A stretch of 64,000 bases of DNA. It comes from Bacillota bacterium. GTDB lineage: Bacteria; Bacillota; Clostridia; Christensenellales; UMGS416. Positions 1 to 64,000 of this stretch are shown piece after piece. Position numbers and translations under genes: made by a program. Below the pieces are notes generated by a model. The model ran no database searches and was not told the origin of the DNA. It saw only the letters and a program-made list of their open reading frames with translations. Positions within the stretch are counted from its first letter, which is position 1. Each line of letters starts with the position of its first letter. The DNA is taken from positions 27,544 to 91,543 of the forward strand of contig JAEYPH010000021.1 of assembly GCA_023410875.1 (NCBI GenBank). Reading direction: 5' to 3'.

Positions 1-9
1 TGTACAATG

Positions 10-1394
<1,385 letters not shown>

Positions 1395-1398
<4 letters not shown>

Positions 1399-1940
1399 TG
1401 GGCTTCACCCACTTCCTCTACGGTGATGTGGTCGTTGGTGTAGATGCAAATCTCCCCGGCGATGCGGATGGCCTTCTCCGCGATGTCCCGAGCGCTCAGA
1501 TCGGTGTTCTCTTTGAGCGCCTTGGCGGCGGCCAGCGCGTAGTTGCCGCCGGAGCCGATGGCGGCGATGCCGTCGTCGGGGTCGATGACCTCGCCGCTGC
1601 CGGAGATGATCAGCAGATCCGTGGCGTCGGCGGCGATCAGCAGCGCCTCCAGCCTGCGCAGCAGCTTGTCGCTGCGCCAGTCCTGGGCCAGCTCCACGGC
1701 GGCGCGTTTCAGGTTGCCGCTGTACTGCTCCAGCTTGGCCTCAAAGCGCTCGGCCAGCGTAAAGGCGTCGGCCACTGCGCCGGCGAAGCCCACGACCACG
1801 CTCTCATGGTATAGCCTGCGCACCTTGCGCGCGCTCTTTTTCATAATCGTGCTCTGGCCGCTGGTCACCTGGCCGTCACCGGCCACGGCGCACAGGCCGT
1901 TCTTTCGCACGGCCACAATGGTTGTTCCCTCAAAACCCAT
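1395..1940 (-). CDS. hslV: ATP-dependent protease subunit HslV (ClpQ)
   Basis: ORF 1395..1961 trimmed to ATG 1940, which is preceded by AGGAGG. This gives [15 protein letters not shown], the HslV N-terminal Thr nucleophile motif. Confidence 0.92.
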
Positions 1941-3264
1941 GGGTTGCCTCCTGTTCGTCAATGGATGATCGTATCTCGTCTATCTTCGCCAGTGCCCGGG
2001 CTGCCAATGCCTGATGGCGTGCCCGGCCGCCACCTTTCACTTTCATTTCCAGCGGTTCCATGATGCCAAAGTTTGCGTTCATCGGCGCAAAGGGCCGGCC
2101 CTGCTCATTGCCCTGCGCTATATAATACCCCAGCGAGCCGATGGCTGTGCGGGCCGTGAAATCCACGCCAGGCTGGCCCATGAGCGCGCGGGCCAGCGCG
2201 ATGCCGGCGGTCAGACCGCTGGCCGCCGATTCCACATATCCCTCCACGCCGGTGATCTGCCCAGCGAAATACAGGTCCGCGCGGCCACGGAATCGGAAAT
2301 CCCTGTCCAGCAGGTTCGGCGCGTTCAGATACGTGTTGCGGTGCATAACGCCGTAACGCACGAACTCGGCATGTTCCAGCGCAGGGATCATGGAAAACAC
2401 ACGTTTTTGCTCCGGCCAGGCCAGCTGCGTCTGGAAGCCCACAAGATTGTAGCGGATGCCTTGGGCATCCTCCCGGCGCAGCTGCACCACGGCGAAGGGC
2501 CGCCTGCCTGTGCGCGGGTCCGTAAGGCCGATGGGCTTCATAGGCCCAAAACGCAGCGTGTCCCGCCCCCGGCGGGCCATCACCTCCGCCGGCATGCAGC
2601 CCTCGAACACCTTGGGGTCCCGGTCGTGCTCGTGCAGCACCGCGCCGCGGGCGGTCGTCAGCGCCAGCCAGAAGGCGTCATATTGTTCCTCTGTCAGCGG
2701 GCAGTTGATGTAGTCATTGCCCAGCCCCCAGCGGGACAGCTCAAAGGCGCTGCCCATGTCCACAGTCTCCCGCAGCACGATGGGGGCCACGGCGTCAAAG
2801 AAATTGAGCTGATCGCCGCCACTCAGGGCAGCGATGGCGTCGGCCATGGCCCCGTCGGTCAGCGGCCCGGTGGCCACGATGCATGGGCCTTCGGGGATGG
2901 CGGCCGCCTCATCATTCACAAGGGTTATGTTGCCCTGCGAGCGGATGAAATCAGTGATGTACGCCGAGAAATGATCACGGTCCACGGCCAGCGCGCCGCC
3001 GGCGGGGATGGCCGTGGCGTCGGCTGCCCGCATGGTCAGCGAATCCAGCCGGCGCATCTCCTCCTTGAGAATGCCCACGGCGTTCTCCAGCGAACTGCTG
3101 CGCAGGCTGTTGCTGCACACGAGCTCGGCGAAGCCGGGGTTCTGGTGCACGCTCTGGTAGCGCTTGGGCTTCATCTCCCACAGCTCCACATCTATGCCCC
3201 GCCGCGCGAGCTGCCAGGCAGCCTCGCAGCCGGCCAGGCCCGCGCCCAATACGGTTACCTTCAT
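1930..3264 (-). CDS. trmFO: Methylenetetrahydrofolate--tRNA-(uracil-5-)-methyltransferase TrmFO (Gid)
   Basis: 444 aa. FAD-binding N-terminus [22 protein letters not shown] and TrmFO-like sequence throughout. Classic Firmicutes position upstream of hslVU. Confidence 0.92.
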
Positions 3265-4394
3265 ATCAAAACTCCATCCGCCAGCGCAAAGATTCTGCCC
3301 GACCGCTGGGCGATAACGCCGAGCAGCTCCAGCTCCGAGAGTACCGTGAACAGATCGGGCATGGAGAACTCGGTGACCTCAAAGAGCTCGTCGAAGCTGC
3401 GCTCTCCGCCCTGCAGCGCGTCGGTGACCAGGCGCTGCTGGAAGCTCAACTGCACGGGTTCGCGGTTCCTGGCCTTGTGGGCGCCCTTGCGCGGCTCGCG
3501 CCCACCCCAGCCGTAGTATTCCAGCACGTCCTGCTCGTTGGTGATGACCTCGCAGCCGCTCTTGATGAGCGCGTTGGTGCTGGCGCTGCTGCCGGTCAGT
3601 ATGTTGCCGGGCACGGCGAACACATCTCGGCCCTGGTCCAGCGCATAGCTCACGGTGATGTTGGTGCCGCTGCGCTCGGCGGCCTCCACAACCACGACGC
3701 CACGGCTGAGGCCGCTGATGATGCGGTTGCGGGCGGGGAAATTCCCGTGCAGCGGGCCCGTGCCGGGGATGTATTCGCTGAGCATCAAGCCTTCCCGGCA
3801 GATCTGCTCATACACTGCGCTCTTGTCGGCGGGGTATACGACGTCGGTACCGCAGCCCAGCACGGCAATGGTGTCGCCATGGGCCTCCAGCGCCCCCAGA
3901 TGGGCGCAGATGTCAATGCCACGGGCCATGCCGCTGACCACTGTGACACCGCCGCCACCCAGCGCCCGGCCCAGCTTGCCGGCCACATCGCGGCCATAGG
4001 CCGTGGGCGAACGCGTGCCGATCACGGCAATTTTCTTTTCGGATTTCAGCAGTTCGGTTCTGCCCTTGCAGTACAGCACCAGCGGCGGGCCGAACACCTG
4101 CAGCAGCTCAGCGGGATAGAGCGCATGCAGGCGGCTCACCGCCACAATGCCCTTTTTCTCCAGCGTTTGCAGAAAGCTCTGCAGGTGCTCCTGGGTGGCG
4201 TTTCGAGCAAGCCTGTCGGCCAGCTTGGCGCCCACTCGAGGCACCTGCTCCAACAGGTCCCGATGGCCCGGCGCCTGCTCAAACACGGCCTGCGGCGTGC
4301 CAAAGCGTTCCATCAGCGAAGCGAACGTAATAGGGCCCACGCCTTCGATGCCGGCCAGCCAGATGTAATATTGTTCATCGGTCGTATAGGTCAT
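3261..4394 (-). CDS. dprA: DNA processing protein DprA (Smf)
   Basis: DprA Rossmann core motifs IAVIGTRSPTAYG, VVSGMARGID, TIAVLGCG and VPGNI. ORF 3261..4484 trimmed to ATG 4394, preceded by GGAAGG. Confidence 0.85.
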   Translation of the reverse strand: MTYTTDEQYYIWLAGIEGVGPITFASLMERFGTPQAVFEQAPGHRDLLEQVPRVGAKLADRLARNATQEHLQSFLQTLEKKGIVAVSRLHALYPAELLQVFGPPLVLYCKGRTELLKSEKKIAVIGTRSPTAYGRDVAGKLGRALGGGGVTVVSGMARGIDICAHLGALEAHGDTIAVLGCGTDVVYPADKSAVYEQICREGLMLSEYIPGTGPLHGNFPARNRIISGLSRGVVVVEAAERSGTNITVSYALDQGRDVFAVPGNILTGSSASTNALIKSGCEVITNEQDVLEYYGWGGREPRKGAHKARNREPVQLSFQQRLVTDALQGGERSFDELFEVTEFSMPDLFTVLSELELLGVIAQRSGRIFALADGVLI

Positions 4395-4715
4395 AAAACC
4401 TTCCGCTGCACACCCGGCGCAAGCCGGGCGGTACTTCTGTTTGTGCCCTATTGGTTCAATGTTATACATTTTGTTGCCGCCCATACGAGCTGGGCAGTTG
4501 CAATGAAACGTACAGATACCAATATTTCATTGCCGCCGCTATATTGTAACAAACAATCGCCGCTTGCGCCAATGGTGAATGTACCGTTGTTCCAATTGTA
4601 GCGTGAAAACATGACGCGGGTATGAACGGGCGGTAAACAGTCTGTGGAAAAATGATAGAAAGGCCGCGAAGCAGGGTATATACAATACGGCATATTCAAC
4701 GCCTATATATTCTTG

Positions 4716-5894
4716 ATGAAAGCGATACCGTTCATGAAAACATTCTTGAAAAACATCGTAAACATTTACGCCTCCATCAACCGGGGCGCAACCATTGAGG
4801 ACACGCTGGATTATGTGTTTCGGAACTTCCGCTCCTACCTGCCCTATACGCGCATCGGCCTGGCGCTGCTGGATTTCCGCGGCTCCATCTATTCGCTGTC
4901 GGTGCGCACCAACGAAAACACGGACATCGGCATCGGCTTTGTGAAGAACCTGCAGGACACGTCGCTGCAGGCCATCGTCTCCTCGGGCAGTCCCCGCTTC
5001 ATTCAGGACTATGAGGCTTATCTGGCTGCGCACCCGGATTCCGACACGACCCGCCGGCTGCTGCGCGAAGGCATCCGCTCCAGTCTGGCTTACCCGTTGA
5101 TGCTGGATGGCACGTGCTCCGGCGTGCTGTTTTTCTCCAGTTCCCAGCCCAACGCCTTTCACGAGGAGCATTTGGAATATGTAAGCATACTCTCGGACAA
5201 TTTCGCCATCGCCGTGGAGAAGTATCTGTTCAACGACGACCTGATCCTGGCGTCCATCACCGGTCTTGCCCGTCTGGTGGAAGCCAAGGATTCCGACACC
5301 GGCGCCCACATCGAGCGCATGCAGAACTATTCACGGCTGATCGCCCAGAGCATCGGCGGCACCCAGCGCCACGGCGCCGTAGCCGACTATCTCTTCACCG
5401 AGAACATCTTCAAGTTCAGCCCCCTGCACGACATCGGCAAGGTCGGCATCGCCGACGGCATCCTGCTAAAGCCTGCCCGCCTGACGGCGGAGGAATTCAA
5501 CGTCATGAAGACCCACACCCGCATCGGCGCGGACATCCTACGCCGGGCCAACACGAGCATGGCGAGGGCCGAGCGGCATTTCTTCGACATGGGCATCGAG
5601 ATTGCCGTGGGGCACCATGAACGCTACGACGGCACGGGCTATCCCCAGGGGCTGTCCGGCGAGGCCATCCCGCTGTCGGCGCGCATCTGCATCATCGCCG
5701 ACGTGCTGGACGCTCTGACCTCCAAGCGCGTGTACAAGGACGCCTTCAGCATCTCCGACGCGCTGCAGTACATCCGCGACGAGAGCGGCAAAATGTTCGA
5801 TCCATTCCTCGTGGACGCCATGCTGGAGCGAGAGGAAGCGATACTGGCGATCTACCGCCAGTATCACCAGCCGCTGGACCTGAGCAATATCTAG
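4716..5894 (+). CDS. GAF-domain / HD-GYP-domain signalling protein (likely c-di-GMP phosphodiesterase family)
   Basis: C-terminal HD-GYP signature: HDIGKVGI ... VGHHERYDGTGYPQGL. N-terminal roughly 170 aa look GAF-like. Start is ambiguous (TTG 4713, ATG 4716 or ATG 4734) and no clear SD is present. Confidence 0.8.
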   Translation: MKAIPFMKTFLKNIVNIYASINRGATIEDTLDYVFRNFRSYLPYTRIGLALLDFRGSIYSLSVRTNENTDIGIGFVKNLQDTSLQAIVSSGSPRFIQDYEAYLAAHPDSDTTRRLLREGIRSSLAYPLMLDGTCSGVLFFSSSQPNAFHEEHLEYVSILSDNFAIAVEKYLFNDDLILASITGLARLVEAKDSDTGAHIERMQNYSRLIAQSIGGTQRHGAVADYLFTENIFKFSPLHDIGKVGIADGILLKPARLTAEEFNVMKTHTRIGADILRRANTSMARAERHFFDMGIEIAVGHHERYDGTGYPQGLSGEAIPLSARICIIADVLDALTSKRVYKDAFSISDALQYIRDESGKMFDPFLVDAMLEREEAILAIYRQYHQPLDLSNI

Positions 5895-5976
5895 GATCCA
5901 ACGTTTCTACCATAAAACTAGGTGATACTGCGTAGCTTTTGCTGTTGAGGAAAGCAATCGTTAGGCAAGCCTCCGA

Positions 5977-6062
5977 GGGAAGGTGGCGCGCAGCGCCGGA
6001 TGAGGTGTATAGCGTAGCAGGAGGCTAACACCTCATCAGTCGCCTGCGGCGACAGCTTCCCC
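5977..6062. repeat. Long imperfect GC-rich inverted repeat (branched hairpin module)
   Basis: Inner 10-bp perfect stem GATGAGGTGT (5999-6008) / ACACCTCATC (6028-6037). Outer arms GGAAG...CTTCC. Local hairpins GGCGC-GCA-GCGCC and GTCGCC-TGC-GGCGAC. Lies between convergent genes. Confidence 0.6.
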
Positions 6063-6123
6063 TCCAGGGGAAGCCAAGGTTGGTTATACCAACAGTCTAA
6101 ATTTCAGTTTCATTCAAAATGAT

Positions 6124-6185
6124 GGGCCGAAGGTTTCCAAAGGGCGATCGGAAAGCCCTTTGGTCGCGCCCGATGGCGCGAAATT
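6124..6185 (+). repeat. Dispersed two-hairpin intergenic repeat, copy 1
   Basis: GGGCCGAAGGTTTCC-[CCAAAGGGC GATCGGAAA GCCCTTTGG]-[TCGCGCC CGAT GGCGCGA]-AAT. The same architecture recurs at 15812-15914, 22938-22995 (rc) and 37933-37995 (rc). Confidence 0.8.
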
Positions 6186-6213
6186 CTTACTGTTGTTTAC
6201 GTTAAACTATTTT

Positions 6214-7071
6214 TTACTCACACCCCAAATAAGCATTGGTCTTGTCCCGATACTGGCTTGGCGACATACCCTTGACCTTGCGGAAGATGCGGGTGAAGTT
6301 CAGCGGGTTGGGATAACCCACGCTGTGGGAGATATCGGAGATCGAAAGCGTGCGGTCGGTCATCAGCTCACAGGCCTTGTGCAGCCGGTATTGTATCAGA
6401 AATTCACTGGGCGACGTGCCGGTGAGATCGGTGAACAGGCTGTGCAAATACTTGCGGCCGATGCCGATGTGGGCGGCCATGTCCTCCACGGTGATCTCCC
6501 TCGAGAAATTCATATATACGAACTCCGCAGCCTTGCGTACGTAGAGCTCCCGGGTGTTCTCGTCCCCCGGCTCGGGCAGCGCGGCGGCGTTGGCCTCCAT
6601 GAGCGCCGCGATGAAGCCGTACAACAGCCCGGTGAGCCGCAAAGGCGCGCTGCGCTTGTTCTGAGAGGCGGCCACCATGGCCGTCAGGATGTCGCATACC
6701 TCGGCTGACGCAGCTTCGTTTATCTGCCGCACCGGGTTGTGCACATCGAAGCCCGTCTGCTGCACAAAGCTGTGGGCGCTCAGGCCCGAGAAACCCACCC
6801 ACAGATAGCTCCACGGCTGCTCGGCGTCGGCCTCGTAGCTGGCCGTCTGCCGCGGCGGTATCACGAACAGGCTGCCCGGCCCGATGGCGTAGGTCTTGCC
6901 GCCCAGGCACAGCGAACCGTGACCCGCGCGCACATAGTGAAAGATGAAATGGTCGCGCACGCCCGGCCCCCAGCTCCACCGGGGGCTGCAGTCCTGCGAG
7001 CCGCAATAATACGGAATCAGCTCGCTGTTGATGCCCGGCCGGGCTGGCAGGATGGGCTTCTTGATCGGCAC
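6214..7071 (-). CDS. AraC family transcriptional regulator (cupin sensor + HTH)
   Basis: 285 aa. N-terminal cupin-like region (FIFHYVRAGHGSL) and C-terminal AraC HTH (TVEDMAAHIGIGRKYLHSLF ... ISDISHSVGYPNPLNFTRIFRK). GTG start at 7071 with AGGAGG upstream. Confidence 0.85.
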   Translation of the reverse strand: MPIKKPILPARPGINSELIPYYCGSQDCSPRWSWGPGVRDHFIFHYVRAGHGSLCLGGKTYAIGPGSLFVIPPRQTASYEADAEQPWSYLWVGFSGLSAHSFVQQTGFDVHNPVRQINEAASAEVCDILTAMVAASQNKRSAPLRLTGLLYGFIAALMEANAAALPEPGDENTRELYVRKAAEFVYMNFSREITVEDMAAHIGIGRKYLHSLFTDLTGTSPSEFLIQYRLHKACELMTDRTLSISDISHSVGYPNPLNFTRIFRKVKGMSPSQYRDKTNAYLGCE

Positions 7072-7101
7072 TTTGAGCCGCCTCCTGGTAGCGGTATGGG
7101 G

Positions 7102-8391
7102 CTATTTCAGGCCAAAAGCGCGGTCAATGTCGGCGATGCGCTCCCGGTCGATGGTCACGATGTCGCCCAAATCCCGGGCGGCGAGGATGGCCTTGGCGCT
7201 GTATTCGGCCACCTCCAGGCGGTCGAAGGCGTTGAGCAGCGAGCTGCCGGTCACGATGACGCAGTCGTTGCGCACCAGCAATACCGGTGTGCTGCCGCTC
7301 AGGCGGTCGGCCACGGCGTCGGTGTCCAGGAAGCTGGCGCCGAAGTCCATCTTGGGCACGTCGCGCAGCATCAGATAGCTCTCGGGGATGATGCGGCTAT
7401 CGAAGGGCTCCTGGGTGACGGCGAAGGCCATGATGTTGGGCGGATGGGCAATGATGACCGAGTGGATGTCCGGGTGGCGCTCGTAGATCTTCTGGTGCAG
7501 CGGCAGCGAGCGGCTGGGCCGCTTGCCGGCCTCGGTCTGCCCGGCACGCACCAGCACCAGGTCCTCCGCTTCCATGTAGCGCCGGTCCATGTGGTAGGGC
7601 GTGATCAGGAAATCCCCGCCGCTCAGGCGCTGGGAGAACGTGCCCTGGGTGCTGGTGAACAGCCGCTGGTCATAGGCGCGGCGAATGAGCGTCACCATAT
7701 CGCGCCGGGCCTCGTTCTCCTCGCTGCTGTGGCGCTCCGGCGTGAAGGTGGGCCAGCGGATGTCCTGCTTGCTGCGGCTGAGCTCCACGCTGCGCTCGCT
7801 GAGCGACGCGGGCTTGCCCAGCTTGTGGGCCTCAATCTGCAGCCGGGCGCAAAAGTCCAGCGTCTCAAAGCCCATGAAGGCCGAGAACAGATCTCCCCGG
7901 CCCAACACCACGCCGTGGTTCTCCAGCATCACGGTGTCGCAGCCCTGGGCGAACACCGCGGCGATCTTCTCGCCCAGATCAGCGCTGCCCGGCAGGCCAT
8001 AGGGGGCCATGCCCACCTCGCCGCACACCAGGCGCGCATTGGGGATCAGCAGCGTGTCAGGGATGCGCCGCACCACGCTGAAGGCCACCAGCGCCGGCGG
8101 GTGGGCGTGCAGCACGGCCCGCAGGTCCGGCCGGCTCTTGTAGATGGTCAAGTGAAAGGGCGTCTCTATGGAAGGCTTGTGGATGCCCACGACGGTGCCG
8201 TCAGGTTTCACGCACACGATGTCCTTGCGGGTCAGAGTGCCCTTGTCGATGCCGCCGGGCGTGATCCACACGTCGCCGTTGTCGTCCAGCACGGAAAGGT
8301 TGCCGCCGGACGTCGTCGTCATGCCGTACGCGTAGATGCGCTCCATGATCATGACGATCTGGTCCGCCGGGTGCAACAAATCGAATCGCAT
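7102..8391 (-). CDS. Tandem class II aldolase/adducin-domain protein
   Basis: ORF trimmed to ATG 8391 (GAGGAGG upstream). Two aldolase_II-like halves: TSGGNLSV...VLHAHPP...ENHGVVLG and TQGTFSQRL...VIIAHPP...RNDCVIVTG. Confidence 0.75.
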   Translation of the reverse strand: MRFDLLHPADQIVMIMERIYAYGMTTTSGGNLSVLDDNGDVWITPGGIDKGTLTRKDIVCVKPDGTVVGIHKPSIETPFHLTIYKSRPDLRAVLHAHPPALVAFSVVRRIPDTLLIPNARLVCGEVGMAPYGLPGSADLGEKIAAVFAQGCDTVMLENHGVVLGRGDLFSAFMGFETLDFCARLQIEAHKLGKPASLSERSVELSRSKQDIRWPTFTPERHSSEENEARRDMVTLIRRAYDQRLFTSTQGTFSQRLSGGDFLITPYHMDRRYMEAEDLVLVRAGQTEAGKRPSRSLPLHQKIYERHPDIHSVIIAHPPNIMAFAVTQEPFDSRIIPESYLMLRDVPKMDFGASFLDTDAVADRLSGSTPVLLVRNDCVIVTGSSLLNAFDRLEVAEYSAKAILAARDLGDIVTIDRERIADIDRAFGLK

Positions 8392-8525
8392 GGAAAACCT
8401 CCTCGAATCGTTTCGCGAATAGTATAATCTTTTTGGCAGAAAAGTCAAAAGTGTGATCGGGAGCACGGCCAGTGAGCGCTCAATTGGGCTATACTAGTAC
8501 ACAGAACAGAAAGGCGGAATACACC

Positions 8526-9047
8526 ATGCTGAGCAAACGCATCGAAGACCTGTTGAACGACCAGATCAAGAACGAGTTCTACTCGGCCTATCTGTACCTT
8601 TCCATGTCGGCGTGGCTGACCAACTATGGCCTGACCGGATACGCCCACTGGTTCCGCGTGCAGGCCCAGGAGGAGCGCGACCACGCGCTGATCTTCATGA
8701 ATTACATCCTGCAGACCAACGGCCGCGTGCATCTGAAGGCCCTGGACGAGCCCAACTTCGACTTCGCCTCGGTGGAGGATCTGCTCAACCTGAACCTAAG
8801 CCACGAGCAGTTCGTCACGAGCCTAATCTACAAGATCGCGGCAGCCGCCCAGGAAGAGAGCGACTTCAAGACCTCGGAGATGATCAAGTGGTTCGTGACC
8901 GAACAGGTGGAAGAAGAGGCCAACGCCACCGACAACATCACCCAGTACAGGCTGTTCGGCGGCGATGGCAAGGGGCTATATATGCTGGATGCGCAGAAGG
9001 CGACCCGCGTGTATGCTGTGGCCGCGCCACTGGCAGCTGGAGCATAG
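8526..9047 (+). CDS. Non-heme ferritin
   Basis: MLSKRIEDLLNDQIKNEFYSAYLYLSMSAW...RVQAQEERDHALIFMNYI, typical of the bacterial ferritin ferroxidase centre. ORF 8472 trimmed to ATG 8526. Confidence 0.9.
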   Translation: MLSKRIEDLLNDQIKNEFYSAYLYLSMSAWLTNYGLTGYAHWFRVQAQEERDHALIFMNYILQTNGRVHLKALDEPNFDFASVEDLLNLNLSHEQFVTSLIYKIAAAAQEESDFKTSEMIKWFVTEQVEEEANATDNITQYRLFGGDGKGLYMLDAQKATRVYAVAAPLAAGA

Positions 9048-9080
9048 TACATAGAAGCAACCCGGCTTGTACAATAGAAT

Positions 9081-9116
9081 CGGCCTACCGAAGATGATCG
9101 GCAGGCCGTTTTTTTC
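9081..9116 (+). terminator. Rho-independent terminator after the ferritin gene
   Basis: CGGCCTACCGA-AGATGA-TCGGCAGGCCG stem-loop followed by TTTTTTT. Confidence 0.75.
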
Positions 9117-9149
9117 TGCACTCCGGTTTTACGGAAAACGAGGATCGCC

Positions 9150-11501
9150 TCACTTCGAGGGCTGAAACTTGTACCGCGTCCTCGTGCCCTCGAAGGGCTG
9201 CTCCAGCGTGATGCCGTCGTCCGTGCGCAGCACCAGCGATCCGTTATCGCTGGCAATGTAGCCCACCAGAGTGCCCTCACGCACGGTATAGTCCATCGTC
9301 TTGCCGTCGCGGAACAGCAGCCAGCCCGCCTCGCTGCGCATCAGCGCCAAATCCCCGACCCCGCCATACAGGAAGGTATACTCCATCTCGTTGCCAGCGC
9401 TGTCACGCTGCGGCTTTTTCAATTGCACGACTTGGCCGTCGCGGACGCGGCACGCGTACAGCCCCGGCCGCTGGCCATCCTGGTACCCCTGGAACAGCAC
9501 CCACCCGCCGGCAGCGTTGGGGTTTATATGCGTGATCTTCCAACCCTCGCACACCGCCGTGGCCTTGCCGCTGGCTGGGTCGATCTTCCACAGCCCACCC
9601 TTGCTCTGGCTGGTCGCGTACAGCGCCTTGTCCACAAAGCACGGGAAGCTGTAGCCTTCCATGCGGAGGCCCTTCCCCTTCGTCCTGTCGATGGTATGCA
9701 AAGTCCTGCCGCCGCCATCGCCCGTGCCATAGGTGCTGAAAGCCGCGTAGTCCTGCCCCGGTGAAACGGACAGGTCGCCATAGAACTCCTGGCCTTCCAG
9801 TGCATCGGCATCCCACAGCGTTTTGCCATCGGCGGTCACGCCGTCGGCGCCATAGGAAAGGCCGGAGATCGTCAGCGCGGCGTCCAGCGACGTATAGAAA
9901 ACACCGGGCTTACCGTCCTTGAGCGGCGCGTAGGTCTCATTGAGCAGGTCCACCGCCACGTCATCAGCCAGAAAGCGCCAGGCGATGGGGTCCGTCCACT
10001 TGCGCACCGATTCACTCCCGTCGGCGGGCATCAGCCAATGGGGCTGCTGCCGCTGCACGAACAGCGAAATGCTGGCGTCGGTGTTCCAGCGCTGGCCGGG
10101 CGCAGCGTCCATCTCGTAGCATACGCCCTCGGCCACTCCGTCCCGGCCGCTGTCCTGATAGCTGACCCGCGCGACGATGCCCGCATCCTTGAGCTTGGCA
10201 ACCGCCTTGGCCTCGGGCAGGCCGGTGACATCCGGCAGCGTGACAATTCGACGGGGCGCGAAGAGCATGGCCAGCTGCTCGTCGGTGTAAGTCGCCTGCA
10301 TGCTCTGCTTCATCTCGTCGCTCAGGTCGTCCCAGGATAGTTCGCCCAGGTAGTCCTCAATGGGGCCTTCGGTCTTGAGCATCGTAACATCGGGTTTATC
10401 TTTGGGATTGTGGTAGATGACCGTGCCTTGGGCAGGATAGGTGTCGGTCGTGAAGGACTGCCGGAGCTGCCCTCCGCCCGACGACGAAATCACCTTCTCG
10501 GTGACGACGACATAGCCTTCCCGGGGCTGGATGACCGACGCGCGCCCCCTGGGTATGGCCTCATGTGCCACATACTCCGTGGTATCCGGTGTATCCAGCT
10601 TCTGCGCCACGGAGCTCTCCAGCGTGATTGTCTGGGTTTTCTCCGGCACAGTCCCGGTGAAGGCGCACCAGAACCCGCCTCCGGCCTCATTCTCCGCATG
10701 CAGCCGCAGCGTCACCGGCTCGCCGTAGGGGTTGGAGATCGCCAGGTCATATCCTTTGCCAAAGTCCACATTGGCGTCCTGCCCGGCGGGCACATAGGCG
10801 GGTGGCTGCTCGTGGGCGTGGCGCTCCACGATGGTCAGCCCCGCGCACACGGCGCTCTGATACATCAGCGTCGTCACCATATCCACCCCCGTGATCCCTT
10901 CGTTCGGGGCGCCGTCGGTAAAAACGGGCATCGTGTTCAGCGCCTGCCTGGCCTTTTTGCCCACAGCCTCCCAGAATCGCAGCGTCTGCCCGGGCTTGAG
11001 CACGATGCCGTCCAGGCGCTCGCTGAGCTGCAGGATGTTCTGCATCGCCGGATCGCTGTTGGGCAGCGTCAGGCCGGCCACCGCCAGGCCATTCTTCACG
11101 TTCCATAGGCTGCTTAGGGGCGTCGGCGTCGCCTCGGGCGCTGTGGTTTCCCTCCCGACAGCCGCTTGCGTTGCGGCGGCGGAAGCCTCCGGCCTGGCCG
11201 TGGCCTGCGCTGTGGCCTGCGGCACGGCCGAGGCCGCAGCCGTGACCCGTTTCGTGGCCGCTGCAGAGGCCTGCGCCGTGGCCTGCGGAGCCACCGCATC
11301 GGGGAACACGCCGCCCCGCAGCGTAACAAACACCACCATTGCGGCCACAGCCAGCGTGCCGGCGGCGATGGGCATCCAGCCCACGGCGCGCCTGGCATTG
11401 TGCGGCGGCAGCGTGTGCAGCGTATGCGCCACCCGGTGGGAGAAAGTCGCCGGCGTGGGCCCAAAGATATCGGGATACCGTTTGTTTCTCATCTGGCTCA
11501 T
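9150..11501 (-). CDS. Membrane-anchored anti-sigma-like protein with VanW-like, PASTA-like and beta-propeller-like ectodomains
   Basis: 783 aa. ATGA overlap with the upstream ECF sigma gene. Short cytoplasmic N-terminus, one TM (IAAGTLAVAAMVVFVTL) and an Ala/Thr-rich linker. VanW-like block (ITGVDMVTTLMYQSAVCAGL...VDFGKGYDLAISN) and PASTA-like block (LPDVTGLPEAKAVAKLKDAGIVARV). Confidence 0.7.
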   Translation of the reverse strand: MSQMRNKRYPDIFGPTPATFSHRVAHTLHTLPPHNARRAVGWMPIAAGTLAVAAMVVFVTLRGGVFPDAVAPQATAQASAAATKRVTAAASAVPQATAQATARPEASAAATQAAVGRETTAPEATPTPLSSLWNVKNGLAVAGLTLPNSDPAMQNILQLSERLDGIVLKPGQTLRFWEAVGKKARQALNTMPVFTDGAPNEGITGVDMVTTLMYQSAVCAGLTIVERHAHEQPPAYVPAGQDANVDFGKGYDLAISNPYGEPVTLRLHAENEAGGGFWCAFTGTVPEKTQTITLESSVAQKLDTPDTTEYVAHEAIPRGRASVIQPREGYVVVTEKVISSSGGGQLRQSFTTDTYPAQGTVIYHNPKDKPDVTMLKTEGPIEDYLGELSWDDLSDEMKQSMQATYTDEQLAMLFAPRRIVTLPDVTGLPEAKAVAKLKDAGIVARVSYQDSGRDGVAEGVCYEMDAAPGQRWNTDASISLFVQRQQPHWLMPADGSESVRKWTDPIAWRFLADDVAVDLLNETYAPLKDGKPGVFYTSLDAALTISGLSYGADGVTADGKTLWDADALEGQEFYGDLSVSPGQDYAAFSTYGTGDGGGRTLHTIDRTKGKGLRMEGYSFPCFVDKALYATSQSKGGLWKIDPASGKATAVCEGWKITHINPNAAGGWVLFQGYQDGQRPGLYACRVRDGQVVQLKKPQRDSAGNEMEYTFLYGGVGDLALMRSEAGWLLFRDGKTMDYTVREGTLVGYIASDNGSLVLRTDDGITLEQPFEGTRTRYKFQPSK

Positions 11502-12031
11502 GCCTGTTCCTCCGTTTGCATCCGTCCGGCCAGCTTGGCCCGGGCGCGGGACAGCCGGCTCTTGACCGTGCCCACAGGCACTCCCAGCGCCCGCGCCGCC
11601 TCCTCCATAGAGAAGCCCTCCACATACACGATCACGACCGCCAGGCGCAGCCTCTCCGGCAGCGCCAGTATGGCGTCACGCAGGTCCAGCGTGGCGTCGG
11701 CGTCGGTGCTCACGGCGCGGTCCGCCGCCTGCAGCGGCAGCACGCTGCGATAGCGCCGGCACAGCGTGTAGCATTCGTTGAGCACAATGCGCACCAGCCA
11801 CGTACGGAAATACTCCGGCCGGCGCAGGCTGCCCACGCCCCGCCAGGCCTTGAGCAGCGCCTCCTGCACGGCATCGGCGCAATCCTCGTCGCTGCGCAAC
11901 ACCGTGCGCGACACGCGGTAGAGCGTGCGCTCGCAGCTGTGCACCAGACGGCCGAAGGCTTGCGCATCGCCTCGGGTTGCCAGCGCGGCGTCATCGTCGT
12001 GCTGGACCCTTTCGGCGGTTTCCTCGGTCAT
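11498..12031 (-). CDS. ECF-type RNA polymerase sigma-70 family factor
   Basis: 177 aa. Region 2 (CADAVQEALLKAWRGVGSLRRPEYFRTWLVRIVLNEC) and region 4 (VYVEGFSMEEAARALGVPVGTVKSRLSRARAKL). AAGGAGA RBS. Confidence 0.88.
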   Translation of the reverse strand: MTEETAERVQHDDDAALATRGDAQAFGRLVHSCERTLYRVSRTVLRSDEDCADAVQEALLKAWRGVGSLRRPEYFRTWLVRIVLNECYTLCRRYRSVLPLQAADRAVSTDADATLDLRDAILALPERLRLAVVIVYVEGFSMEEAARALGVPVGTVKSRLSRARAKLAGRMQTEEQA

Positions 12032-12151
12032 ATGGGCTCTCCTTTTTGTCGGGATGCATCCGTCCGGATGTTAGATGGTAAAAGTTGAGAAACAGTTTCA
12101 TCCCCATCGAAATGATAGAAAGCGGAGCACAAGCACGCCCGCTTGCTCCGG

Positions 12152-12415
12152 TCAGCCCTCGTAGGCTTCTTTGAAGACCCGAAGGATGTTTTCCTTCTGC
12201 GGCACACCCTCGTGCAGCTTTACACCGCCCACATAGAATGTCGGTACAAAATAATAGTCATAGCGCGCGGCCACGGCGGGTTCGCGGTTCTCGTCGATGA
12301 TTTCCAGCTCCACGGCCTTGTACTCGGGGTGTTCATAAAAGACCTCGTCCATCCAGCGATGGGCGTTTCTGCAATAGGGGCAGGACGCCATCGTGAACAT
12401 CAGTACCTTTTTCAT
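12152..12415 (-). CDS. Glutaredoxin-like thioredoxin-fold protein
   Basis: 87 aa with a CPYC redox motif near the N-terminus (MFTMASCPYCRNA). AGGAGG RBS. Confidence 0.75.
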   Translation of the reverse strand: MKKVLMFTMASCPYCRNAHRWMDEVFYEHPEYKAVELEIIDENREPAVAARYDYYFVPTFYVGGVKLHEGVPQKENILRVFKEAYEG

Positions 12416-12596
12416 GGGGATTCCTCCTGTGTCAGACGGTTTTCCTTATTATACTACAAGCCCGGTGATATAAATATCCTGAGCAGCCGCCCTGGCTTCA
12501 TTGACTCCGGGAACCCTACTTGACCCAGATCGCATCCGTCACTATCCTGTATCCATAATATTTAAGAATAGAAATATTGTCAGTGGAGGAATGAAG

Positions 12597-13628
12597 ATGA
12601 GTGATTGGAAAGCCATGCTCAGAGCAGACGCAACAAGCTGGCTGCTGGAAGAAGATAACCCTTCTGTGCGCTATTTTACATTGAAAAACATTATGGACAG
12701 ACCGGATGATGATAAGGATGTCCAAACCGCTAAACACAGAATCATGCAAACAGGTATTGTGCCCGACATGCTTCAAAGGCAGCGAGAAACGGAGTATATT
12801 CATACTTACCACCGATTCTACACTTACAAATACAAAGGCCTTGTTTGGTCACTGATTACACTTGCTGAATTAGGCGCTGAGGCAACACCCCAAGTTAAAG
12901 AACAATGCGAGTATCTGCTTGAAAATGCACAAGAAAGTCAGGACGGCGGTTTTTCACAAAACACAGCTGTGAGGACAGGCGGCGGCAGAATAACCGAAGT
13001 AATCCCCTGCCTGACTGGAAACATGGTGTGGAGCCTGATACACTTTGGTTATCTCGATGACCCAAGGCTGCAAAAAGGTATTGAATGGATTACTCGGTTT
13101 ATGCGCTTCAATGACGGTGTAGCGGATGACCCGCAAGCCCCGCCATATGATCGTTTGGATATGTGTTGGGGCGCTCACACCTGCCATATGGGTGTAGTCA
13201 AGGCGCTCAAAGGATTAAGTGCCGTACCGTTAGAAAGAAGAACCAATGAAATAAACGACACGATACAAAAAGCGTCGCAATATTTGCTGATTCACCATAT
13301 ATATAAGCGCAGTCATAACTTAAGCCGGACTTCAAAACCGGGCTGGCTCAAATTCGGCTTTCCTCTGATGTATCAGACGGATGTGTTGGAAATATTGGAT
13401 ATCCTGACCGGGTTGGATATCAAAGACAACCGTATGGAGGATGCTATAAACATTATTCTTTCGAAACAAGATGATGACGGCAGATGGAAAGTGGAGAACA
13501 CCTATAACAGTGACCGTTTGCTGGTATCAATCGGACAAAAAGACGAGCAAAGCAAATGGATTACGCTTCGGGCAATGAGCGTACTAAAAAGATACCATCA
13601 TACGCGCATGGCAGGATACGTATATTAA
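12597..13628 (+). CDS. Hypothetical protein, possibly with an alpha/alpha-toroid (prenyltransferase/terpene-cyclase-like) fold
   Basis: Long ORF in a visibly AT-richer stretch. GGAGGA lies 6 nt before ATG 12597. The fold guess rests on remembered similarity only. Confidence 0.55.
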   Translation: MSDWKAMLRADATSWLLEEDNPSVRYFTLKNIMDRPDDDKDVQTAKHRIMQTGIVPDMLQRQRETEYIHTYHRFYTYKYKGLVWSLITLAELGAEATPQVKEQCEYLLENAQESQDGGFSQNTAVRTGGGRITEVIPCLTGNMVWSLIHFGYLDDPRLQKGIEWITRFMRFNDGVADDPQAPPYDRLDMCWGAHTCHMGVVKALKGLSAVPLERRTNEINDTIQKASQYLLIHHIYKRSHNLSRTSKPGWLKFGFPLMYQTDVLEILDILTGLDIKDNRMEDAINIILSKQDDDGRWKVENTYNSDRLLVSIGQKDEQSKWITLRAMSVLKRYHHTRMAGYVY

Positions 13629-13705
13629 ACGTTTTATGCTGCCAAAAGGCTGTATGTGAAATTGATAGCCTCCCTTAAAAGCAAATATATCGCAATGAGA
13701 GAAAG

Positions 13706-13733
13706 CAAGCCCGCTGATTTTCCAGCGGGCTTG
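13706..13733. terminator. Bidirectional hairpin between convergent genes
   Basis: Perfect 11-bp stem CAAGCCCGCTG / CAGCGGGCTTG with loop ATTTTC. No strong U-tract on the plus side; CTTTCTCTC on the minus side. Confidence 0.5.
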
Positions 13734-13786
13734 TCCAAACAGACTTCAATCGAATGACAGGATGTGCGTTATGCTACCGTAGCGAC

Positions 13787-14887
13787 TTACTGCGGCTTGC
13801 CATCCTTAAAGTAGATCGTCTTGCCGCTCTCGCTGGAGCGGTAAATGGCCTCCAGAATCTCGCTGACCACCAACGCCTGCTCCGGCAGCACCATCGGCGC
13901 GCCATTGCCCTTCACGGCCTCTATCCACTGCCACGCGTCGTATTCCACATCGTTCATATTGCGGCCCCATGTCCGGGGGCGGTTGTGGTTGTGCACCTTG
14001 ACCTTGTTCAGGTACAGCGAGCGGTTCACCTCTCCATTGACGCGCAGGCCCTCGGAGAAATCTAGACCGGCCTTGTCTCCGCACAGCGTGATGGAGCCGA
14101 ACTGGTCCTCGGCTAGGTTGAGCATCCACGCGCATTCCACGTTCATGACCATGCCGTTGGTGAAGCGCACAAAGGCAAAGGCTGAATCCTCCACGTCGTA
14201 TTCCTCCGGCGTCCACACGCCGAAGCCCGGCTCGTTGGCGCTCAAAGGCGTCTTGCCCAGCTTCTGAAACACCTTGCCGGTCACGCTCTCCACGTCATAG
14301 TTGCCGGTCAACCACATCACGCGATCCACACTGTGGGTCGCGATGTCGATGAGCGGGCCGCCGCCCTGGGCTTCGGCGTTCAGGAACACGCCCCAGCACG
14401 GCACGCCGCGGCGGCGCAGCGCCTGGGCGCGGGTGTAGTAGATATCGCCCAGCGCGCCCTGCTCCACCAGCTCCCGGGCGGCCATGTTGGCGGCGTCGCT
14501 GCGGCCATTGTAGCCGATGCTCAAGAGCTTGCCGGTGCGCTTGTGGGCTTCCAGCATGGCGCGGGCCTGAGCGGCGGTCTTGGCCATGGGCTTTTCGCAC
14601 ATGACATGCTTGCCGGCTTCCATGGCGGCGATGGAAATCTCCGCGTGGCTCACGTTGGGCGTGAGCACATGCACGACGGTGATGTCCTGAAGCTCCAGCA
14701 GCTGCCGGTAGTCGGTGAATACTTTGGCGTCCGATGTGCCGTAGGCGTCGGCAGCGGCCTGGGCCCGCTCCGGCAGGATGTCGCAGAAGGCCGAGAGCTC
14801 CACGTCGGGCAGCTTGCTCAGCGAGGGCAGATGCTTGCCGTTGGCGATGCCGCCGCAGCCGATGATGCCGACACGAATTTTATCCAT
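13787..14887 (-). CDS. Gfo/Idh/MocA family NAD(P)-dependent oxidoreductase
   Basis: ORF trimmed to ATG 14887 (AAAGGTGGA upstream), giving MDKIRVGIIGCGGIANGKHLP, a Rossmann N-terminus. EKPMA motif present. Confidence 0.88.
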   Translation of the reverse strand: MDKIRVGIIGCGGIANGKHLPSLSKLPDVELSAFCDILPERAQAAADAYGTSDAKVFTDYRQLLELQDITVVHVLTPNVSHAEISIAAMEAGKHVMCEKPMAKTAAQARAMLEAHKRTGKLLSIGYNGRSDAANMAARELVEQGALGDIYYTRAQALRRRGVPCWGVFLNAEAQGGGPLIDIATHSVDRVMWLTGNYDVESVTGKVFQKLGKTPLSANEPGFGVWTPEEYDVEDSAFAFVRFTNGMVMNVECAWMLNLAEDQFGSITLCGDKAGLDFSEGLRVNGEVNRSLYLNKVKVHNHNRPRTWGRNMNDVEYDAWQWIEAVKGNGAPMVLPEQALVVSEILEAIYRSSESGKTIYFKDGKPQ

Positions 14888-15046
14888 GGGAATCCACCTT
14901 TCATGATTGATATGGACGTAACCGCTAAGCAGTTCGACGGCAAGGCGCCATTTCCTGCCGGATCGGGCATAGTGTTCCATTCTTGCATCGGTGCGCTATA
15001 TATGGTATACCATACGCATGCCCACACACCGGAAAGGATGAACCCC

Positions 15047-15769
15047 ATGAAGATCAGCACCTTTGCGTCCCCTCAGGCCATCGTGGAAGAGGGCCTTACG
15101 ATCAAGCAACGCTTCGTCATCGTCATCGATACGCTGCGCGCCACCAGCGTCATCACGGCGGCGCTGTCGCGGGGAGCCAAGGGTGTGATACCGGTTATGG
15201 AGATAGAGGAGGCCGTCCGGCTGTACCAGAACCTGGACAACGAACGGACCCTGCTGTGCGGCGAGCGCGAGGGCAACCCCATTCCCGGCTTCCATCTGGG
15301 CAATTCCGCCATGGAATATACGCCCGCCGCCGTAGCCGGCAAAACGCTGATCATGACCACGACCAACGGCACCCGCGCCATACACGCCGCCGGGCAGGCC
15401 CGCGCGCTGGCGCTGGGCTGCCTGCTCAATGCCGCCGCCGTGGCTGCCGGCGCCCGGCGCAGCGGCCTGGATGTGACGATACTGTGCGCGGGCACCCGGG
15501 GCCGCTTCACGCTGGAGGACATCCTGACCGCCGGCGCCATCGTGGAACGCCTGGGTGCGCCCGACGCCGTGATGGACGACCTGAGCATGCTCAGCCATGA
15601 CCTGTACCTGCGCCACTACGGCGATCTGAAGGGTGCGCTGCGCCAGTGCACCCATGCCAGCTATCTGGCCGAAGCCGGATACGGCCAGGACATCGACTAC
15701 TGCATGCAGGCGGACCTGTTGAACGCCGTGCCCTATTATGAAAAGGGTCTTGTTATGCTGGAGCGCTAA
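15047..15769 (+). CDS. 2-phosphosulfolactate phosphatase (ComB) family protein
   Basis: Real gene sits inside the over-long ORF 14333..15769. The run VIVIDTLRATSVITAALSRGAKGVIPV...GEREG...GFHLGNS matches the ComB family. Confidence 0.8.
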   Translation: MKISTFASPQAIVEEGLTIKQRFVIVIDTLRATSVITAALSRGAKGVIPVMEIEEAVRLYQNLDNERTLLCGEREGNPIPGFHLGNSAMEYTPAAVAGKTLIMTTTNGTRAIHAAGQARALALGCLLNAAAVAAGARRSGLDVTILCAGTRGRFTLEDILTAGAIVERLGAPDAVMDDLSMLSHDLYLRHYGDLKGALRQCTHASYLAEAGYGQDIDYCMQADLLNAVPYYEKGLVMLER

Positions 15770-15811
15770 ATAGGGGCTGTCCATAGTCCACATTTTGTAA
15801 ACAAAAAAATT

Positions 15812-15914
15812 GGGTCCGAAGGTTTCCAAAGGTCTGGCCGGGTCCTTCGGCCCCTGCTCGACCATGCATCCTGGGCGATCGGAGACCTTTGGTCGCGCCT
15901 CACGGGCGCGAAAT
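15812..15914 (+). repeat. Dispersed two-hairpin intergenic repeat, copy 2, with a roughly 40-nt insert in hairpin 1
   Basis: GGGTCCGAAGGTTTCC-[CCAAAGGTCT ...insert... AGACCTTTGG]-[TCGCGCC TCACG GGCGCGA]-AAT. The stem differs from copy 1 on both arms in a compensatory way. Confidence 0.8.
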
Positions 15915-15921
15915 CCTCAGG

Positions 15922-16470
15922 TTATTTTTCGTATACTGATTCTTTGAGTATACCGACATAGGGCAGATTGCGGTAATCCTCGGCGTAATCCAGCCCATAG
16001 CCCACGACGAAGGCGTTGGGGATCGTGAAGCCCGTATAGTCGGCCTCTATGACGGCGCGGCGGCGCTCGGGTTTATCCAGCAGCGTGCAGATCTTTAACG
16101 ACGCCGGGCCGCGGGAGCGCAGCATCTCCGTCAGATATTTGAGCGTGAGCCCCGTGTCCAGGATGTCCTCCACGACAACGACATGGCGGCCCTCGATGCT
16201 CTCGTCCAGGTCCTTGACCAGGCGCACCTCGCCGGACGTGCCGGTGCCCCGGCCATAGCTGGACACGGCGATGAAGTCCATCTGCACGTCGATGTCCATG
16301 GCGCGCAGCAGGTCGGCGTAGAAGATCGAAGAGCCCTTGAGCACGCACAGCATCAGCGGGCGCTTGCCCGCATAATCGGCTGCCAGCGCCGCCCCCAGCT
16401 GCGCCACCTTGTCGGCGATCTGCCGCTGCGTCAGCAGCACTTCCTTGATGTCGTCATGTCGTTTTGTCAC
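15922..16470 (-). CDS. hpt: Hypoxanthine phosphoribosyltransferase
   Basis: PRPP-binding motif VVVVEDILDTGLTL and the C-terminal run FVVGYGLDYAEDYRNLPYVG. The likely start is GTG 16470 (AGGAGAGG upstream) rather than the ORF-track start at 16509. Confidence 0.9.
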   Translation of the reverse strand: MTKRHDDIKEVLLTQRQIADKVAQLGAALAADYAGKRPLMLCVLKGSSIFYADLLRAMDIDVQMDFIAVSSYGRGTGTSGEVRLVKDLDESIEGRHVVVVEDILDTGLTLKYLTEMLRSRGPASLKICTLLDKPERRRAVIEADYTGFTIPNAFVVGYGLDYAEDYRNLPYVGILKESVYEK

Positions 16471-16505
16471 TTTGCATTCCTCTCCTATCCTCACACTGTG
16501 ATCGA

Positions 16506-17123
16506 TCAAAATGGCAGGCTGGGATCATACCGGGCGGGTCTGGTTCTGGCCGGCTTGGCCGGAGCCCCCAGGCAGCCGGCGGACAGCCCCAACCCTCGCA
16601 GCAGCGCCAGCGGGTCCGCCGCGCGGCGCTGCTCCATGGCTGCCAGCAGCGCCACGGCACAGGCTCTGGCGTCTTCCAGCGCATTGTGGTGGGCGAAGCG
16701 GTGCCCCAGGCTGGCCGCCACGGTGTTCAGGCGGTGGTTGTGCAGCGCCGGCCACGCCCGCTGGGCCATGCGGCATGTGCACAGATAGCTTGCCTGCGGT
16801 TCGGCGATGCCATAAAGCGCCAGCACCCGGCGCAGGCAGGTCATGTCGAAACTGGCGTTGTGGGCGGCCAGCAGCGCGCCGCAAAGCAGCGGCTGCATGC
16901 GCTCATACACGGCGTCGAACTCCGGCGCGTCGGCCACATCCTTGGGGTGGATGCCGTGCACACGGATGTTGAAGGGGTTGAACTCGCCGCAATCGGCGTG
17001 GGGCCGCACCAGCGAATAGAAGCTGTCCGCCAGCGCGCCATCCTGCACCACGACCACACCCACGGCGCACACGCTGCCCTGGAAGCCATTGGCGGTCTCG
17101 AAGTCGATACACGCAATCTTCAT
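16506..17123 (-). CDS. DEDDh 3'-5' exonuclease (DnaQ / Pol III epsilon-like)
   Basis: Trimmed to ATG 17123, giving MKIACIDFETANG (Exo I). HNASFD (Exo II) and HHNALEDA (Exo III) are present. ATGA-type overlap with mutY. Confidence 0.85.
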   Translation of the reverse strand: MKIACIDFETANGFQGSVCAVGVVVVQDGALADSFYSLVRPHADCGEFNPFNIRVHGIHPKDVADAPEFDAVYERMQPLLCGALLAAHNASFDMTCLRRVLALYGIAEPQASYLCTCRMAQRAWPALHNHRLNTVAASLGHRFAHHNALEDARACAVALLAAMEQRRAADPLALLRGLGLSAGCLGAPAKPARTRPARYDPSLPF

Positions 17124-18220
17124 GTTTCTTGTTCCTCCATGGCCCGCAGCAGCAGTCCGCGATAGGCCTTGAATGCGCTGGGCAGCGCATAACCTTCGCC
17201 CATCTGGGCGCGGCTGACCCACGCACAGCCCGGCGGCGCTTCCGCCGCGGCCACCCGCGCCAGATAGCCGGTCATTCGCCAGTGCACATGGGTGAAGATG
17301 TGCTCCGCCGCGGGCAGCTCCGCAAGCTCCTCAACCGCAACGCCCATGACCGAAAGCGCCCGCGCCGCCTGCTCCCGGTCCAGCTCCCCCATCTCATTGG
17401 GCAGCTCCCACAGGCCGGCCAGCAACCCCTTGGCCGGCCGCTGGCGCAGCAGCGCCCGCCCGGCGCTCACGATGGCCAGCACCGTGCGGTGCTCCTGCCG
17501 CCGGGGGCGCTTGGCTGCCTTGCGGGGGTAGGCCTCGGGCTGGCCCTGCTGCAGCGCCCGGCACCGGTCGGCCAGCGGGCAGCGCTGGCACTGCGGCCGG
17601 CCATTGGGCACGCACACGGTGGCGCCCAGTTCCATGAGCGCCTGGTTGAAATCCCCTGGTCGGTCGCAGGGCAACCGACTGCACAGTTCCTCGGCAAATA
17701 GCTTCTTGGCCTGCGGGCTGCCGCCATCGCCGGCCCAGGCGCTCAGGCGGCTGCCCACCCGCACCACGTTGCCGTCCACAGCCACTGCCGGCAGGCCGAA
17801 GGCGATGGACGCGACGGCGCCGGCGGTGTAGTCGCCGATGCCGGGCAGCGCCCGCAGCGCGTCATAATCCGCCGGCAGCGCGCCGCCGTGATGCTGCATG
17901 ATCAGCATGGCCGCCCGCTGCAGGCAGCGGGCGCGGCTATAGTAGCCCAGGCCCTCCCACAGCTTCATAAGCCGGTCTGTATCGCAGGCGGCCAGCGCCA
18001 CCACATCGGGCAGCTCCGCCAAAAATCGTTCGAAATAGGGCAGCACCGCCTCCACGCGGGTTTGCTGGAGCATGATCTCCGACACCCACACCCGGTAGGG
18101 CGTGGGTTGGGCCCGCCAGGGCAGGTCGCGGTGGCCGGCGTCGTACCAGCGCAGCAGCGCGGCAGCGATGTCCGGCAGTTCCGGGGCGGGGGCGGCGGGG
18201 TTGGGCGTAGATTGTATCAT
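17120..18220 (-). CDS. mutY: A/G-specific adenine DNA glycosylase MutY
   Basis: HhH-GPD core (LPGIGDYTAGAVASIAFG), Fe-S cluster loop CVPNGRPQCQRCPLADRC and a C-terminal NUDIX-like domain. Confidence 0.9.
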   Translation of the reverse strand: MIQSTPNPAAPAPELPDIAAALLRWYDAGHRDLPWRAQPTPYRVWVSEIMLQQTRVEAVLPYFERFLAELPDVVALAACDTDRLMKLWEGLGYYSRARCLQRAAMLIMQHHGGALPADYDALRALPGIGDYTAGAVASIAFGLPAVAVDGNVVRVGSRLSAWAGDGGSPQAKKLFAEELCSRLPCDRPGDFNQALMELGATVCVPNGRPQCQRCPLADRCRALQQGQPEAYPRKAAKRPRRQEHRTVLAIVSAGRALLRQRPAKGLLAGLWELPNEMGELDREQAARALSVMGVAVEELAELPAAEHIFTHVHWRMTGYLARVAAAEAPPGCAWVSRAQMGEGYALPSAFKAYRGLLLRAMEEQET

Positions 18221-18265
18221 TGCTCCATTATACAGCCAAAAAGTGTCCTGCGCAAAATGTCGAAA

Positions 18266-18300
18266 CTAAAAAACCGGCGCAACCGAGGGGGTTACGCCGG
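18266..18300 (-). terminator. Rho-independent terminator after the 603-aa anti-sigma-like gene
   Basis: Minus strand reads CCGGCGTAACC-CCCTC-GGTTGCGCCGG followed by TTTTTTAG. Confidence 0.75.
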
Positions 18301-18354
18301 TCAGACCGTAGACAATAGCCAGCGAGGGAAGGCAGCAAAAGATTATGTGCCTGC

Positions 18355-20166
18355 CTATTCCCAACCCTTGAGCCCGAAGAGTGCCAGCAGTTCGCCGGTG
18401 CCGTTGGGCGTGGTGGCGTCCATAGAGTCCCGGCCGTTGGTGTCGGGGCCATAGTTATAGAAGCAGCCGCTGCCCAGCCAATAAAAGTCGTTGAGGCCAT
18501 CCATCATCACGGTAACAGTGGGGCCCTTGGCCAAGGTCAGCTCCACCCGGGCGGCCTGCTCGTAGGTCTGGGGCCGGTACCCCAGGGGCTGCGCCTCCTG
18601 TAACCTCTTTTCCAACTGGCGCAGCTTGACCTTGTCGATCAGCTCTACTGTGCGCCCGTCCTTCGTGACCAGCCGCGCGCCGGTGATGTCGCGAACATCG
18701 CTGCGGTCCACATAGGAAAACCCGGTGTTCAAACCGTTGACAACACCCAGCAGATAGTCGCACAGCTCTGTGGCGATGGGCGAATCCGCCCGGCTGTCGC
18801 GGGCCAGCGCCCTTTCGCCGAGCTCATTGCGCAAGATGCGGTATCCATGGTCGCTGGCGCCATACTGATCTTCCAGATGCTGCCAGAACACCCATATGTT
18901 GGTGTCGGAGTAGAACCGCTCTTCAGCCGTGTACTTGGGGGAACTCTGGGCGGCTGTGATGATCGTATTCCAGTCCTCGCGGAACAGTTCCTCCATATGA
19001 GCGGCGATCTCATCGTCCAGCTCCACGGTGAGCTCTCCCTCGGGCGGGAACACCTTGAGATAGGGCAGCCGCTGGCTGGTGCCGGCATAGCCGGTGATGG
19101 CCAACTGCCCGGTGCGGAACCGCTCCAGCGTCCGGCGCAGCTCCTCGTTGGCCTGCAACACCGCCTCGTCTACCGCCGGCGCGTAGGCGGTCACCATGCC
19201 CTTGGTTCCGGGAATGGGCGCGTGAAACTCATAGATCGGCAGCGCATCGGCATAAGCCAGCCGCACCGAAGTCGCCTCCAGCGCCGTGTCTGGCTGCACC
19301 CGGTCCCCCTCGGTGGGGAAATAAAACGCCTGCGCCGCCGCCTGTTCCAGCGCCAGCCGGGTCAGCTCATAGAGCATCTGGCTGCGCGTGGCGTAGATCA
19401 GGCACTCATCCACAGCCTTGCCCCGTTCCAGGTTCAGCCGCACGAAGCCCGGCGTGGCATAACCATGGTTCAGCCCGCGATACAAAGCAGTGCCGGAGCC
19501 GTCGGCGGGTTGCAGCGCCACGGGCATGCCCTGCTGGCGCAGCAGCTCCGCCAGGCCGCTGTCCTGCATAAAATGCCGTGCCTGCTCGCGGTTTTCATCG
19601 TCGCTCAATGCTGGCTGGGAGGATGTATCGCCATCGGTGCGGATCGTATAACTGCCGTCGCCGTGCTTTTGGACGGCAATGTTCTTCCAGCCCTTGTCCC
19701 GCAGGCGTTGGGCCACGGCTTGCAGTTGCCCGTCGGTCAGCTCGATGGGCGTCGTGCGCAGCAACGGCACCATCCACGGCAGGCCGTCGGGCTGGTTGGT
19801 GTGGGAGGACAGCGAAAGGTTGGTCAGCTCCTGTGCTATATCCTGCGGTTCCGCTGGGTGTGTCTGGTTCGGTGTGGGCGTGGATGGTGTTTGCGCCGAC
19901 CGTGTCTTGATCAGTGTAGCGACGGCCGCCGCCTGCGTCACCACATCCGGCGCGGCGGTTTTGCCCGGTGCCAGGGCTCCCCCGCCCCAAACCAAGGCCA
20001 ATGCCAGCACCGCCACGGCGGCGGCAGGCACCGCACCCAACGCCCAGCGGCGGTTGGCGGCGAGCTTTTCCTTGTGGTTCAATATCGCCTGCAGCATGGC
20101 GTCGCGGCGCTCCGGCGCGGGGCGCACGGCATCCATGGCGCGCTTGTAGGCGCTGTCCAACTTCAT
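18355..20166 (-). CDS. Membrane-anchored anti-sigma-like protein with a large extracytoplasmic domain of unknown fold
   Basis: 603 aa. Short N-terminal cytoplasmic segment, a single TM (ALGAVPAAAVAVLALALVWGGG) and strong RBS AAGGAGGAAG. Lies downstream of the ECF sigma gene 20382..20891. Confidence 0.6.
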   Translation of the reverse strand: MKLDSAYKRAMDAVRPAPERRDAMLQAILNHKEKLAANRRWALGAVPAAAVAVLALALVWGGGALAPGKTAAPDVVTQAAAVATLIKTRSAQTPSTPTPNQTHPAEPQDIAQELTNLSLSSHTNQPDGLPWMVPLLRTTPIELTDGQLQAVAQRLRDKGWKNIAVQKHGDGSYTIRTDGDTSSQPALSDDENREQARHFMQDSGLAELLRQQGMPVALQPADGSGTALYRGLNHGYATPGFVRLNLERGKAVDECLIYATRSQMLYELTRLALEQAAAQAFYFPTEGDRVQPDTALEATSVRLAYADALPIYEFHAPIPGTKGMVTAYAPAVDEAVLQANEELRRTLERFRTGQLAITGYAGTSQRLPYLKVFPPEGELTVELDDEIAAHMEELFREDWNTIITAAQSSPKYTAEERFYSDTNIWVFWQHLEDQYGASDHGYRILRNELGERALARDSRADSPIATELCDYLLGVVNGLNTGFSYVDRSDVRDITGARLVTKDGRTVELIDKVKLRQLEKRLQEAQPLGYRPQTYEQAARVELTLAKGPTVTVMMDGLNDFYWLGSGCFYNYGPDTNGRDSMDATTPNGTGELLALFGLKGWE

Positions 20167-20180
20167 GGCACTTCCTCCTT

Positions 20181-20387
20181 AAGCAAACGCTGAGTAAAGC
20201 ATAGCATCTGTCTTGCTTGGTCTTCTTCCGCCCTGCTTCGTTGTCGGCTGGTCGGAGCCTTCGGCTCCTGCTCGCCCAAGCAGCCCGGTCAGTTGCTTAT
20301 GCTCAATGCATAAGCGCCTTCCTCCACCTGGCAGGACGAAAAAATACACATCGCAATCCAGACGCTCCATTTATTCAGCGTTTACTT
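20181..20387. mobile_element. MITE-like roughly 207-bp element bounded by imperfect 18-bp terminal inverted repeats
   Basis: The left end AAGCAAACGCTGAGTAAA (plus strand) matches the rc of the right end, AAGTAAACGCTGAATAAA, at 16 of 18 positions. The interior holds hairpins GGAGCC-TTCG-GGCTCC and GCTTATGC-TCAAT-GCATAAGC. No transposase is present. Confidence 0.4.
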
Positions 20388-20891
20388 GAGCATGTCGCCC
20401 AGCAGTGCACGGCCCCGGTGCAGGTGGCCCCACACCGCCGAGGGCGTGCGGCCGGTCATGGAGGCGATCTCCGCGCCGGAGTAGCCCTCGTAGTAGTGCA
20501 GATACACGGTCTCACGGTAGGGCATGGGCAGTTCCAGCACGGCCTGCAGCGTGGCGTCGGGGTTTGGCGCGGCCACATCCATGCCATCGGGCCACGCGGC
20601 GCTGTGCCTGCGCCACCAGCGGCGCAGCATGTTCTTGCTCGTGTTGCCCGCGGTCACCAGCAGCCAGGCACGCTCGTGGCGCTGGTTCTCGAAGGCCCGG
20701 GGGTGGTTCAGCAGCTTGATGAACGTGCTCTGCACGGCGTCCTCCACATCCATGGAGCGCCCTTTAAAGTACAGAAAGCACAGCCGATACACGGCGTCGG
20801 CGTGGCGCTCGTAGATCGCGGCGATGTCGCAGTCATATCGTTGGTTCGCGGGGTTCACGCTGCCCTCCGTGGTTCTCCTGTCACCTATCAT
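20382..20891 (-). CDS. ECF-type RNA polymerase sigma-70 family factor
   Basis: Region 2 (DAVQSTFIKLLNHPRAFENQRHERAWLLVTAGNTSKN) and region 4 (YYEGYSGAEIASMTGRTPSAVWGHLHRGRALL). An alternative GTG start at 20858 has GGAGGG upstream. Confidence 0.85.
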   Translation of the reverse strand: MIGDRRTTEGSVNPANQRYDCDIAAIYERHADAVYRLCFLYFKGRSMDVEDAVQSTFIKLLNHPRAFENQRHERAWLLVTAGNTSKNMLRRWWRRHSAAWPDGMDVAAPNPDATLQAVLELPMPYRETVYLHYYEGYSGAEIASMTGRTPSAVWGHLHRGRALLGDMLK

Positions 20892-21017
20892 ACACCGCTG
20901 GAAGGAGTTTCCTTAAGGGGTTGAAAAATATTTGTGAAAATAAAAAGCGGCCACATTGCTGCAGCCGCACTTAGCTGTAGAGTTGGCCATCGCCATCCCC
21001 ATTTATTCAGCGTTTCC

Positions 21018-22688
21018 CTAGATATAAAAAGTATTTCCCCCGATGAACTCCCGCACGATGGACGTGGGCGGGATCTCGTCTTCGCAGGGCAAAGGCCGCA
21101 CGAGCCGCAGGAAGGCCATCAGCCGCTCGGCCTCGCCCCGTGAGGGGTGATCCTCGGGAATGGCCAAAAGATGCTCCACGGCGCGGTCGCGCAGGGCGGC
21201 CAGCTCATAGGGCATGGCCGAATTGAACATGACGTCGGCGTTTTCCTGATTCGGGAAAATGTAGTTGTGCTCGCCGCGGTGCACCATGGGCCACATGGCG
21301 ATGGTGTCGGCGGCGGAATGGCCGCGGGCGTGCACATCGCGCACGATGCGCCGCAGCAGTCGGAAATCCGTCGTGGATACGCGGTTGTGGTCGTCGATGT
21401 TCATCTGCGACAGGGCGCTGACAAAAATGCGGTATTTCAGCTGCGCCGGTATGGCGCCGGTCAGCACGTCGGAGAGGCCGTGGATGCCTTCAATGACCAG
21501 AAGCTGGCCGGGCAGCAGCGCCGTTTTGACGTCGGAGAACTCCGGCTTGGCGGTGCGGAAGTTGAACCGCGGCAGCGCCACGGCCTCGCCGCACAGCAGC
21601 GCCTGGAGTTGCTCCTCGAACAGCGCGATGTCCAGCGTTTCCACGCGCTCCAGGTCTTGGGTGCCGTCGGCCTCGTAGGGCACCAGTTCACGGTCCAGAT
21701 AGTAATCGTCCAGCGACAGCGCCAGCGGCAGCAGCCCCGCGGTCTTCAGGTGCACCAGCAGCCGGTTGGCGAAGGTCGTCTTGCCCGAGGAAGAGGGGCC
21801 GGCGATCAGCACGACCCGGCGGTTCTCCCGGCGGATGGTGTCGGCGATGCCGGCAATCAGCTTGTCCTGGCGGGCCTCGCACACGCGCACGAGTTCCCTG
21901 GCGCGCCCTTCGTCGATGCGCCCGTTGAGGTCTGCCATGCGAGACACGCCGATGGAGCGCTCCCACCGGGCGGTTTGATGGAACACCGCCGAAAGCTTGG
22001 GCAGCTCCACCCACGGGGTCAGCGCGTCCGGCGAATGCACGCTGGGCAGCAGCAACAGCAGGCCGGGCACATGGTAGCGCAGCGCGAACATCTCCAGATA
22101 ACCCGCCGAGGGCAGCAGCGCTCCATAGTAAACGTCGGTCATCCAGCCAAAGCGCACGCAGGGCATTCCCTCGCCGCCCACCAGCGCGGCGGCGTCCGGG
22201 CGGTCGTCGGCCAGCAGCAGCGCGCGGGCGGCGTCGGCATCCAAATGAAGGGGCTCAAAGAGTTCGTCGGCGGCCACGATCTCGCGCATGCGCCGCTCAA
22301 TGACGGCCAGATCCGAGGGCAGCAGCTGCCGGCCCGCGGTGATCTCGCAATACAGGCTGCGGTTGAGGCTGTTGTCTATGAGCACCCTGGCCCGGGGGAA
22401 CACCTCGCGCACGGCGCGCACCAGCAGGCAGCTGGCCGACCGGGCATAGATGCGCGCGCCCTCCTCGCTGGTCATGTCCAGAAAGCGGACCTCGCCGTCG
22501 CCGGGGATGGGCTCCAGCAGCGAATGGACGCGGTTGTGCATCCACGCGCCCAGCGGAGCGCGGGGCGCCTGCCGGAATGCTGACGCCGGCCCGGTATCAG
22601 GGGCCATGTTCCTTACAGCATCGCAGAAGGTCGCGCCGGCGGGCAGCGTGATGCTCTGGCCATCTATGGTCACGAGGCGTTGCGCCAT
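21018..22688 (-). CDS. Uridine kinase/phosphoribulokinase-family nucleoside kinase with an N-terminal TGS/ThrRS-like domain
   Basis: 556 aa. P-loop VVLIAGPSSSGKTTFANRL in the C-terminal half and a ubiquitin-like TGS-type N-terminus. GGAGGA RBS. Confidence 0.75.
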   Translation of the reverse strand: MAQRLVTIDGQSITLPAGATFCDAVRNMAPDTGPASAFRQAPRAPLGAWMHNRVHSLLEPIPGDGEVRFLDMTSEEGARIYARSASCLLVRAVREVFPRARVLIDNSLNRSLYCEITAGRQLLPSDLAVIERRMREIVAADELFEPLHLDADAARALLLADDRPDAAALVGGEGMPCVRFGWMTDVYYGALLPSAGYLEMFALRYHVPGLLLLLPSVHSPDALTPWVELPKLSAVFHQTARWERSIGVSRMADLNGRIDEGRARELVRVCEARQDKLIAGIADTIRRENRRVVLIAGPSSSGKTTFANRLLVHLKTAGLLPLALSLDDYYLDRELVPYEADGTQDLERVETLDIALFEEQLQALLCGEAVALPRFNFRTAKPEFSDVKTALLPGQLLVIEGIHGLSDVLTGAIPAQLKYRIFVSALSQMNIDDHNRVSTTDFRLLRRIVRDVHARGHSAADTIAMWPMVHRGEHNYIFPNQENADVMFNSAMPYELAALRDRAVEHLLAIPEDHPSRGEAERLMAFLRLVRPLPCEDEIPPTSIVREFIGGNTFYI

Positions 22689-22937
22689 ATTTCATCCTCC
22701 ATCTGAGCGGGGTATGCTTATATCATACCACAAAGTATACGGGAGCAATGAAATGGGATCGCTATGCAAGAGAAGGGTTTCGCGCCCTTCGTTGCGCCTT
22801 GCGCAACTATCGGCTTGCTCTCACATCGGCTGTTGCTCGATGCTACGCATCGACCGGCAATGCTATCACATCGCCGCTGCGCGGCGACATTATCGCATTG
22901 CCTGCGGTTAAAGCCGACGTTGCCGCAAGCCGGGGCA

Positions 22938-22995
22938 TGGCCTGCGGGCGCGCCCAAAGGTCTCCGGTCGCCCTTTGAAAACCTTCGGACCCCAT
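22938..22995 (-). repeat. Dispersed two-hairpin intergenic repeat, copy 3 (degenerate second hairpin)
   Basis: rc reads GGGTCCGAAGGTTTTC-AAAGGGCGACCGGAGACCTTTGG-GCGCGCCCGCAGGCC. The hairpin-1 arms are a hybrid of the copy-1 and copy-2 types. Confidence 0.7.
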
Positions 22996-23029
22996 CAAAA
23001 ATGAGATAGATTAGAATTACAAAATAGTC

Positions 23030-23058
23030 CCTCCCCCTTTGGGGGAGGGTGCGGGTGA
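23030..23058 (-). terminator. GC hairpin downstream of the aldo/keto reductase gene
   Basis: CCCTCCCCC-TTT-GGGGGAGGG 9-bp stem. On the minus strand it is followed by ACTATTTTGTAATT. Confidence 0.5.
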
Positions 23059-23174
23059 GGGTTTATAGGAGCGACTGGCTGTACTCACCGGGAAGCTGAC
23101 TAGAATTTGACAGCTTTTGGCGCTGCTCGCCCATGCGTCCTGGGAGTCTGGGGAGAGGGTTCTATATGACTTTT

Positions 23175-24023
23175 TCAGTCCGGAAAAATCGGCTTTACCT
23201 TGGCCGCCTCGTCCACTAGCGTCTGCATCTGCTCGGGCGTAGGGGCCTCGCCCATGCCGGGCCGGTCGATGAGCTTTAGCATCAGCGATAGCATCTCCTC
23301 GGAGCCGGGGGTGACAGCCACATGCACGCGGGACAGCGTGAACCGCAGCGCCAGCTCGGCCAGCGGCTCGTCCTCGGCGATGGGCATATACCAGCAGTTG
23401 GGGAAGCGCTTGGGTTCGCCATCGCCCAGCGGCCGCATCGCCAGCGCCTTGAGCCCCAGGATGCCCAGGTTCTGCTGGCTGGCCAGCTTGAGCGCCAGCT
23501 CGCCCTTGCCGTTGTGGATGTGGTTGGCCCAGTTGATCGGGTGCATGAAGGTGTCGAAGGGGAACTGCGTCATCAGATACAGCGCGCTGCGCTCCCGGTG
23601 GCAGGAGAAGCCGATGCGCAGCACCTTGCCCTGCTCCTTGGCCTTCACGATGGCCTCCAGCGCGCCGCCGGGGCCCAGCACCGTGTCCAGCTGCTCGTCG
23701 CAGGCGTGCAGTTGGTAAAGGTCGAAGTGGTCGGTCTGGCAGGCCCGCAGGGATTCCTCCAGTTCGGCATTGACGCGTTCGGCGGTCTTCTCATGGCTCT
23801 TGCAGGCCAGCGTGATCTGGCTGCGGTGTGGCGCCAGCGCCGGCCCCAGCTTGAACTGGGCCTGGCCGTAGGTTGGGGCCACGTCGAAATAGTTGATGCC
23901 GGCGTTCACCGCGTCGTTCACGAGCTTGGCGGCCTCGATGGGGTGCTTGTCGTTGAGCATGATGCCGCCGAAGGCGATGGCCGACGCATAGATGCCAGTC
24001 TTGCCGAGGGTACGGTAAATCAT
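23175..24023 (-). CDS. Aldo/keto reductase family oxidoreductase
   Basis: 282 aa. N-terminus MIYRTLGKTGIYASAIAFGG...INYFDVAPTYG, typical of AKRs. GAGGAGGG RBS. Confidence 0.85.
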   Translation of the reverse strand: MIYRTLGKTGIYASAIAFGGIMLNDKHPIEAAKLVNDAVNAGINYFDVAPTYGQAQFKLGPALAPHRSQITLACKSHEKTAERVNAELEESLRACQTDHFDLYQLHACDEQLDTVLGPGGALEAIVKAKEQGKVLRIGFSCHRERSALYLMTQFPFDTFMHPINWANHIHNGKGELALKLASQQNLGILGLKALAMRPLGDGEPKRFPNCWYMPIAEDEPLAELALRFTLSRVHVAVTPGSEEMLSLMLKLIDRPGMGEAPTPEQMQTLVDEAAKVKPIFPD

Positions 24024-24043
24024 TATTTGCCCTCCTCACTTTA

Positions 24044-24943
24044 TCAATCGAATCGATCGGTCAACAGGCCGTCGTCAAAACCTTCCTCGGGCCCCCGCGT
24101 CTGCGCCAGGAATTCCAGCGCCGCGGCGTTGAAATCCTTGGGTTTCTCCTCGTGGGGCAGCATGCCGCAGTTGCGCAGCAGCCTCACTCGGGCGTCGGGC
24201 ATCTGGGAGCGGTATTCCTCGGCCAGCACGCTGGGCCGGCCATGGTCGTTCTCGCCCCACAGCAGCAGCGTGGGTATGGCCAGCCCCCGCAGCCGCTCGT
24301 GCACATAGCTGTCGTCATAGGCTTGCAACAGCCGCAGCAGCGCAGTGGCGGTCTCGGGGTTTTCCAGCGGCTGGTGCACCTGGCGCACCATCGTTCGGTC
24401 CACGTCGATCTCGTTGAAATAGCACCACAGCAGATGGCGCTCCACATGCTCGCGGCGCATCAGGCGCAGCGCCAGCGGCCCCAGCCTCTGGCTGGCCAGC
24501 AGCCGCACCGGCAGCGGGAATTGCCGCGTCAGGCTGCCCGGCGAGCACAGAATCAGTGCTCTCACGCGGTCCGGGCAGCGGCAAGCCAGCTCCAACGCAT
24601 ACACGCCGCCCTCGCCGGCGCCGCACAGCGCCGCGCGGTCTATGGCCAGGTTGTCCAGAAAAACTTTCAGGTATCCTGCCATGGCCTCGCAGGAGGCCGG
24701 GCGGACCCTGGGCAGCGTGGAATAGCCGCAGCCCGGCAGGTCCAGTGCCAGCACCCGGTGGCGCTCGGCCAGCGCGTCGCGGTTGTGCCGCCACGTGTAC
24801 AGCGAAAAGCCCAGACCGTGCAGCAGTACCAGCGGTTCGCCCACACCGTCTTCCACATAGTGAATCAGTGGACCGCCCACATCCATCGTGCGGCCCACCT
24901 GGGCGGAGTTCAAGTGTATGCGGTTATCCGTTCTGATGTGCAT
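24044..24943 (-). CDS. Alpha/beta-fold hydrolase
   Basis: PLVLLHGLGFSLYTWR and the nucleophile elbow GAGEGG are consistent with the alpha/beta hydrolase family. Alternative start ATG 24886. Confidence 0.8.
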   Translation of the reverse strand: MHIRTDNRIHLNSAQVGRTMDVGGPLIHYVEDGVGEPLVLLHGLGFSLYTWRHNRDALAERHRVLALDLPGCGYSTLPRVRPASCEAMAGYLKVFLDNLAIDRAALCGAGEGGVYALELACRCPDRVRALILCSPGSLTRQFPLPVRLLASQRLGPLALRLMRREHVERHLLWCYFNEIDVDRTMVRQVHQPLENPETATALLRLLQAYDDSYVHERLRGLAIPTLLLWGENDHGRPSVLAEEYRSQMPDARVRLLRNCGMLPHEEKPKDFNAAALEFLAQTRGPEEGFDDGLLTDRFD

Positions 24944-24976
24944 CTCCTCATCGTGGGGCCGTGAGCCCCCGGGCAG

Positions 24977-25855
24977 TCAGGGCGCCAGCACTCGCAGCGC
25001 CGAAGGCACTACACAAAAGTTTGCTTCCGTGACGCCGGAATATACTTCTCCGTCGGTTTGTACGGAAAACGGGCCGTTCAACGACTCCACGCGCACCTGC
25101 GTGCAGCGGTGGAAGCGCACGAACGGGAACTTGCCGTGGCCGCCGGTGGGGAACTGCGGGAAAAGCGCGGCGATCTTCCATGGCGGGATGCCGTCCACGG
25201 CGCACACGTCCAGCAATCCGTCGTCAAATTCCGATTGGGGCAGCGCCTTCATGCCGCCGCCATAGAAGCGGCCGTTGCCCGCCGCCAGCAGCAGGATGTC
25301 TCGTTCAGGCTGAGCCTCGCCATCCAACCACAGGCGCACGCGCCGCGGGCGATAGCCCACCAGCGTCAAAAACACCGCCGCGTAATAGCTCAATCGGCCC
25401 ATCCACTTGAGCCGCGACGTGGCGGCCACAACGGCGGCGTCAAAACCCGCGCTGCCGATGTTGAGGAACAGGTTGCCGTTGAAGGTCGCGGCGTCCACCG
25501 GGCGGGTGTTGCCCCCCAGCACAATGTCCAGCGCCGCCAGGCAGTCCAGCGGGATATTCATGCTGCGCCGGTAGTCGTTGCCGGTGCCGCCGGGAATGAT
25601 GCCCAGCGGCACGGCGCCGCCGGTATCCACGATGCCGGCGGCTGCCTCCTTGATGGTGCCGTCGCCGCCCACGACGACGACGGCGCCGCAGCCCTTCTCC
25701 ACAGCCTGTCGGGCCAGCGTCTGGGCGTGGCCGGCGGCGTCGGTGTACACGACCTCGTATTCTATATTCTTGTGAAGGAGCGTCTTCGTCAATTCTTCCA
25801 TGAGTTTGAGGCAGCGGCCATGGCCGGCTACCGGGTTCACGATGAAACAGTACAT
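24977..25855 (-). CDS. Diacylglycerol/lipid kinase (DagK/YegS family)
   Basis: MYCFIVNPVAGHGR...VVVVGGDGTIKEAA...GIIPGGTGNDYRR, the DAGK catalytic-domain signature. Confidence 0.88.
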   Translation of the reverse strand: MYCFIVNPVAGHGRCLKLMEELTKTLLHKNIEYEVVYTDAAGHAQTLARQAVEKGCGAVVVVGGDGTIKEAAAGIVDTGGAVPLGIIPGGTGNDYRRSMNIPLDCLAALDIVLGGNTRPVDAATFNGNLFLNIGSAGFDAAVVAATSRLKWMGRLSYYAAVFLTLVGYRPRRVRLWLDGEAQPERDILLLAAGNGRFYGGGMKALPQSEFDDGLLDVCAVDGIPPWKIAALFPQFPTGGHGKFPFVRFHRCTQVRVESLNGPFSVQTDGEVYSGVTEANFCVVPSALRVLAP

Positions 25856-25917
25856 CCGTCGGTCTCCTGCGGGTTGCCGCGCGCCGCGGCGTTTTTTGGC
25901 TGATTCTGCGCCACATC

Positions 25918-25946
25918 ATTATATGGTACGGGCGGCGGGAAAGCAA
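25918..25946 (-). promoter_or_regulatory. Candidate sigma-A promoter for the lipid kinase gene
   Basis: Minus strand reads TTGCTT-N17-TATAAT. The -35 is the rc of 25941-25946 and the -10 is the rc of 25918-25923. Confidence 0.5.
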
Positions 25947-25996
25947 CGCGCCCGCGATGATCGGGGCCGGTCGGGACAGACCGCAAAAAAACAGGC

Positions 25997-26047
25997 TTGA
26001 CGGACGATTCACCGTTTGATAACATACGTTATATAACGATTGTTATG
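25997..26047 (+). promoter_or_regulatory. Candidate promoter plus palindromic operator for the TetR gene
   Basis: TTGACG (25997-26002)-N17-TAACAT (26020-26025). Perfect 12-bp palindrome CGTTATATAACG (26027-26038), overlapped by ATAAC-N4-GTTAT. Confidence 0.55.
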
Positions 26048-26057
26048 AGGTGATGAC

Positions 26058-26639
26058 ATGCCTCCGACCAGGGAAGTCTCCAGGGAAGCGGTGCTGGAAG
26101 CCGCGCTGGACATCGTGCGCGGCGAGGGCCTGGGCGCCGTGACGGCCCGCAGCGTGGCCGCGCGGCTGCGCTGCTCCACCCAGCCCATCTACAGCCTTTT
26201 CGCCGGCATGAAGGAGCTGGTGGACGCAGCCTATGAGCGTGCCCAGCAAGAGGCCCTGGCAGCCATCCAAAGCTTCCGGCCCGAAGGCGTGCTGCCGGAG
26301 CTGCAGCCGGTGCTGGGGTTCTACAACCTGGCGAGGGAGCAGCCGCACCTGTACCGCGCGGTGTTCCTGTCGGGCTATGCCGAGGGCCCTTTGGCCATGG
26401 CACAGCTGGGGCCGGCCATGTTGGCCGAGCACCTGCCCAAAAGCCAGCGGCTGCGCAGCCTGGACGAGCAAGGCTTGGGGCGCGTGGCGCGCATGGTCAC
26501 GGTGTTCGTGGCCGGGCTGGGGCTGCTGAGCGCCGGCGGCGATATTCCGCCGGACGAAGCCATGGCATTGACCGAGGCCATGTATCGCATGGCCGTAGCC
26601 GACGAGTTGGGCGCGCTGCAGCGCAGGAAGAAGGAGTGA
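26058..26639 (+). CDS. TetR/AcrR family transcriptional regulator
   Basis: N-terminal HTH: AVLEAALDIVRGEGLGAVTARSVAARLRCSTQPIYSLF. Confidence 0.85.
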   Translation: MPPTREVSREAVLEAALDIVRGEGLGAVTARSVAARLRCSTQPIYSLFAGMKELVDAAYERAQQEALAAIQSFRPEGVLPELQPVLGFYNLAREQPHLYRAVFLSGYAEGPLAMAQLGPAMLAEHLPKSQRLRSLDEQGLGRVARMVTVFVAGLGLLSAGGDIPPDEAMALTEAMYRMAVADELGALQRRKKE

Positions 26640-26644
26640 GTTTC

Positions 26645-27505
26645 ATGGAGGTATTGGGAGAACGGCTGGGCGTGGGCGCCAACGCCGAAGTGTACGCCTA
26701 CGGCCCCGGCAAGGTCATCAAGCTGTTTTTCGATCGCGGGAGGGCCAACGGCATCGAATGGGAATACCGCCGCACGCTGGCCGTGTGGCAGTTGGGGCTG
26801 CCCGTCCCCCAGCCCTTTGGCATCGTGGAGATCGGTGAGCGGCCGGGCCTGGTGTTGGAGTGCATCGACGGCCCTTCGCTGGCCGAGAGCCTCTTCGCCC
26901 ACGGTGACACAGGCGCGCTGCTCTCCATGGCGCGCCTGCTGCACCGGGTGCACAGCGTGGTGCCGGAGCAGGCCCGCGCCACGGGATTGAAATCCCCCAA
27001 GGCCGAGCTGGCGTGGAAGACCTACAACAGCGGAGAACTGACCGGTGCCGAAAAACGCGCCATTGCCCACCGCCTGGCGGACTTGCCCGATGGGCAGCAG
27101 GTGTGCCACGGCGACTTTCACATGCTCAACGTGCTGATGCGCGGCGGGGAGCCGGTGCTCATCGACTGGCAGGGGGCCTTCCTGGGCGAAGCCGGGCTGG
27201 ACGTCATGTGGATGCTGATGATCCTGCGCTACGCTGTGGTGCCCGAGGGGATGCTGCCACAGTCCCTCATCGACGCATTCTATGCCAGCCGCCACGACTT
27301 CGAGCGGGCGTTCTTCGAGGAATATAACAGGCTGACCGGCGTCACAATGGAGCAGGTGGAAGCGTGGTTTCTGCCGTGCGCGGTCAACAGGCTGTGCAGC
27401 GATCTGCTGCCGGCCGAGCATGATGCCGTGCTCGCAGAGATTAGGCGGCGCTGTGCCGCCAGCGCTGCGGATGCCCCAATGGTCGGCGTATCGGATTTGC
27501 CGTAA
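26645..27505 (+). CDS. Phosphotransferase (APH/choline-kinase-like) family protein
   Basis: Catalytic loop VCHGDFHMLNVLM followed by LIDWQGA. Start is ATG 26645 (AAGGAG 8 nt upstream) or the overlapping GTG 26636. Confidence 0.75.
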   Translation: MEVLGERLGVGANAEVYAYGPGKVIKLFFDRGRANGIEWEYRRTLAVWQLGLPVPQPFGIVEIGERPGLVLECIDGPSLAESLFAHGDTGALLSMARLLHRVHSVVPEQARATGLKSPKAELAWKTYNSGELTGAEKRAIAHRLADLPDGQQVCHGDFHMLNVLMRGGEPVLIDWQGAFLGEAGLDVMWMLMILRYAVVPEGMLPQSLIDAFYASRHDFERAFFEEYNRLTGVTMEQVEAWFLPCAVNRLCSDLLPAEHDAVLAEIRRRCAASAADAPMVGVSDLP

Positions 27506-27621
27506 ATGCCCGTCGGACACATTGACCGGCCCTCTGCGCCGTGGTAAGATTTGTGAAGTGGTATAGAGCAGTTGCTCCCGGTTCCACCCATACCGACACG
27601 ACAGCCGAAGGGAGAATTTCT

Positions 27622-29016
27622 ATGGAGAATCCATTCAACGGCATTCAGCTCACGGTCAAAAACGTCCCCGCGCTGGACCCCGGTTTCATCCCGCTGGCCG
27701 GGCTCATCCGCCGGTTCCGCCAGAGCGCCGGGGAAGGCAGGCCCATTAAGATCGCTGTGGAGCGCGAGGGCGGGCAGATCTCGGTGTTCGAAATGTCTGT
27801 GCACGGCACCGAGGCCATGCGCCGGGCCGACGAACAGCTCGTGGAGCGCGTGGTGAAGACTCTGCTATGGGCCCGGGGCGGCTGGCGCGTGATCATCGCC
27901 GGCGACGATGGCCTGGCAGCCTTCATCAAAGCCGCTTATGCCGAGGGCGGCAGCCGCGCCTTCGACGCCAGGTTCATGGCCCGGGTATACGAGCGGCCCT
28001 TCGTGGTGCAGAGCATGGCCTATGACGCCGTGCCCCAGCCCAAGGACGCACCCAAGAGCATCGGCCGCCATCTGGACGGCTGCCGCATCGGCTTTGACGC
28101 CGGCGGCTCCGACCGCAAGGTCTCCGCGGTCATCGACGGCGAGGCCGTGTGGAGCGAGGAAGTCGTGTGGCATCCCAAGCTCAATTCCGACCCGGATTAC
28201 CATTTCCAGGGCATCGTGGATGCCTTGCGCAGCGCCGCGGCTAAAATGCCCCGCGTGGACGCCATCGGCGTGAGCTCGGCGGGCATCTACATCGCCAACC
28301 GCACGATGGTGGCCAGCCTGTTCCTCAAGGTCAACGACGGTGATTTCGACAAGTATGTCAAGGACATCTACCTCAGGGCCGCCCGGGAACTGGGCGAGCA
28401 CCTGCCCATCGAGGTGGCCAACGACGGCGACGTGACGGCGCTGGCCGGAGCCATGGAGCTGGAGGATACCAACGTGCTGGGCATCGCCATGGGCACCAGC
28501 CAGGCCGGCGGCTTCGTGGACGGCGGCGGCAACATCACCGGCTGGCTCAACGAACTGGCCTTCGTGCCGCTGGACGCCAACCCCGAGGCCATGGCCGACG
28601 AGTGGAGCGGCGACATCGGCTGCGGGGTCAAGTACTTCTCACAGGATGCGGTGATCAAGCTGGCCCCTGCGGCGGGCATCGAGCTGGCCCCCGCCGCCAC
28701 CCCGGCGGAGAATCTCAAGGCTGTGCAGAAGCTCATGGAGCAGCGCGACGGGCGCGCCGTGGCCATCTATGAGAGCATCGGCTGCTATCTGGGCCACGCT
28801 CTGGCCTGGTACGCCGAATTCTACGACATGAAGCACGTGTTGCTGATGGGCCGCGTGATGAGCGGCGATGGCGGCAGCATCCTGTTGGAGCAAACGCAGA
28901 AGACGCTGGACAGCGAATATCCCGACGTGGCGCGCAAGACCACGCTGCACCTGCCCGACGAAGCCTCGCGGCGCATCGGCCAGTCGGTGGCCGCCGCCTC
29001 CCTGCCGCAAATATAA
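27622..29016 (+). CDS. ROK/BadF-type sugar-kinase-like protein with an N-terminal extension
   Basis: ATPase motifs GFDAGGSDRKVS, GVSSAGIY, VANDGDVTALAG and LGIAMGTSQAGG. ORF trimmed to ATG 27622 (GAAGGGAGA upstream). Confidence 0.7.
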   Translation: MENPFNGIQLTVKNVPALDPGFIPLAGLIRRFRQSAGEGRPIKIAVEREGGQISVFEMSVHGTEAMRRADEQLVERVVKTLLWARGGWRVIIAGDDGLAAFIKAAYAEGGSRAFDARFMARVYERPFVVQSMAYDAVPQPKDAPKSIGRHLDGCRIGFDAGGSDRKVSAVIDGEAVWSEEVVWHPKLNSDPDYHFQGIVDALRSAAAKMPRVDAIGVSSAGIYIANRTMVASLFLKVNDGDFDKYVKDIYLRAARELGEHLPIEVANDGDVTALAGAMELEDTNVLGIAMGTSQAGGFVDGGGNITGWLNELAFVPLDANPEAMADEWSGDIGCGVKYFSQDAVIKLAPAAGIELAPAATPAENLKAVQKLMEQRDGRAVAIYESIGCYLGHALAWYAEFYDMKHVLLMGRVMSGDGGSILLEQTQKTLDSEYPDVARKTTLHLPDEASRRIGQSVAAASLPQI

Positions 29017-29055
29017 AGTGTACCCCAAGCATTATTAGAAATGGAAGTGAACCGC

Positions 29056-29907
29056 ATGATCAAGTTCTCCAGAGCCGATGCCGAACTCTACATCCCCGAC
29101 GGTGCTGAGCCGCAGGCCGCGCTGGCCTCCACGACCCACCTGGCCATCTCCGCCCACCAGGACGACATCGAGATCATGGCCTATGGCGGCGCGCTGGAGT
29201 GCTTTGGCCGCAAGGACAAGCGCTTCTCGGCGGCGGTGGTCACCAACGGCGCCGGCAGCCCCCGCGACGGCCTCTACGCCGACTACACCGACGAGCAGAT
29301 GCAGGCCATCCGCCGCGTGGAGCAGAAGAAGGCCGCCATGCTGGGCGACTACGCCGCCTGTGCGCTGCTCAACCACCCCAGCTCCGTGGTCAAGAACGGC
29401 AACGCCCGCGAGGTCATCGAGGACGTGAAGGCGCTGGTGCTGGCCACCAAGCCCAAGGTGCTCTACACCCACAACCCCGCTGACAAGCACGACACCCACG
29501 TGGCCGTGCTGCTGCGGGTGATCGCCGCCCTCAGGGAGCTGGACCCCGCCGACCGGCCGGAGCGCCTGTACGGGTGCGAGGTGTGGCGCTCGCTGGACTG
29601 GCTCAATGACGATGAAAAGACGGTGTTCGATGTGTCCGGCCATCCGGCGCTGGGCATGGCGCTGCTGGGTGTGTTCGATTCACAGGTGGCCGGCGGCAAG
29701 CGCTACGACCTGGCCTCGGCCGGGCGGCGCGTGGCCAACGCGACCTTCTACGCCTCCCACGGCGTGGACACCATGGACGCCGCCATCTACGGCCTGGACC
29801 TCACCTCGCTCATGGAAGGCGGCGACGTGCAGGAATACATCCAGGGCTACATCGATCGCTTCGCGTCCGACGTGAAGAAGCGGATACAGGCAATGTCGGC
29901 AAAGTAA
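29056..29907 (+). CDS. PIG-L/LmbE family deacetylase
   Basis: LAISAHQDDIEIMAYGG resembles the AHPDDE zinc-site motif of the LmbE/PIG-L family. A later HDTH is also present. Confidence 0.8.
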   Translation: MIKFSRADAELYIPDGAEPQAALASTTHLAISAHQDDIEIMAYGGALECFGRKDKRFSAAVVTNGAGSPRDGLYADYTDEQMQAIRRVEQKKAAMLGDYAACALLNHPSSVVKNGNAREVIEDVKALVLATKPKVLYTHNPADKHDTHVAVLLRVIAALRELDPADRPERLYGCEVWRSLDWLNDDEKTVFDVSGHPALGMALLGVFDSQVAGGKRYDLASAGRRVANATFYASHGVDTMDAAIYGLDLTSLMEGGDVQEYIQGYIDRFASDVKKRIQAMSAK

Positions 29908-29936
29908 GGGGAAGCAATACCACAAATCACTACAAG

Positions 29937-29975
29937 AGGGCGTCGAACTTCACAAGCTCGACGCCCTTCCTTCAT
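29937..29975. terminator. Hairpin between convergent genes
   Basis: GGGCGTCGA-loop-TCGACGCCC 9-bp stem followed by TTCCTTC. Confidence 0.5.
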
Positions 29976-29996
29976 GGTATAGCCATTGTTATCAAT

Positions 29997-30449
29997 TCAT
30001 GGATCTATGACGTCAGCAGCCAGTATGACCAGCCCTTCAAGTTCCTCAAAGCCCGCCTTGCGATAGAAGCCATAGGCCGGAGCCGTACGCTCGGTGTTCA
30101 GCAGAATGGCTGGGATTCCCCTTTGCCTAAGATCGTCCCTGATGGCGTTCATCAATTGTGTGCCAATGCCCTGCCCCTGCAGACCGGCATCCACAAAGTA
30201 TTCATCGATATAGTATTCCTCACCGCGGATCCATGGTTTGAGGAAGCCGATGCTGGCGCCGACGATGTCGCCGCCGGCCAAGGCCACATAGCCCAGAAAG
30301 TTGCTGTTGCGGCTGTGGCGCTGCAGGAATTCCTCCACGGCCTGGGGCCGCTCCCAAGTTTCATTCCACGGCTCTCTGGAGAACACCTTGCGATACAGAT
30401 CAGCACAGCCGGATAGATGCTCCGGCGCATAAGCAACGACGGTGATCAT
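29997..30449 (-). CDS. GNAT family N-acetyltransferase
   Basis: 150 aa. Acetyl-CoA-binding motif GLQGQGIGTQLMNAI. Confidence 0.85.
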   Translation of the reverse strand: MITVVAYAPEHLSGCADLYRKVFSREPWNETWERPQAVEEFLQRHSRNSNFLGYVALAGGDIVGASIGFLKPWIRGEEYYIDEYFVDAGLQGQGIGTQLMNAIRDDLRQRGIPAILLNTERTAPAYGFYRKAGFEELEGLVILAADVIDP

Positions 30450-30461
30450 AGGCGCTTCCTC

Positions 30462-31244
30462 TCACCGGTGCAGCAGGCTTAGGGCCTCCCGCAGCGTCAC
30501 CGGCACGATGTTGTGTTCCTCAAAATAGCGCAGCACCATGGGGTCGCTGAGCGCCCAGCGGTCTTCTTCCCTCTCCTGGGCTACGGTGTCGCCGTCATAG
30601 CCGGGGTGCCCCAGCGCTCGCATCTCGACGGAATCGAAGGCCGGATGGCCCAGGTGCACGGCATAAACACCGGGCTGCAGGCCCTCCAGCTTGGCGATCA
30701 GGCGTTCGGAGGCGGTGGCGCCCGGCGCCTGCCACGGCAGGCTGGGCACTTCTCCCATTCCATAGATCAGGCCGTGCCCGGCGCACCATTCGCGCACAGC
30801 GTTCTCCAGCCCGTCTATCGCCCACGTGAACAACATGTGGTCGTCGGCAAAGTAGATGTCCAGGCCATAGCTGCGGGCCAGGCCCAGCTGCGCGTCCATC
30901 TCCAGCAGGATTTCATCGATGGAGGGATGGGCGTCCCTCAGCGCCTGGGTGGTCTGGTAGAGCCAGCCGTTCTCATCCACGATGGTGGGCACCTGCTCCC
31001 TGGGAGCCACGGGCCCCCACTTCACGCTGTCCCACTCGGCGTTCATCGTCAGGTGCAGCCCCATGCAGAAGCCCGCTTCCCCGCGGAACCAACGGGCGGC
31101 TTCCTCTGCCTTGCCGCAGGTCATCATGATGACGCCGTTGCGCAGCATGCCCTTTTCGTATCCTTCCACGAAGGCACGGTTGGCAGAATCGTTGCTGCCG
31201 ATGTCGTCGGCCTTGGTCACCAGGTAAATCGCATCGTTTGTCAT
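30462..31244 (-). CDS. ChbG/YdjC-family carbohydrate deacetylase
   Basis: N-terminus LVTKADDIGSNDSANRAFVEG and the later run HLTMN...HLGHP fit the YdjC-like family. Confidence 0.78.
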   Translation of the reverse strand: MTNDAIYLVTKADDIGSNDSANRAFVEGYEKGMLRNGVIMMTCGKAEEAARWFRGEAGFCMGLHLTMNAEWDSVKWGPVAPREQVPTIVDENGWLYQTTQALRDAHPSIDEILLEMDAQLGLARSYGLDIYFADDHMLFTWAIDGLENAVREWCAGHGLIYGMGEVPSLPWQAPGATASERLIAKLEGLQPGVYAVHLGHPAFDSVEMRALGHPGYDGDTVAQEREEDRWALSDPMVLRYFEEHNIVPVTLREALSLLHR

Positions 31245-31284
31245 ATTAGCTCCCCCGCGCTTAGCGGAATCTTTATAGGCATCT

Positions 31285-31383
31285 ATGAAAATGAAGTATC
31301 ATCAGAACCGACCGACGGTTCATCCGGCGGGAGGAAACCCAAGATCAGGTGGGAGATGTTGAAAGACCCGCCAGCAGGCGATC
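31285..31383 (+). other. Decayed paralogue of the small-ORF module at 63098..63199 (in-frame TGA)
   Basis: Reads MKMKYHQNRPTVHPAGGNPRSGGRC*KTRQQAI. It shares two conserved blocks at identical 30-nt spacing with 63119-63194. No promoter or SD is visible. Confidence 0.3.
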
Positions 31384-31515
31384 TTTCACCTTTCAGAAAA
31401 CATGGCATGGGATCAAAAAGCGGAATATTGTCTGACGACGGTTATCGTCAGACAATAAACGATACCATGCGCAAGCAATCCAAATCGCCGGCGGTGTAAC
31501 AGCACCGTCGGCGAA

Positions 31516-32694
31516 TCAGCGAAACAGATGTCCCATCTTCTCTTCCTTGGTCTCAAAATACCGCCGGTTGATGGCGTTGGGCTGCATGATCAGCGGCACG
31601 CGCTCCACAACCTCTATGCCGTGGCCGCGGATGCCCACGAGCTTCTTGGGGTTGTTGGTCATGAGCCGCAGGCGGCGCGCGCCCAGATCGCTCAATATCT
31701 GCGCGCCGATGCCATAGTCCCGCAAATCCGCCGGGAAACCCAGAGCCAGGTTGGCCTCCTCGGTGTCCAGCCCTTGCTCCTGCAGGTGATAGGCCTTTAT
31801 CTTGTTGATGAGGCCTATGCCCCGGCCCTCCTGGCGCAGATAGAGCAGGATGCCGCAACCTTCAGCCTCGATGGCCGTCAGAGCGCTGGCCAGCTGCTCG
31901 CCGCAATCGCACTTGAGCGAATGGAAGGCGTCGCCGGTCAGGCATTCCGAGTGCACGCGCACGAGCACGTCGTCCTCAGGGCCGAAGGAACCCTTGACCA
32001 ACGCCACGTGGTGCTCGCCGTTGAGGCGGTTCACATAGCCCACCATGCGGAAGTCGCCGTAGGCGGTGGGCAGGTTGGCCTCGGCTTCCCGGGTCACATA
32101 GGTGTCGCGCTCCCGCCGCCAGGCGATCAAATCCTCCACCGACACCACAGGCAGGCTGTGCTCGCTGGCCAGCGCCTCCAACTGTGCCCCGAAAGCCGGC
32201 GCTCCCTGCTCGTCCAGCGCCTCGCACACGACGGCCACGGCCTGCAGACCCGCCGCCGCGCACAGGTCCACTGCGGCCTCGGCCCGAGCGGCCTTGCGCA
32301 GCACGCCGCCGTGCACCGTAGCCAACAGGAACACGTTGCCCGGCGTCGTGAACACATCCAGCGGCGCGTCGGCGTCCAACAGCAGGTCGATCGTGTTGGC
32401 GCGGCCCTCGGCGCTGAAGCCGCCGCCGTCGGCCGCGTCCACCGAGGCGAAGTAGGGCCCCCGGTGCCCGCCGCCCAAGCGGCCCACAGCCATCTCCTCC
32501 AGCCGGGGCTGGGGGATGGCCGCGCACAGCGGCCCGCGGCCGTGGTTCATAAGCCAGGCCACCGCCTCGCGGCCGGCGCGCTCCGCCGGCACCATCAGCG
32601 TGCCCTGGGCCCATTCGCCGGCATCATCCACCAGCAGCACCGGCGCGCCCTGGCGCACCCGCTCCAACACATTGCCTATACTCGTCAAGGTCAT
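31516..32694 (-). CDS. ribBA: RibBA-like protein: intact GTP cyclohydrolase II domain fused to a degenerate DHBP-synthase-like domain
   Basis: The C-terminal half carries VRVHSECLTGDAFHSLKCDCGEQL, RQEGRGIGL and DTEEANLALG. The N-terminal half aligns to RibB but reads DDAGEWAQGT, TPGNVF and AARAEA where RibB has DDEDRENEGD, RPGHVF and GGHTEA. Trimmed to ATG 32694. Confidence 0.85.
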   Translation of the reverse strand: MTLTSIGNVLERVRQGAPVLLVDDAGEWAQGTLMVPAERAGREAVAWLMNHGRGPLCAAIPQPRLEEMAVGRLGGGHRGPYFASVDAADGGGFSAEGRANTIDLLLDADAPLDVFTTPGNVFLLATVHGGVLRKAARAEAAVDLCAAAGLQAVAVVCEALDEQGAPAFGAQLEALASEHSLPVVSVEDLIAWRRERDTYVTREAEANLPTAYGDFRMVGYVNRLNGEHHVALVKGSFGPEDDVLVRVHSECLTGDAFHSLKCDCGEQLASALTAIEAEGCGILLYLRQEGRGIGLINKIKAYHLQEQGLDTEEANLALGFPADLRDYGIGAQILSDLGARRLRLMTNNPKKLVGIRGHGIEVVERVPLIMQPNAINRRYFETKEEKMGHLFR

Positions 32695-32710
32695 ATCCTG
32701 GTTCCTTTGC

Positions 32711-33667
32711 TCATTCTTTGGCGCGGTCCCGGGCCAGCATCGCCGCGCCGACGATGCCGGCGTCATTGCCCAGCGTGGCCAGCACGATATCCGGCCGGTA
32801 TCCCTCGGGGCCCACCATGCGTTCCCCCACCCGCCGGCGCAGCGGCTGCAGCAGGAAGTCGCCGGCAGCGCTCAACCCCCCGCCGATGGCGATGGCCTCG
32901 GGCTCGAACACATTGACCAGCGACACGATGCCCATGGCCAGCGCGTCGATGAAGTCGTCGAAGATGCGCAGCGCGTCCGCATCGCCGTCGCGAGCGCAGT
33001 CGATGACGGTCTTGGCCGTGATGGCATCCAGGCTGCCGGCAGCCCGCAGGATGGCACCGTCTGGGTGGGCCTGCGCCGCGCGGCGCCCCTCGCGGATCAG
33101 CGCCGTGGCCGACGCATACTGCTCCAGGCAGCCGCGGTTGCCGCAGGCGCACATCTCGCCGCGCCACACCAGCGTGATGTGGCCCAGCTCGCCGCCGCAG
33201 CCGTGGGCGCCGGAGAAGATGCGCCCGTCGATGATGACGCCGCCGCCCACGCCGGTGCCCAGCGTCAGCAGGATGCCGTGGCGGTAGCCAGCCATGGAGC
33301 CGGCGGCCACCTCGCCCAGCGCTGCCACGTTGGCGTCGTTGTCCACGGACACCGGCGCGCCCAGCAGGGCCGCCAGCTCGTCGGCCAGCGGCACGTCCTG
33401 CCAGGCCAGGTTGCTGGCCAGCAGCACCACGCCCCGCGCCGCATCGATGGAGCCCGGTGACGCCACGCCAACAGCTGTGATGTCCGCCCAGGCCAGTTCT
33501 TCACCTTCTACCAAGCCACGGCACAGCGCCGCCATGTCCGCAAGAATTTGCTCCCGCGGCCGTCCGGCGCCGGTGGGCACGCTGCGGGCGCGCAGCATGC
33601 GCCCGGTCTCGTCACAGATGCCCGCGGCGATCTTCGTACCGCCCAAATCCACGCCGATTGTCCACAT
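32711..33667 (-). CDS. glcK: ROK family glucokinase
   Basis: MWTIGVDLGGTKIAAG and the ROK zinc motif CACGNRGCLEQY. Sits directly downstream of hprK. Confidence 0.88.
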   Translation of the reverse strand: MWTIGVDLGGTKIAAGICDETGRMLRARSVPTGAGRPREQILADMAALCRGLVEGEELAWADITAVGVASPGSIDAARGVVLLASNLAWQDVPLADELAALLGAPVSVDNDANVAALGEVAAGSMAGYRHGILLTLGTGVGGGVIIDGRIFSGAHGCGGELGHITLVWRGEMCACGNRGCLEQYASATALIREGRRAAQAHPDGAILRAAGSLDAITAKTVIDCARDGDADALRIFDDFIDALAMGIVSLVNVFEPEAIAIGGGLSAAGDFLLQPLRRRVGERMVGPEGYRPDIVLATLGNDAGIVGAAMLARDRAKE

Positions 33668-33668
33668 A

Positions 33669-34601
33669 TCAGATCCCCCCCAGGCCGCCGATGCGCTCGT
33701 TGATGCGGCGGTGCAGCTCCAAAGCCGAGTTGTAGCCCATGTTCTTAAGCCTCTGATTGCGGGCGGCTACTTCCATGACGATGGCCAGGTTGCGCCCCGG
33801 CATCACCGGCAGCACGACCTTGGGCATCTTCACGTCCAGCAGATCCTCGGTGTTGTCTTCCAACCCCAGGCGGTCATATTGCTTGGAGTTGTCCCACATC
33901 TCCAGCTCGGCCACCATGTCGATGGGCTTCTGCAGCATGACCGAACCGATGCCAAACATCTGGCGTACGTCGATGATGCCGATGCCCCGCACCTCCATGA
34001 AGTGGCGCACGTTCTCCGGAGACGCGCCGATCAGCTGGTCGCGGCCGATGCGGCAGATTTCCACAACGTCGTCGGCCACCAGGCGGTGGCCCCGGTGCAT
34101 CAGCTCCAGCGCCGTTTCCGATTTGCCGATGCCGCTCTCGCCGGTGATCATGACGCCCACGCCGGCGATGTCCAGCAGTGTGCCATGGCGGGTGATGCGC
34201 GGAGCCAGCATGATGTCCAGATAGGCAAAGGCGGCCACCATGAGCTTGTTGGTGATCAGCCTGCTGCGGAACACCAGGTGGCCATACTGGGCGGCCAGCT
34301 CCAGCAGCTCCGCCGGCGGCTGCATGTTGCGGCTCAGAATCACGCACGGGAACGGGTGCTGCATCAGCCTGTCCAGCGCCTCGCGGCGCCGGGTCGCGTC
34401 CAGCGCCTCGGTCAGATAGGTCATCTCCTGCTTGCCGATGACCTGCACGCGGTCCGACGCGAAGTAATCGAAGAAGCCGGTCAGCTGCAGCCCCGGCCGG
34501 TTGACGTTGGACGTGGCGACCTCGAAGCGGTCGCTCTGGTTGCCCACCAGAACCTCCAGCTCCAGCGCCTTGATGAATTCCGATACCTTCAGCTGTGCCA
34601 T
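33669..34601 (-). CDS. hprK: HPr kinase/phosphorylase
   Basis: Walker A ITGESGIGKSETALEL and the signature run LVADDVVEI...MEVRGIGIIDV. Trimmed to ATG 34601 (GGGAG upstream). Confidence 0.92.
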   Translation of the reverse strand: MAQLKVSEFIKALELEVLVGNQSDRFEVATSNVNRPGLQLTGFFDYFASDRVQVIGKQEMTYLTEALDATRRREALDRLMQHPFPCVILSRNMQPPAELLELAAQYGHLVFRSRLITNKLMVAAFAYLDIMLAPRITRHGTLLDIAGVGVMITGESGIGKSETALELMHRGHRLVADDVVEICRIGRDQLIGASPENVRHFMEVRGIGIIDVRQMFGIGSVMLQKPIDMVAELEMWDNSKQYDRLGLEDNTEDLLDVKMPKVVLPVMPGRNLAIVMEVAARNQRLKNMGYNSALELHRRINERIGGLGGI

Positions 34602-34654
34602 CGTTACTCCCTTGCCTTTTCGCCTGCGGTGCTGCGGCACCTTGGCGATTTTAA

Positions 34655-35488
34655 CTAGTTTGTTCCCAATGCATAGGTCTCAATGGCCAGGGCCACACCA
34701 TCCTCCTGGTTGCTGGCGGTCACGGCGTCGGCCTGGCTCTTAACGAAATCCGTCGCGTTGGCCACCGCCACGCCCAGCCCGGCCCCGCGGATCATGGAAA
34801 GGTCGTTGAGCGCGTCGCCCACGGCCATAACCTGCGTGAGCGGGATGCCCAAGCGGGCGGCCAGGCCAGCCATGGCCGCGCCCTTGTGGGCGTCGCGATG
34901 GGTGAACTCCAGGTAGTTGCTCTTGGAAATCGCGATCTCCAGCGCGTCGCCAAAGCGCGCCTTGGCCGCCTCATAGGCCTCACGGATGCGCGGAGGCTCG
35001 GCGATCATCAACAGCTTGATGGGCTCAAAATCCAGCGTCTCGGCCAGATTGCTGCCGGTTTCCACGCCGGCGATGCCCGCGGCATGGCGGTAATACTCGC
35101 TCTCCTCGCCGGTCTTTTCGAAGTAATAGGTCGTCGTGGAATAGTATTGGATGTAGATGCCCCGCTCCCGGGCGAAGAGAATGGCCTGCCGGGCCAGCTC
35201 CTGCGGCACCGGCGTCAGCGAAATCTCCTCGCCGGTCTCGATGTCCACGATCTGTGCGCCCTGGCAGCACATCAGCAGCCCTTTGAGGCCCAGCTGGCGC
35301 GCATAGGGCAGCGCCGAGGGCACCATGCGCCCGGTGGCGATGGCCACGGTGATTCCCCGCTCTTCCGCGCGGCGGATGGTATCCAGGCTGCGCACCGAGA
35401 TCGTGTGGTCGTCCCGCAGCAGCGTGTCGTCCAGGTCGGTTACGATCAATTTGATATCCAATGGGTTACCTGCCTTAGTAAAAATCAC
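34655..35488 (-). CDS. Cof-type HAD-IIB family hydrolase
   Basis: IKLIVTDLDDTLL (motif I), ATGR, and GDALNDLSM (motif IV). GTG start at 35488 with no SD. Confidence 0.85.
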   Translation of the reverse strand: MIFTKAGNPLDIKLIVTDLDDTLLRDDHTISVRSLDTIRRAEERGITVAIATGRMVPSALPYARQLGLKGLLMCCQGAQIVDIETGEEISLTPVPQELARQAILFARERGIYIQYYSTTTYYFEKTGEESEYYRHAAGIAGVETGSNLAETLDFEPIKLLMIAEPPRIREAYEAAKARFGDALEIAISKSNYLEFTHRDAHKGAAMAGLAARLGIPLTQVMAVGDALNDLSMIRGAGLGVAVANATDFVKSQADAVTASNQEDGVALAIETYALGTN

Positions 35489-35493
35489 TGCAG

Positions 35494-35523
35494 ATTATAC
35501 CAAACCGGCGGCCCTTGCCGCAA
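35494..35523 (-). promoter_or_regulatory. Candidate extended -10 promoter abutting the HAD gene start (possible leaderless mRNA)
   Basis: Minus strand reads TTGCGG-N18-(TGG)TATAAT, ending 5 nt before GTG 35488. Confidence 0.35.
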
Positions 35524-35529
35524 TGCGGC

Positions 35530-35895
35530 TTAAGCCTCACGGCTGCGCTCAAAGCCCACGAACCGCGTGCCCTGGAAGGTCAGACGGCCCACGTCGCCCT
35601 CCGCCAGCAGGCCGTATTGCTCGCCGGTGACGGAGAGCTCCAGGCGGTCTCCGCTTTCCACCTCGAAGGTGGCATGGTGCCACGTGTGGGCAGCCGAGTC
35701 GCCGCTGCCGCCGGACACATCGGAGCGTTTGGTCACCACGCGGGCGGCCACTGTAAGCATCGGTGAATTGCGGTTCTTCACGGCGGTGCGCGCGGCGGCC
35801 ACCAGCGCGAACACGATGACGCCGACCACCAGCGCGAATATCACCATGAAGATGATCGGGAACACGCTGAACATAAAGTCACCCCCAAAACCCAT
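35530..35895 (-). CDS. DUF2500-like small membrane protein
   Basis: 121 aa. N-terminal TM (FPIIFMVIFALVVGVIVFALV), then HHATFEVESGDRLELSV...GRLTFQGTRFVGF. GAGGAGG RBS lies inside the uvrC 3' end. Confidence 0.7.
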   Translation of the reverse strand: MGFGGDFMFSVFPIIFMVIFALVVGVIVFALVAAARTAVKNRNSPMLTVAARVVTKRSDVSGGSGDSAAHTWHHATFEVESGDRLELSVTGEQYGLLAEGDVGRLTFQGTRFVGFERSREA

Positions 35896-35898
35896 TGC

Positions 35899-37914
35899 TT
35901 ATTCCTCCTCTACAGACGTTTCATCCTCGGCATCGTCAGGCACATCCTCGGGGATGTCATAGCCCGGCGCCTCTTCGGGACCGGAGCCCTCAGTTGCCTG
36001 TTCCTCCTGCTGCGGCGCGCCCTGGTCCGGCTGCACGGCGTGCAGAAAGTTCCACACTGCCTGGGCGGCGGGCTTGCTCATGCCCGGCACAGCCGCCAGC
36101 TCTTCCACGGTGGCGGCCTCCATCAGCAGCGGCACGGGGTAAGCCTTGAGCAGCTCGTTGCGGCGCTTGGCGCCAATGCCGGGCACCTCTTCCAGCCGGC
36201 TTTTGAGCGTGCGGGCGCTGCGCAAGCTGCGGTGATAGGTGATGGCGAAGCGGTGGGCCTCGTCGCGCACGCGCTCCAGCAGGTGCAGCGCCGCCGAATT
36301 GCGCGCCAACACGATGGAATCCGGCCGGTCCTCCACAATGATCTCCTCGTTGCGCTTGGCCAGGCCCACGGCCGGGATGTGCCCCACACCCAGCGAGCGC
36401 ATGGCCTCCAGGCCGAACTGCAGCTGTATGCGCCCGCCGTCGATGAGCACCAGGTCCGGGAAGCGGGCGAACTTGGTAAGCGACAGGTCCATGCCCTCAG
36501 CCAACTGCTCGCGCTCCTCCAGCCCGTGGCGGAAGCGCCGGGTTAGCACTTCCTTCATGCTCTCAAAGTCGTTGGCGCCTTCCACGGTCTTGATGCGGAA
36601 GCGCCGGTATTGGCTGCGGGCGGGCTTGCCCTGCTCGAAGACGACCATGGACGCCACCGAATCGGTGCCCTGTATGTTGGAGATGTCGTAGCATTCGATG
36701 CGCACCGGCGGCGCCGGCAGGTTCAGAATGTCGCCCAGCGCCTTGGCCGCGCCGCCGGTGCGCTCCCACTCCCGCAGGCGGTTGTTGCGCTCGCGCTCCA
36801 TGCGCTCGCGGGCGTTGGTCTCGGCCATCTCCAGCAGGCGCACCTTCTCGCCTCGCTGGGGCACGGTCAGCTCCACCTTGCGGCCTGCCCGCCCGCGCAG
36901 ATAGTCGGCCAGCGCCTCGGCGTTGTCCGGCAGCTCCCGCAGCACCACGGCCCGGGGCAGCATCACGCCGTGCAGATAGAACTGCTCGATGAAGCTGCGC
37001 AGCACCTCGCCGGCGCTCTCATCCTCGGAGCCCTCCAGCAGGAAGCTTTCGGAGCCCACGATTTTGCCGCCGCGCATCAGCATCAGCTGCACCACGCTCT
37101 CGTTGCCCTCGGTGTGCACGCCCAGGATGTCCAGGTCCTCCTGCACAGTGGAGATCGCGGTCTGCTCGCCGGGCTTTAAGTCCAGCACGCTCTCGATGTG
37201 CAACACCTTATCGCGCAGCGCGGCGGCGCGCTCAAAATCCAGATTGTCGGAAGCCTGCTTCATCTGCGAGCGCAGGCTGGACACGATCTCCCCGTGCTGG
37301 CCCGAGAGGAAGCGGCACACCTCGCCCAGCACCTCATGGTAGCGCTCTTTGCTCACGTCGCCGGTGCACGGCCCCAGGCACAGGCCCAGCTGCAAGTTCA
37401 GGCACGGGCGCTCGCCCCGGGCGATGGACTTGCGGATGTCGCGGGTGCATGTGCGCAGCGGGAACACCCGGCGCACGACGTCCAGCGTCTGGCGCAGGGA
37501 GCCGGCGGCCAGATAGGGCCCGAAGAAGCGGGCACGGTCGCCTTTGTCCACCCGGCGCACGATCTCCAGCCGAGGGAACTCCTCCCTGAGGTTGATGCGC
37601 AGGTACGGGAAGTGCTTGCTGTCCTTGAGCAGGATGTTGTAGAAGGGCTTGTTCTTCTTGATCAGGTTGCTTTCCAGCATCAGCGCCTCGGCCTCGGACT
37701 TCACGACGATGTAGTCCAGGGACTCGATGTCCAGCACCATGCGGCGCACCTTGGGGTACTCTCTGTTGCTGCCGGGCTGGAAATATTGGCGCACCCGGTT
37801 GCGCAGCGAAACGGCCTTGCCCACGTAGATGATCTGGCCGTCGGCGTTCTTCATGATATACACGCCCGGGGTGTCGGGCAGGTTTTCAAGTGTGGTTTGC
37901 AGTTGGTCGTTCAT
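35899..37914 (-). CDS. uvrC: Excinuclease ABC subunit C, with an acidic C-terminal tail
   Basis: GIY-YIG N-terminus (PGVYIMKNADGQIIYVGKA), a UVR domain, an endonuclease domain and C-terminal HhH (PGIGAKRRNELL). About 55 extra acidic residues end in ...DDAEDETSVEEE. Confidence 0.95.
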   Translation of the reverse strand: MNDQLQTTLENLPDTPGVYIMKNADGQIIYVGKAVSLRNRVRQYFQPGSNREYPKVRRMVLDIESLDYIVVKSEAEALMLESNLIKKNKPFYNILLKDSKHFPYLRINLREEFPRLEIVRRVDKGDRARFFGPYLAAGSLRQTLDVVRRVFPLRTCTRDIRKSIARGERPCLNLQLGLCLGPCTGDVSKERYHEVLGEVCRFLSGQHGEIVSSLRSQMKQASDNLDFERAAALRDKVLHIESVLDLKPGEQTAISTVQEDLDILGVHTEGNESVVQLMLMRGGKIVGSESFLLEGSEDESAGEVLRSFIEQFYLHGVMLPRAVVLRELPDNAEALADYLRGRAGRKVELTVPQRGEKVRLLEMAETNARERMERERNNRLREWERTGGAAKALGDILNLPAPPVRIECYDISNIQGTDSVASMVVFEQGKPARSQYRRFRIKTVEGANDFESMKEVLTRRFRHGLEEREQLAEGMDLSLTKFARFPDLVLIDGGRIQLQFGLEAMRSLGVGHIPAVGLAKRNEEIIVEDRPDSIVLARNSAALHLLERVRDEAHRFAITYHRSLRSARTLKSRLEEVPGIGAKRRNELLKAYPVPLLMEAATVEELAAVPGMSKPAAQAVWNFLHAVQPDQGAPQQEEQATEGSGPEEAPGYDIPEDVPDDAEDETSVEEE

Positions 37915-37932
37915 GCTTTCCTTTCAAAGGGA

Positions 37933-37995
37933 AATTTCGCGCCTGCGGGCGCGACCAAAGGGCTTTCCGGTCGCCCTTTGGAAACCTTCGGCACC
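37933..37995 (-). repeat. Dispersed two-hairpin intergenic repeat, copy 4
   Basis: rc reads GGTGCCGAAGGTTTCC-[CCAAAGGGC GACCGGAAA GCCCTTTGG]-[TCGCGCC CGCA GGCGCGA]-AAT. Confidence 0.8.
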
Positions 37996-38037
37996 TTCTC
38001 TTTGAAGAAGCAACAAAGAGATAAGCCTTTCAGGTTA

Positions 38038-39333
38038 TCACTTCACATCCAGCCCTTTAGCCGCTTCCTGGATATCCCGGGGGTCAGGCTGCTCCTCGGC
38101 GTAGCGGGCAAGGGCGTAGCTGCGGCTGAGCGCCTGCATGCCGTCGGTGCGCTGGGCGGCCAGAATCTCCCGGGCCGTGGCCCCCGGCGGGGGCAGGGCG
38201 TCGCGCTGGCACAGGCGGCGCAGCAGCTCGCGGAACAAGAAACGCGCCCGCTCGGCGTCGGTCGCAAAATCCGAAAGCTTGGGCCGAGGCCGGAAGCGCC
38301 GGGCGAAGCGGTTCCATTGCTCGCCGACCTGGGCCAGCGCGCTGCGCACCGAGAGCAGGCTTTCGCTGCGGTCGTGGTAGGCGGCGTCGTCGTCCGCCCA
38401 CGTGCCAAAGAGCGCCCGCAGCCTCTGGGCGATGGCCTTCCACAGCCGGGGCGCGCCCTTATAGATGCCATAGAGCAGCAGCGCCGCACAGCCCAGCACG
38501 ATGACCACGGTTATGATGCCCAACAAAATCTGCTGCCACAGCGGCTGATCCTGGGCATCCACCGGCGGCAGCCCCATGTCCGGCTGTCCGTTGCCCTCCC
38601 CCGGCTCCATGGGCGTCTGGGCCATCAGATGGTTGATCAGCCACAGATAGGCGGCGATCAGCCATCGCCACGCGGCGTCCAGCGCGGTGGACAGCCACCG
38701 GCCGATGGCCTGGGCCAGCGAGAGCAGGAAAGCCGCCACCAAGAAAACCGTGGTGCCGACGAACCCGGCGCGGCGGGTGCCCGCAGGCACCTCGCGCTGG
38801 GCGCCTGCCCGGGCGGCGCGGCGCAGCGACAAGCGGTTGAGAAGCAGCATAGCCGACACAAACCACCCACACCCCAGCGCCGAGAGCACCGCCCACGCCT
38901 GGGGCAAGGGGGCGCCGGTCATGTGCACATGCATCCACAGCAGCAGGCAGGAGCCCAGCAGCGTGCCCAGCGGCAGCAGCAGCGCCTGGCTGACCGTGCC
39001 ATCGCCGGCGCGCAAAGCGCAGCGTTCCACGATCAGCGTAAACAGCATGCCCACGGCCAGCACGACATAGCGCAACCACGGCCACTGCAGGCGCAGCGGC
39101 AGCAGCAGCGCCGCGCCCGCCGCCAGCGCTGCGCACAGCACAATGTGCACCGCCGCCGGCGCCCGGCTCAGCAAACGCGCGAGGACGATAGCCGCCGCGG
39201 CGCAGCCCAGGCCATACAGCAGCAGCGTGACAGCGCCATCCATACCGGCGCCCAGCGCCAGCGCCAGCACAAAGACCAGCGGCAGCGCCGTGAAGGCCGC
39301 AGCCATGCCGCGGCCCAGTTTTTCCTCAACCAT
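38038..39333 (-). CDS. Polytopic membrane protein with a C-terminal DUF4129-like domain
   Basis: 431 aa. Multiple TM segments and a soluble C-terminal domain ending ...SRSYALARYAEEQ. Last gene of the MoxR/DUF58 operon. Confidence 0.7.
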   Translation of the reverse strand: MVEEKLGRGMAAAFTALPLVFVLALALGAGMDGAVTLLLYGLGCAAAAIVLARLLSRAPAAVHIVLCAALAAGAALLLPLRLQWPWLRYVVLAVGMLFTLIVERCALRAGDGTVSQALLLPLGTLLGSCLLLWMHVHMTGAPLPQAWAVLSALGCGWFVSAMLLLNRLSLRRAARAGAQREVPAGTRRAGFVGTTVFLVAAFLLSLAQAIGRWLSTALDAAWRWLIAAYLWLINHLMAQTPMEPGEGNGQPDMGLPPVDAQDQPLWQQILLGIITVVIVLGCAALLLYGIYKGAPRLWKAIAQRLRALFGTWADDDAAYHDRSESLLSVRSALAQVGEQWNRFARRFRPRPKLSDFATDAERARFLFRELLRRLCQRDALPPPGATAREILAAQRTDGMQALSRSYALARYAEEQPDPRDIQEAAKGLDVK

Positions 39334-40420
39334 CGCCCTGCGCGCCTCCTTTGGGGTTCACCCAGGTCACCGAATTGTCCATACGGCGCAGGCGTCCGGC
39401 CCTCTCCTCCAGCAGCGTGCTCCAATAGCTGGAGATCACCACGATGTCGCAGCCCACGACGCCCCGGGGGATCACCTCATCATCCAGCCACGTTGCGAAG
39501 CTGCGCCGGCGGACGATCTTGACCCTCGCCATGGTTTCCAGCATCTGCATCAGGTGCCCCTGGCCGCCGCCCAGCCCCACTTCCACGACCGAATCGTCCA
39601 TGACCGAATAGCGGCCATTGCACAGGAAGGCGGTTTCCACTCCGTTCTTCTGAGCCCACGCGGCGTAGGTGGCCGCCAGCGCCAGGTTCTCCTCTATGGG
39701 CACGGTCTGCTCGTCGGAGAGCTCCCCCCACTGCTCGTCGGAGAGCTGCATGTTGACCAGCAGCATGAGCCTGGGGCTGGCGGTATAGTCGCGGGTCTTC
39801 ACCTTCAAAGCGCCAGTGCGGGCGGTGGCCGCCCAGTGCACATCGCGCAGGCTGTCTCCGGGGCGATAGCCCCGGATGCCGTTGACCAAAAAGGGGTCGG
39901 GCTCGATGAACCGGCGCACGACAACATCACCCTGCCACCGCCGGGAGGGCACGTACAGGGCGTTGAACTCCAGGATGCGCGGATAGACCAGCAGCTCCAG
40001 ATGGTTCTCCACTGTTCTGGTGCACTCCGCCATACCCAACAGGTCTCCGCAGGTCAGCGCAACGCTGTCTATACGGTAGCAGCCCCGGCGCAGGCATGTG
40101 ACCTCGTGGGTGCGGGTGATCTTGCGCCACGGCGCCAGCGTGAACAGGCTGCGGTGGTAGAGATCGCTGGCGATGGCCAGGTTCTCCTGGCGGGCGAAGC
40201 GCAGCCACTGGCTCATGCGCGCCTCCACCCGCAGCCACGGCACCGGCAGCAGTTTGGCGTTGGAGAGCTCCTCCACCATGAGCACCTTCTGCCCTTCGTA
40301 TACGGCGCGCTCGGAGAAGGAGCGCCGGTATACGATGCCGCGCAGCCCAAAGAGGCGCACCAGCACGACTTGCACTGCGCTTAGGACCATGGCGGCCAGC
40401 AGCAGCAGGAAGAGGCTCAT
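39326..40420 (-). CDS. DUF58 domain protein (vWA-like MoxR partner)
   Basis: The ORF-track 561-aa ORF is over-extended. The real start is ATG 40420, which has an ATGA overlap with the moxR stop. N-terminal TM MSLFLLLLAAMVLSAV and the DUF58-like motif GYRPGDSLRDVHW. Confidence 0.8.
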   Translation of the reverse strand: MSLFLLLLAAMVLSAVQVVLVRLFGLRGIVYRRSFSERAVYEGQKVLMVEELSNAKLLPVPWLRVEARMSQWLRFARQENLAIASDLYHRSLFTLAPWRKITRTHEVTCLRRGCYRIDSVALTCGDLLGMAECTRTVENHLELLVYPRILEFNALYVPSRRWQGDVVVRRFIEPDPFLVNGIRGYRPGDSLRDVHWAATARTGALKVKTRDYTASPRLMLLVNMQLSDEQWGELSDEQTVPIEENLALAATYAAWAQKNGVETAFLCNGRYSVMDDSVVEVGLGGGQGHLMQMLETMARVKIVRRRSFATWLDDEVIPRGVVGCDIVVISSYWSTLLEERAGRLRRMDNSVTWVNPKGGAQGDG

Positions 40421-41379
40421 GCCTCGTCCTCCGCCGCCTCCGTGGGCGTGCGCACGATGCCCAGCACCCGCTCCACGACGTCCTCGGAAGCCCGCCCGCC
40501 GCCGCCGAACTGGTTGCGGCAGATGATGCGGTGGGACAGCACGCTGCGGGCAACGGCCTTCACGTCGTCGGGCTGCACAAATCCTCTGCCATCCATGGCG
40601 GCCCAGGCCTGGGCGGCGCGCATCAGCGCCAGGCTGCCGCGGGGGCTCACACCCAGCAGCACGGCCTCGGCGACGCGGGTGTGCTCCACGATCTGCACGA
40701 TGTAGCGGCGCACATCCTGGGCCACCTTCACGGCGCTCACCGCCCGCTGGCCGGCCAGGATGTCCGCGGCGTCGGCCACCGGCTGCAGAGCATCCAGCGG
40801 GTTCTCGCTCTGGAAGCGGCCCAGCACTGCCACGCCCTCCTCGGTGGAGGGGTAGCCCATGCGGGCCTTCAGGAAGAAGCGGTCCAACTGCGCCTCGGGC
40901 AGCGGGAAGGTGCCCTGGGTCTCGATGGGGTTCTGCGTGGCGACAACCAGGAAGGGCAGGCCGAGCGCGTAGGTGGTGCCGTCCACGGTGACCTGGCGCT
41001 CCTCCATGCATTCCAGCAGCGCCGACTGGCTGCGGGGCGTGGCGCGGTTGATCTCGTCGGCCAGCACGATGTTGGCGAACACCGGGCCCCGCTGGAAGCG
41101 GAACTCCACGGCCTTGGGGTCGAAGATGCTCATGCCGGTGATGTCGCTGGGCAGCAGGTCCGGCGTGAACTGGATGCGCTTGAAATCCAGGCTCAGGGAG
41201 CGGGCCACGGCCTTGGCCAGCATGGTCTTGCCGGTGCCGGGCACGTCCTCCAGCAGCACGTGGCCGGCGCTCAACATGGCTGTCAGCAGCAGGCGCACAG
41301 TGTCGTCGCGGCCCACAATGACGCGGGCAATGTTGTCGCGCAGGCGCGCGGCCAGGGAGGCTACGGAATCCATGCTCAT
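40417..41379 (-). CDS. MoxR-family AAA+ ATPase
   Basis: Walker A LLEDVPGTGKTMLAKAVA, Walker B NIVLADEINRA, and PLPEAQLDRF. Confidence 0.92.
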   Translation of the reverse strand: MSMDSVASLAARLRDNIARVIVGRDDTVRLLLTAMLSAGHVLLEDVPGTGKTMLAKAVARSLSLDFKRIQFTPDLLPSDITGMSIFDPKAVEFRFQRGPVFANIVLADEINRATPRSQSALLECMEERQVTVDGTTYALGLPFLVVATQNPIETQGTFPLPEAQLDRFFLKARMGYPSTEEGVAVLGRFQSENPLDALQPVADAADILAGQRAVSAVKVAQDVRRYIVQIVEHTRVAEAVLLGVSPRGSLALMRAAQAWAAMDGRGFVQPDDVKAVARSVLSHRIICRNQFGGGGRASEDVVERVLGIVRTPTEAAEDEA

Positions 41380-41406
41380 ATCGGCACCTCTAAAATCGTT
41401 TTTATC

Positions 41407-41412
41407 ATTATA
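41407..41412 (-). promoter_or_regulatory. Candidate extended -10 element (TGTTATAAT) upstream of moxR
   Basis: Minus strand reads CTGTTATAATGAT about 28 nt upstream of the ATG. The -35 is poor. Confidence 0.3.
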
Positions 41413-41474
41413 ACAGAAAGAATTGCTATGGGCGCAGGGAATTGGGATAGCCGTCTATACCCGCGACGCGGGCG

Positions 41475-42248
41475 CTAGCGCTCGGCGGCCTGGCGAAAGT
41501 GCTCGGAAATCGCTGTATACAGCGCGTCAAATTCCGGCTCCACGGTGCACACGTGGCGGCTCTTCTCCAGGCGCAAGATGCGCTTGGACGCGCAGCGGGT
41601 GGCCCCGCCGTATATGATCTGCGGGCTGTCGGCGCGCACGGTGCGGTCCAGATCGCCCTGCACGATGAGCAGCGGGCACGTGATGCGGCTTAGACCCCGC
41701 TCGGCCATGCGCATCAGCCGCAGCAGGTCGGGAATTTTGCGGATGGGCGTGTCGCGATAGCCAAGGTCATAGGGGCTGGGCTTATGGTCAGGGTCGCCGC
41801 GCCAGCGCTGGTAGCGCATCACATGCTTGGCCAGAAAGGCAAAATAGGCCGTCCGGTTGATAAGCCGCATGGGCGCGGCGATGCTGACGACGGCCTGCAG
41901 CGGCTGCTCCTGAGCCAATATCAGGCTGAGCACGCCGCCCATGGAAAGGCCCGCAACGTAGATTTCGTCGCACGTGGCGGCCAGCCGATGGAAGCCGTCG
42001 CGCACATCGCGCAGCCAATCGCTCCAGCGGAAGCGCTCCATGTCCTCTATCGTTGTGCCATGGCCGCTCAGGCACACGCCCAGCACGGTGTAACCCTCCT
42101 TGTGCAGCGCCTCGCCCAGCGGGCGCAGGTGGGCCGGCGTGCCGGTGAAGCCGTGAATCAGCAGCACGCCGCGGCGGTCGCCGCGGAAAAAGAACTGCCT
42201 GGCCAGTTCACTGTCGATGGGCGGCTCCGGTTGTCTGCGGGGTATCAT
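41475..42248 (-). CDS. Alpha/beta hydrolase (carboxylesterase/monoacylglycerol-lipase-like)
   Basis: Trimmed to ATG 42248, which has an ATGA overlap with the upstream gene. VLLIHGFTGTP and the nucleophile elbow GLSMGG. Confidence 0.8.
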   Translation of the reverse strand: MIPRRQPEPPIDSELARQFFFRGDRRGVLLIHGFTGTPAHLRPLGEALHKEGYTVLGVCLSGHGTTIEDMERFRWSDWLRDVRDGFHRLAATCDEIYVAGLSMGGVLSLILAQEQPLQAVVSIAAPMRLINRTAYFAFLAKHVMRYQRWRGDPDHKPSPYDLGYRDTPIRKIPDLLRLMRMAERGLSRITCPLLIVQGDLDRTVRADSPQIIYGGATRCASKRILRLEKSRHVCTVEPEFDALYTAISEHFRQAAER

Positions 42249-42862
42249 CGGTCCTCCTCCTGGCAGGCAATGCCCTCCCGCAGCAGGTGGTCCCGTAGCG
42301 AGTACAAATCCTGCTGATAGATTTCGGCCAACGCGCGGTTGTAGATGACGCTGGCCGGGTGATACAGCGGAAACAGCGTGAAGCCCTCGGCCTCCAGTGG
42401 CCGGCCATGGCACGCGCCAATCGTCACGGTGGCGTCCCGGCACAGTGCCCGCAGTGCCACGTTGCCCAGCGTCACAGCCACGCGGGGGGCCACAATGGCC
42501 AGCTCCTCCCGCAGCAGCGGCGCACACAGCTCAATCTCCTGCCGGCTGGGCGGCCGGTTGGAGAGCGAACCCCGGGTGGGGTGCACGCGCACCGGGCGGA
42601 ACTTCACGACATTGGTCAGATAGATGGCCTCCCGCGCCACGCCCAGCGTGGCCAGGAACCCGTCCAGATTCTTGCCCGCCTTGCCCACGAAGGGCCGGCG
42701 TTGGTTCGTCTCGTGCTCGCCGGGGGCCTCCCCCACCAGCGCCAGCGCCGCATCGGGGTCGCCCGCGCCATACACCGGTATGGGGCCTTCGCCCAGCGCC
42801 CGGCGCAACTGCGCCTCCCAGAGCTCCCTGGCCGCGGCCAAACTAAGCTGCTTGTCGCTCAT
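42245..42862 (-). CDS. Uracil-DNA glycosylase superfamily protein, family-4-like but lacking the N-terminal Cys pair
   Basis: Motif A GEAPGEHE, FVGKAGKNLD, and motif B LYHPASVIYN. No CxxC near the N-terminus. Confidence 0.8.
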   Translation of the reverse strand: MSDKQLSLAAARELWEAQLRRALGEGPIPVYGAGDPDAALALVGEAPGEHETNQRRPFVGKAGKNLDGFLATLGVAREAIYLTNVVKFRPVRVHPTRGSLSNRPPSRQEIELCAPLLREELAIVAPRVAVTLGNVALRALCRDATVTIGACHGRPLEAEGFTLFPLYHPASVIYNRALAEIYQQDLYSLRDHLLREGIACQEEDR

Positions 42863-43440
42863 GGCCTGCCCTCCCCTTGGTCCAGCCGGGTGCGAAGCAG
42901 CTTCAAGTCCCGCCAGGAGTCGATCATGAGCCCATCGTTGCGCAGCAGCGCCGCCGGGTGATAGGTCGCCAGCATCGCATACCCCTTGCGCTCAATCCAC
43001 CGCCCCCTGGCCTGGGTGACCTTGGCCTGCGGGTCGATGATATATCGGCAGGCCACCGTGCCCAGGCACACGAGTATTTTGGCGTCCACGAGCTTGAGCT
43101 GGCGGCGCAGGAAGGGCAGGCAGGCCTTGGCCTCGCTGTCCTCGGGGTTGCGGTTGTCCGGCGGGCGGCATTTTACAATGTTGGCGATGTACACGCCGGT
43201 GCGGTCCAGGCCGATGGCTTCCAGCATGCGGTCCAGCAGCTGCCCGGCGGCCCCCACGAAGGGCTTGCCCTGGCGGTCTTCCTCGGCGCCCGGCCCCTCG
43301 CCGATCAGCATGACCGGCGCGTCGGGGTTGCCGTCGCCCACGACGGCATGCTGCCGCCCCTCGCACAAGCGGCAGGCGCGGCAGGCTTCCACTTCTTTAT
43401 AAAACTGTTCCCATTGTTGGGCTTTGTTCTCTTGATCCAT
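42859..43440 (-). CDS. Uracil-DNA glycosylase, family 4 (Fe-S type)
   Basis: CRACRLC near the N-terminus, motif [20 protein letters not shown], and motif [11 protein letters not shown]. Start uncertain: ATG 43440 or TTG 43476. Confidence 0.85.
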
Positions 43441-43503
43441 CCAAACAATTGTAGAACAATGGGGTATTTCGCGCAACAGGGGTATAAGGAGTATAAATAG
43501 ATA

Positions 43504-43598
43504 GGGAGATTCTTCGGTCGCTAAGCGCCCTCAGAATGACAGAACCGGGTGTAACTGACACTCCGTTCTGTCATTCTGAGCGCAGCGAAGAATCTCCC
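43504..43598. repeat. Roughly 95-bp inverted-repeat hairpin element
   Basis: The left arm GGGAGATTCTTCGGTCGCTAAGCGCCCTCAGAATGACAGAAC pairs imperfectly with the right arm GTTCTGTCATTCTGAGCGCAGCGAAGAATCTCCC. Lies directly downstream of sigE. Confidence 0.7.
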
Positions 43599-43606
43599 TT
43601 TACAAA

Positions 43607-44317
43607 TTAGGCCATCTTTGACATTTCTCTCTTGAGCCTTGAGATAATCCTTTTCTCCAATCTGGATATGTAGGACTGCGAGATGCCCAGCATCACGGCG
43701 ACTTCCTTCTGAGTCTTCTTGGTCACGCCGGACAGGCCAAAGCGCATCTGCACGATGGAGCGCTCCCGGGCGTTGAGCCGCAACATGGCCAGGCGCAGCA
43801 GCTGGCGGTCCACGTCGCCCTCGATGCTTTGGTACACCAGGTCATTTTCGGTACCCAGGATATCGCTTAGCAGCAGCTCGTTGCCGTCCCAATCCACGTT
43901 GAGAGGCTCGTCAAAGCTGACTTCCGAGCGGGTGCGGGCGCTGCGGCGCAGGTGCATGAGGATCTCGTTCTCGATACAGCGGGAGGCGTAAGTGGCCAGC
44001 TTGATCTTCTTTACCGGGTCGAAGGTGTTCACGGCCTTGATGAGGCCGATGGTGCCGATGGAGATCAAATCCTCCAACCCCACGCCGGTGTTGTCGAACT
44101 TGCGGGCGATGTACACGACCAGCCGCAGGTTGCGCTCGATGAGCAGCGGGCGCACGCTTTCGTCGCCATCCCGCAGCTGCAGGAGGTACTCGGCCTCCTC
44201 CCGAGGCTTGAGCGGAGGAGGCAAGGGCTGACTGCCCTCGACGTAGTAGACGCCCTGCGCCAGCCTGCCGTAGACGCGCCGCAGCAGCGCCTGGAACCAC
44301 CGGATGAACATGATCAT
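43607..44317 (-). CDS. sigE: Sporulation sigma factor SigE (pro-sigma-E)
   Basis: Pro-sequence followed by [18 protein letters not shown], then [16 protein letters not shown] and [17 protein letters not shown]. Lies downstream of spoIIGA. Confidence 0.9.
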
Positions 44318-44455
44318 AGGGTTACCTCCTCAACCGTCACTCCGAAGAGTCAAACTGCATAGACTATAGTGGGAGTCCTTGCGGGGCAACAAACTTGTAC
44401 GCGGCATCTGTCGCTGCTCCTATAGCGGCGGAGCTGCTATCACACATTGCCTGCA

Positions 44456-45250
44456 CTACTGCAAGGCGGCAGGAGGCAGCAGCGCCTCTGCCCCGCCATA
44501 CAGCCCTTCCGCGCTGGCTGCCACATACATGGCCCCGGCGTCATGCCAGCGTCCTCGCTCGCGCACCAACGTGCGCTCGGCCAGCACGGCCTTCATGCTG
44601 GCGGGGCCAGTCACAGTCCTGTAGGGGATCTCGATACAATCGCCCGCCGTGTGCAGCACACGGGCGCCCAGCGCCGCGTCCACGATCATCACCGGTAAGC
44701 CGCTGATGGGCTCATAGAGCAGGTTGCCGGTGTCCAACAGCGCCTCCAAGCGCAAAGGGCGGCCTGCGCACCATGCCCGCACGGCATAATGGTTGCCGCC
44801 GGCGCCCCGGCGGCGCACGGCCTTGGCCGCCAGCGCCGCCATTGCCCCCGTGCCAAACACACACAGCAGCAGCGCATTGTGGCCCACGATCAGAGAACCA
44901 CCCAGTGGCCGGGCGCCGTCCAGCAGCACGCCTGCGGCCAGCGCCGCGCCGCCCCCCACTGCCGTGACCGCCACCAGCACGCCAAGGCAGCGCAGATAGG
45001 CCAGCGGGCTGCGGGGCTTCCAGCCCAACGCCGCCATCGCCATGCATAAGAGCCCCTTGGCCGGCAAGGTGTTCAGCGCCGAGCAGAAGGGCAGCAGCAT
45101 AGCCGCCGCGTACAGGCCGCCCAATGCCGAAGTCAGCAGATAGCGCCACAGGCGGGCGCGTTCGCCGGCCAGCCTGCCGACGATCACCAGCGTGAGCAGG
45201 TCGATCACGAAATTGAGTCCGAAGACCGGTTCCAGATAAACCTTGCCCAT
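44456..45250 (-). CDS. spoIIGA: Sigma-E processing peptidase SpoIIGA
   Basis: Polytopic N-terminal half and a C-terminal aspartic protease motif, LLDTGNLLYEPISGLPV. Confidence 0.88.
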   Translation of the reverse strand: MGKVYLEPVFGLNFVIDLLTLVIVGRLAGERARLWRYLLTSALGGLYAAAMLLPFCSALNTLPAKGLLCMAMAALGWKPRSPLAYLRCLGVLVAVTAVGGGAALAAGVLLDGARPLGGSLIVGHNALLLCVFGTGAMAALAAKAVRRRGAGGNHYAVRAWCAGRPLRLEALLDTGNLLYEPISGLPVMIVDAALGARVLHTAGDCIEIPYRTVTGPASMKAVLAERTLVRERGRWHDAGAMYVAASAEGLYGGAEALLPPAALQ

Positions 45251-45557
45251 GCAGCGCTACCCTCGCCAATCACTGTGTGGACTTATTCTAATATAGTGCT
45301 GTCGGAGAAAATGCAGAACAGCGCGGGGAAAAAATGCTTGTTTTGGTCGGAGGAGCCGCAGGCTTTGCGGGATAGCGGCGAACAGTGCCCGCGGGCAATG
45401 CTCGCCGCTATAGGAGCAAAGCCGGTCGTCGCCTCCGGCGACGAGCATCGCCGCCAGATGGCGGCGATTGGATATACCACAAAAGTCTTCTGCCTGCTAC
45501 AATGTCCGCCGTTCGTGCTGTGGTCTTCTCTCGGGGGCGAACAGGCGAGCCAGATCG

Positions 45558-46661
45558 CTATCGCCTGTGTACTTCCACGGTCCGAATCTCTCCGGTCTTG
45601 AAGTCGGTCTCCCAGCCCTCGTAGCGGTACTGTGCCGGTATACGGATATAGCCTCCTATGGTCCCATCGCGCCGGCGGGGCACAATGCCGGAGACATTAT
45701 GGTTGCCAACGTTGCCCTCGGCAACAGTCAGGCTCTCGCCGTCACAACCCAACAAGATACCGATGTGGTCCCACGGCGCGCCGCCGGCCGGCTTATCCTC
45801 CGCAGGAATGACGTTGTGATAGATGACGATGTCGCCGCGCCGGGGCTGGAAATCCTGCCCCTCGGCGTAAAAGAAGCCGTTCTCTGTGCCCCATTCATAC
45901 CACGCGGCGACGCAGGCCAGCCGGCACCGTGCCACCTTGCGAGCCGTGTGCACCGTGCGGATGGGCAGCGCCAGGTCGGCTTCCAGGCAGCAGTGGAACA
46001 CGAAGGCGGCGCACCACGCGTTCTTCAACTCATCGAAGGCTGAGTCCTCGGGGAAATGACGGATGATCCGCAGAAAGTCGGCGTCCTGCCGGTCGCCGAC
46101 GACGTTCTTCGCGGCCAGCGCCTCGGCGATGTCCGCCAGGCGGCCGGCGTCGAAAGCCGGCTGCCGCGACGGCGGCATGCCGATGAACTCCGGCGTCTGC
46201 AGACCCAACTCGTCCACCAGATTCAGCAGCCGGTCGCTCTTCCACCGGAAGGCCGATACATTGTACAGCCAGTGGTTCATAAGGTCGGCATCCTTTAGCA
46301 CTTCATCGTAGGCGTCGTGGACGTGGGCCTTGTCCGAATGGTGGTACAGCGCTGAGCGGATGAGGATTTGCTCCTCCTCGGTGAAGACGCCGGACATCTC
46401 ATGCTTAAAGGCGACCCGCACCATCTCTGCGCCATTGGGGCCGTGCAGGTCGTTGACGACGCCGGTGCGGTAGGAATAGACATCGTGCAGCAGCCCGATG
46501 GCGGTGGCCAGTTCCGAGTCCAACCCACGCTTGGCCGCCAGCAGCGCACAGTTTTGGGCAACGGAATAGAGGTGGATGTGGGCGGCACGCAGCTCCTGCG
46601 GGTCCTCCATCGCCTCAAAGATGCCGTTGACATAGGCCTGCACCGCGGGAATCTGATTCAT
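45558..46661 (-). CDS. HD-domain / CHAP-domain fusion protein (no signal peptide)
   Basis: N-terminal HD motif (HIHLYSVAQ...GLLHDV). C-terminal CHAP-like Cys (NAWCAAFVFHC) and His (WDHIGILLG...AEGN). Confidence 0.7.
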   Translation of the reverse strand: MNQIPAVQAYVNGIFEAMEDPQELRAAHIHLYSVAQNCALLAAKRGLDSELATAIGLLHDVYSYRTGVVNDLHGPNGAEMVRVAFKHEMSGVFTEEEQILIRSALYHHSDKAHVHDAYDEVLKDADLMNHWLYNVSAFRWKSDRLLNLVDELGLQTPEFIGMPPSRQPAFDAGRLADIAEALAAKNVVGDRQDADFLRIIRHFPEDSAFDELKNAWCAAFVFHCCLEADLALPIRTVHTARKVARCRLACVAAWYEWGTENGFFYAEGQDFQPRRGDIVIYHNVIPAEDKPAGGAPWDHIGILLGCDGESLTVAEGNVGNHNVSGIVPRRRDGTIGGYIRIPAQYRYEGWETDFKTGEIRTVEVHRR

Positions 46662-46722
46662 GCCTCCACCTTCCAAACGGGCAGCCCGACTTATCGTGGC
46701 TGCCCGTTTGCTTGTATTGCTT

Positions 46723-48864
46723 TTATACCGCCTGCTCTTCCGTATAAGCGCCGGTGAACTGGCTGTTGTAAAGGTCTGCGTAGAAGCCCTTGGCCGCCAG
46801 CAGCTCCCCGTGGGTGCCCTTCTCCACGATGGAGCCGTGGTTCATCACGAGGATGATGTCGGCGTCACGGATCGTGGAAAGGCGGTGGGCGATCACAAAG
46901 CTCGTGCGGCCGCGCATCAGGCGCTTCATGGCCCGCTGTATGATGACCTCGGTGCGGGTGTCCACAGAACTGGTGGCCTCGTCCAGTATCAAAATGGCCG
47001 GATCGGCCAGGATGGCCCGGGCGATGGTCAACAGCTGCTTCTGGCCCTGGGAGATGTTGCTGGCTTCCTCGTTGAGCTCGGTGTCATAGCCTTCGGGCAG
47101 CGTGCGGATGAAGCGGTCGGCGTGGGCGGCCTTGGCGGCGGTCACGATCTCCTCCTCGGTCGCGCCGGTGCGCCCATAGGCGATGTTGTCGCGGATGGAG
47201 CCCTTAAACAGCCATGTGTCCTGCAGCACCATGCCGAAGATGTGGCGCAGGTCGCCGCGGCGCATCTGGCGCGTGTCCACGCCGTCCACGGTGATGGAGC
47301 CGCCGTCCACCTCATAGAAGCGCATCAGCAGGTTCACCAGCGTGGTCTTGCCGGCGCCGGTGGGGCCCACGATGGCCACGGTCTGGCCGGGCTGCACGTG
47401 GATGTCCATGTCCTCCATGAGCACCTTGTCCGGCGTGTAGCCGAACTTGACGTCGTTGAAGCTGACCGCGCCGGTGGGCGCTTCCACAACGGCGGCGGGC
47501 TCCACGTCGGGGCTCTGCTCGGGCTCGTCCAGCAGCTCAAAGGTGCGCTCGGCGCAGGCGATGGTGCTCTGTATGATGTTGGCGATGTTGGCCATCTGCA
47601 TGATGGGCTGCGTGAAGGAGCGCGAATACTGTATAAACGCCGTGATATCGCCCAGCTCCAGCGTCTTGCGGGCGGCGAACAGGCCGCCGACGACGCAGAT
47701 GAGCACATAGCCCACGTTGCTGATGAAGCTCATGACCGGCCACATGATGCCCGACACGAACTGGGCCTTCCAGCCCGCCGTGAAGAGCTTCTCATTGGAA
47801 TCACTGAACTTCGCGATGGATTTCTCCTCGTAGTTGAAAGCCTTGACGACCTTGTGGCCGGTGAACATCTCCTCCACGTGGCCGGACATCTCGCCCAGGT
47901 GCTTCTGCTGGGAAGCGAAGTATTTCTGCGAGGCCTTGGCGGTGAACATCGTGGCCACCACATACAGCGGCAGCGTCGCGATCACGATGCCCGTAAGCGC
48001 GGGGCTGATCGTCAGCATCATCACGACATAGCCGATCAGCGATACGACCGACGTGATGGCCGTGGTCAGGCTCTGCTGCAGCGTCTGGGAGATCGTGTCG
48101 ATGTCGTTGGTCATGCGGCTTAAGATCTCACCGTGGGTGCGGGAGTCGAAGAACTTCAGCGGCAGGCGGCCCAGTTTGTCGTCCACTTCCTTGCGCATCT
48201 GGTAGGTCGTGCGCTGCGACACCGAAGACATCAGGTATTGCATCACAAAACCGAAGCCGGCGCTCAGCACATACAGGCCCAGCAGCTTCACGAGCATCCA
48301 GCCGAAGGCGGTGAAATCCACCTCGCCGTTGGTGGCGCGGATGTAGGCTGCCACGCGGGTCAGGTTTTCATCGCTGGTATCCAGCTTCATAGCGCCGCTC
48401 TGATTCTGCCCGGAGGATTCTGCCAGCTTGTCCAGCTGTTCCTTGGGTATCTTCTTCATGCCCTCGATGAGCTTCTCGAAGGCCACGGCGCGCTCTTCGG
48501 CGCTCTTGGCATCGGCCATGGCCGGAATCTGCATCATCTGCAGCATGCCCTTGATCTGGTCGTTGCTCTCGATCTTTTCGACCGCCTGTATCGTCATCTT
48601 GGCCACGATGCCCTCGGTCAGCTTGTTGACCGCCTGGCCGTTGACCTTGGGCGCCCAGATCTGGAACACGGTGCTGGCGATCGCAAACACGAACACGACG
48701 ATCAGCGTGGCCGTATAGGGCTGGAGATATTTGAGCAGCCGGTTCAGCGTGCCTTTGAAATTCTTGGGCTTTTCGCCGGGCATCATCATCGGCGGGCCGC
48801 CGGGGCCAGGGCCCATGGGCCGACGGGGCGGCATTTTGCGGTCGGGCTGTCTGTTCTCGCTCAT
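46723..48864 (-). CDS. ABC transporter permease/ATP-binding protein (exporter half, with a large loop between TM1 and TM2)
   Basis: Walker A GPTGAGKTTL, signature ISQGQKQLL and Walker B ILILDEATS. 4-nt overlap with the partner gene. Confidence 0.9.
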   Translation of the reverse strand: MSENRQPDRKMPPRRPMGPGPGGPPMMMPGEKPKNFKGTLNRLLKYLQPYTATLIVVFVFAIASTVFQIWAPKVNGQAVNKLTEGIVAKMTIQAVEKIESNDQIKGMLQMMQIPAMADAKSAEERAVAFEKLIEGMKKIPKEQLDKLAESSGQNQSGAMKLDTSDENLTRVAAYIRATNGEVDFTAFGWMLVKLLGLYVLSAGFGFVMQYLMSSVSQRTTYQMRKEVDDKLGRLPLKFFDSRTHGEILSRMTNDIDTISQTLQQSLTTAITSVVSLIGYVVMMLTISPALTGIVIATLPLYVVATMFTAKASQKYFASQQKHLGEMSGHVEEMFTGHKVVKAFNYEEKSIAKFSDSNEKLFTAGWKAQFVSGIMWPVMSFISNVGYVLICVVGGLFAARKTLELGDITAFIQYSRSFTQPIMQMANIANIIQSTIACAERTFELLDEPEQSPDVEPAAVVEAPTGAVSFNDVKFGYTPDKVLMEDMDIHVQPGQTVAIVGPTGAGKTTLVNLLMRFYEVDGGSITVDGVDTRQMRRGDLRHIFGMVLQDTWLFKGSIRDNIAYGRTGATEEEIVTAAKAAHADRFIRTLPEGYDTELNEEASNISQGQKQLLTIARAILADPAILILDEATSSVDTRTEVIIQRAMKRLMRGRTSFVIAHRLSTIRDADIILVMNHGSIVEKGTHGELLAAKGFYADLYNSQFTGAYTEEQAV

Positions 48865-50588
48865 GCGGTGGCCTCCTCGGAAAGCTGCGACGCCACAATC
48901 TCGCGGTAGACATCGCAGGTTTGTAACAATTCTTTGTGACGGCCCATGCCCACGATGGCGCCCTCGTCCATGACCAGAATGCGCTCGGCATCCATAACCG
49001 TGGCCACGCGCTGGCTCACGATGAACACTGTGGCGTCCTGGGTCTGCTTGCGCAGCGCGGCGCGCAGGCGTGCGTCGGTCTTAAAGTCCAGCGCCGAAAA
49101 GCTGTCGTCAAAAATATAGATTTCCGGCTTGCAGGCCAACGCCCGGGCAATGTTGAGCCTCTGCTTCTGCCCGCCCGACAGGTTGGTGCCGCCCTCGGCC
49201 ACCTCATAGGTCATGCCCTCTTCCAGAGACGCGATGAACTCCTGGGCCTGGGCAGTCGCTGCGGCCTCATCCACCGCTTGATCGGAGGCCCCCTCGGAAC
49301 CGAAGCGGATGTTGTCGGCGATGGACCCGCTGAACAGCACCGCTTTCTGGGGCACATAGCCGATCTTCTCGCGCAAGGTCTGCTGGGTCATCTCGCGCAC
49401 GTCCACGCCATCCACGAGCACAGATCCGTTCTCCACATCATAGAAGCGGGGGATCAGGTTGATCAGCGTGGATTTGCCGGAGCCGGTGCCGCCGATGATG
49501 GCTGTGACCTCGCCGGGCCGCGCTGTGAAGGTAACACCGCTCAGCGCCGGCTGCTCTGCGCCGTGATAGCGGAAGCTGACGTCACGGAACTCCACCTGGC
49601 CGTGCAGCGCGCCGGTGGTCTTGGCCGCCTGAGGGTCGGTGATTTCCGGCTCCACGGCCAGCACCTCGTTGATGCGCACCGCCGCCGCCTGGGCGCGGGG
49701 CACCATGATGATCATCATCGTGAACATCAGGAACGAGAACATGATCTGCATCGCGTACTGTATGAACGCCATCAGGTCGCCGATGTTCATCTCTCCGCTG
49801 TCGATGCGGATGCCGCCGAACCACAGTATGGAAAGCGTGGTCAGGTTCATGATGATCATGACCGCCGGGAACATCAGCGCCATGATGCGGTTGATCTTGA
49901 TGTAAGTGGCCGTCAGGTCCTCGTTGGCGCGGTCGAAGCGCTTGTGCTCCAGGTCCATGCGGTTGAACGCGCGGATGACGCGGATGCCGGTCAGGTTCTC
50001 GCGCACCACGAGGTTGATCGCATCGATCTTTTTCTGGATCGCGGTGAACAGCGGCAGCACCTTGGAGCTCACGAGCCCCACGAAGGCCAGCAGCACCGGG
50101 ATGGCCACGGCCAGCACCAGCGTCAGCGGCCGGTCCTTGCGCAGGGCCAGTATGATGCCGCCCACGGCCATCATCGGGGCGCTGAGCATCATGCGCATGA
50201 TCATCATCGTGACGTTCTGCACCTGGGTGATGTCGTTGGTCGTACGGGTGATCAGCGTCGCGGTGCCCAGCTTGTCGAATTCATGCAGCGAGAAGCTTTC
50301 AATCTTGCGAAACGTCGCGCTGCGCACGTCGCGGCCAAAGGCCATGGCGGTCCGGGAGGAAAAATAGCTGGCGATGACCGCGCACAGCACGCCGCCGGCC
50401 ACGAAGATCATCATGCGGCCGCCCACGCTGAGTATGTAGTCGGTATCGCCCAGAAGGATGCCTTCATTCACGATGTCGCTCATCAGCGTGGGCAGGTACA
50501 GATCGCTGAGCGTCTGCACGAACACCATCAGCAGCACGACGACGATGGGCACGGTGTAGGGTTTTAGGAATCGAAACAGTTTTACCAT
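48861..50588 (-). CDS. ABC transporter permease/ATP-binding protein (exporter half)
   Basis: Walker A GGTGSGKSTL, signature LSGGQKQRL and Walker B IYIFDDSFS. Confidence 0.9.
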   Translation of the reverse strand: MVKLFRFLKPYTVPIVVVLLMVFVQTLSDLYLPTLMSDIVNEGILLGDTDYILSVGGRMMIFVAGGVLCAVIASYFSSRTAMAFGRDVRSATFRKIESFSLHEFDKLGTATLITRTTNDITQVQNVTMMIMRMMLSAPMMAVGGIILALRKDRPLTLVLAVAIPVLLAFVGLVSSKVLPLFTAIQKKIDAINLVVRENLTGIRVIRAFNRMDLEHKRFDRANEDLTATYIKINRIMALMFPAVMIIMNLTTLSILWFGGIRIDSGEMNIGDLMAFIQYAMQIMFSFLMFTMMIIMVPRAQAAAVRINEVLAVEPEITDPQAAKTTGALHGQVEFRDVSFRYHGAEQPALSGVTFTARPGEVTAIIGGTGSGKSTLINLIPRFYDVENGSVLVDGVDVREMTQQTLREKIGYVPQKAVLFSGSIADNIRFGSEGASDQAVDEAAATAQAQEFIASLEEGMTYEVAEGGTNLSGGQKQRLNIARALACKPEIYIFDDSFSALDFKTDARLRAALRKQTQDATVFIVSQRVATVMDAERILVMDEGAIVGMGRHKELLQTCDVYREIVASQLSEEATA

Positions 50589-50622
50589 CCGCTATACTCC
50601 TTTACAATAATCCATACCATAT

Positions 50623-51114
50623 TCAAAGAGGCGGCCGCCGGGCGTCGAACTCGCCGTGGCCGAATTCCCTCTCAATGATCACGCTCATCTGCTCCAGCAG
50701 CTCGGCCAGCTGCTCGGACTTTTCGTCGCCCAGCTGCATCACGACGGTGGAAAACGCATCGATCATATCTTGCTGGGCCTGGCGGGCCATCTCCCGCCCC
50801 TTATCGGTCAGGCTGACCTTGATGATGCGCCGGTCGAAGGGGTCCATGCGCCGGCGCACCAGGCCCCGGGCCTCCAGCGCCGTGACGGATTGGGTCACCG
50901 TGGGCGAGGTCACCTTCATCAGGTTGGATATCTCCGACACCTTGATGCCATCTTCGCCGCTATGGTGGCATATCATCATCAGCAGCCCAAACTCGCTGTG
51001 CTTGATGCCCATGGTACCCGCCCTGCGATACATGTGCCGCAGGGACATCAGCGCGTCCAGCAGTTTTTTGGTTCGTTCTTCCTGGGTCATCCGGCCCTCC
51101 GGCTGGTCAGCCAA
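50623..51114 (-). CDS. MarR family transcriptional regulator
   Basis: Winged HTH: IKVSEISNLMKVTSPTVTQSVTALEARGLVRRRMDPFDRR. Alternative start ATG 51090. Confidence 0.88.
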   Translation of the reverse strand: MADQPEGRMTQEERTKKLLDALMSLRHMYRRAGTMGIKHSEFGLLMMICHHSGEDGIKVSEISNLMKVTSPTVTQSVTALEARGLVRRRMDPFDRRIIKVSLTDKGREMARQAQQDMIDAFSTVVMQLGDEKSEQLAELLEQMSVIIEREFGHGEFDARRPPL

Positions 51115-51118
51115 AATT

Positions 51119-51180
51119 AAATAGGCAACCTATCTTTTCGTTTGCCGAATTAATTATATGCCTATTTATTCGGAAGTCAA
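51119..51180 (-). promoter_or_regulatory. Near-consensus promoter with a flanking 9-bp inverted repeat (candidate MarR operator)
   Basis: Minus strand reads TTGACT (rc 51175-51180)-N16-TATAAT (rc 51153-51158). IR AAATAGGCA (51119-51127) / TGCCTATTT (51159-51167). Confidence 0.55.
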
Positions 51181-51219
51181 TCAAAAAAGGATCAACGAAA
51201 CTTAAAGATTTCTTAAAGA

Positions 51220-51252
51220 TGCAAACAGACCCTCCCCGCCCTGGAGAGGGTC
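51220..51252 (-). terminator. Hairpin terminator after the SOD-like gene
   Basis: Minus strand reads GACCCTCTCC-AGGGCG-GGGAGGGTC followed by TGTTTGCATCTTT. Confidence 0.5.
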
Positions 51253-51270
51253 ATTCTATGCAAGATTGGA

Positions 51271-55013
<3,743 letters not shown>

Positions 55014-55029
55014 CCTCTCTACACCGACA

Positions 55030-55067
55030 AACGGAGCGCCGGACATCTTCGGCGCTCCGTTTTTTAT
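55030..55067 (+). terminator. Rho-independent terminator after lacZ
   Basis: ACGGAGCGCCG-loop-CGGCGCTCCGT followed by TTTTTTATT. Confidence 0.85.
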
Positions 55068-55092
55068 TGGCATCAGTTGTTATATCCGATTG

Positions 55093-55121
55093 TTTACTTT
55101 GTTAGAATATGCAACTATAAT
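55093..55121 (+). promoter_or_regulatory. Candidate sigma-A promoter
   Basis: TTTACT-N17-TATAAT, about 28 nt upstream of ATG 55149. Confidence 0.45.
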
Positions 55122-55148
55122 GTAAAAATAACATATCGGAGGGTTTTT

Positions 55149-56102
55149 ATGGCAGGTATCGGTACCATCGCATCGTTGGCCAATGATCTCGGTTTCACCG
55201 CCCAGGGCAACATCTGTTGGGGAATGCATGAAGGCTACTGGTTCGGCATCATTCAGGGCTTGCGGCGCGACAACTCTTTCCATATATACACCGCCGCGCG
55301 CTTCCCGGAAACCGCGGATACAGGCGCCATTTCCGCCTTGTTGGAAGCGATGAGCGCCTCCAAGGCCATCAAATCCTACTCCGCTTTCGCCCATGGCTAT
55401 GAGATTGTGATGCAGCCGGGCTTCACCGGCATCCAAAGCCGGAAGGTCGCCGACGCGATGCACGCGCTTGCGGACGCCATACGCGCCCAGGGCGGTCAGC
55501 CGGCATGCTTTCACTGCGGCAGCCCCGAGGCGCTGTCCTTCGCGCAGCTCAACGATATGCCGCTCAGCCTGTGCACCGATTGCCACACGCGCATTGAGGA
55601 GGCCATGCGCCAGCAGGAGGGCGACCATGCTCAGCTGCCCAACAACTATGCCCGCGGAATCCTAGGCGCGCTGCTGGGTGCGCTGCTGGGCGGAGCAATC
55701 TGGGTCGGGATCGGTCTGCTGGGCTACATCGCCGCCATCGCCGGCACCGCCATCTCCTTCTTCGCCGTAAAGGGCTACACGCTGCTGGGCGGCAAGCTGA
55801 ACCGCGTGGCGGTGGTCCTCATCTGCCTGGTCTGCGTGGCCGTGTTCGCGCTGGCCCAGTTCGCCACCAGCGACGCCCTGCTGATTCGCGACCTCATCAA
55901 CGAAGGGTATGAGCCCAACTATGGGGAAATCTTCAAGGCGACCTTCGAGATTCCCTTCTTCGACGAAGAAACCACCTCAGCCTTTGTTAAGGATTCGCTG
56001 CTGGGACTGGTCTTCATGGTGCTGGGCAGTTGGGGCACGCTGCGCGCCGTGGGCCGCCAGGCCAGCAAACCGGCGGACAGCCTGGTACGGCTGCAGGGCT
56101 AA
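55149..56102 (+). CDS. Hypothetical membrane protein with a cytoplasmic zinc-ribbon-like CxxC...CxxC
   Basis: GGAGGG RBS. CFHCGSPE...CTDCH, followed by several TM segments (GILGALLGALLGGAIWVGIGLLGYIAAIAG...). Confidence 0.6.
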   Translation: MAGIGTIASLANDLGFTAQGNICWGMHEGYWFGIIQGLRRDNSFHIYTAARFPETADTGAISALLEAMSASKAIKSYSAFAHGYEIVMQPGFTGIQSRKVADAMHALADAIRAQGGQPACFHCGSPEALSFAQLNDMPLSLCTDCHTRIEEAMRQQEGDHAQLPNNYARGILGALLGALLGGAIWVGIGLLGYIAAIAGTAISFFAVKGYTLLGGKLNRVAVVLICLVCVAVFALAQFATSDALLIRDLINEGYEPNYGEIFKATFEIPFFDEETTSAFVKDSLLGLVFMVLGSWGTLRAVGRQASKPADSLVRLQG

Positions 56103-56104
56103 GA

Positions 56105-56809
56105 ATGCCGCAGGAACAAGAGATCCCGCTGAGCGGTGGGCGCATCACCCAGGGCGTCGTGCGCAAGGGCAACGTGGTGCTGAGCCCGGCCTGCGCCAAC
56201 GCCGCCTTTGTGCACACCGTGCTGTGCCATCTGGAAGAGAAGAACGTGGGCTGTGCCCCCCGCTTCCTGGGCCTGGACGAGCAGGGCCGGGAGAAAACGA
56301 CCTTTCTGGAAGGCTGGTCGCCGAGGGACCTGGGCTGGTTCTCCGATGAGCAATGCGCCGCCGCGGCACGCATCATCCGCACCCTGCACGACGCCCTGGC
56401 CGGCTTCCATGGCTGCCCGCCGGGCCTCACCGTATGCCACCACGACCTGTCGCCGTGCAATTTCATGTTCCTCGACGATCTGCCCTATGCCGTGTTCGAT
56501 TGGGACAGCGCGGCCTTTGGCGCCGCCATGGACGACCTGGCCTATGCCGCGTGGATGTGGCTGGACATCGGCAACGATGAGCTTGCGCCGGGGGAAACCG
56601 CGCGGCGTATGCGGCTGATGCTGGATGCTTACGGCGCACGGGCCGGGGACCGCCTGGACTTCTGCGGCCGCATCCACGCCCAAATGGCCCGCGTCGCCGG
56701 CGGGCGCTACCCTACGGAAGAGCAGACAAAGGCCACCGCCGCGTGGGCGATGGCCTGCAGTCGATGGCTTAAGGAAAACGAGCACGCCTTTGGTCGTGTG
56801 TTCCTCTAG
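56105..56809 (+). CDS. Phosphotransferase (APH-like kinase) family protein
   Basis: Catalytic loop VCHHDLSPCNFMF and the run VFDWDSAAFG. Begins 3 nt after the preceding gene. Confidence 0.7.
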   Translation: MPQEQEIPLSGGRITQGVVRKGNVVLSPACANAAFVHTVLCHLEEKNVGCAPRFLGLDEQGREKTTFLEGWSPRDLGWFSDEQCAAAARIIRTLHDALAGFHGCPPGLTVCHHDLSPCNFMFLDDLPYAVFDWDSAAFGAAMDDLAYAAWMWLDIGNDELAPGETARRMRLMLDAYGARAGDRLDFCGRIHAQMARVAGGRYPTEEQTKATAAWAMACSRWLKENEHAFGRVFL

Positions 56810-57849
56810 GCGACCGGCTGAACTTCGATCGGCTGGTCCTCCCGGTTCCGGTAGAAATCCTCATGGGCCCGGAAGAACGCGTCGATGTTGGCCCATGGCG
56901 ACATCGGCGGGATGTCGCAGCCCGAAGACAGCACCCAGTTGCCGTAACCCGCGCAGCGGCGCAGCAGATCGGTCGTCGCCTCGTAGACCGATTCCGGCGT
57001 GCCGTTGCGAAACTGGCTGGCCGGGTCCACGTTGCCCATCACGATCACGTCCGACGGCACGAGCTTGAGCATCTCGTCCAGCTTGATGGCATTGCCGAAG
57101 TGATAGAGGCCGGCGCCATTGCTCAGGATGGACTGGATCAACGGAATCGTGTTGCCACAGTTGTGATAGGCGACCAGGAAATGATCGTCCTGCACCGCTT
57201 CCACGATGCGGCGTACATAGGGCGTGGAGAATTCATCGTTAAGCGCCGGCGAGAGCAGGCCCGCGGCGGGTTCGGCGATCACGACGCCGTTGGCGCCCAC
57301 AGCCTTGTAGGCGCGGATGTATTCGATGGCGAATGCCGTGGCTTTTTCCAGCACGGCGTGCACGATTTCCGGCTCATCATAGCACTTCATCATAATCTCG
57401 GTCATGTCCATCAGACGGCCGGACAGCGAGAAGGGCCCGATGACGCCGGCGAACACCGGCCGGTCGGCGATGAGCTGCGCCGCGCGGCCGATGGCCTCGA
57501 TGTACAGCCCCGTGCGGGCCGTGCCCACCGCAGGCACTGCCAGCGCCGCCGCCTGCTCCGCCGTCTCCACGATGTGGCCCACCACCGTGGGCACCTCGCT
57601 CTCGGAAAAGCGGATCGTGGAACCGAAGGCCTCCGCCTCCACCGACAGGTCCATCATGCTGACCGACGCCGCCGTGGAGCACCGCTGTGCCACCCGCTGC
57701 ATGCACCGGGCCTGCAGAGTGCTGTCGGAGATCATGGCCACCACATCGATGCCCTCCAACTGTATCGCCGGGAAGGACAGAATGGGCAGGGGCTTCTTGA
57801 CCTTGGCCTGCCGCAGTTCTTCCAACCATTGTTTCATATTGCGCTGCAT
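56806..57849 (-). CDS. Uroporphyrinogen decarboxylase (URO-D)/MtaA-like methyltransferase family protein
   Basis: Overall URO-D-family sequence (e.g. DLSVEAEAFG, GVVIAEPAAGLLSP, YHNCGN). Trimmed to ATG 57849 (GGAGGA upstream). Confidence 0.78.
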   Translation of the reverse strand: MQRNMKQWLEELRQAKVKKPLPILSFPAIQLEGIDVVAMISDSTLQARCMQRVAQRCSTAASVSMMDLSVEAEAFGSTIRFSESEVPTVVGHIVETAEQAAALAVPAVGTARTGLYIEAIGRAAQLIADRPVFAGVIGPFSLSGRLMDMTEIMMKCYDEPEIVHAVLEKATAFAIEYIRAYKAVGANGVVIAEPAAGLLSPALNDEFSTPYVRRIVEAVQDDHFLVAYHNCGNTIPLIQSILSNGAGLYHFGNAIKLDEMLKLVPSDVIVMGNVDPASQFRNGTPESVYEATTDLLRRCAGYGNWVLSSGCDIPPMSPWANIDAFFRAHEDFYRNREDQPIEVQPVA

Positions 57850-58070
57850 GGGTATCCTCCGTTTTTTCTTTACAATACTCCGCGCCAGGTTGTTGCTCAA
57901 TCCACATTCCTGCTGTCTATGGTCAAAATTTGCTTTAATTGTATATTGATTTCACGCTATAGTAAAACCTTGCGAATCACTGTGTTTTTTTGCTGTGTTT
58001 TCTATGGAATGGCGCGGCCATATCACTTTATGCCTAGGCGAATTGCGGCGAAGGCCGTAGAAACTGTCCG

Positions 58071-58099
58071 TGTTTTTCCGTGCCATCGCATGGTATAAT
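58071..58099 (+). promoter_or_regulatory. Candidate extended -10 promoter upstream of the LytTR response regulator
   Basis: TGGTATAAT (58091-58099) with a weak -35, TGTTTT. Confidence 0.4.
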
Positions 58100-58131
58100 G
58101 AAATATCCAGTTTCATGCCACGAGGGTATCG

Positions 58132-58851
58132 GTGTTTAAGGTTGCGTGCTGTGATGACGAGCAAGGAATGCTCGATGTTTTATATAACTATGTTCAGAGA
58201 TGGTCCGTCGAACGGCAGGTACCAGCCGTAACGGCGCTTTTTACCGATGCGATCGAGCTGTTCAGAGAGTTTGAATGCGAGCGCAAAGTCGACCTTCTCT
58301 TCATGGACATCGGGTTTACCAACGCCAACGGCTTTGATGTCGCCAAGATGATCCGCGACCGCAACAAGTCGGTCATCATTGTTTTCATCACCGGCACTCC
58401 ACAATATGCGGTGGATGGGTACCACATCGACGCGTTCCGCTATCTGCTCAAGCCCGTGGCCTATGAGTCGCTGGCTGAGGTGCTGGATAGCGCCCATGCG
58501 AAAGTGAAGGCCCACGAAGCGCAAACAGTCATTTTGAGAGATCAATCGGGCGTTGTCTCGGTGGCGGTGGACGACATCGTGTACATCGAGAGCATCCCCC
58601 ATTACATCGTCGTGCATCTGGTGAACGGCAAGACGTTCAAATGCAGGGGCACAATCCGTGAACTAACGCAGCGACTCCATGGAACGGGCATCCTGCAATG
58701 CCATCGTGCCTTTCTTGTGAATGCCTCTCACATCCACAGACTGCAGGCCGGCACCATTCTGATGAAAACCGGGGAGACCATACCGGTGAGCCGAAGCATG
58801 AAAAAAAGCGCGCTGTCCCAACTGATGAGGAAGGCCGGAGGTATCCTGTGA
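58132..58851 (+). CDS. LytTR-family (AgrA-like) response regulator
   Basis: Receiver residues CCDDE / LLFMDIGF / FITG / LLKP. C-terminal LytTR domain (IVYIESIPHYIVVH...HRAFLVN). GTG start with GAGGG RBS. Confidence 0.9.
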   Translation: MFKVACCDDEQGMLDVLYNYVQRWSVERQVPAVTALFTDAIELFREFECERKVDLLFMDIGFTNANGFDVAKMIRDRNKSVIIVFITGTPQYAVDGYHIDAFRYLLKPVAYESLAEVLDSAHAKVKAHEAQTVILRDQSGVVSVAVDDIVYIESIPHYIVVHLVNGKTFKCRGTIRELTQRLHGTGILQCHRAFLVNASHIHRLQAGTILMKTGETIPVSRSMKKSALSQLMRKAGGIL

Positions 58852-60170
58852 GCATTGAAAGCAAGCTTTTCTGGTTTGTTGCGGAGGTTCTGGTCAATCT
58901 TCTGGAAGTCTCGGTAATCCTGTGGTATCTGCATGTCAAATTAACAACCAATCATGTCCGGCTCTACGTTCACCTAATAGGCGGAGCGTTTTTGCTGGCA
59001 GTTGTATCCCTCAGCAATTTTCTCAGTATAACCGATGGCATCCGGATCCCTGCGGTCGCACTTTGTTTCGTTGGTTATACTTTACTTGTATATAGAGGGC
59101 CACTGGGCAGAAGGATCTTTCAGTCCATGCTGGCATATATTCTGCTGGGAATATCTGATTTGCTGGCAATTTCCTTGTTGACATTTATCCCAGGTGTATC
59201 TTTTGATTTGATCACCCAGCCGACCATTTTTCGTCTGCAATCCATGGTCGCCACAAAGATCCTATTCGTGACCATCATCTATTTTCTGGCGAACATCACG
59301 AAGAAAAGCGAAGAGGTGACGATCGGCAAATATATATGGCTTTTATTTCTCATTGTGCCAGTAACGAGCGGAGGTATTCTGGGTACGCTTATCAACTATG
59401 AACTGCGGCTGAACGATACCAATGCTTTGCCTTTGCTGGTCGCCACCATAGGAATCCTGGTCATCAACATCACCGTGTTGGTTCTGCTGCAGGTTCTGTC
59501 CTTTCACTCCAAGAAAATACTGAATCAAGAGATGCTCCTGCAACAGAACGACATACAAGCCAAATACTTTACAGAAATAAAGTCCACCAACGACAATCTT
59601 CGCGGGTTTCGCCATGACCTGAACAACCATCTGCAAGTATTGCATGGATACATCAGCCTTGGCAAATATGAGAAAGCCAACGCGTATCTCAACGAGATAG
59701 GCGATTTTGTGGCCTTGACGGGAACCCTTACCAATACGGGCCATGACCTTTTGGACGCCGTGATCGGAACGAAGATTACGTATGCAAGGAAGCTTAATAT
59801 ACGAACGGATGTTTATCTGCAGGTACCAGCCAACCTGCCGCTTTCGCAGATGGAGCTGTGCTCGGTGCTGAGCAACATACTGGATAATGCCATCGAGGCG
59901 TGTGAAAGGCTAAAAAGCGGCTCCAGCCCTAAGGAGTTGTCACTTAAGATCGATCAGTTCGCGGGACATTTGCGCATCCTGCTCAAGAACACCGCCAAGC
60001 TGGAGGGAGCGCCTGATCTGGCCAACATGATCTCCACCAAAAAAGAGCCAGGTCATGGGATCGGCCTTTCCAACATGAAGCGCGTGGTGTACAATCACGG
60101 CGGTCAGGCACAGTTTGATTATGGCCAAAATGAGTTTTCCGTGCTGATCCTGCTTCCTTTGAAAAGCTAA
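58848..60170 (+). CDS. AgrC-like membrane sensor histidine kinase (GHKL, HATPase_c_5 type)
   Basis: GTG 58848 overlaps the regulator stop (GTGA) and has a GGAGGT RBS. About 6 TM segments. H-box FRHDLNNHLQVLHGYI, N-box LSNILDNAIEA and G-box EPGHGIGLSN. Confidence 0.85.
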   Translation: MSIESKLFWFVAEVLVNLLEVSVILWYLHVKLTTNHVRLYVHLIGGAFLLAVVSLSNFLSITDGIRIPAVALCFVGYTLLVYRGPLGRRIFQSMLAYILLGISDLLAISLLTFIPGVSFDLITQPTIFRLQSMVATKILFVTIIYFLANITKKSEEVTIGKYIWLLFLIVPVTSGGILGTLINYELRLNDTNALPLLVATIGILVINITVLVLLQVLSFHSKKILNQEMLLQQNDIQAKYFTEIKSTNDNLRGFRHDLNNHLQVLHGYISLGKYEKANAYLNEIGDFVALTGTLTNTGHDLLDAVIGTKITYARKLNIRTDVYLQVPANLPLSQMELCSVLSNILDNAIEACERLKSGSSPKELSLKIDQFAGHLRILLKNTAKLEGAPDLANMISTKKEPGHGIGLSNMKRVVYNHGGQAQFDYGQNEFSVLILLPLKS

Positions 60171-60179
60171 CCCACACCT

Positions 60180-60278
60180 TCTATGCGCAAAAAACCACCT
60201 TTTATGCAAACCCATTGCATAATCTTTTAGAATTCGTTATTTTCTAAAAGTGGATGTAAAATGTTGAAAAGTGGTGTT
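60180..60278 (+). promoter_or_regulatory. Cluster of phased direct and inverted repeats upstream of agrB (candidate LytTR boxes/operator)
   Basis: TATGC(G)CAAA at 60182 and 60203, 21 bp apart. IR TTATGCAA-N5-TTGCATAA (60202-60222). TAGAAT -10-like at 60227-60232. IR CTTTTAGAA-N9-TTCTAAAAG (60224-60250). AAAAGTGGWGT at 60246 and 60267, also 21 bp apart. Confidence 0.4.
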
Positions 60279-60297
60279 TCTTTAGGTGATTGATGCC

Positions 60298-60876
60298 ATG
60301 GCTCAGCGAATCGCATCTTTTCTTGTCAGCAAGGGCGCTGCGGTGCCCGACGATATTGATGTGCAAATCTACGGTCTGCAGGTCATACTCTCAACGTCCG
60401 TCAATCTGGTCGCCGCACTCCTCTTCAGCTTCATCATGGGGCAATTGTCCTTCGGCATCTCCTTCCTGATTGCCTTCATGCTGCTTCGCCGCTTCACAGG
60501 GGGGTATCACGCCAACTCCTATCTTGGTTGTTTCTTGTCGCTGCAGGCAATGTTGCTCGTGGGTTTTGCCAGCCAACGTCTGTATGAGAGCGGCATATCC
60601 GTCGTGTTTCCCTGGGTCCTGACCGCAGTATCCATCGTCCTGATCTTTGTGCTGGCCCCCATCGACCATGTGAACAAGCCCAGCACTCCGGCCTCTCGCA
60701 AGAAATTCCGCTTCCTTTCCCGGGTTATGACGTTGGCACTGGCGGCGTGCGTTGCACCGGGTTTGATGCTGGGGAGCACTTCAGCCTATGCGTTGGGCAT
60801 TCTGATGGCTTTGTTCGCGACCGGCGTCCTGCTGGCCGTGGCAAAAATACGCAAGAAAGGAGGAGCTTTATCATGA
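60298..60876 (+). CDS. agrB: Accessory gene regulator protein B (AgrB, AIP-processing membrane peptidase)
   Basis: AQRIASFLVSKG...IQIYGLQVILSTSVNLV...LLRRFTGGYHANSYLGCFL, the AgrB signature with its His/Cys pair. ATG 60298 is preferred over GTG 60286. Confidence 0.88.
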   Translation: MAQRIASFLVSKGAAVPDDIDVQIYGLQVILSTSVNLVAALLFSFIMGQLSFGISFLIAFMLLRRFTGGYHANSYLGCFLSLQAMLLVGFASQRLYESGISVVFPWVLTAVSIVLIFVLAPIDHVNKPSTPASRKKFRFLSRVMTLALAACVAPGLMLGSTSAYALGILMALFATGVLLAVAKIRKKGGALS

Positions 60877-61007
60877 AAAGACTGTTACAGGCGAATTTCT
60901 TGAAGGCAATCTCCTGGACCGTCGCGGCAGTCGCCGCAATTTCTGTGGGAACTTTCTCGATTTGGGTTGTGCATCAGCCCAAGGTCCCGGCCAAGTTGAT
61001 GAAGTAA
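60873..61007 (+). CDS. agrD: AgrD-like autoinducing peptide precursor (44 aa, Cys-less)
   Basis: ATGA overlap with the agrB stop and AAAGGAGGAG RBS. Reads MKRLLQANFLKAISWTVAAVAAISVGTFSIWVVHQPKVPAKLMK: an amphipathic leader, a hydrophobic core and an xQPxVPxxL tail. Confidence 0.7.
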   Translation: MKRLLQANFLKAISWTVAAVAAISVGTFSIWVVHQPKVPAKLMK

Positions 61008-61020
61008 GGACTTCGTGCAC

Positions 61021-61060
61021 GTGCCGCGGAAACCGTCAGGTTTTCGCGGCACAGTTTTTG
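61021..61060. terminator. Bidirectional terminator after agrD and the convergent gene
   Basis: GTGCCGCGGAAACC-GTCA-GGTTTTCGCGGCAC followed by AGTTTTTGTGTTTT. Confidence 0.75.
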
Positions 61061-61064
61061 TGTT

Positions 61065-61550
61065 TTACCAATTCAAATCCAGCATTTTTAATAGTATGTT
61101 AATATTTCCATTGATATTATAGCAAGATATATGCTCGCTTTCATCAAAAACAACATAGAAAGGTAAATCCTGTTTGGACAGAACAATGTATATCTCTCCT
61201 ATGGATCCACAAATCCATTCGCTTTCGACCGCAACGGGTGGCTCCAGAGGAACCTTAACAATATACCCTTCATCGGGGAAAGGGTTTGCCTTCACATAAA
61301 TGGCATCGGTTTGATTGATCCATTCAATGATCAAATTCCGTATCTCGGGCTTTGCTTGAACGGACTTAACGACCTTATCCAGCCTTGTGTCATATATCTC
61401 GATGTCATTGCCAACATCGTATTCCGCGATGATTGATCTAATTTCCGGCGCCGGCTTCGTTTCATCTATTCCGACACCATTGTATGCATTGGCACCACAA
61501 AGCAAGCCAATGAGCAATAATAACCCCAACGATAGAAGTCTTTTTGCCAT
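61065..61550 (-). CDS. Hypothetical secreted protein (AT-rich gene)
   Basis: ATG 61550 gives MAKRLLSLGLLLLIGLLCGANA-YNG, a signal peptide. I recognised no domain. Lower G+C, like the agr genes. Confidence 0.55.
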   Translation of the reverse strand: MAKRLLSLGLLLLIGLLCGANAYNGVGIDETKPAPEIRSIIAEYDVGNDIEIYDTRLDKVVKSVQAKPEIRNLIIEWINQTDAIYVKANPFPDEGYIVKVPLEPPVAVESEWICGSIGEIYIVLSKQDLPFYVVFDESEHISCYNINGNINILLKMLDLNW

Positions 61551-61631
61551 GGGAGCGAACCTCCTCAGCAAACCTAATATCCCCACTGCAACAAGGAATC
61601 CGCTGGTTATCTGAGGTAGTATGGAGCAAAC

Positions 61632-61663
61632 AGAAAAACTCCCGAATGAAGTTCATTCGGGAG
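61632..61663 (-). terminator. Rho-independent terminator after the HD-domain gene
   Basis: Minus strand reads CTCCCGAATGAA-C-TTCATTCGGGAG followed by TTTTTCTGTTT. Confidence 0.75.
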
Positions 61664-61691
61664 CAAAAAATCTATACCGAGTATCACATGT

Positions 61692-62267
61692 TCAGAGATT
61701 ACCTTTTAGCCCCAGCGCCTCGGCCTGCTCGCGCATGCCCAATATGGTCTGATTGATCAACGCATCCAGCTCCATGCCCAGCATCTGGGCACCGTCGGCG
61801 ATGACCTGCCGGTTGACGCCCGCAGCGAAGGCCGGCGTCTTGTATTTCTTCTTGACCGAGCTGACCTCCAGGTCCAACAGGCTCTTGCTGGGGCGCATCA
61901 CGGCCACGGCGGCGATGAGCCCGGTCAGCTCGTCGGTGGCAAAGAGTGCCTTCTCCATCATATGCTCGGGCTTGCAATCCACGCTCACCAGCCCCCAGCC
62001 GTGGCTGGCCACGGCATGCACGACGTCCTCATCCACGCCGCGCTCCCGCAGGATCTCCTGTGCCTTGCTGCAGTGCTGCTCGGGGAACTGCTCGAAGTCG
62101 ATGTCGTGCAGCAGGCCCACAACCGCCCATTTCTCCTCATCGCCAGCGTTCAGCAGCCTGACGAAGTGGCGCATCACGGCCTCCACCGCCAACGCGTGGC
62201 GGATGTGCCAATCATCCTTGTTGTATTCCCGCAGCAGCGAAAGGGCCTGTTCTCTGGTCGGTATCAT
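61692..62267 (-). CDS. HD-domain (HDIG-type) metal-dependent phosphohydrolase
   Basis: IRHALAVEAVMRHF...VVGLLHDIDFE...VASHGW. Confidence 0.85.
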   Translation of the reverse strand: MIPTREQALSLLREYNKDDWHIRHALAVEAVMRHFVRLLNAGDEEKWAVVGLLHDIDFEQFPEQHCSKAQEILRERGVDEDVVHAVASHGWGLVSVDCKPEHMMEKALFATDELTGLIAAVAVMRPSKSLLDLEVSSVKKKYKTPAFAAGVNRQVIADGAQMLGMELDALINQTILGMREQAEALGLKGNL

Positions 62268-62281
62268 ATGCTCCTCCGCCG

Positions 62282-62875
62282 CTATGCCGACGCCACGGCG
62301 ATCAGCGCGACCAGCGCCACCAGCGCCACGGCGACGCCACCGGCGCGGAAGATCAGCAGCGACTTGGCGGTGTCGGTGCCGTTGAAGATGCCGCCTCCCT
62401 TGGCGGATTCCACAACGCGGCCGGCGAAGAGCGTCAGCAGCACGCCGGCCACCAGCAGCAGCGCCAGCACCAGCACCCAGCCCCAGGGCGCGCCCGTGGG
62501 GATGCCACCGGCCCGCGTATTCACATTGAAGGCGCTGCTCATCAGGTCATAATCCGCCTGGCGCAACTCGGTGTCCCAAGGGGCCTGGATGGTGGCGGGC
62601 GCCCCGGCCTTGTTCAGCGTGACCGCCAGCTTGCGGTTGTCCGGCAGCGTGATGTCTGCCACGCCGCGCTCCAGCGTCGCGAAGGGTTTGCCGTTGAGCT
62701 CGATGTGTACGGCGCCGCCGTTCTTTTTCCACGACCAGGTGTTGTCGCCTTCGGGATAGCTGAGCCCATCGGCCGTGCGGGTGAACCCCTGCAGGTTGGT
62801 GCAGCCGGCCATGATCACGGACAGCAAAACGATCAGCGCCGCCAACGCGGCAAAGGCTTTCTTGCGAGCAGTCAT
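62282..62875 (-). CDS. Putative lipoprotein with C-terminal TM segments
   Basis: ATG 62875 gives MTARKKAFAALAALIVLLSVIMAGC, a lipobox. Two hydrophobic segments near the C-terminus. Confidence 0.6.
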   Translation of the reverse strand: MTARKKAFAALAALIVLLSVIMAGCTNLQGFTRTADGLSYPEGDNTWSWKKNGGAVHIELNGKPFATLERGVADITLPDNRKLAVTLNKAGAPATIQAPWDTELRQADYDLMSSAFNVNTRAGGIPTGAPWGWVLVLALLLVAGVLLTLFAGRVVESAKGGGIFNGTDTAKSLLIFRAGGVAVALVALVALIAVASA

Positions 62876-63041
62876 CTCTTGTGCTCCTTTCCAGCGGAAG
62901 GCCACAATGGGCCCTGGTACAGTCCTATTTTACCATATCGGGCGAAGGTTGAATATGCGCCCACAGCAATCTATGCCCTATTTCACGATTTTTGGCATTT
63001 TTTCCAAGATATATACCTGCGCCGATGTGCGAATGATAAAT

Positions 63042-63070
63042 TTGCTTTATGCGAACACTTGTGCTATACT
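63042..63070 (+). promoter_or_regulatory. Candidate sigma-A promoter with a LexA (Cheo)-box-like site in its spacer
   Basis: TTGCTT-N17-(TGC)TATACT. The spacer contains CGAACACTTGTGCT (63052-63065), compared with the consensus CGAAC-N4-GTTCG. Confidence 0.5.
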
Positions 63071-63097
63071 CGAAGCATCATCCACAAAACTGACTGT

Positions 63098-63199
63098 ATG
63101 TATGAAAAGAACAGCATGATCCCGACGGCGGTTCATCCGGCGGAGGGTAACGTAAAACAATCACAAGGAAGCAAAAGAACCCGCCCACAGGCGAAATAA
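63098..63199 (+). CDS. Candidate 33-codon small ORF in the leader of the radical-SAM gene
   Basis: MYEKNSMIPTAVHPAEGNVKQSQGSKRTRPQAK. A paralogous module at 31285-31383 differs by an in-frame 3-nt indel and by a synonymous change (GGA/GGT). No SD is visible. Confidence 0.3.
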   Translation: MYEKNSMIPTAVHPAEGNVKQSQGSKRTRPQAK

Positions 63200-63205
63200 C
63201 GTTCT
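63192..63205 (+). promoter_or_regulatory. Second LexA-box-like site
   Basis: CGAAATAACGTTCT has one mismatch in the GAAC-N4-GTTC core. It overlaps the small-ORF stop codon. Confidence 0.25.
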
Positions 63206-63382
63206 TGAGAACAACGTATGAGAGTAAAAGGGAAAGATATCGCCTGGCGACCTGCGCGGCAGGCGATTGTGGAAAACTGAGGACAAGTCATCTAATCGCT
63301 TACGATGCCACAGCATCGTAAGCGAAAAGGCTGGCCAAAAGGCATAGCCTTTTCGGACAGCCTAACGAGAGAAGGAACGTCC

Positions 63383-64000
63383 ATGGACAAGATGCAAAAG
63401 CTGGAAATTCTCGGAGAAGCGGCAAAATACGACGTCGCCTGCGCCTCCAGCGGCTCCGCCGGCCGCAAGGGCACTTTTGGCAGCACGGCGGCCGGGGGTA
63501 TCTGCCACGCGTGGACCGGCGACGGCCGCTGCATCTCGCTGCTCAAGGTGCTGCTGAGCAACCGCTGCATGTATCGCTGCGAATACTGCGCCGTCAGCGC
63601 CGCGAGGGACATCCCCCGCGCCTCCTTCGAGCCCAGGGAGCTGGCCGACATCGCCGAGGACTTCTATCGGCGCAACTACATTGAAGGGCTGTTCATCAGC
63701 TCCGCCGTGCAGCGCTCGCCGGACCACACGATGGAGCAGATGTGCGAGGTCGCGCAGCTGCTGCGGGATCGGGGGTTCGGCGGCTACATCCACATGAAGG
63801 GCATCCCCGGCGCCAGTCGCGCCCTCATCGAGAAGGCCGGCCGCCTGGTGGACCGCATGAGCGTGAACATCGAGCTGCCCAGCGAACGCAGCCTTACGAG
63901 CCTGGCTCCGGATAAGAACGCCAAGGCCATCCTGCAGCCCATGGGGTTGATTTCCGGGCTCATACAGGCCTGCCAAGAGGAGCGCCACCGCCTGCCCAGC
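63383..64000 (+). CDS. Putative DNA modification/repair radical SAM protein (5' part; continues beyond the window)
   Basis: Not in the ORF track because no stop falls inside the window. ATG 63383 follows GAGAGAAGG. Reads MDKMQKLEILGEAAKYDVACASSG...LLSNRCMYRCEYCAVSA (CxxxCxxC radical SAM cluster). Resembles the family usually paired with a UDG-like DNA metabolism protein. Confidence 0.8.
   Translation, partial: MDKMQKLEILGEAAKYDVACASSGSAGRKGTFGSTAAGGICHAWTGDGRCISLLKVLLSNRCMYRCEYCAVSAARDIPRASFEPRELADIAEDFYRRNYIEGLFISSAVQRSPDHTMEQMCEVAQLLRDRGFGGYIHMKGIPGASRALIEKAGRLVDRMSVNIELPSERSLTSLAPDKNAKAILQPMGLISGLIQACQEERHRLPS

Follow-up and report, generated by a model that had tools for sequence, protein, structure and literature searches.

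A cysteine-free AgrD with a predicted serine-lactone ring in an agrACBD locus of an uncultured Bacillota bacterium

Four intact open reading frames on the same strand of the window, i.e. the whole 64,000-nt stretch of DNA that was analysed, encode AgrA-, AgrC-, AgrB- and AgrD-like proteins, in this order. They probably constitute a complete and functional agr-type module, which would produce a Ser-lactone AIP with the ring SIWVV and would be autoinduced via a repeat upstream of agrBD. An agr-type quorum-sensing cluster of four co-oriented genes had been proposed in a preliminary description of this DNA. All four protein families were indeed matched, and the genes occupy positions 58132–61007 of the plus strand (Table 1). 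The proposed start of the feature, 58071, is out of frame and lies 61 nt upstream of the agrA start, within the promoter region.

Table 1. Features of the agr locus and its immediate surroundings (positions in the window)
Feature	Position	Strand	Remarks
Candidate extended −10 for agrAC, TGGTATAAT	58091..58099	+	from sequence; function predicted
agrA-like response regulator, receiver and LytTR domains	58132..58851	+	GTG start, 239 aa; Pfam
agrC-like sensor histidine kinase	58848..60170	+	GTG start, 440 aa; Pfam, NCBIfam
Tandem direct repeat CACCTTCTATGC / CACCTTTTATGC, candidate LytTR (AgrA) site	60175..60207	+	binding predicted
Candidate agrBD promoter, TTGCAT - 17 nt - TATTTT	60215..60243	+	from sequence
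agrB, membrane peptidase/cyclase	60286..60876	+	GTG start, 196 aa; Pfam
agrD, AIP precursor without Cys, MKRLLQANFLKAISWTVAAVAAISVGTFSIWVVHQPKVPAKLMK	60873..61007	+	44 codons; TIGR04223
Predicted lactone ring codons, Ser29-Ile-Trp-Val-Val33	60957..60971	+	gap-free alignment A4
Intrinsic terminator, 14-bp stem (61021-61052) followed by a T-run	61021..61066	+	closes the unit at ~61066
Convergent low-G+C ORF	61065..61586	-	173 aa, or 161 aa as called; GC3 0.45

Gene identities, base composition and conservation

AgrA matched the Pfam models Response_reg (5.3e-14) and LytTR (4.2e-20), and its match to the NCBIfam AgrA profile (4.1e-11) was under the equivalog cutoff. The PDB matches were ComE (4cbv) and the LytTR domain of AgrA (3bs1), and the phospho-acceptor Asp59 is present in the translation (...LLFMDI...). 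The start of agrC overlaps the stop of agrA (GTGA). AgrC consists of a polytopic N-terminal sensor (about residues 1–215) and a kinase module, with 6–7 hydrophobic segments, and matched SPOB_a (2.5e-13) and HATPase_c_5 (3.9e-16). Its top NCBIfam match was the staphylococcal AgrC (2.5e-13; equivalog cutoff not reached), and the only PDB match was the kinase module of S. aureus AgrC (6e52). The sensor is hypervariable among close relatives, with 62% nucleotide identity compared to 89–95% in the flanks, and thereby resembles the staphylococcal agr specificity groups.

The spacing of H75 and C82 in AgrB, seven residues, equals that of H77 and C84 in S. aureus AgrB, which Qiu and co-workers reportedly described in 2005 as catalytic. 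These two residues as well as R68 and G72-G73-Y74 are invariant in an alignment of 10 homologues (A1). The protein matched the Pfam AgrB model PF04647 (1.3e-31), and the equivalog cutoff of the staphylococcal AgrB in NCBIfam was not reached. The conserved N-terminus MIDAMA, which begins at an ATG in the relative L001, speaks for the GTG start.

The segment 57901–61691 has a G+C content of 48.5%, compared to 63.4% for the remainder of the window, of which it is the lowest-G+C 3.8-kb stretch. The GC3 values of the agr genes range from 0.59 to 0.68 and those of the flanking genes from 0.77 to 0.87, in agreement with the low G+C content noted previously. The term “island” is appropriate in the compositional sense only, as at least three diverged lineages carry the locus in the same place on the chromosome. 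Its composition, atypical for the host, would fit a decaying or silent remnant of horizontal acquisition, with unexpressed AT-rich genes or an unprocessed AgrD and with Ser as a loss-of-function substitution. We consider this highly improbable, since the four reading frames are intact and translationally coupled, the catalytic residues of AgrB are kept, dN/dS is 0.09–0.30 across all four genes, synteny extends to the diverged lineages, and Ser is the usual residue in hundreds of AgrDs.

The convergent ORF behind the terminator is a neighbour of the agr locus and lies outside of its core. Its product has a signal-peptide-like N-terminus and did not match any family among the Pfam and NCBIfam profiles. 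A counterpart is missing in the diverged relative L061, and L001 has a barely similar ORF of 181 aa instead.

The AgrD precursor and the predicted ring

In accordance with the preliminary description, agrD has 44 codons, its ATG overlaps the TGA of agrB (ATGA), and the peptide is devoid of Cys, as are the homologues P0001–P0003. AgrD scored 33.6 bits (E 3.1e-8) against the NCBIfam model TIGR04223, “AgrD family cyclic lactone autoinducer peptide”, which has a cutoff of 19 bits. The Pfam AgrD model PF05931 was not matched by the peptide. Gene callers found the ORF independently in five other assemblies, and dN/dS values of 0.18 and 0.19 in two comparisons indicate purifying selection. Together with the TIGR04223 score, these results rule out a chance ORF.

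Alignment with other AgrDs (A4) places Ser29 in the column of the ring Cys, five residues before the motif [H/Y]QPxxP, which includes Gln35 and the invariant Pro39 at +6 after the ring. Of the 34 AgrDs in the alignment, 30 have Ser in this column and four have Cys, and there are no gaps from here to the invariant Pro, as expected from the proposed replacement of the ring-forming Cys by Ser. Strain-specific decay of a Cys codon is not borne out, because Ser29 is invariant in all four known variants of the clade, i.e. SIWVV, SIWVI, STWVV, and STWVI, whose ring positions 30 and 33 vary. A five-residue Ser-lactone is a reasonable prediction from these alignments, because Ser29 is in the ring-Cys position and is conserved while its neighbours vary. 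AgrB would use His75 and Cys82 to cut AgrD after Val33, taking off the tail HQPKVPAKLMK and forming an acyl-enzyme, which the hydroxyl of Ser29 would resolve to the lactone Ser-Ile-Trp-Val-Val. A peptidase would take off the leader, yielding an AIP with a short N-terminal tail or none.

Thr27 or Ser24 could serve as the ring nucleophile instead. Both are invariant in the four-member clade, and the resulting lactones of 7 or 10 residues would be similar in size to GBAP, which has a nine-residue ring. This is very unlikely, since the −5 column is the only one to show Ser or Cys consistently in the set of 34 diverse AgrDs, and there is no conservation at the positions of Thr27 and Ser24. In addition, the Cys of the relatives P0015 and P0016 falls into the Ser29 column, and the verified ring of C. 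thermocellum uses the −5 Ser.

The chemistry of AgrB and AgrD could also be as described above and the mature signal still not be a lactone. If the leader were cut right before Ser29, its free alpha-amine could attack the ester, and the O-to-N acyl shift would result in a homodetic cyclic pentapeptide, cyclo(SIWVV). The analogous conversion of a thiolactone to a lactam has been shown in Ruminiclostridium cellulolyticum. Esters are less activated than thioesters, and we regard this outcome as rather unlikely. The motif G-[SA]-[AT]-S, found in most relatives, fits cleavage directly before the Ser. Here, the residue in front of Ser29 is Phe, which is not small and is a poor −1 residue for signal peptidase, and a tail-free product is thus less certain. 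The S-to-N shift was demonstrated in tail-free clostridial AIPs by Molloy et al., according to whom the fate of tail-free Ser-lactone AIPs “remains to be clarified” (PMC8251862). The verified relative from C. thermocellum is tail-free, but its product was reported as a lactone and matched a synthetic standard (PMC5322536). The SIWVV lactone remains the preferred reading. Among the Ser-type clostridial AIPs, only the C. thermocellum peptide is a verified lactone, and the form present in vivo is a question for the whole class rather than for this locus.

Promoters and the direct repeat upstream of agrBD

The genes agrA and agrC would be transcribed from their own promoter with an extended −10. 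This element is unchanged in the relatives L001 and L003, while L061, which is diverged, has TGATATAAT. The genes agrB and agrD would make up a second unit, coupled in translation. Neither hexamer of its candidate promoter differs in L001 or L003, and L061 retains both almost unchanged.

The direct repeat is located 7 nt upstream of this promoter. It consists of two 12-bp copies, spaced by 21 bp from start to start, and occurs once in the window, while the expectation from shuffled sequences is 0. Its core and spacing are kept in L001, L003, and L061, though the spacer is only ~62% identical overall. In sequence, the repeat does not resemble the AgrA box of S. aureus, with which it shares just the architecture. 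Judged by its position and conservation, the repeat is likely the AgrA (LytTR) site for autoinduction. The exported peptide would be sensed by the polytopic AgrC, AgrA would be phosphorylated at Asp59, and its binding to the repeats would autoinduce agrBD, in addition to the control of a putative regulon.

Distribution and comparison with known systems

The preliminary description had viewed the gene order as inverted and the Ser in place of Cys as unusual, and had noted a basic rather than acidic tail. This order, the Ser, and such a tail are usual among Clostridia of the gut and rumen and have been published before. The order A-C-B-D was found in 33 of the 56 related AgrB loci, i.e. in the majority, and five more have C-B. 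Ser is present at the ring position in 47 of the 49 AgrDs that are adjacent to related AgrBs and in ~110 of the best 117 new hits from a search of 5.8 billion proteins, several of which already carry the NCBI name “cyclic lactone autoinducer peptide”. Basic tails (…QPKEPKKLKK…) are the norm in the clade. The AgrD clade of this locus is small, comprising just four clusters among the 5.8 billion proteins, and a search of 1.84 billion representatives yielded only two distant relatives, both of the Cys type. Nor is the S. intermedius group the sole precedent for Ser-lactones, because E. faecalis GBAP, the C. thermocellum pentapeptide (PMC5322536), and C. difficile agr2 (PMC12312760, PMC3673130) are further examples.

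The locus opens no new mechanism. The large catalogue of such Ser-type systems in anaerobic Bacillota gains an agr module that is divergent in sequence, confined to one lineage, and has the predicted signal (x)SIWVV. The module is a candidate for studies with synthetic AIPs or with heterologous agrBD. The AgrC sensor is a possible case of agr-group-like diversification outside of the staphylococci. A far-reaching combination, which we deem improbable, would be that the O-to-N shift turns the Ser-type AgrDs, both in this lineage and in many related Oscillospirales and Lachnospiraceae, into homodetic cyclic pentapeptides, and that the strongly diverged AgrC alleles of near-identical genomes mark true pherotypes, i.e. 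signal-specificity groups, although just one Val/Ile exchange separates the rings.

The agrBDCA systems of S. aureus and S. pseudintermedius contain the same four protein families with the same logic, and S. pseudintermedius produces the Ser-lactone RIPT[STGFF]. In contrast, the genes here run A-C-B-D, agrBD has its own candidate promoter, and the AgrD tail is basic rather than acidic. An assignment as a staphylococcal agr locus (agrBDCA from P2 and divergent RNAIII from P3) was rejected based on the gene order, the equivalog cutoffs missed by AgrA, AgrB, and AgrC, and the lack of RNAIII, as an Rfam search of the whole window gave no family match. The fsrBDCA system of E. faecalis also forms a Ser-lactone with an AgrB homologue and senses it with an AgrC/AgrA-type system; unlike here, GBAP is an 11-mer, the order is BDCA, and fsrD lies in frame inside fsrB.

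The agr2 locus of C. difficile R20291 has four genes, and its AgrD2 lacks the ring Cys (PMC4885068). The predicted AIP, NSA[SSWVA] (PMC12312760, PMC3673130), shares the ring pattern S-x-W-V-x with SIWVV. Published versions of its gene order disagree, i.e. “agrACBD operon” (PMC4885068) versus agrB2D2C2A2 in the table of a primer. A close sequence relationship was not detected, with C. difficile proteins being absent among the matches listed, and the hosts differ, a low-G+C pathogen compared to an uncultured Bacillota bacterium with 62.5% G+C.

The pentapeptide of C. thermocellum (Acetivibrio), encoded by Clo1313_2818 and verified by LC-MS/MS (PMC5322536), has the Ser nucleophile and the five-residue ring that are predicted here. 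The spacing of S25...F29, Y30, and P35 is also the same, i.e. ring, aromatic residue or His, and Pro six positions after the ring (PMC5322536). Its agrD is an orphan without adjacent agrB, agrC, or agrA, whereas all four genes are together here. The Ser-type loci of Ruminococcus, Oscillospiraceae, and Lachnospiraceae (TIGR04223) share the order A-C-B-D, the Ser at −5, the basic [HY]QPKxP tail, and an agrD that directly follows or overlaps agrB. Compared to these loci, the AgrB identity is just 21–37%, the AgrD leader is more hydrophobic, and the ring is entirely hydrophobic and does not contain their common W-G motif.

Anatomy and composition of the agr locus

Four agr genes in the same orientation were evident from the family scans, the ORF list and the sequence itself; they make up the complete agr-type cluster that the preliminary description had proposed. 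Its left edge had been placed at 58071, which falls in the promoter region and offers no start codon. The segment 57901-61691 has a G+C content of 48.5%, versus 63.4% elsewhere in the window, and is the lowest-G+C 3.8-kb segment of the window; the GC3 values are 0.59-0.68 for the agr genes and 0.77-0.87 for their neighbours, confirming the visibly low G+C content. The sole other low-G+C patch in the window, at about 12000-13700 (45-51%), encodes a glutaredoxin/NrdH-like ORF and an ORF of no assigned family. An Rfam scan at gathering thresholds yielded no RNAIII-like or other RNA in the whole window.

Features of the window (window positions) and nucleotide identities to L001, the homologous locus of a close relative
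Feature	Position	Strand	Identity to L001	Remarks
Glutaredoxin/NrdH-like ORF, 87 aa	12152-12415	-		CPYC motif
375-aa ORF	12501-13628	+		
Flanks			89-95% (with agrA)	
Candidate extended -10, TGGTATAAT	58091-58099			Upstream of agrA; conserved
agrA, receiver + LytTR regulator	58132-58851	+	89-95% (with flanks)	Family scans
agrC, AgrC-like kinase	58848 (GTG)-60170	+	Sensor 62%, kinase 78.5%	GTGA overlap with agrA stop
agrC-agrB spacer			62%	115 nt
Direct repeat, CACCTTCTATGC / CACCTTTTATGC	60175-60207			21 bp start to start
Candidate agrBD promoter, TTGCAT-17-TATTTT	60215-60243			7 nt downstream of direct-repeat pair
Additional bases (about 15)	60244-60258			Just after agrBD -10
agrB	60286-60876	+	82%	Pfam AgrB 1.3e-31
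agrD, 44 codons	60873-61007	+	92%	ATG overlaps agrB stop as ATGA
Strong terminator	61021-61052			3' of agrD; followed by T-run
orf173	61065-61586	-		Convergent to agrD
HD-domain gene, 191 aa	61692-62267			

AgrA contains the receiver Asp59, and its PDB matches are ComE and the AgrA LytTR domain, and AgrC has a single PDB match, to the kinase module of S. aureus AgrC. A comparison of AgrB with PDB sequences gave no match at E <= 1. His75 and Cys82 of AgrB are retained within GGYHANSYLGC and are both invariant in the AgrB alignment; their spacing of seven residues equals that of the catalytic pair of S. aureus AgrB, H77/C84.

The direct-repeat pair in the agrC-agrB spacer is unique in the window, shuffled sequences being expected to yield none, and the motif, additional copies of which could point to a regulon, was found nowhere in the window except at the agrBD site. 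The spacer is overall only about 62% identical to its counterpart in L001, but conservation of the two promoter hexamers, the cores of the repeats and the distance between these cores extends to L001, to L003 (from the same close relative) and to the more distant locus L061. A pair of imperfect direct repeats beside the -35, with a period of 21 bp, is the classic architecture of a LytTR-regulator site, and from this likeness we infer that the agrBD promoter is probably activated by AgrA. The conserved extended -10 upstream of agrA suggests that agrAC forms a separate transcription unit. The additional bases following the agrBD -10 are present in the window and in L059, a locus of its own species, and are absent from L001, L003 and L061; they contain AAAAGTGG, which duplicates part of a conserved AAAGTGGTGTTT block.

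Chromosomal position and uneven divergence

Several assemblies share both the agr arrangement and its chromosomal location: one of the window's own species (GCA_023393195.1), those of the close relative (L001, L002 and L003, all "Bacillota bacterium" MAGs) and that of the more distant L061. The common neighbours are a URO-D gene upstream and HD, 197-aa and radical-SAM genes downstream. A recent island insertion is ruled out, as synteny is kept in lineages with dS values above 1 for agr genes; the base composition makes a horizontal origin plausible, albeit an ancient one.

The slot between agrD and the HD gene is occupied by orf173, an ORF of 173 aa that has a very low G+C content (GC3 0.45), a signal-peptide-like N-terminus and no match to a Pfam or NCBIfam family. 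It is absent from L061, which rules it out as a part of the agr system, and is replaced in L001 by a barely similar 181-aa ORF; the slot beside the agr locus is therefore variable. At the place of the HD gene L001 has two ORFs of 68 and 128 aa (6967-7559) without a Pfam match, which may represent a frameshifted HD gene.

The divergence between the window and L001 is concentrated in 58848-60285 (L001 4004-5413). The dS values are 0.16 for the URO-D gene, 0.29 for agrA and 1.8 for the whole agrC, with saturation in the agrC sensor, and dN/dS stays low throughout (0.09-0.30). Three alleles of the agrC sensor have pairwise identities of 52-62%. This pattern resembles the hypervariable segment that defines the staphylococcal agr specificity groups, and sensor and spacer could represent either such an agr-group-like segment or an old recombination. 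The predicted rings of the window and L001 differ by Val/Ile alone, and therefore pherotype divergence is put forward as a hypothesis and not as a finding.

The cysteine-less AgrD and its relatives

Translation of the 44-codon ORF gives MKRLLQANFLKAISWTVAAVAAISVGTFSIWVVHQPKVPAKLMK, which lacks Cys, as had been noticed at the outset. The peptide matches the NCBIfam family TIGR04223 "AgrD family cyclic lactone autoinducer peptide" with 33.6 bits (cutoff 19), and is not matched by Pfam AgrD PF05931. Among 5.8 billion proteins it has three close homologues, ending in ...GTFSIWVIHQPKVPAKLMK, ...GTLSTWVVYQPKVPAKLMK and ...GTLSTWVIYQPKVPAKLIK, so that the clade comprises only four clusters. All members are devoid of Cys and share Ser29, the first residue of the predicted ring SIWVV, as well as Trp31, Val32 and the tail QPKVPAKL, and they differ at residues 30 and 33, within the ring, and at +1. 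The ORF was called independently in other assemblies, each time with the 4-nt overlap with agrB. A strain-specific Cys-to-Ser decay, the alternative specified beforehand, is ruled out because Ser is present in every variant, with no strain-specific loss, and agrD is under purifying selection (Nei-Gojobori dN/dS of 0.18 versus L001 and 0.19 versus L061).

No protein outside the clade exceeds 37% identity to the window's AgrB. In an exhaustive scan, a HMMER profile of the four AgrDs retrieved only two genuine distant relatives from 1.84 billion representatives, both of the Cys type (CNWIT and CIFIV), which shows that the clade itself is rare; a third match was a spurious long protein. The clade is both rare and divergent, although Ser-type AgrDs as a class are common.

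When 185,579 species genomes were scanned with a degenerate pattern based on the AgrB alignment, 56 loci were obtained, mostly from Oscillospiraceae, Ruminococcus and Lachnospiraceae MAGs. Based on tblastn with AgrA and AgrC of the window, 33 of the 56 loci have the order A-C-B and a further five C-B, as against just five with B-(D)-A-C, and thus the A-C-B-D order is not the rarity it had been taken for. The ORF immediately 3' of agrB is AgrD-like in nearly all related loci, and 47 of 49 distinct downstream peptides have a Ser at the fifth position preceding [H/Y]QPxxP. Aligned without gaps, 34 of these peptides show 30 Ser and four Cys in the Ser29 column and an invariant Pro39. The AgrD profile matched 371 clusters among the 5.8 billion proteins at E <= 0.01; the 117 best new ones contain about 110 Ser and seven Cys at the ring position. 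This sample favours Ser types, as most of the sequences behind the profile were Ser-type AgrDs. Automated counting gave S 95, C 7, G 13, H 1 and T 1; the 15 G/H/T calls are register slips of the regex onto a second ..EPKKP motif and are Ser-type by eye. Of the 95 peptides that the regex assigned to the Ser type, 55 lack Cys altogether, and several Ser-type matches bear the NCBI name "cyclic lactone autoinducer peptide". These values speak against a rare ring Ser, and the tails of the relatives are also basic as a rule (...QPKEPKKLKK), so that the basic tail is not unusual either.

Many Ser-type AgrDs of relatives (L004-L016 and others) have a Cys within the predicted ring, e.g. SDWCA, SCAGY, SHYGC and SICGM, which makes the nucleophile of those peptides ambiguous by sequence alone. 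In L018, from a Ruminococcus MAG, agrB is followed by two tandem AgrD-like ORFs (4488-4810), and their products, ...CGFTFYQPKEP and ...CHCWFAQPVEP, are both of the Cys type; no other locus in the set of 56 encodes such a peptide.

Comparison with known lactone autoinducers

Taken together, the agr module is genuine and apparently functional, and it most likely makes a SIWVV serine-lactone signal, with autoinduced agrBD. The preliminary description was correct about the genes and the missing Cys, and overestimated the rarity of gene order, Ser and basic tail. The locus is a further member of a kind of agr module that is well populated, has already been annotated and is in part characterised.

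The documented lactone AIPs include that of S. (pseud)intermedius and GBAP of E. faecalis (PMC12312760). Molloy et al. called Ser cyclisation "rare" in the AIPs characterised so far and regarded it as unresolved what becomes of tail-free Ser-lactones (PMC8251862). The C. thermocellum product is a tail-free lactone pentapeptide, S25-F29, followed by Y30 ... P35, and LC-MS/MS in comparison with a synthetic standard confirmed it (PMC5322536); its Ser-to-Pro spacing is identical to that of the window's AgrD (S29-V33, H34 ... P39). The agr2 locus of C. difficile R20291 was described as "a complete agrACBD operon" with an AgrD2 lacking Cys (PMC4885068), whereas it is written agrB2D2C2A2 in the table of PMC12312760, so that these two reviews disagree on the gene order. 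For the AIP of agr2, NSA[SSWVA] is given in tables (PMC12312760; in 2013 already in PMC3673130), and the rings SSWVA and SIWVV have a common S-x-W-V-x pattern.
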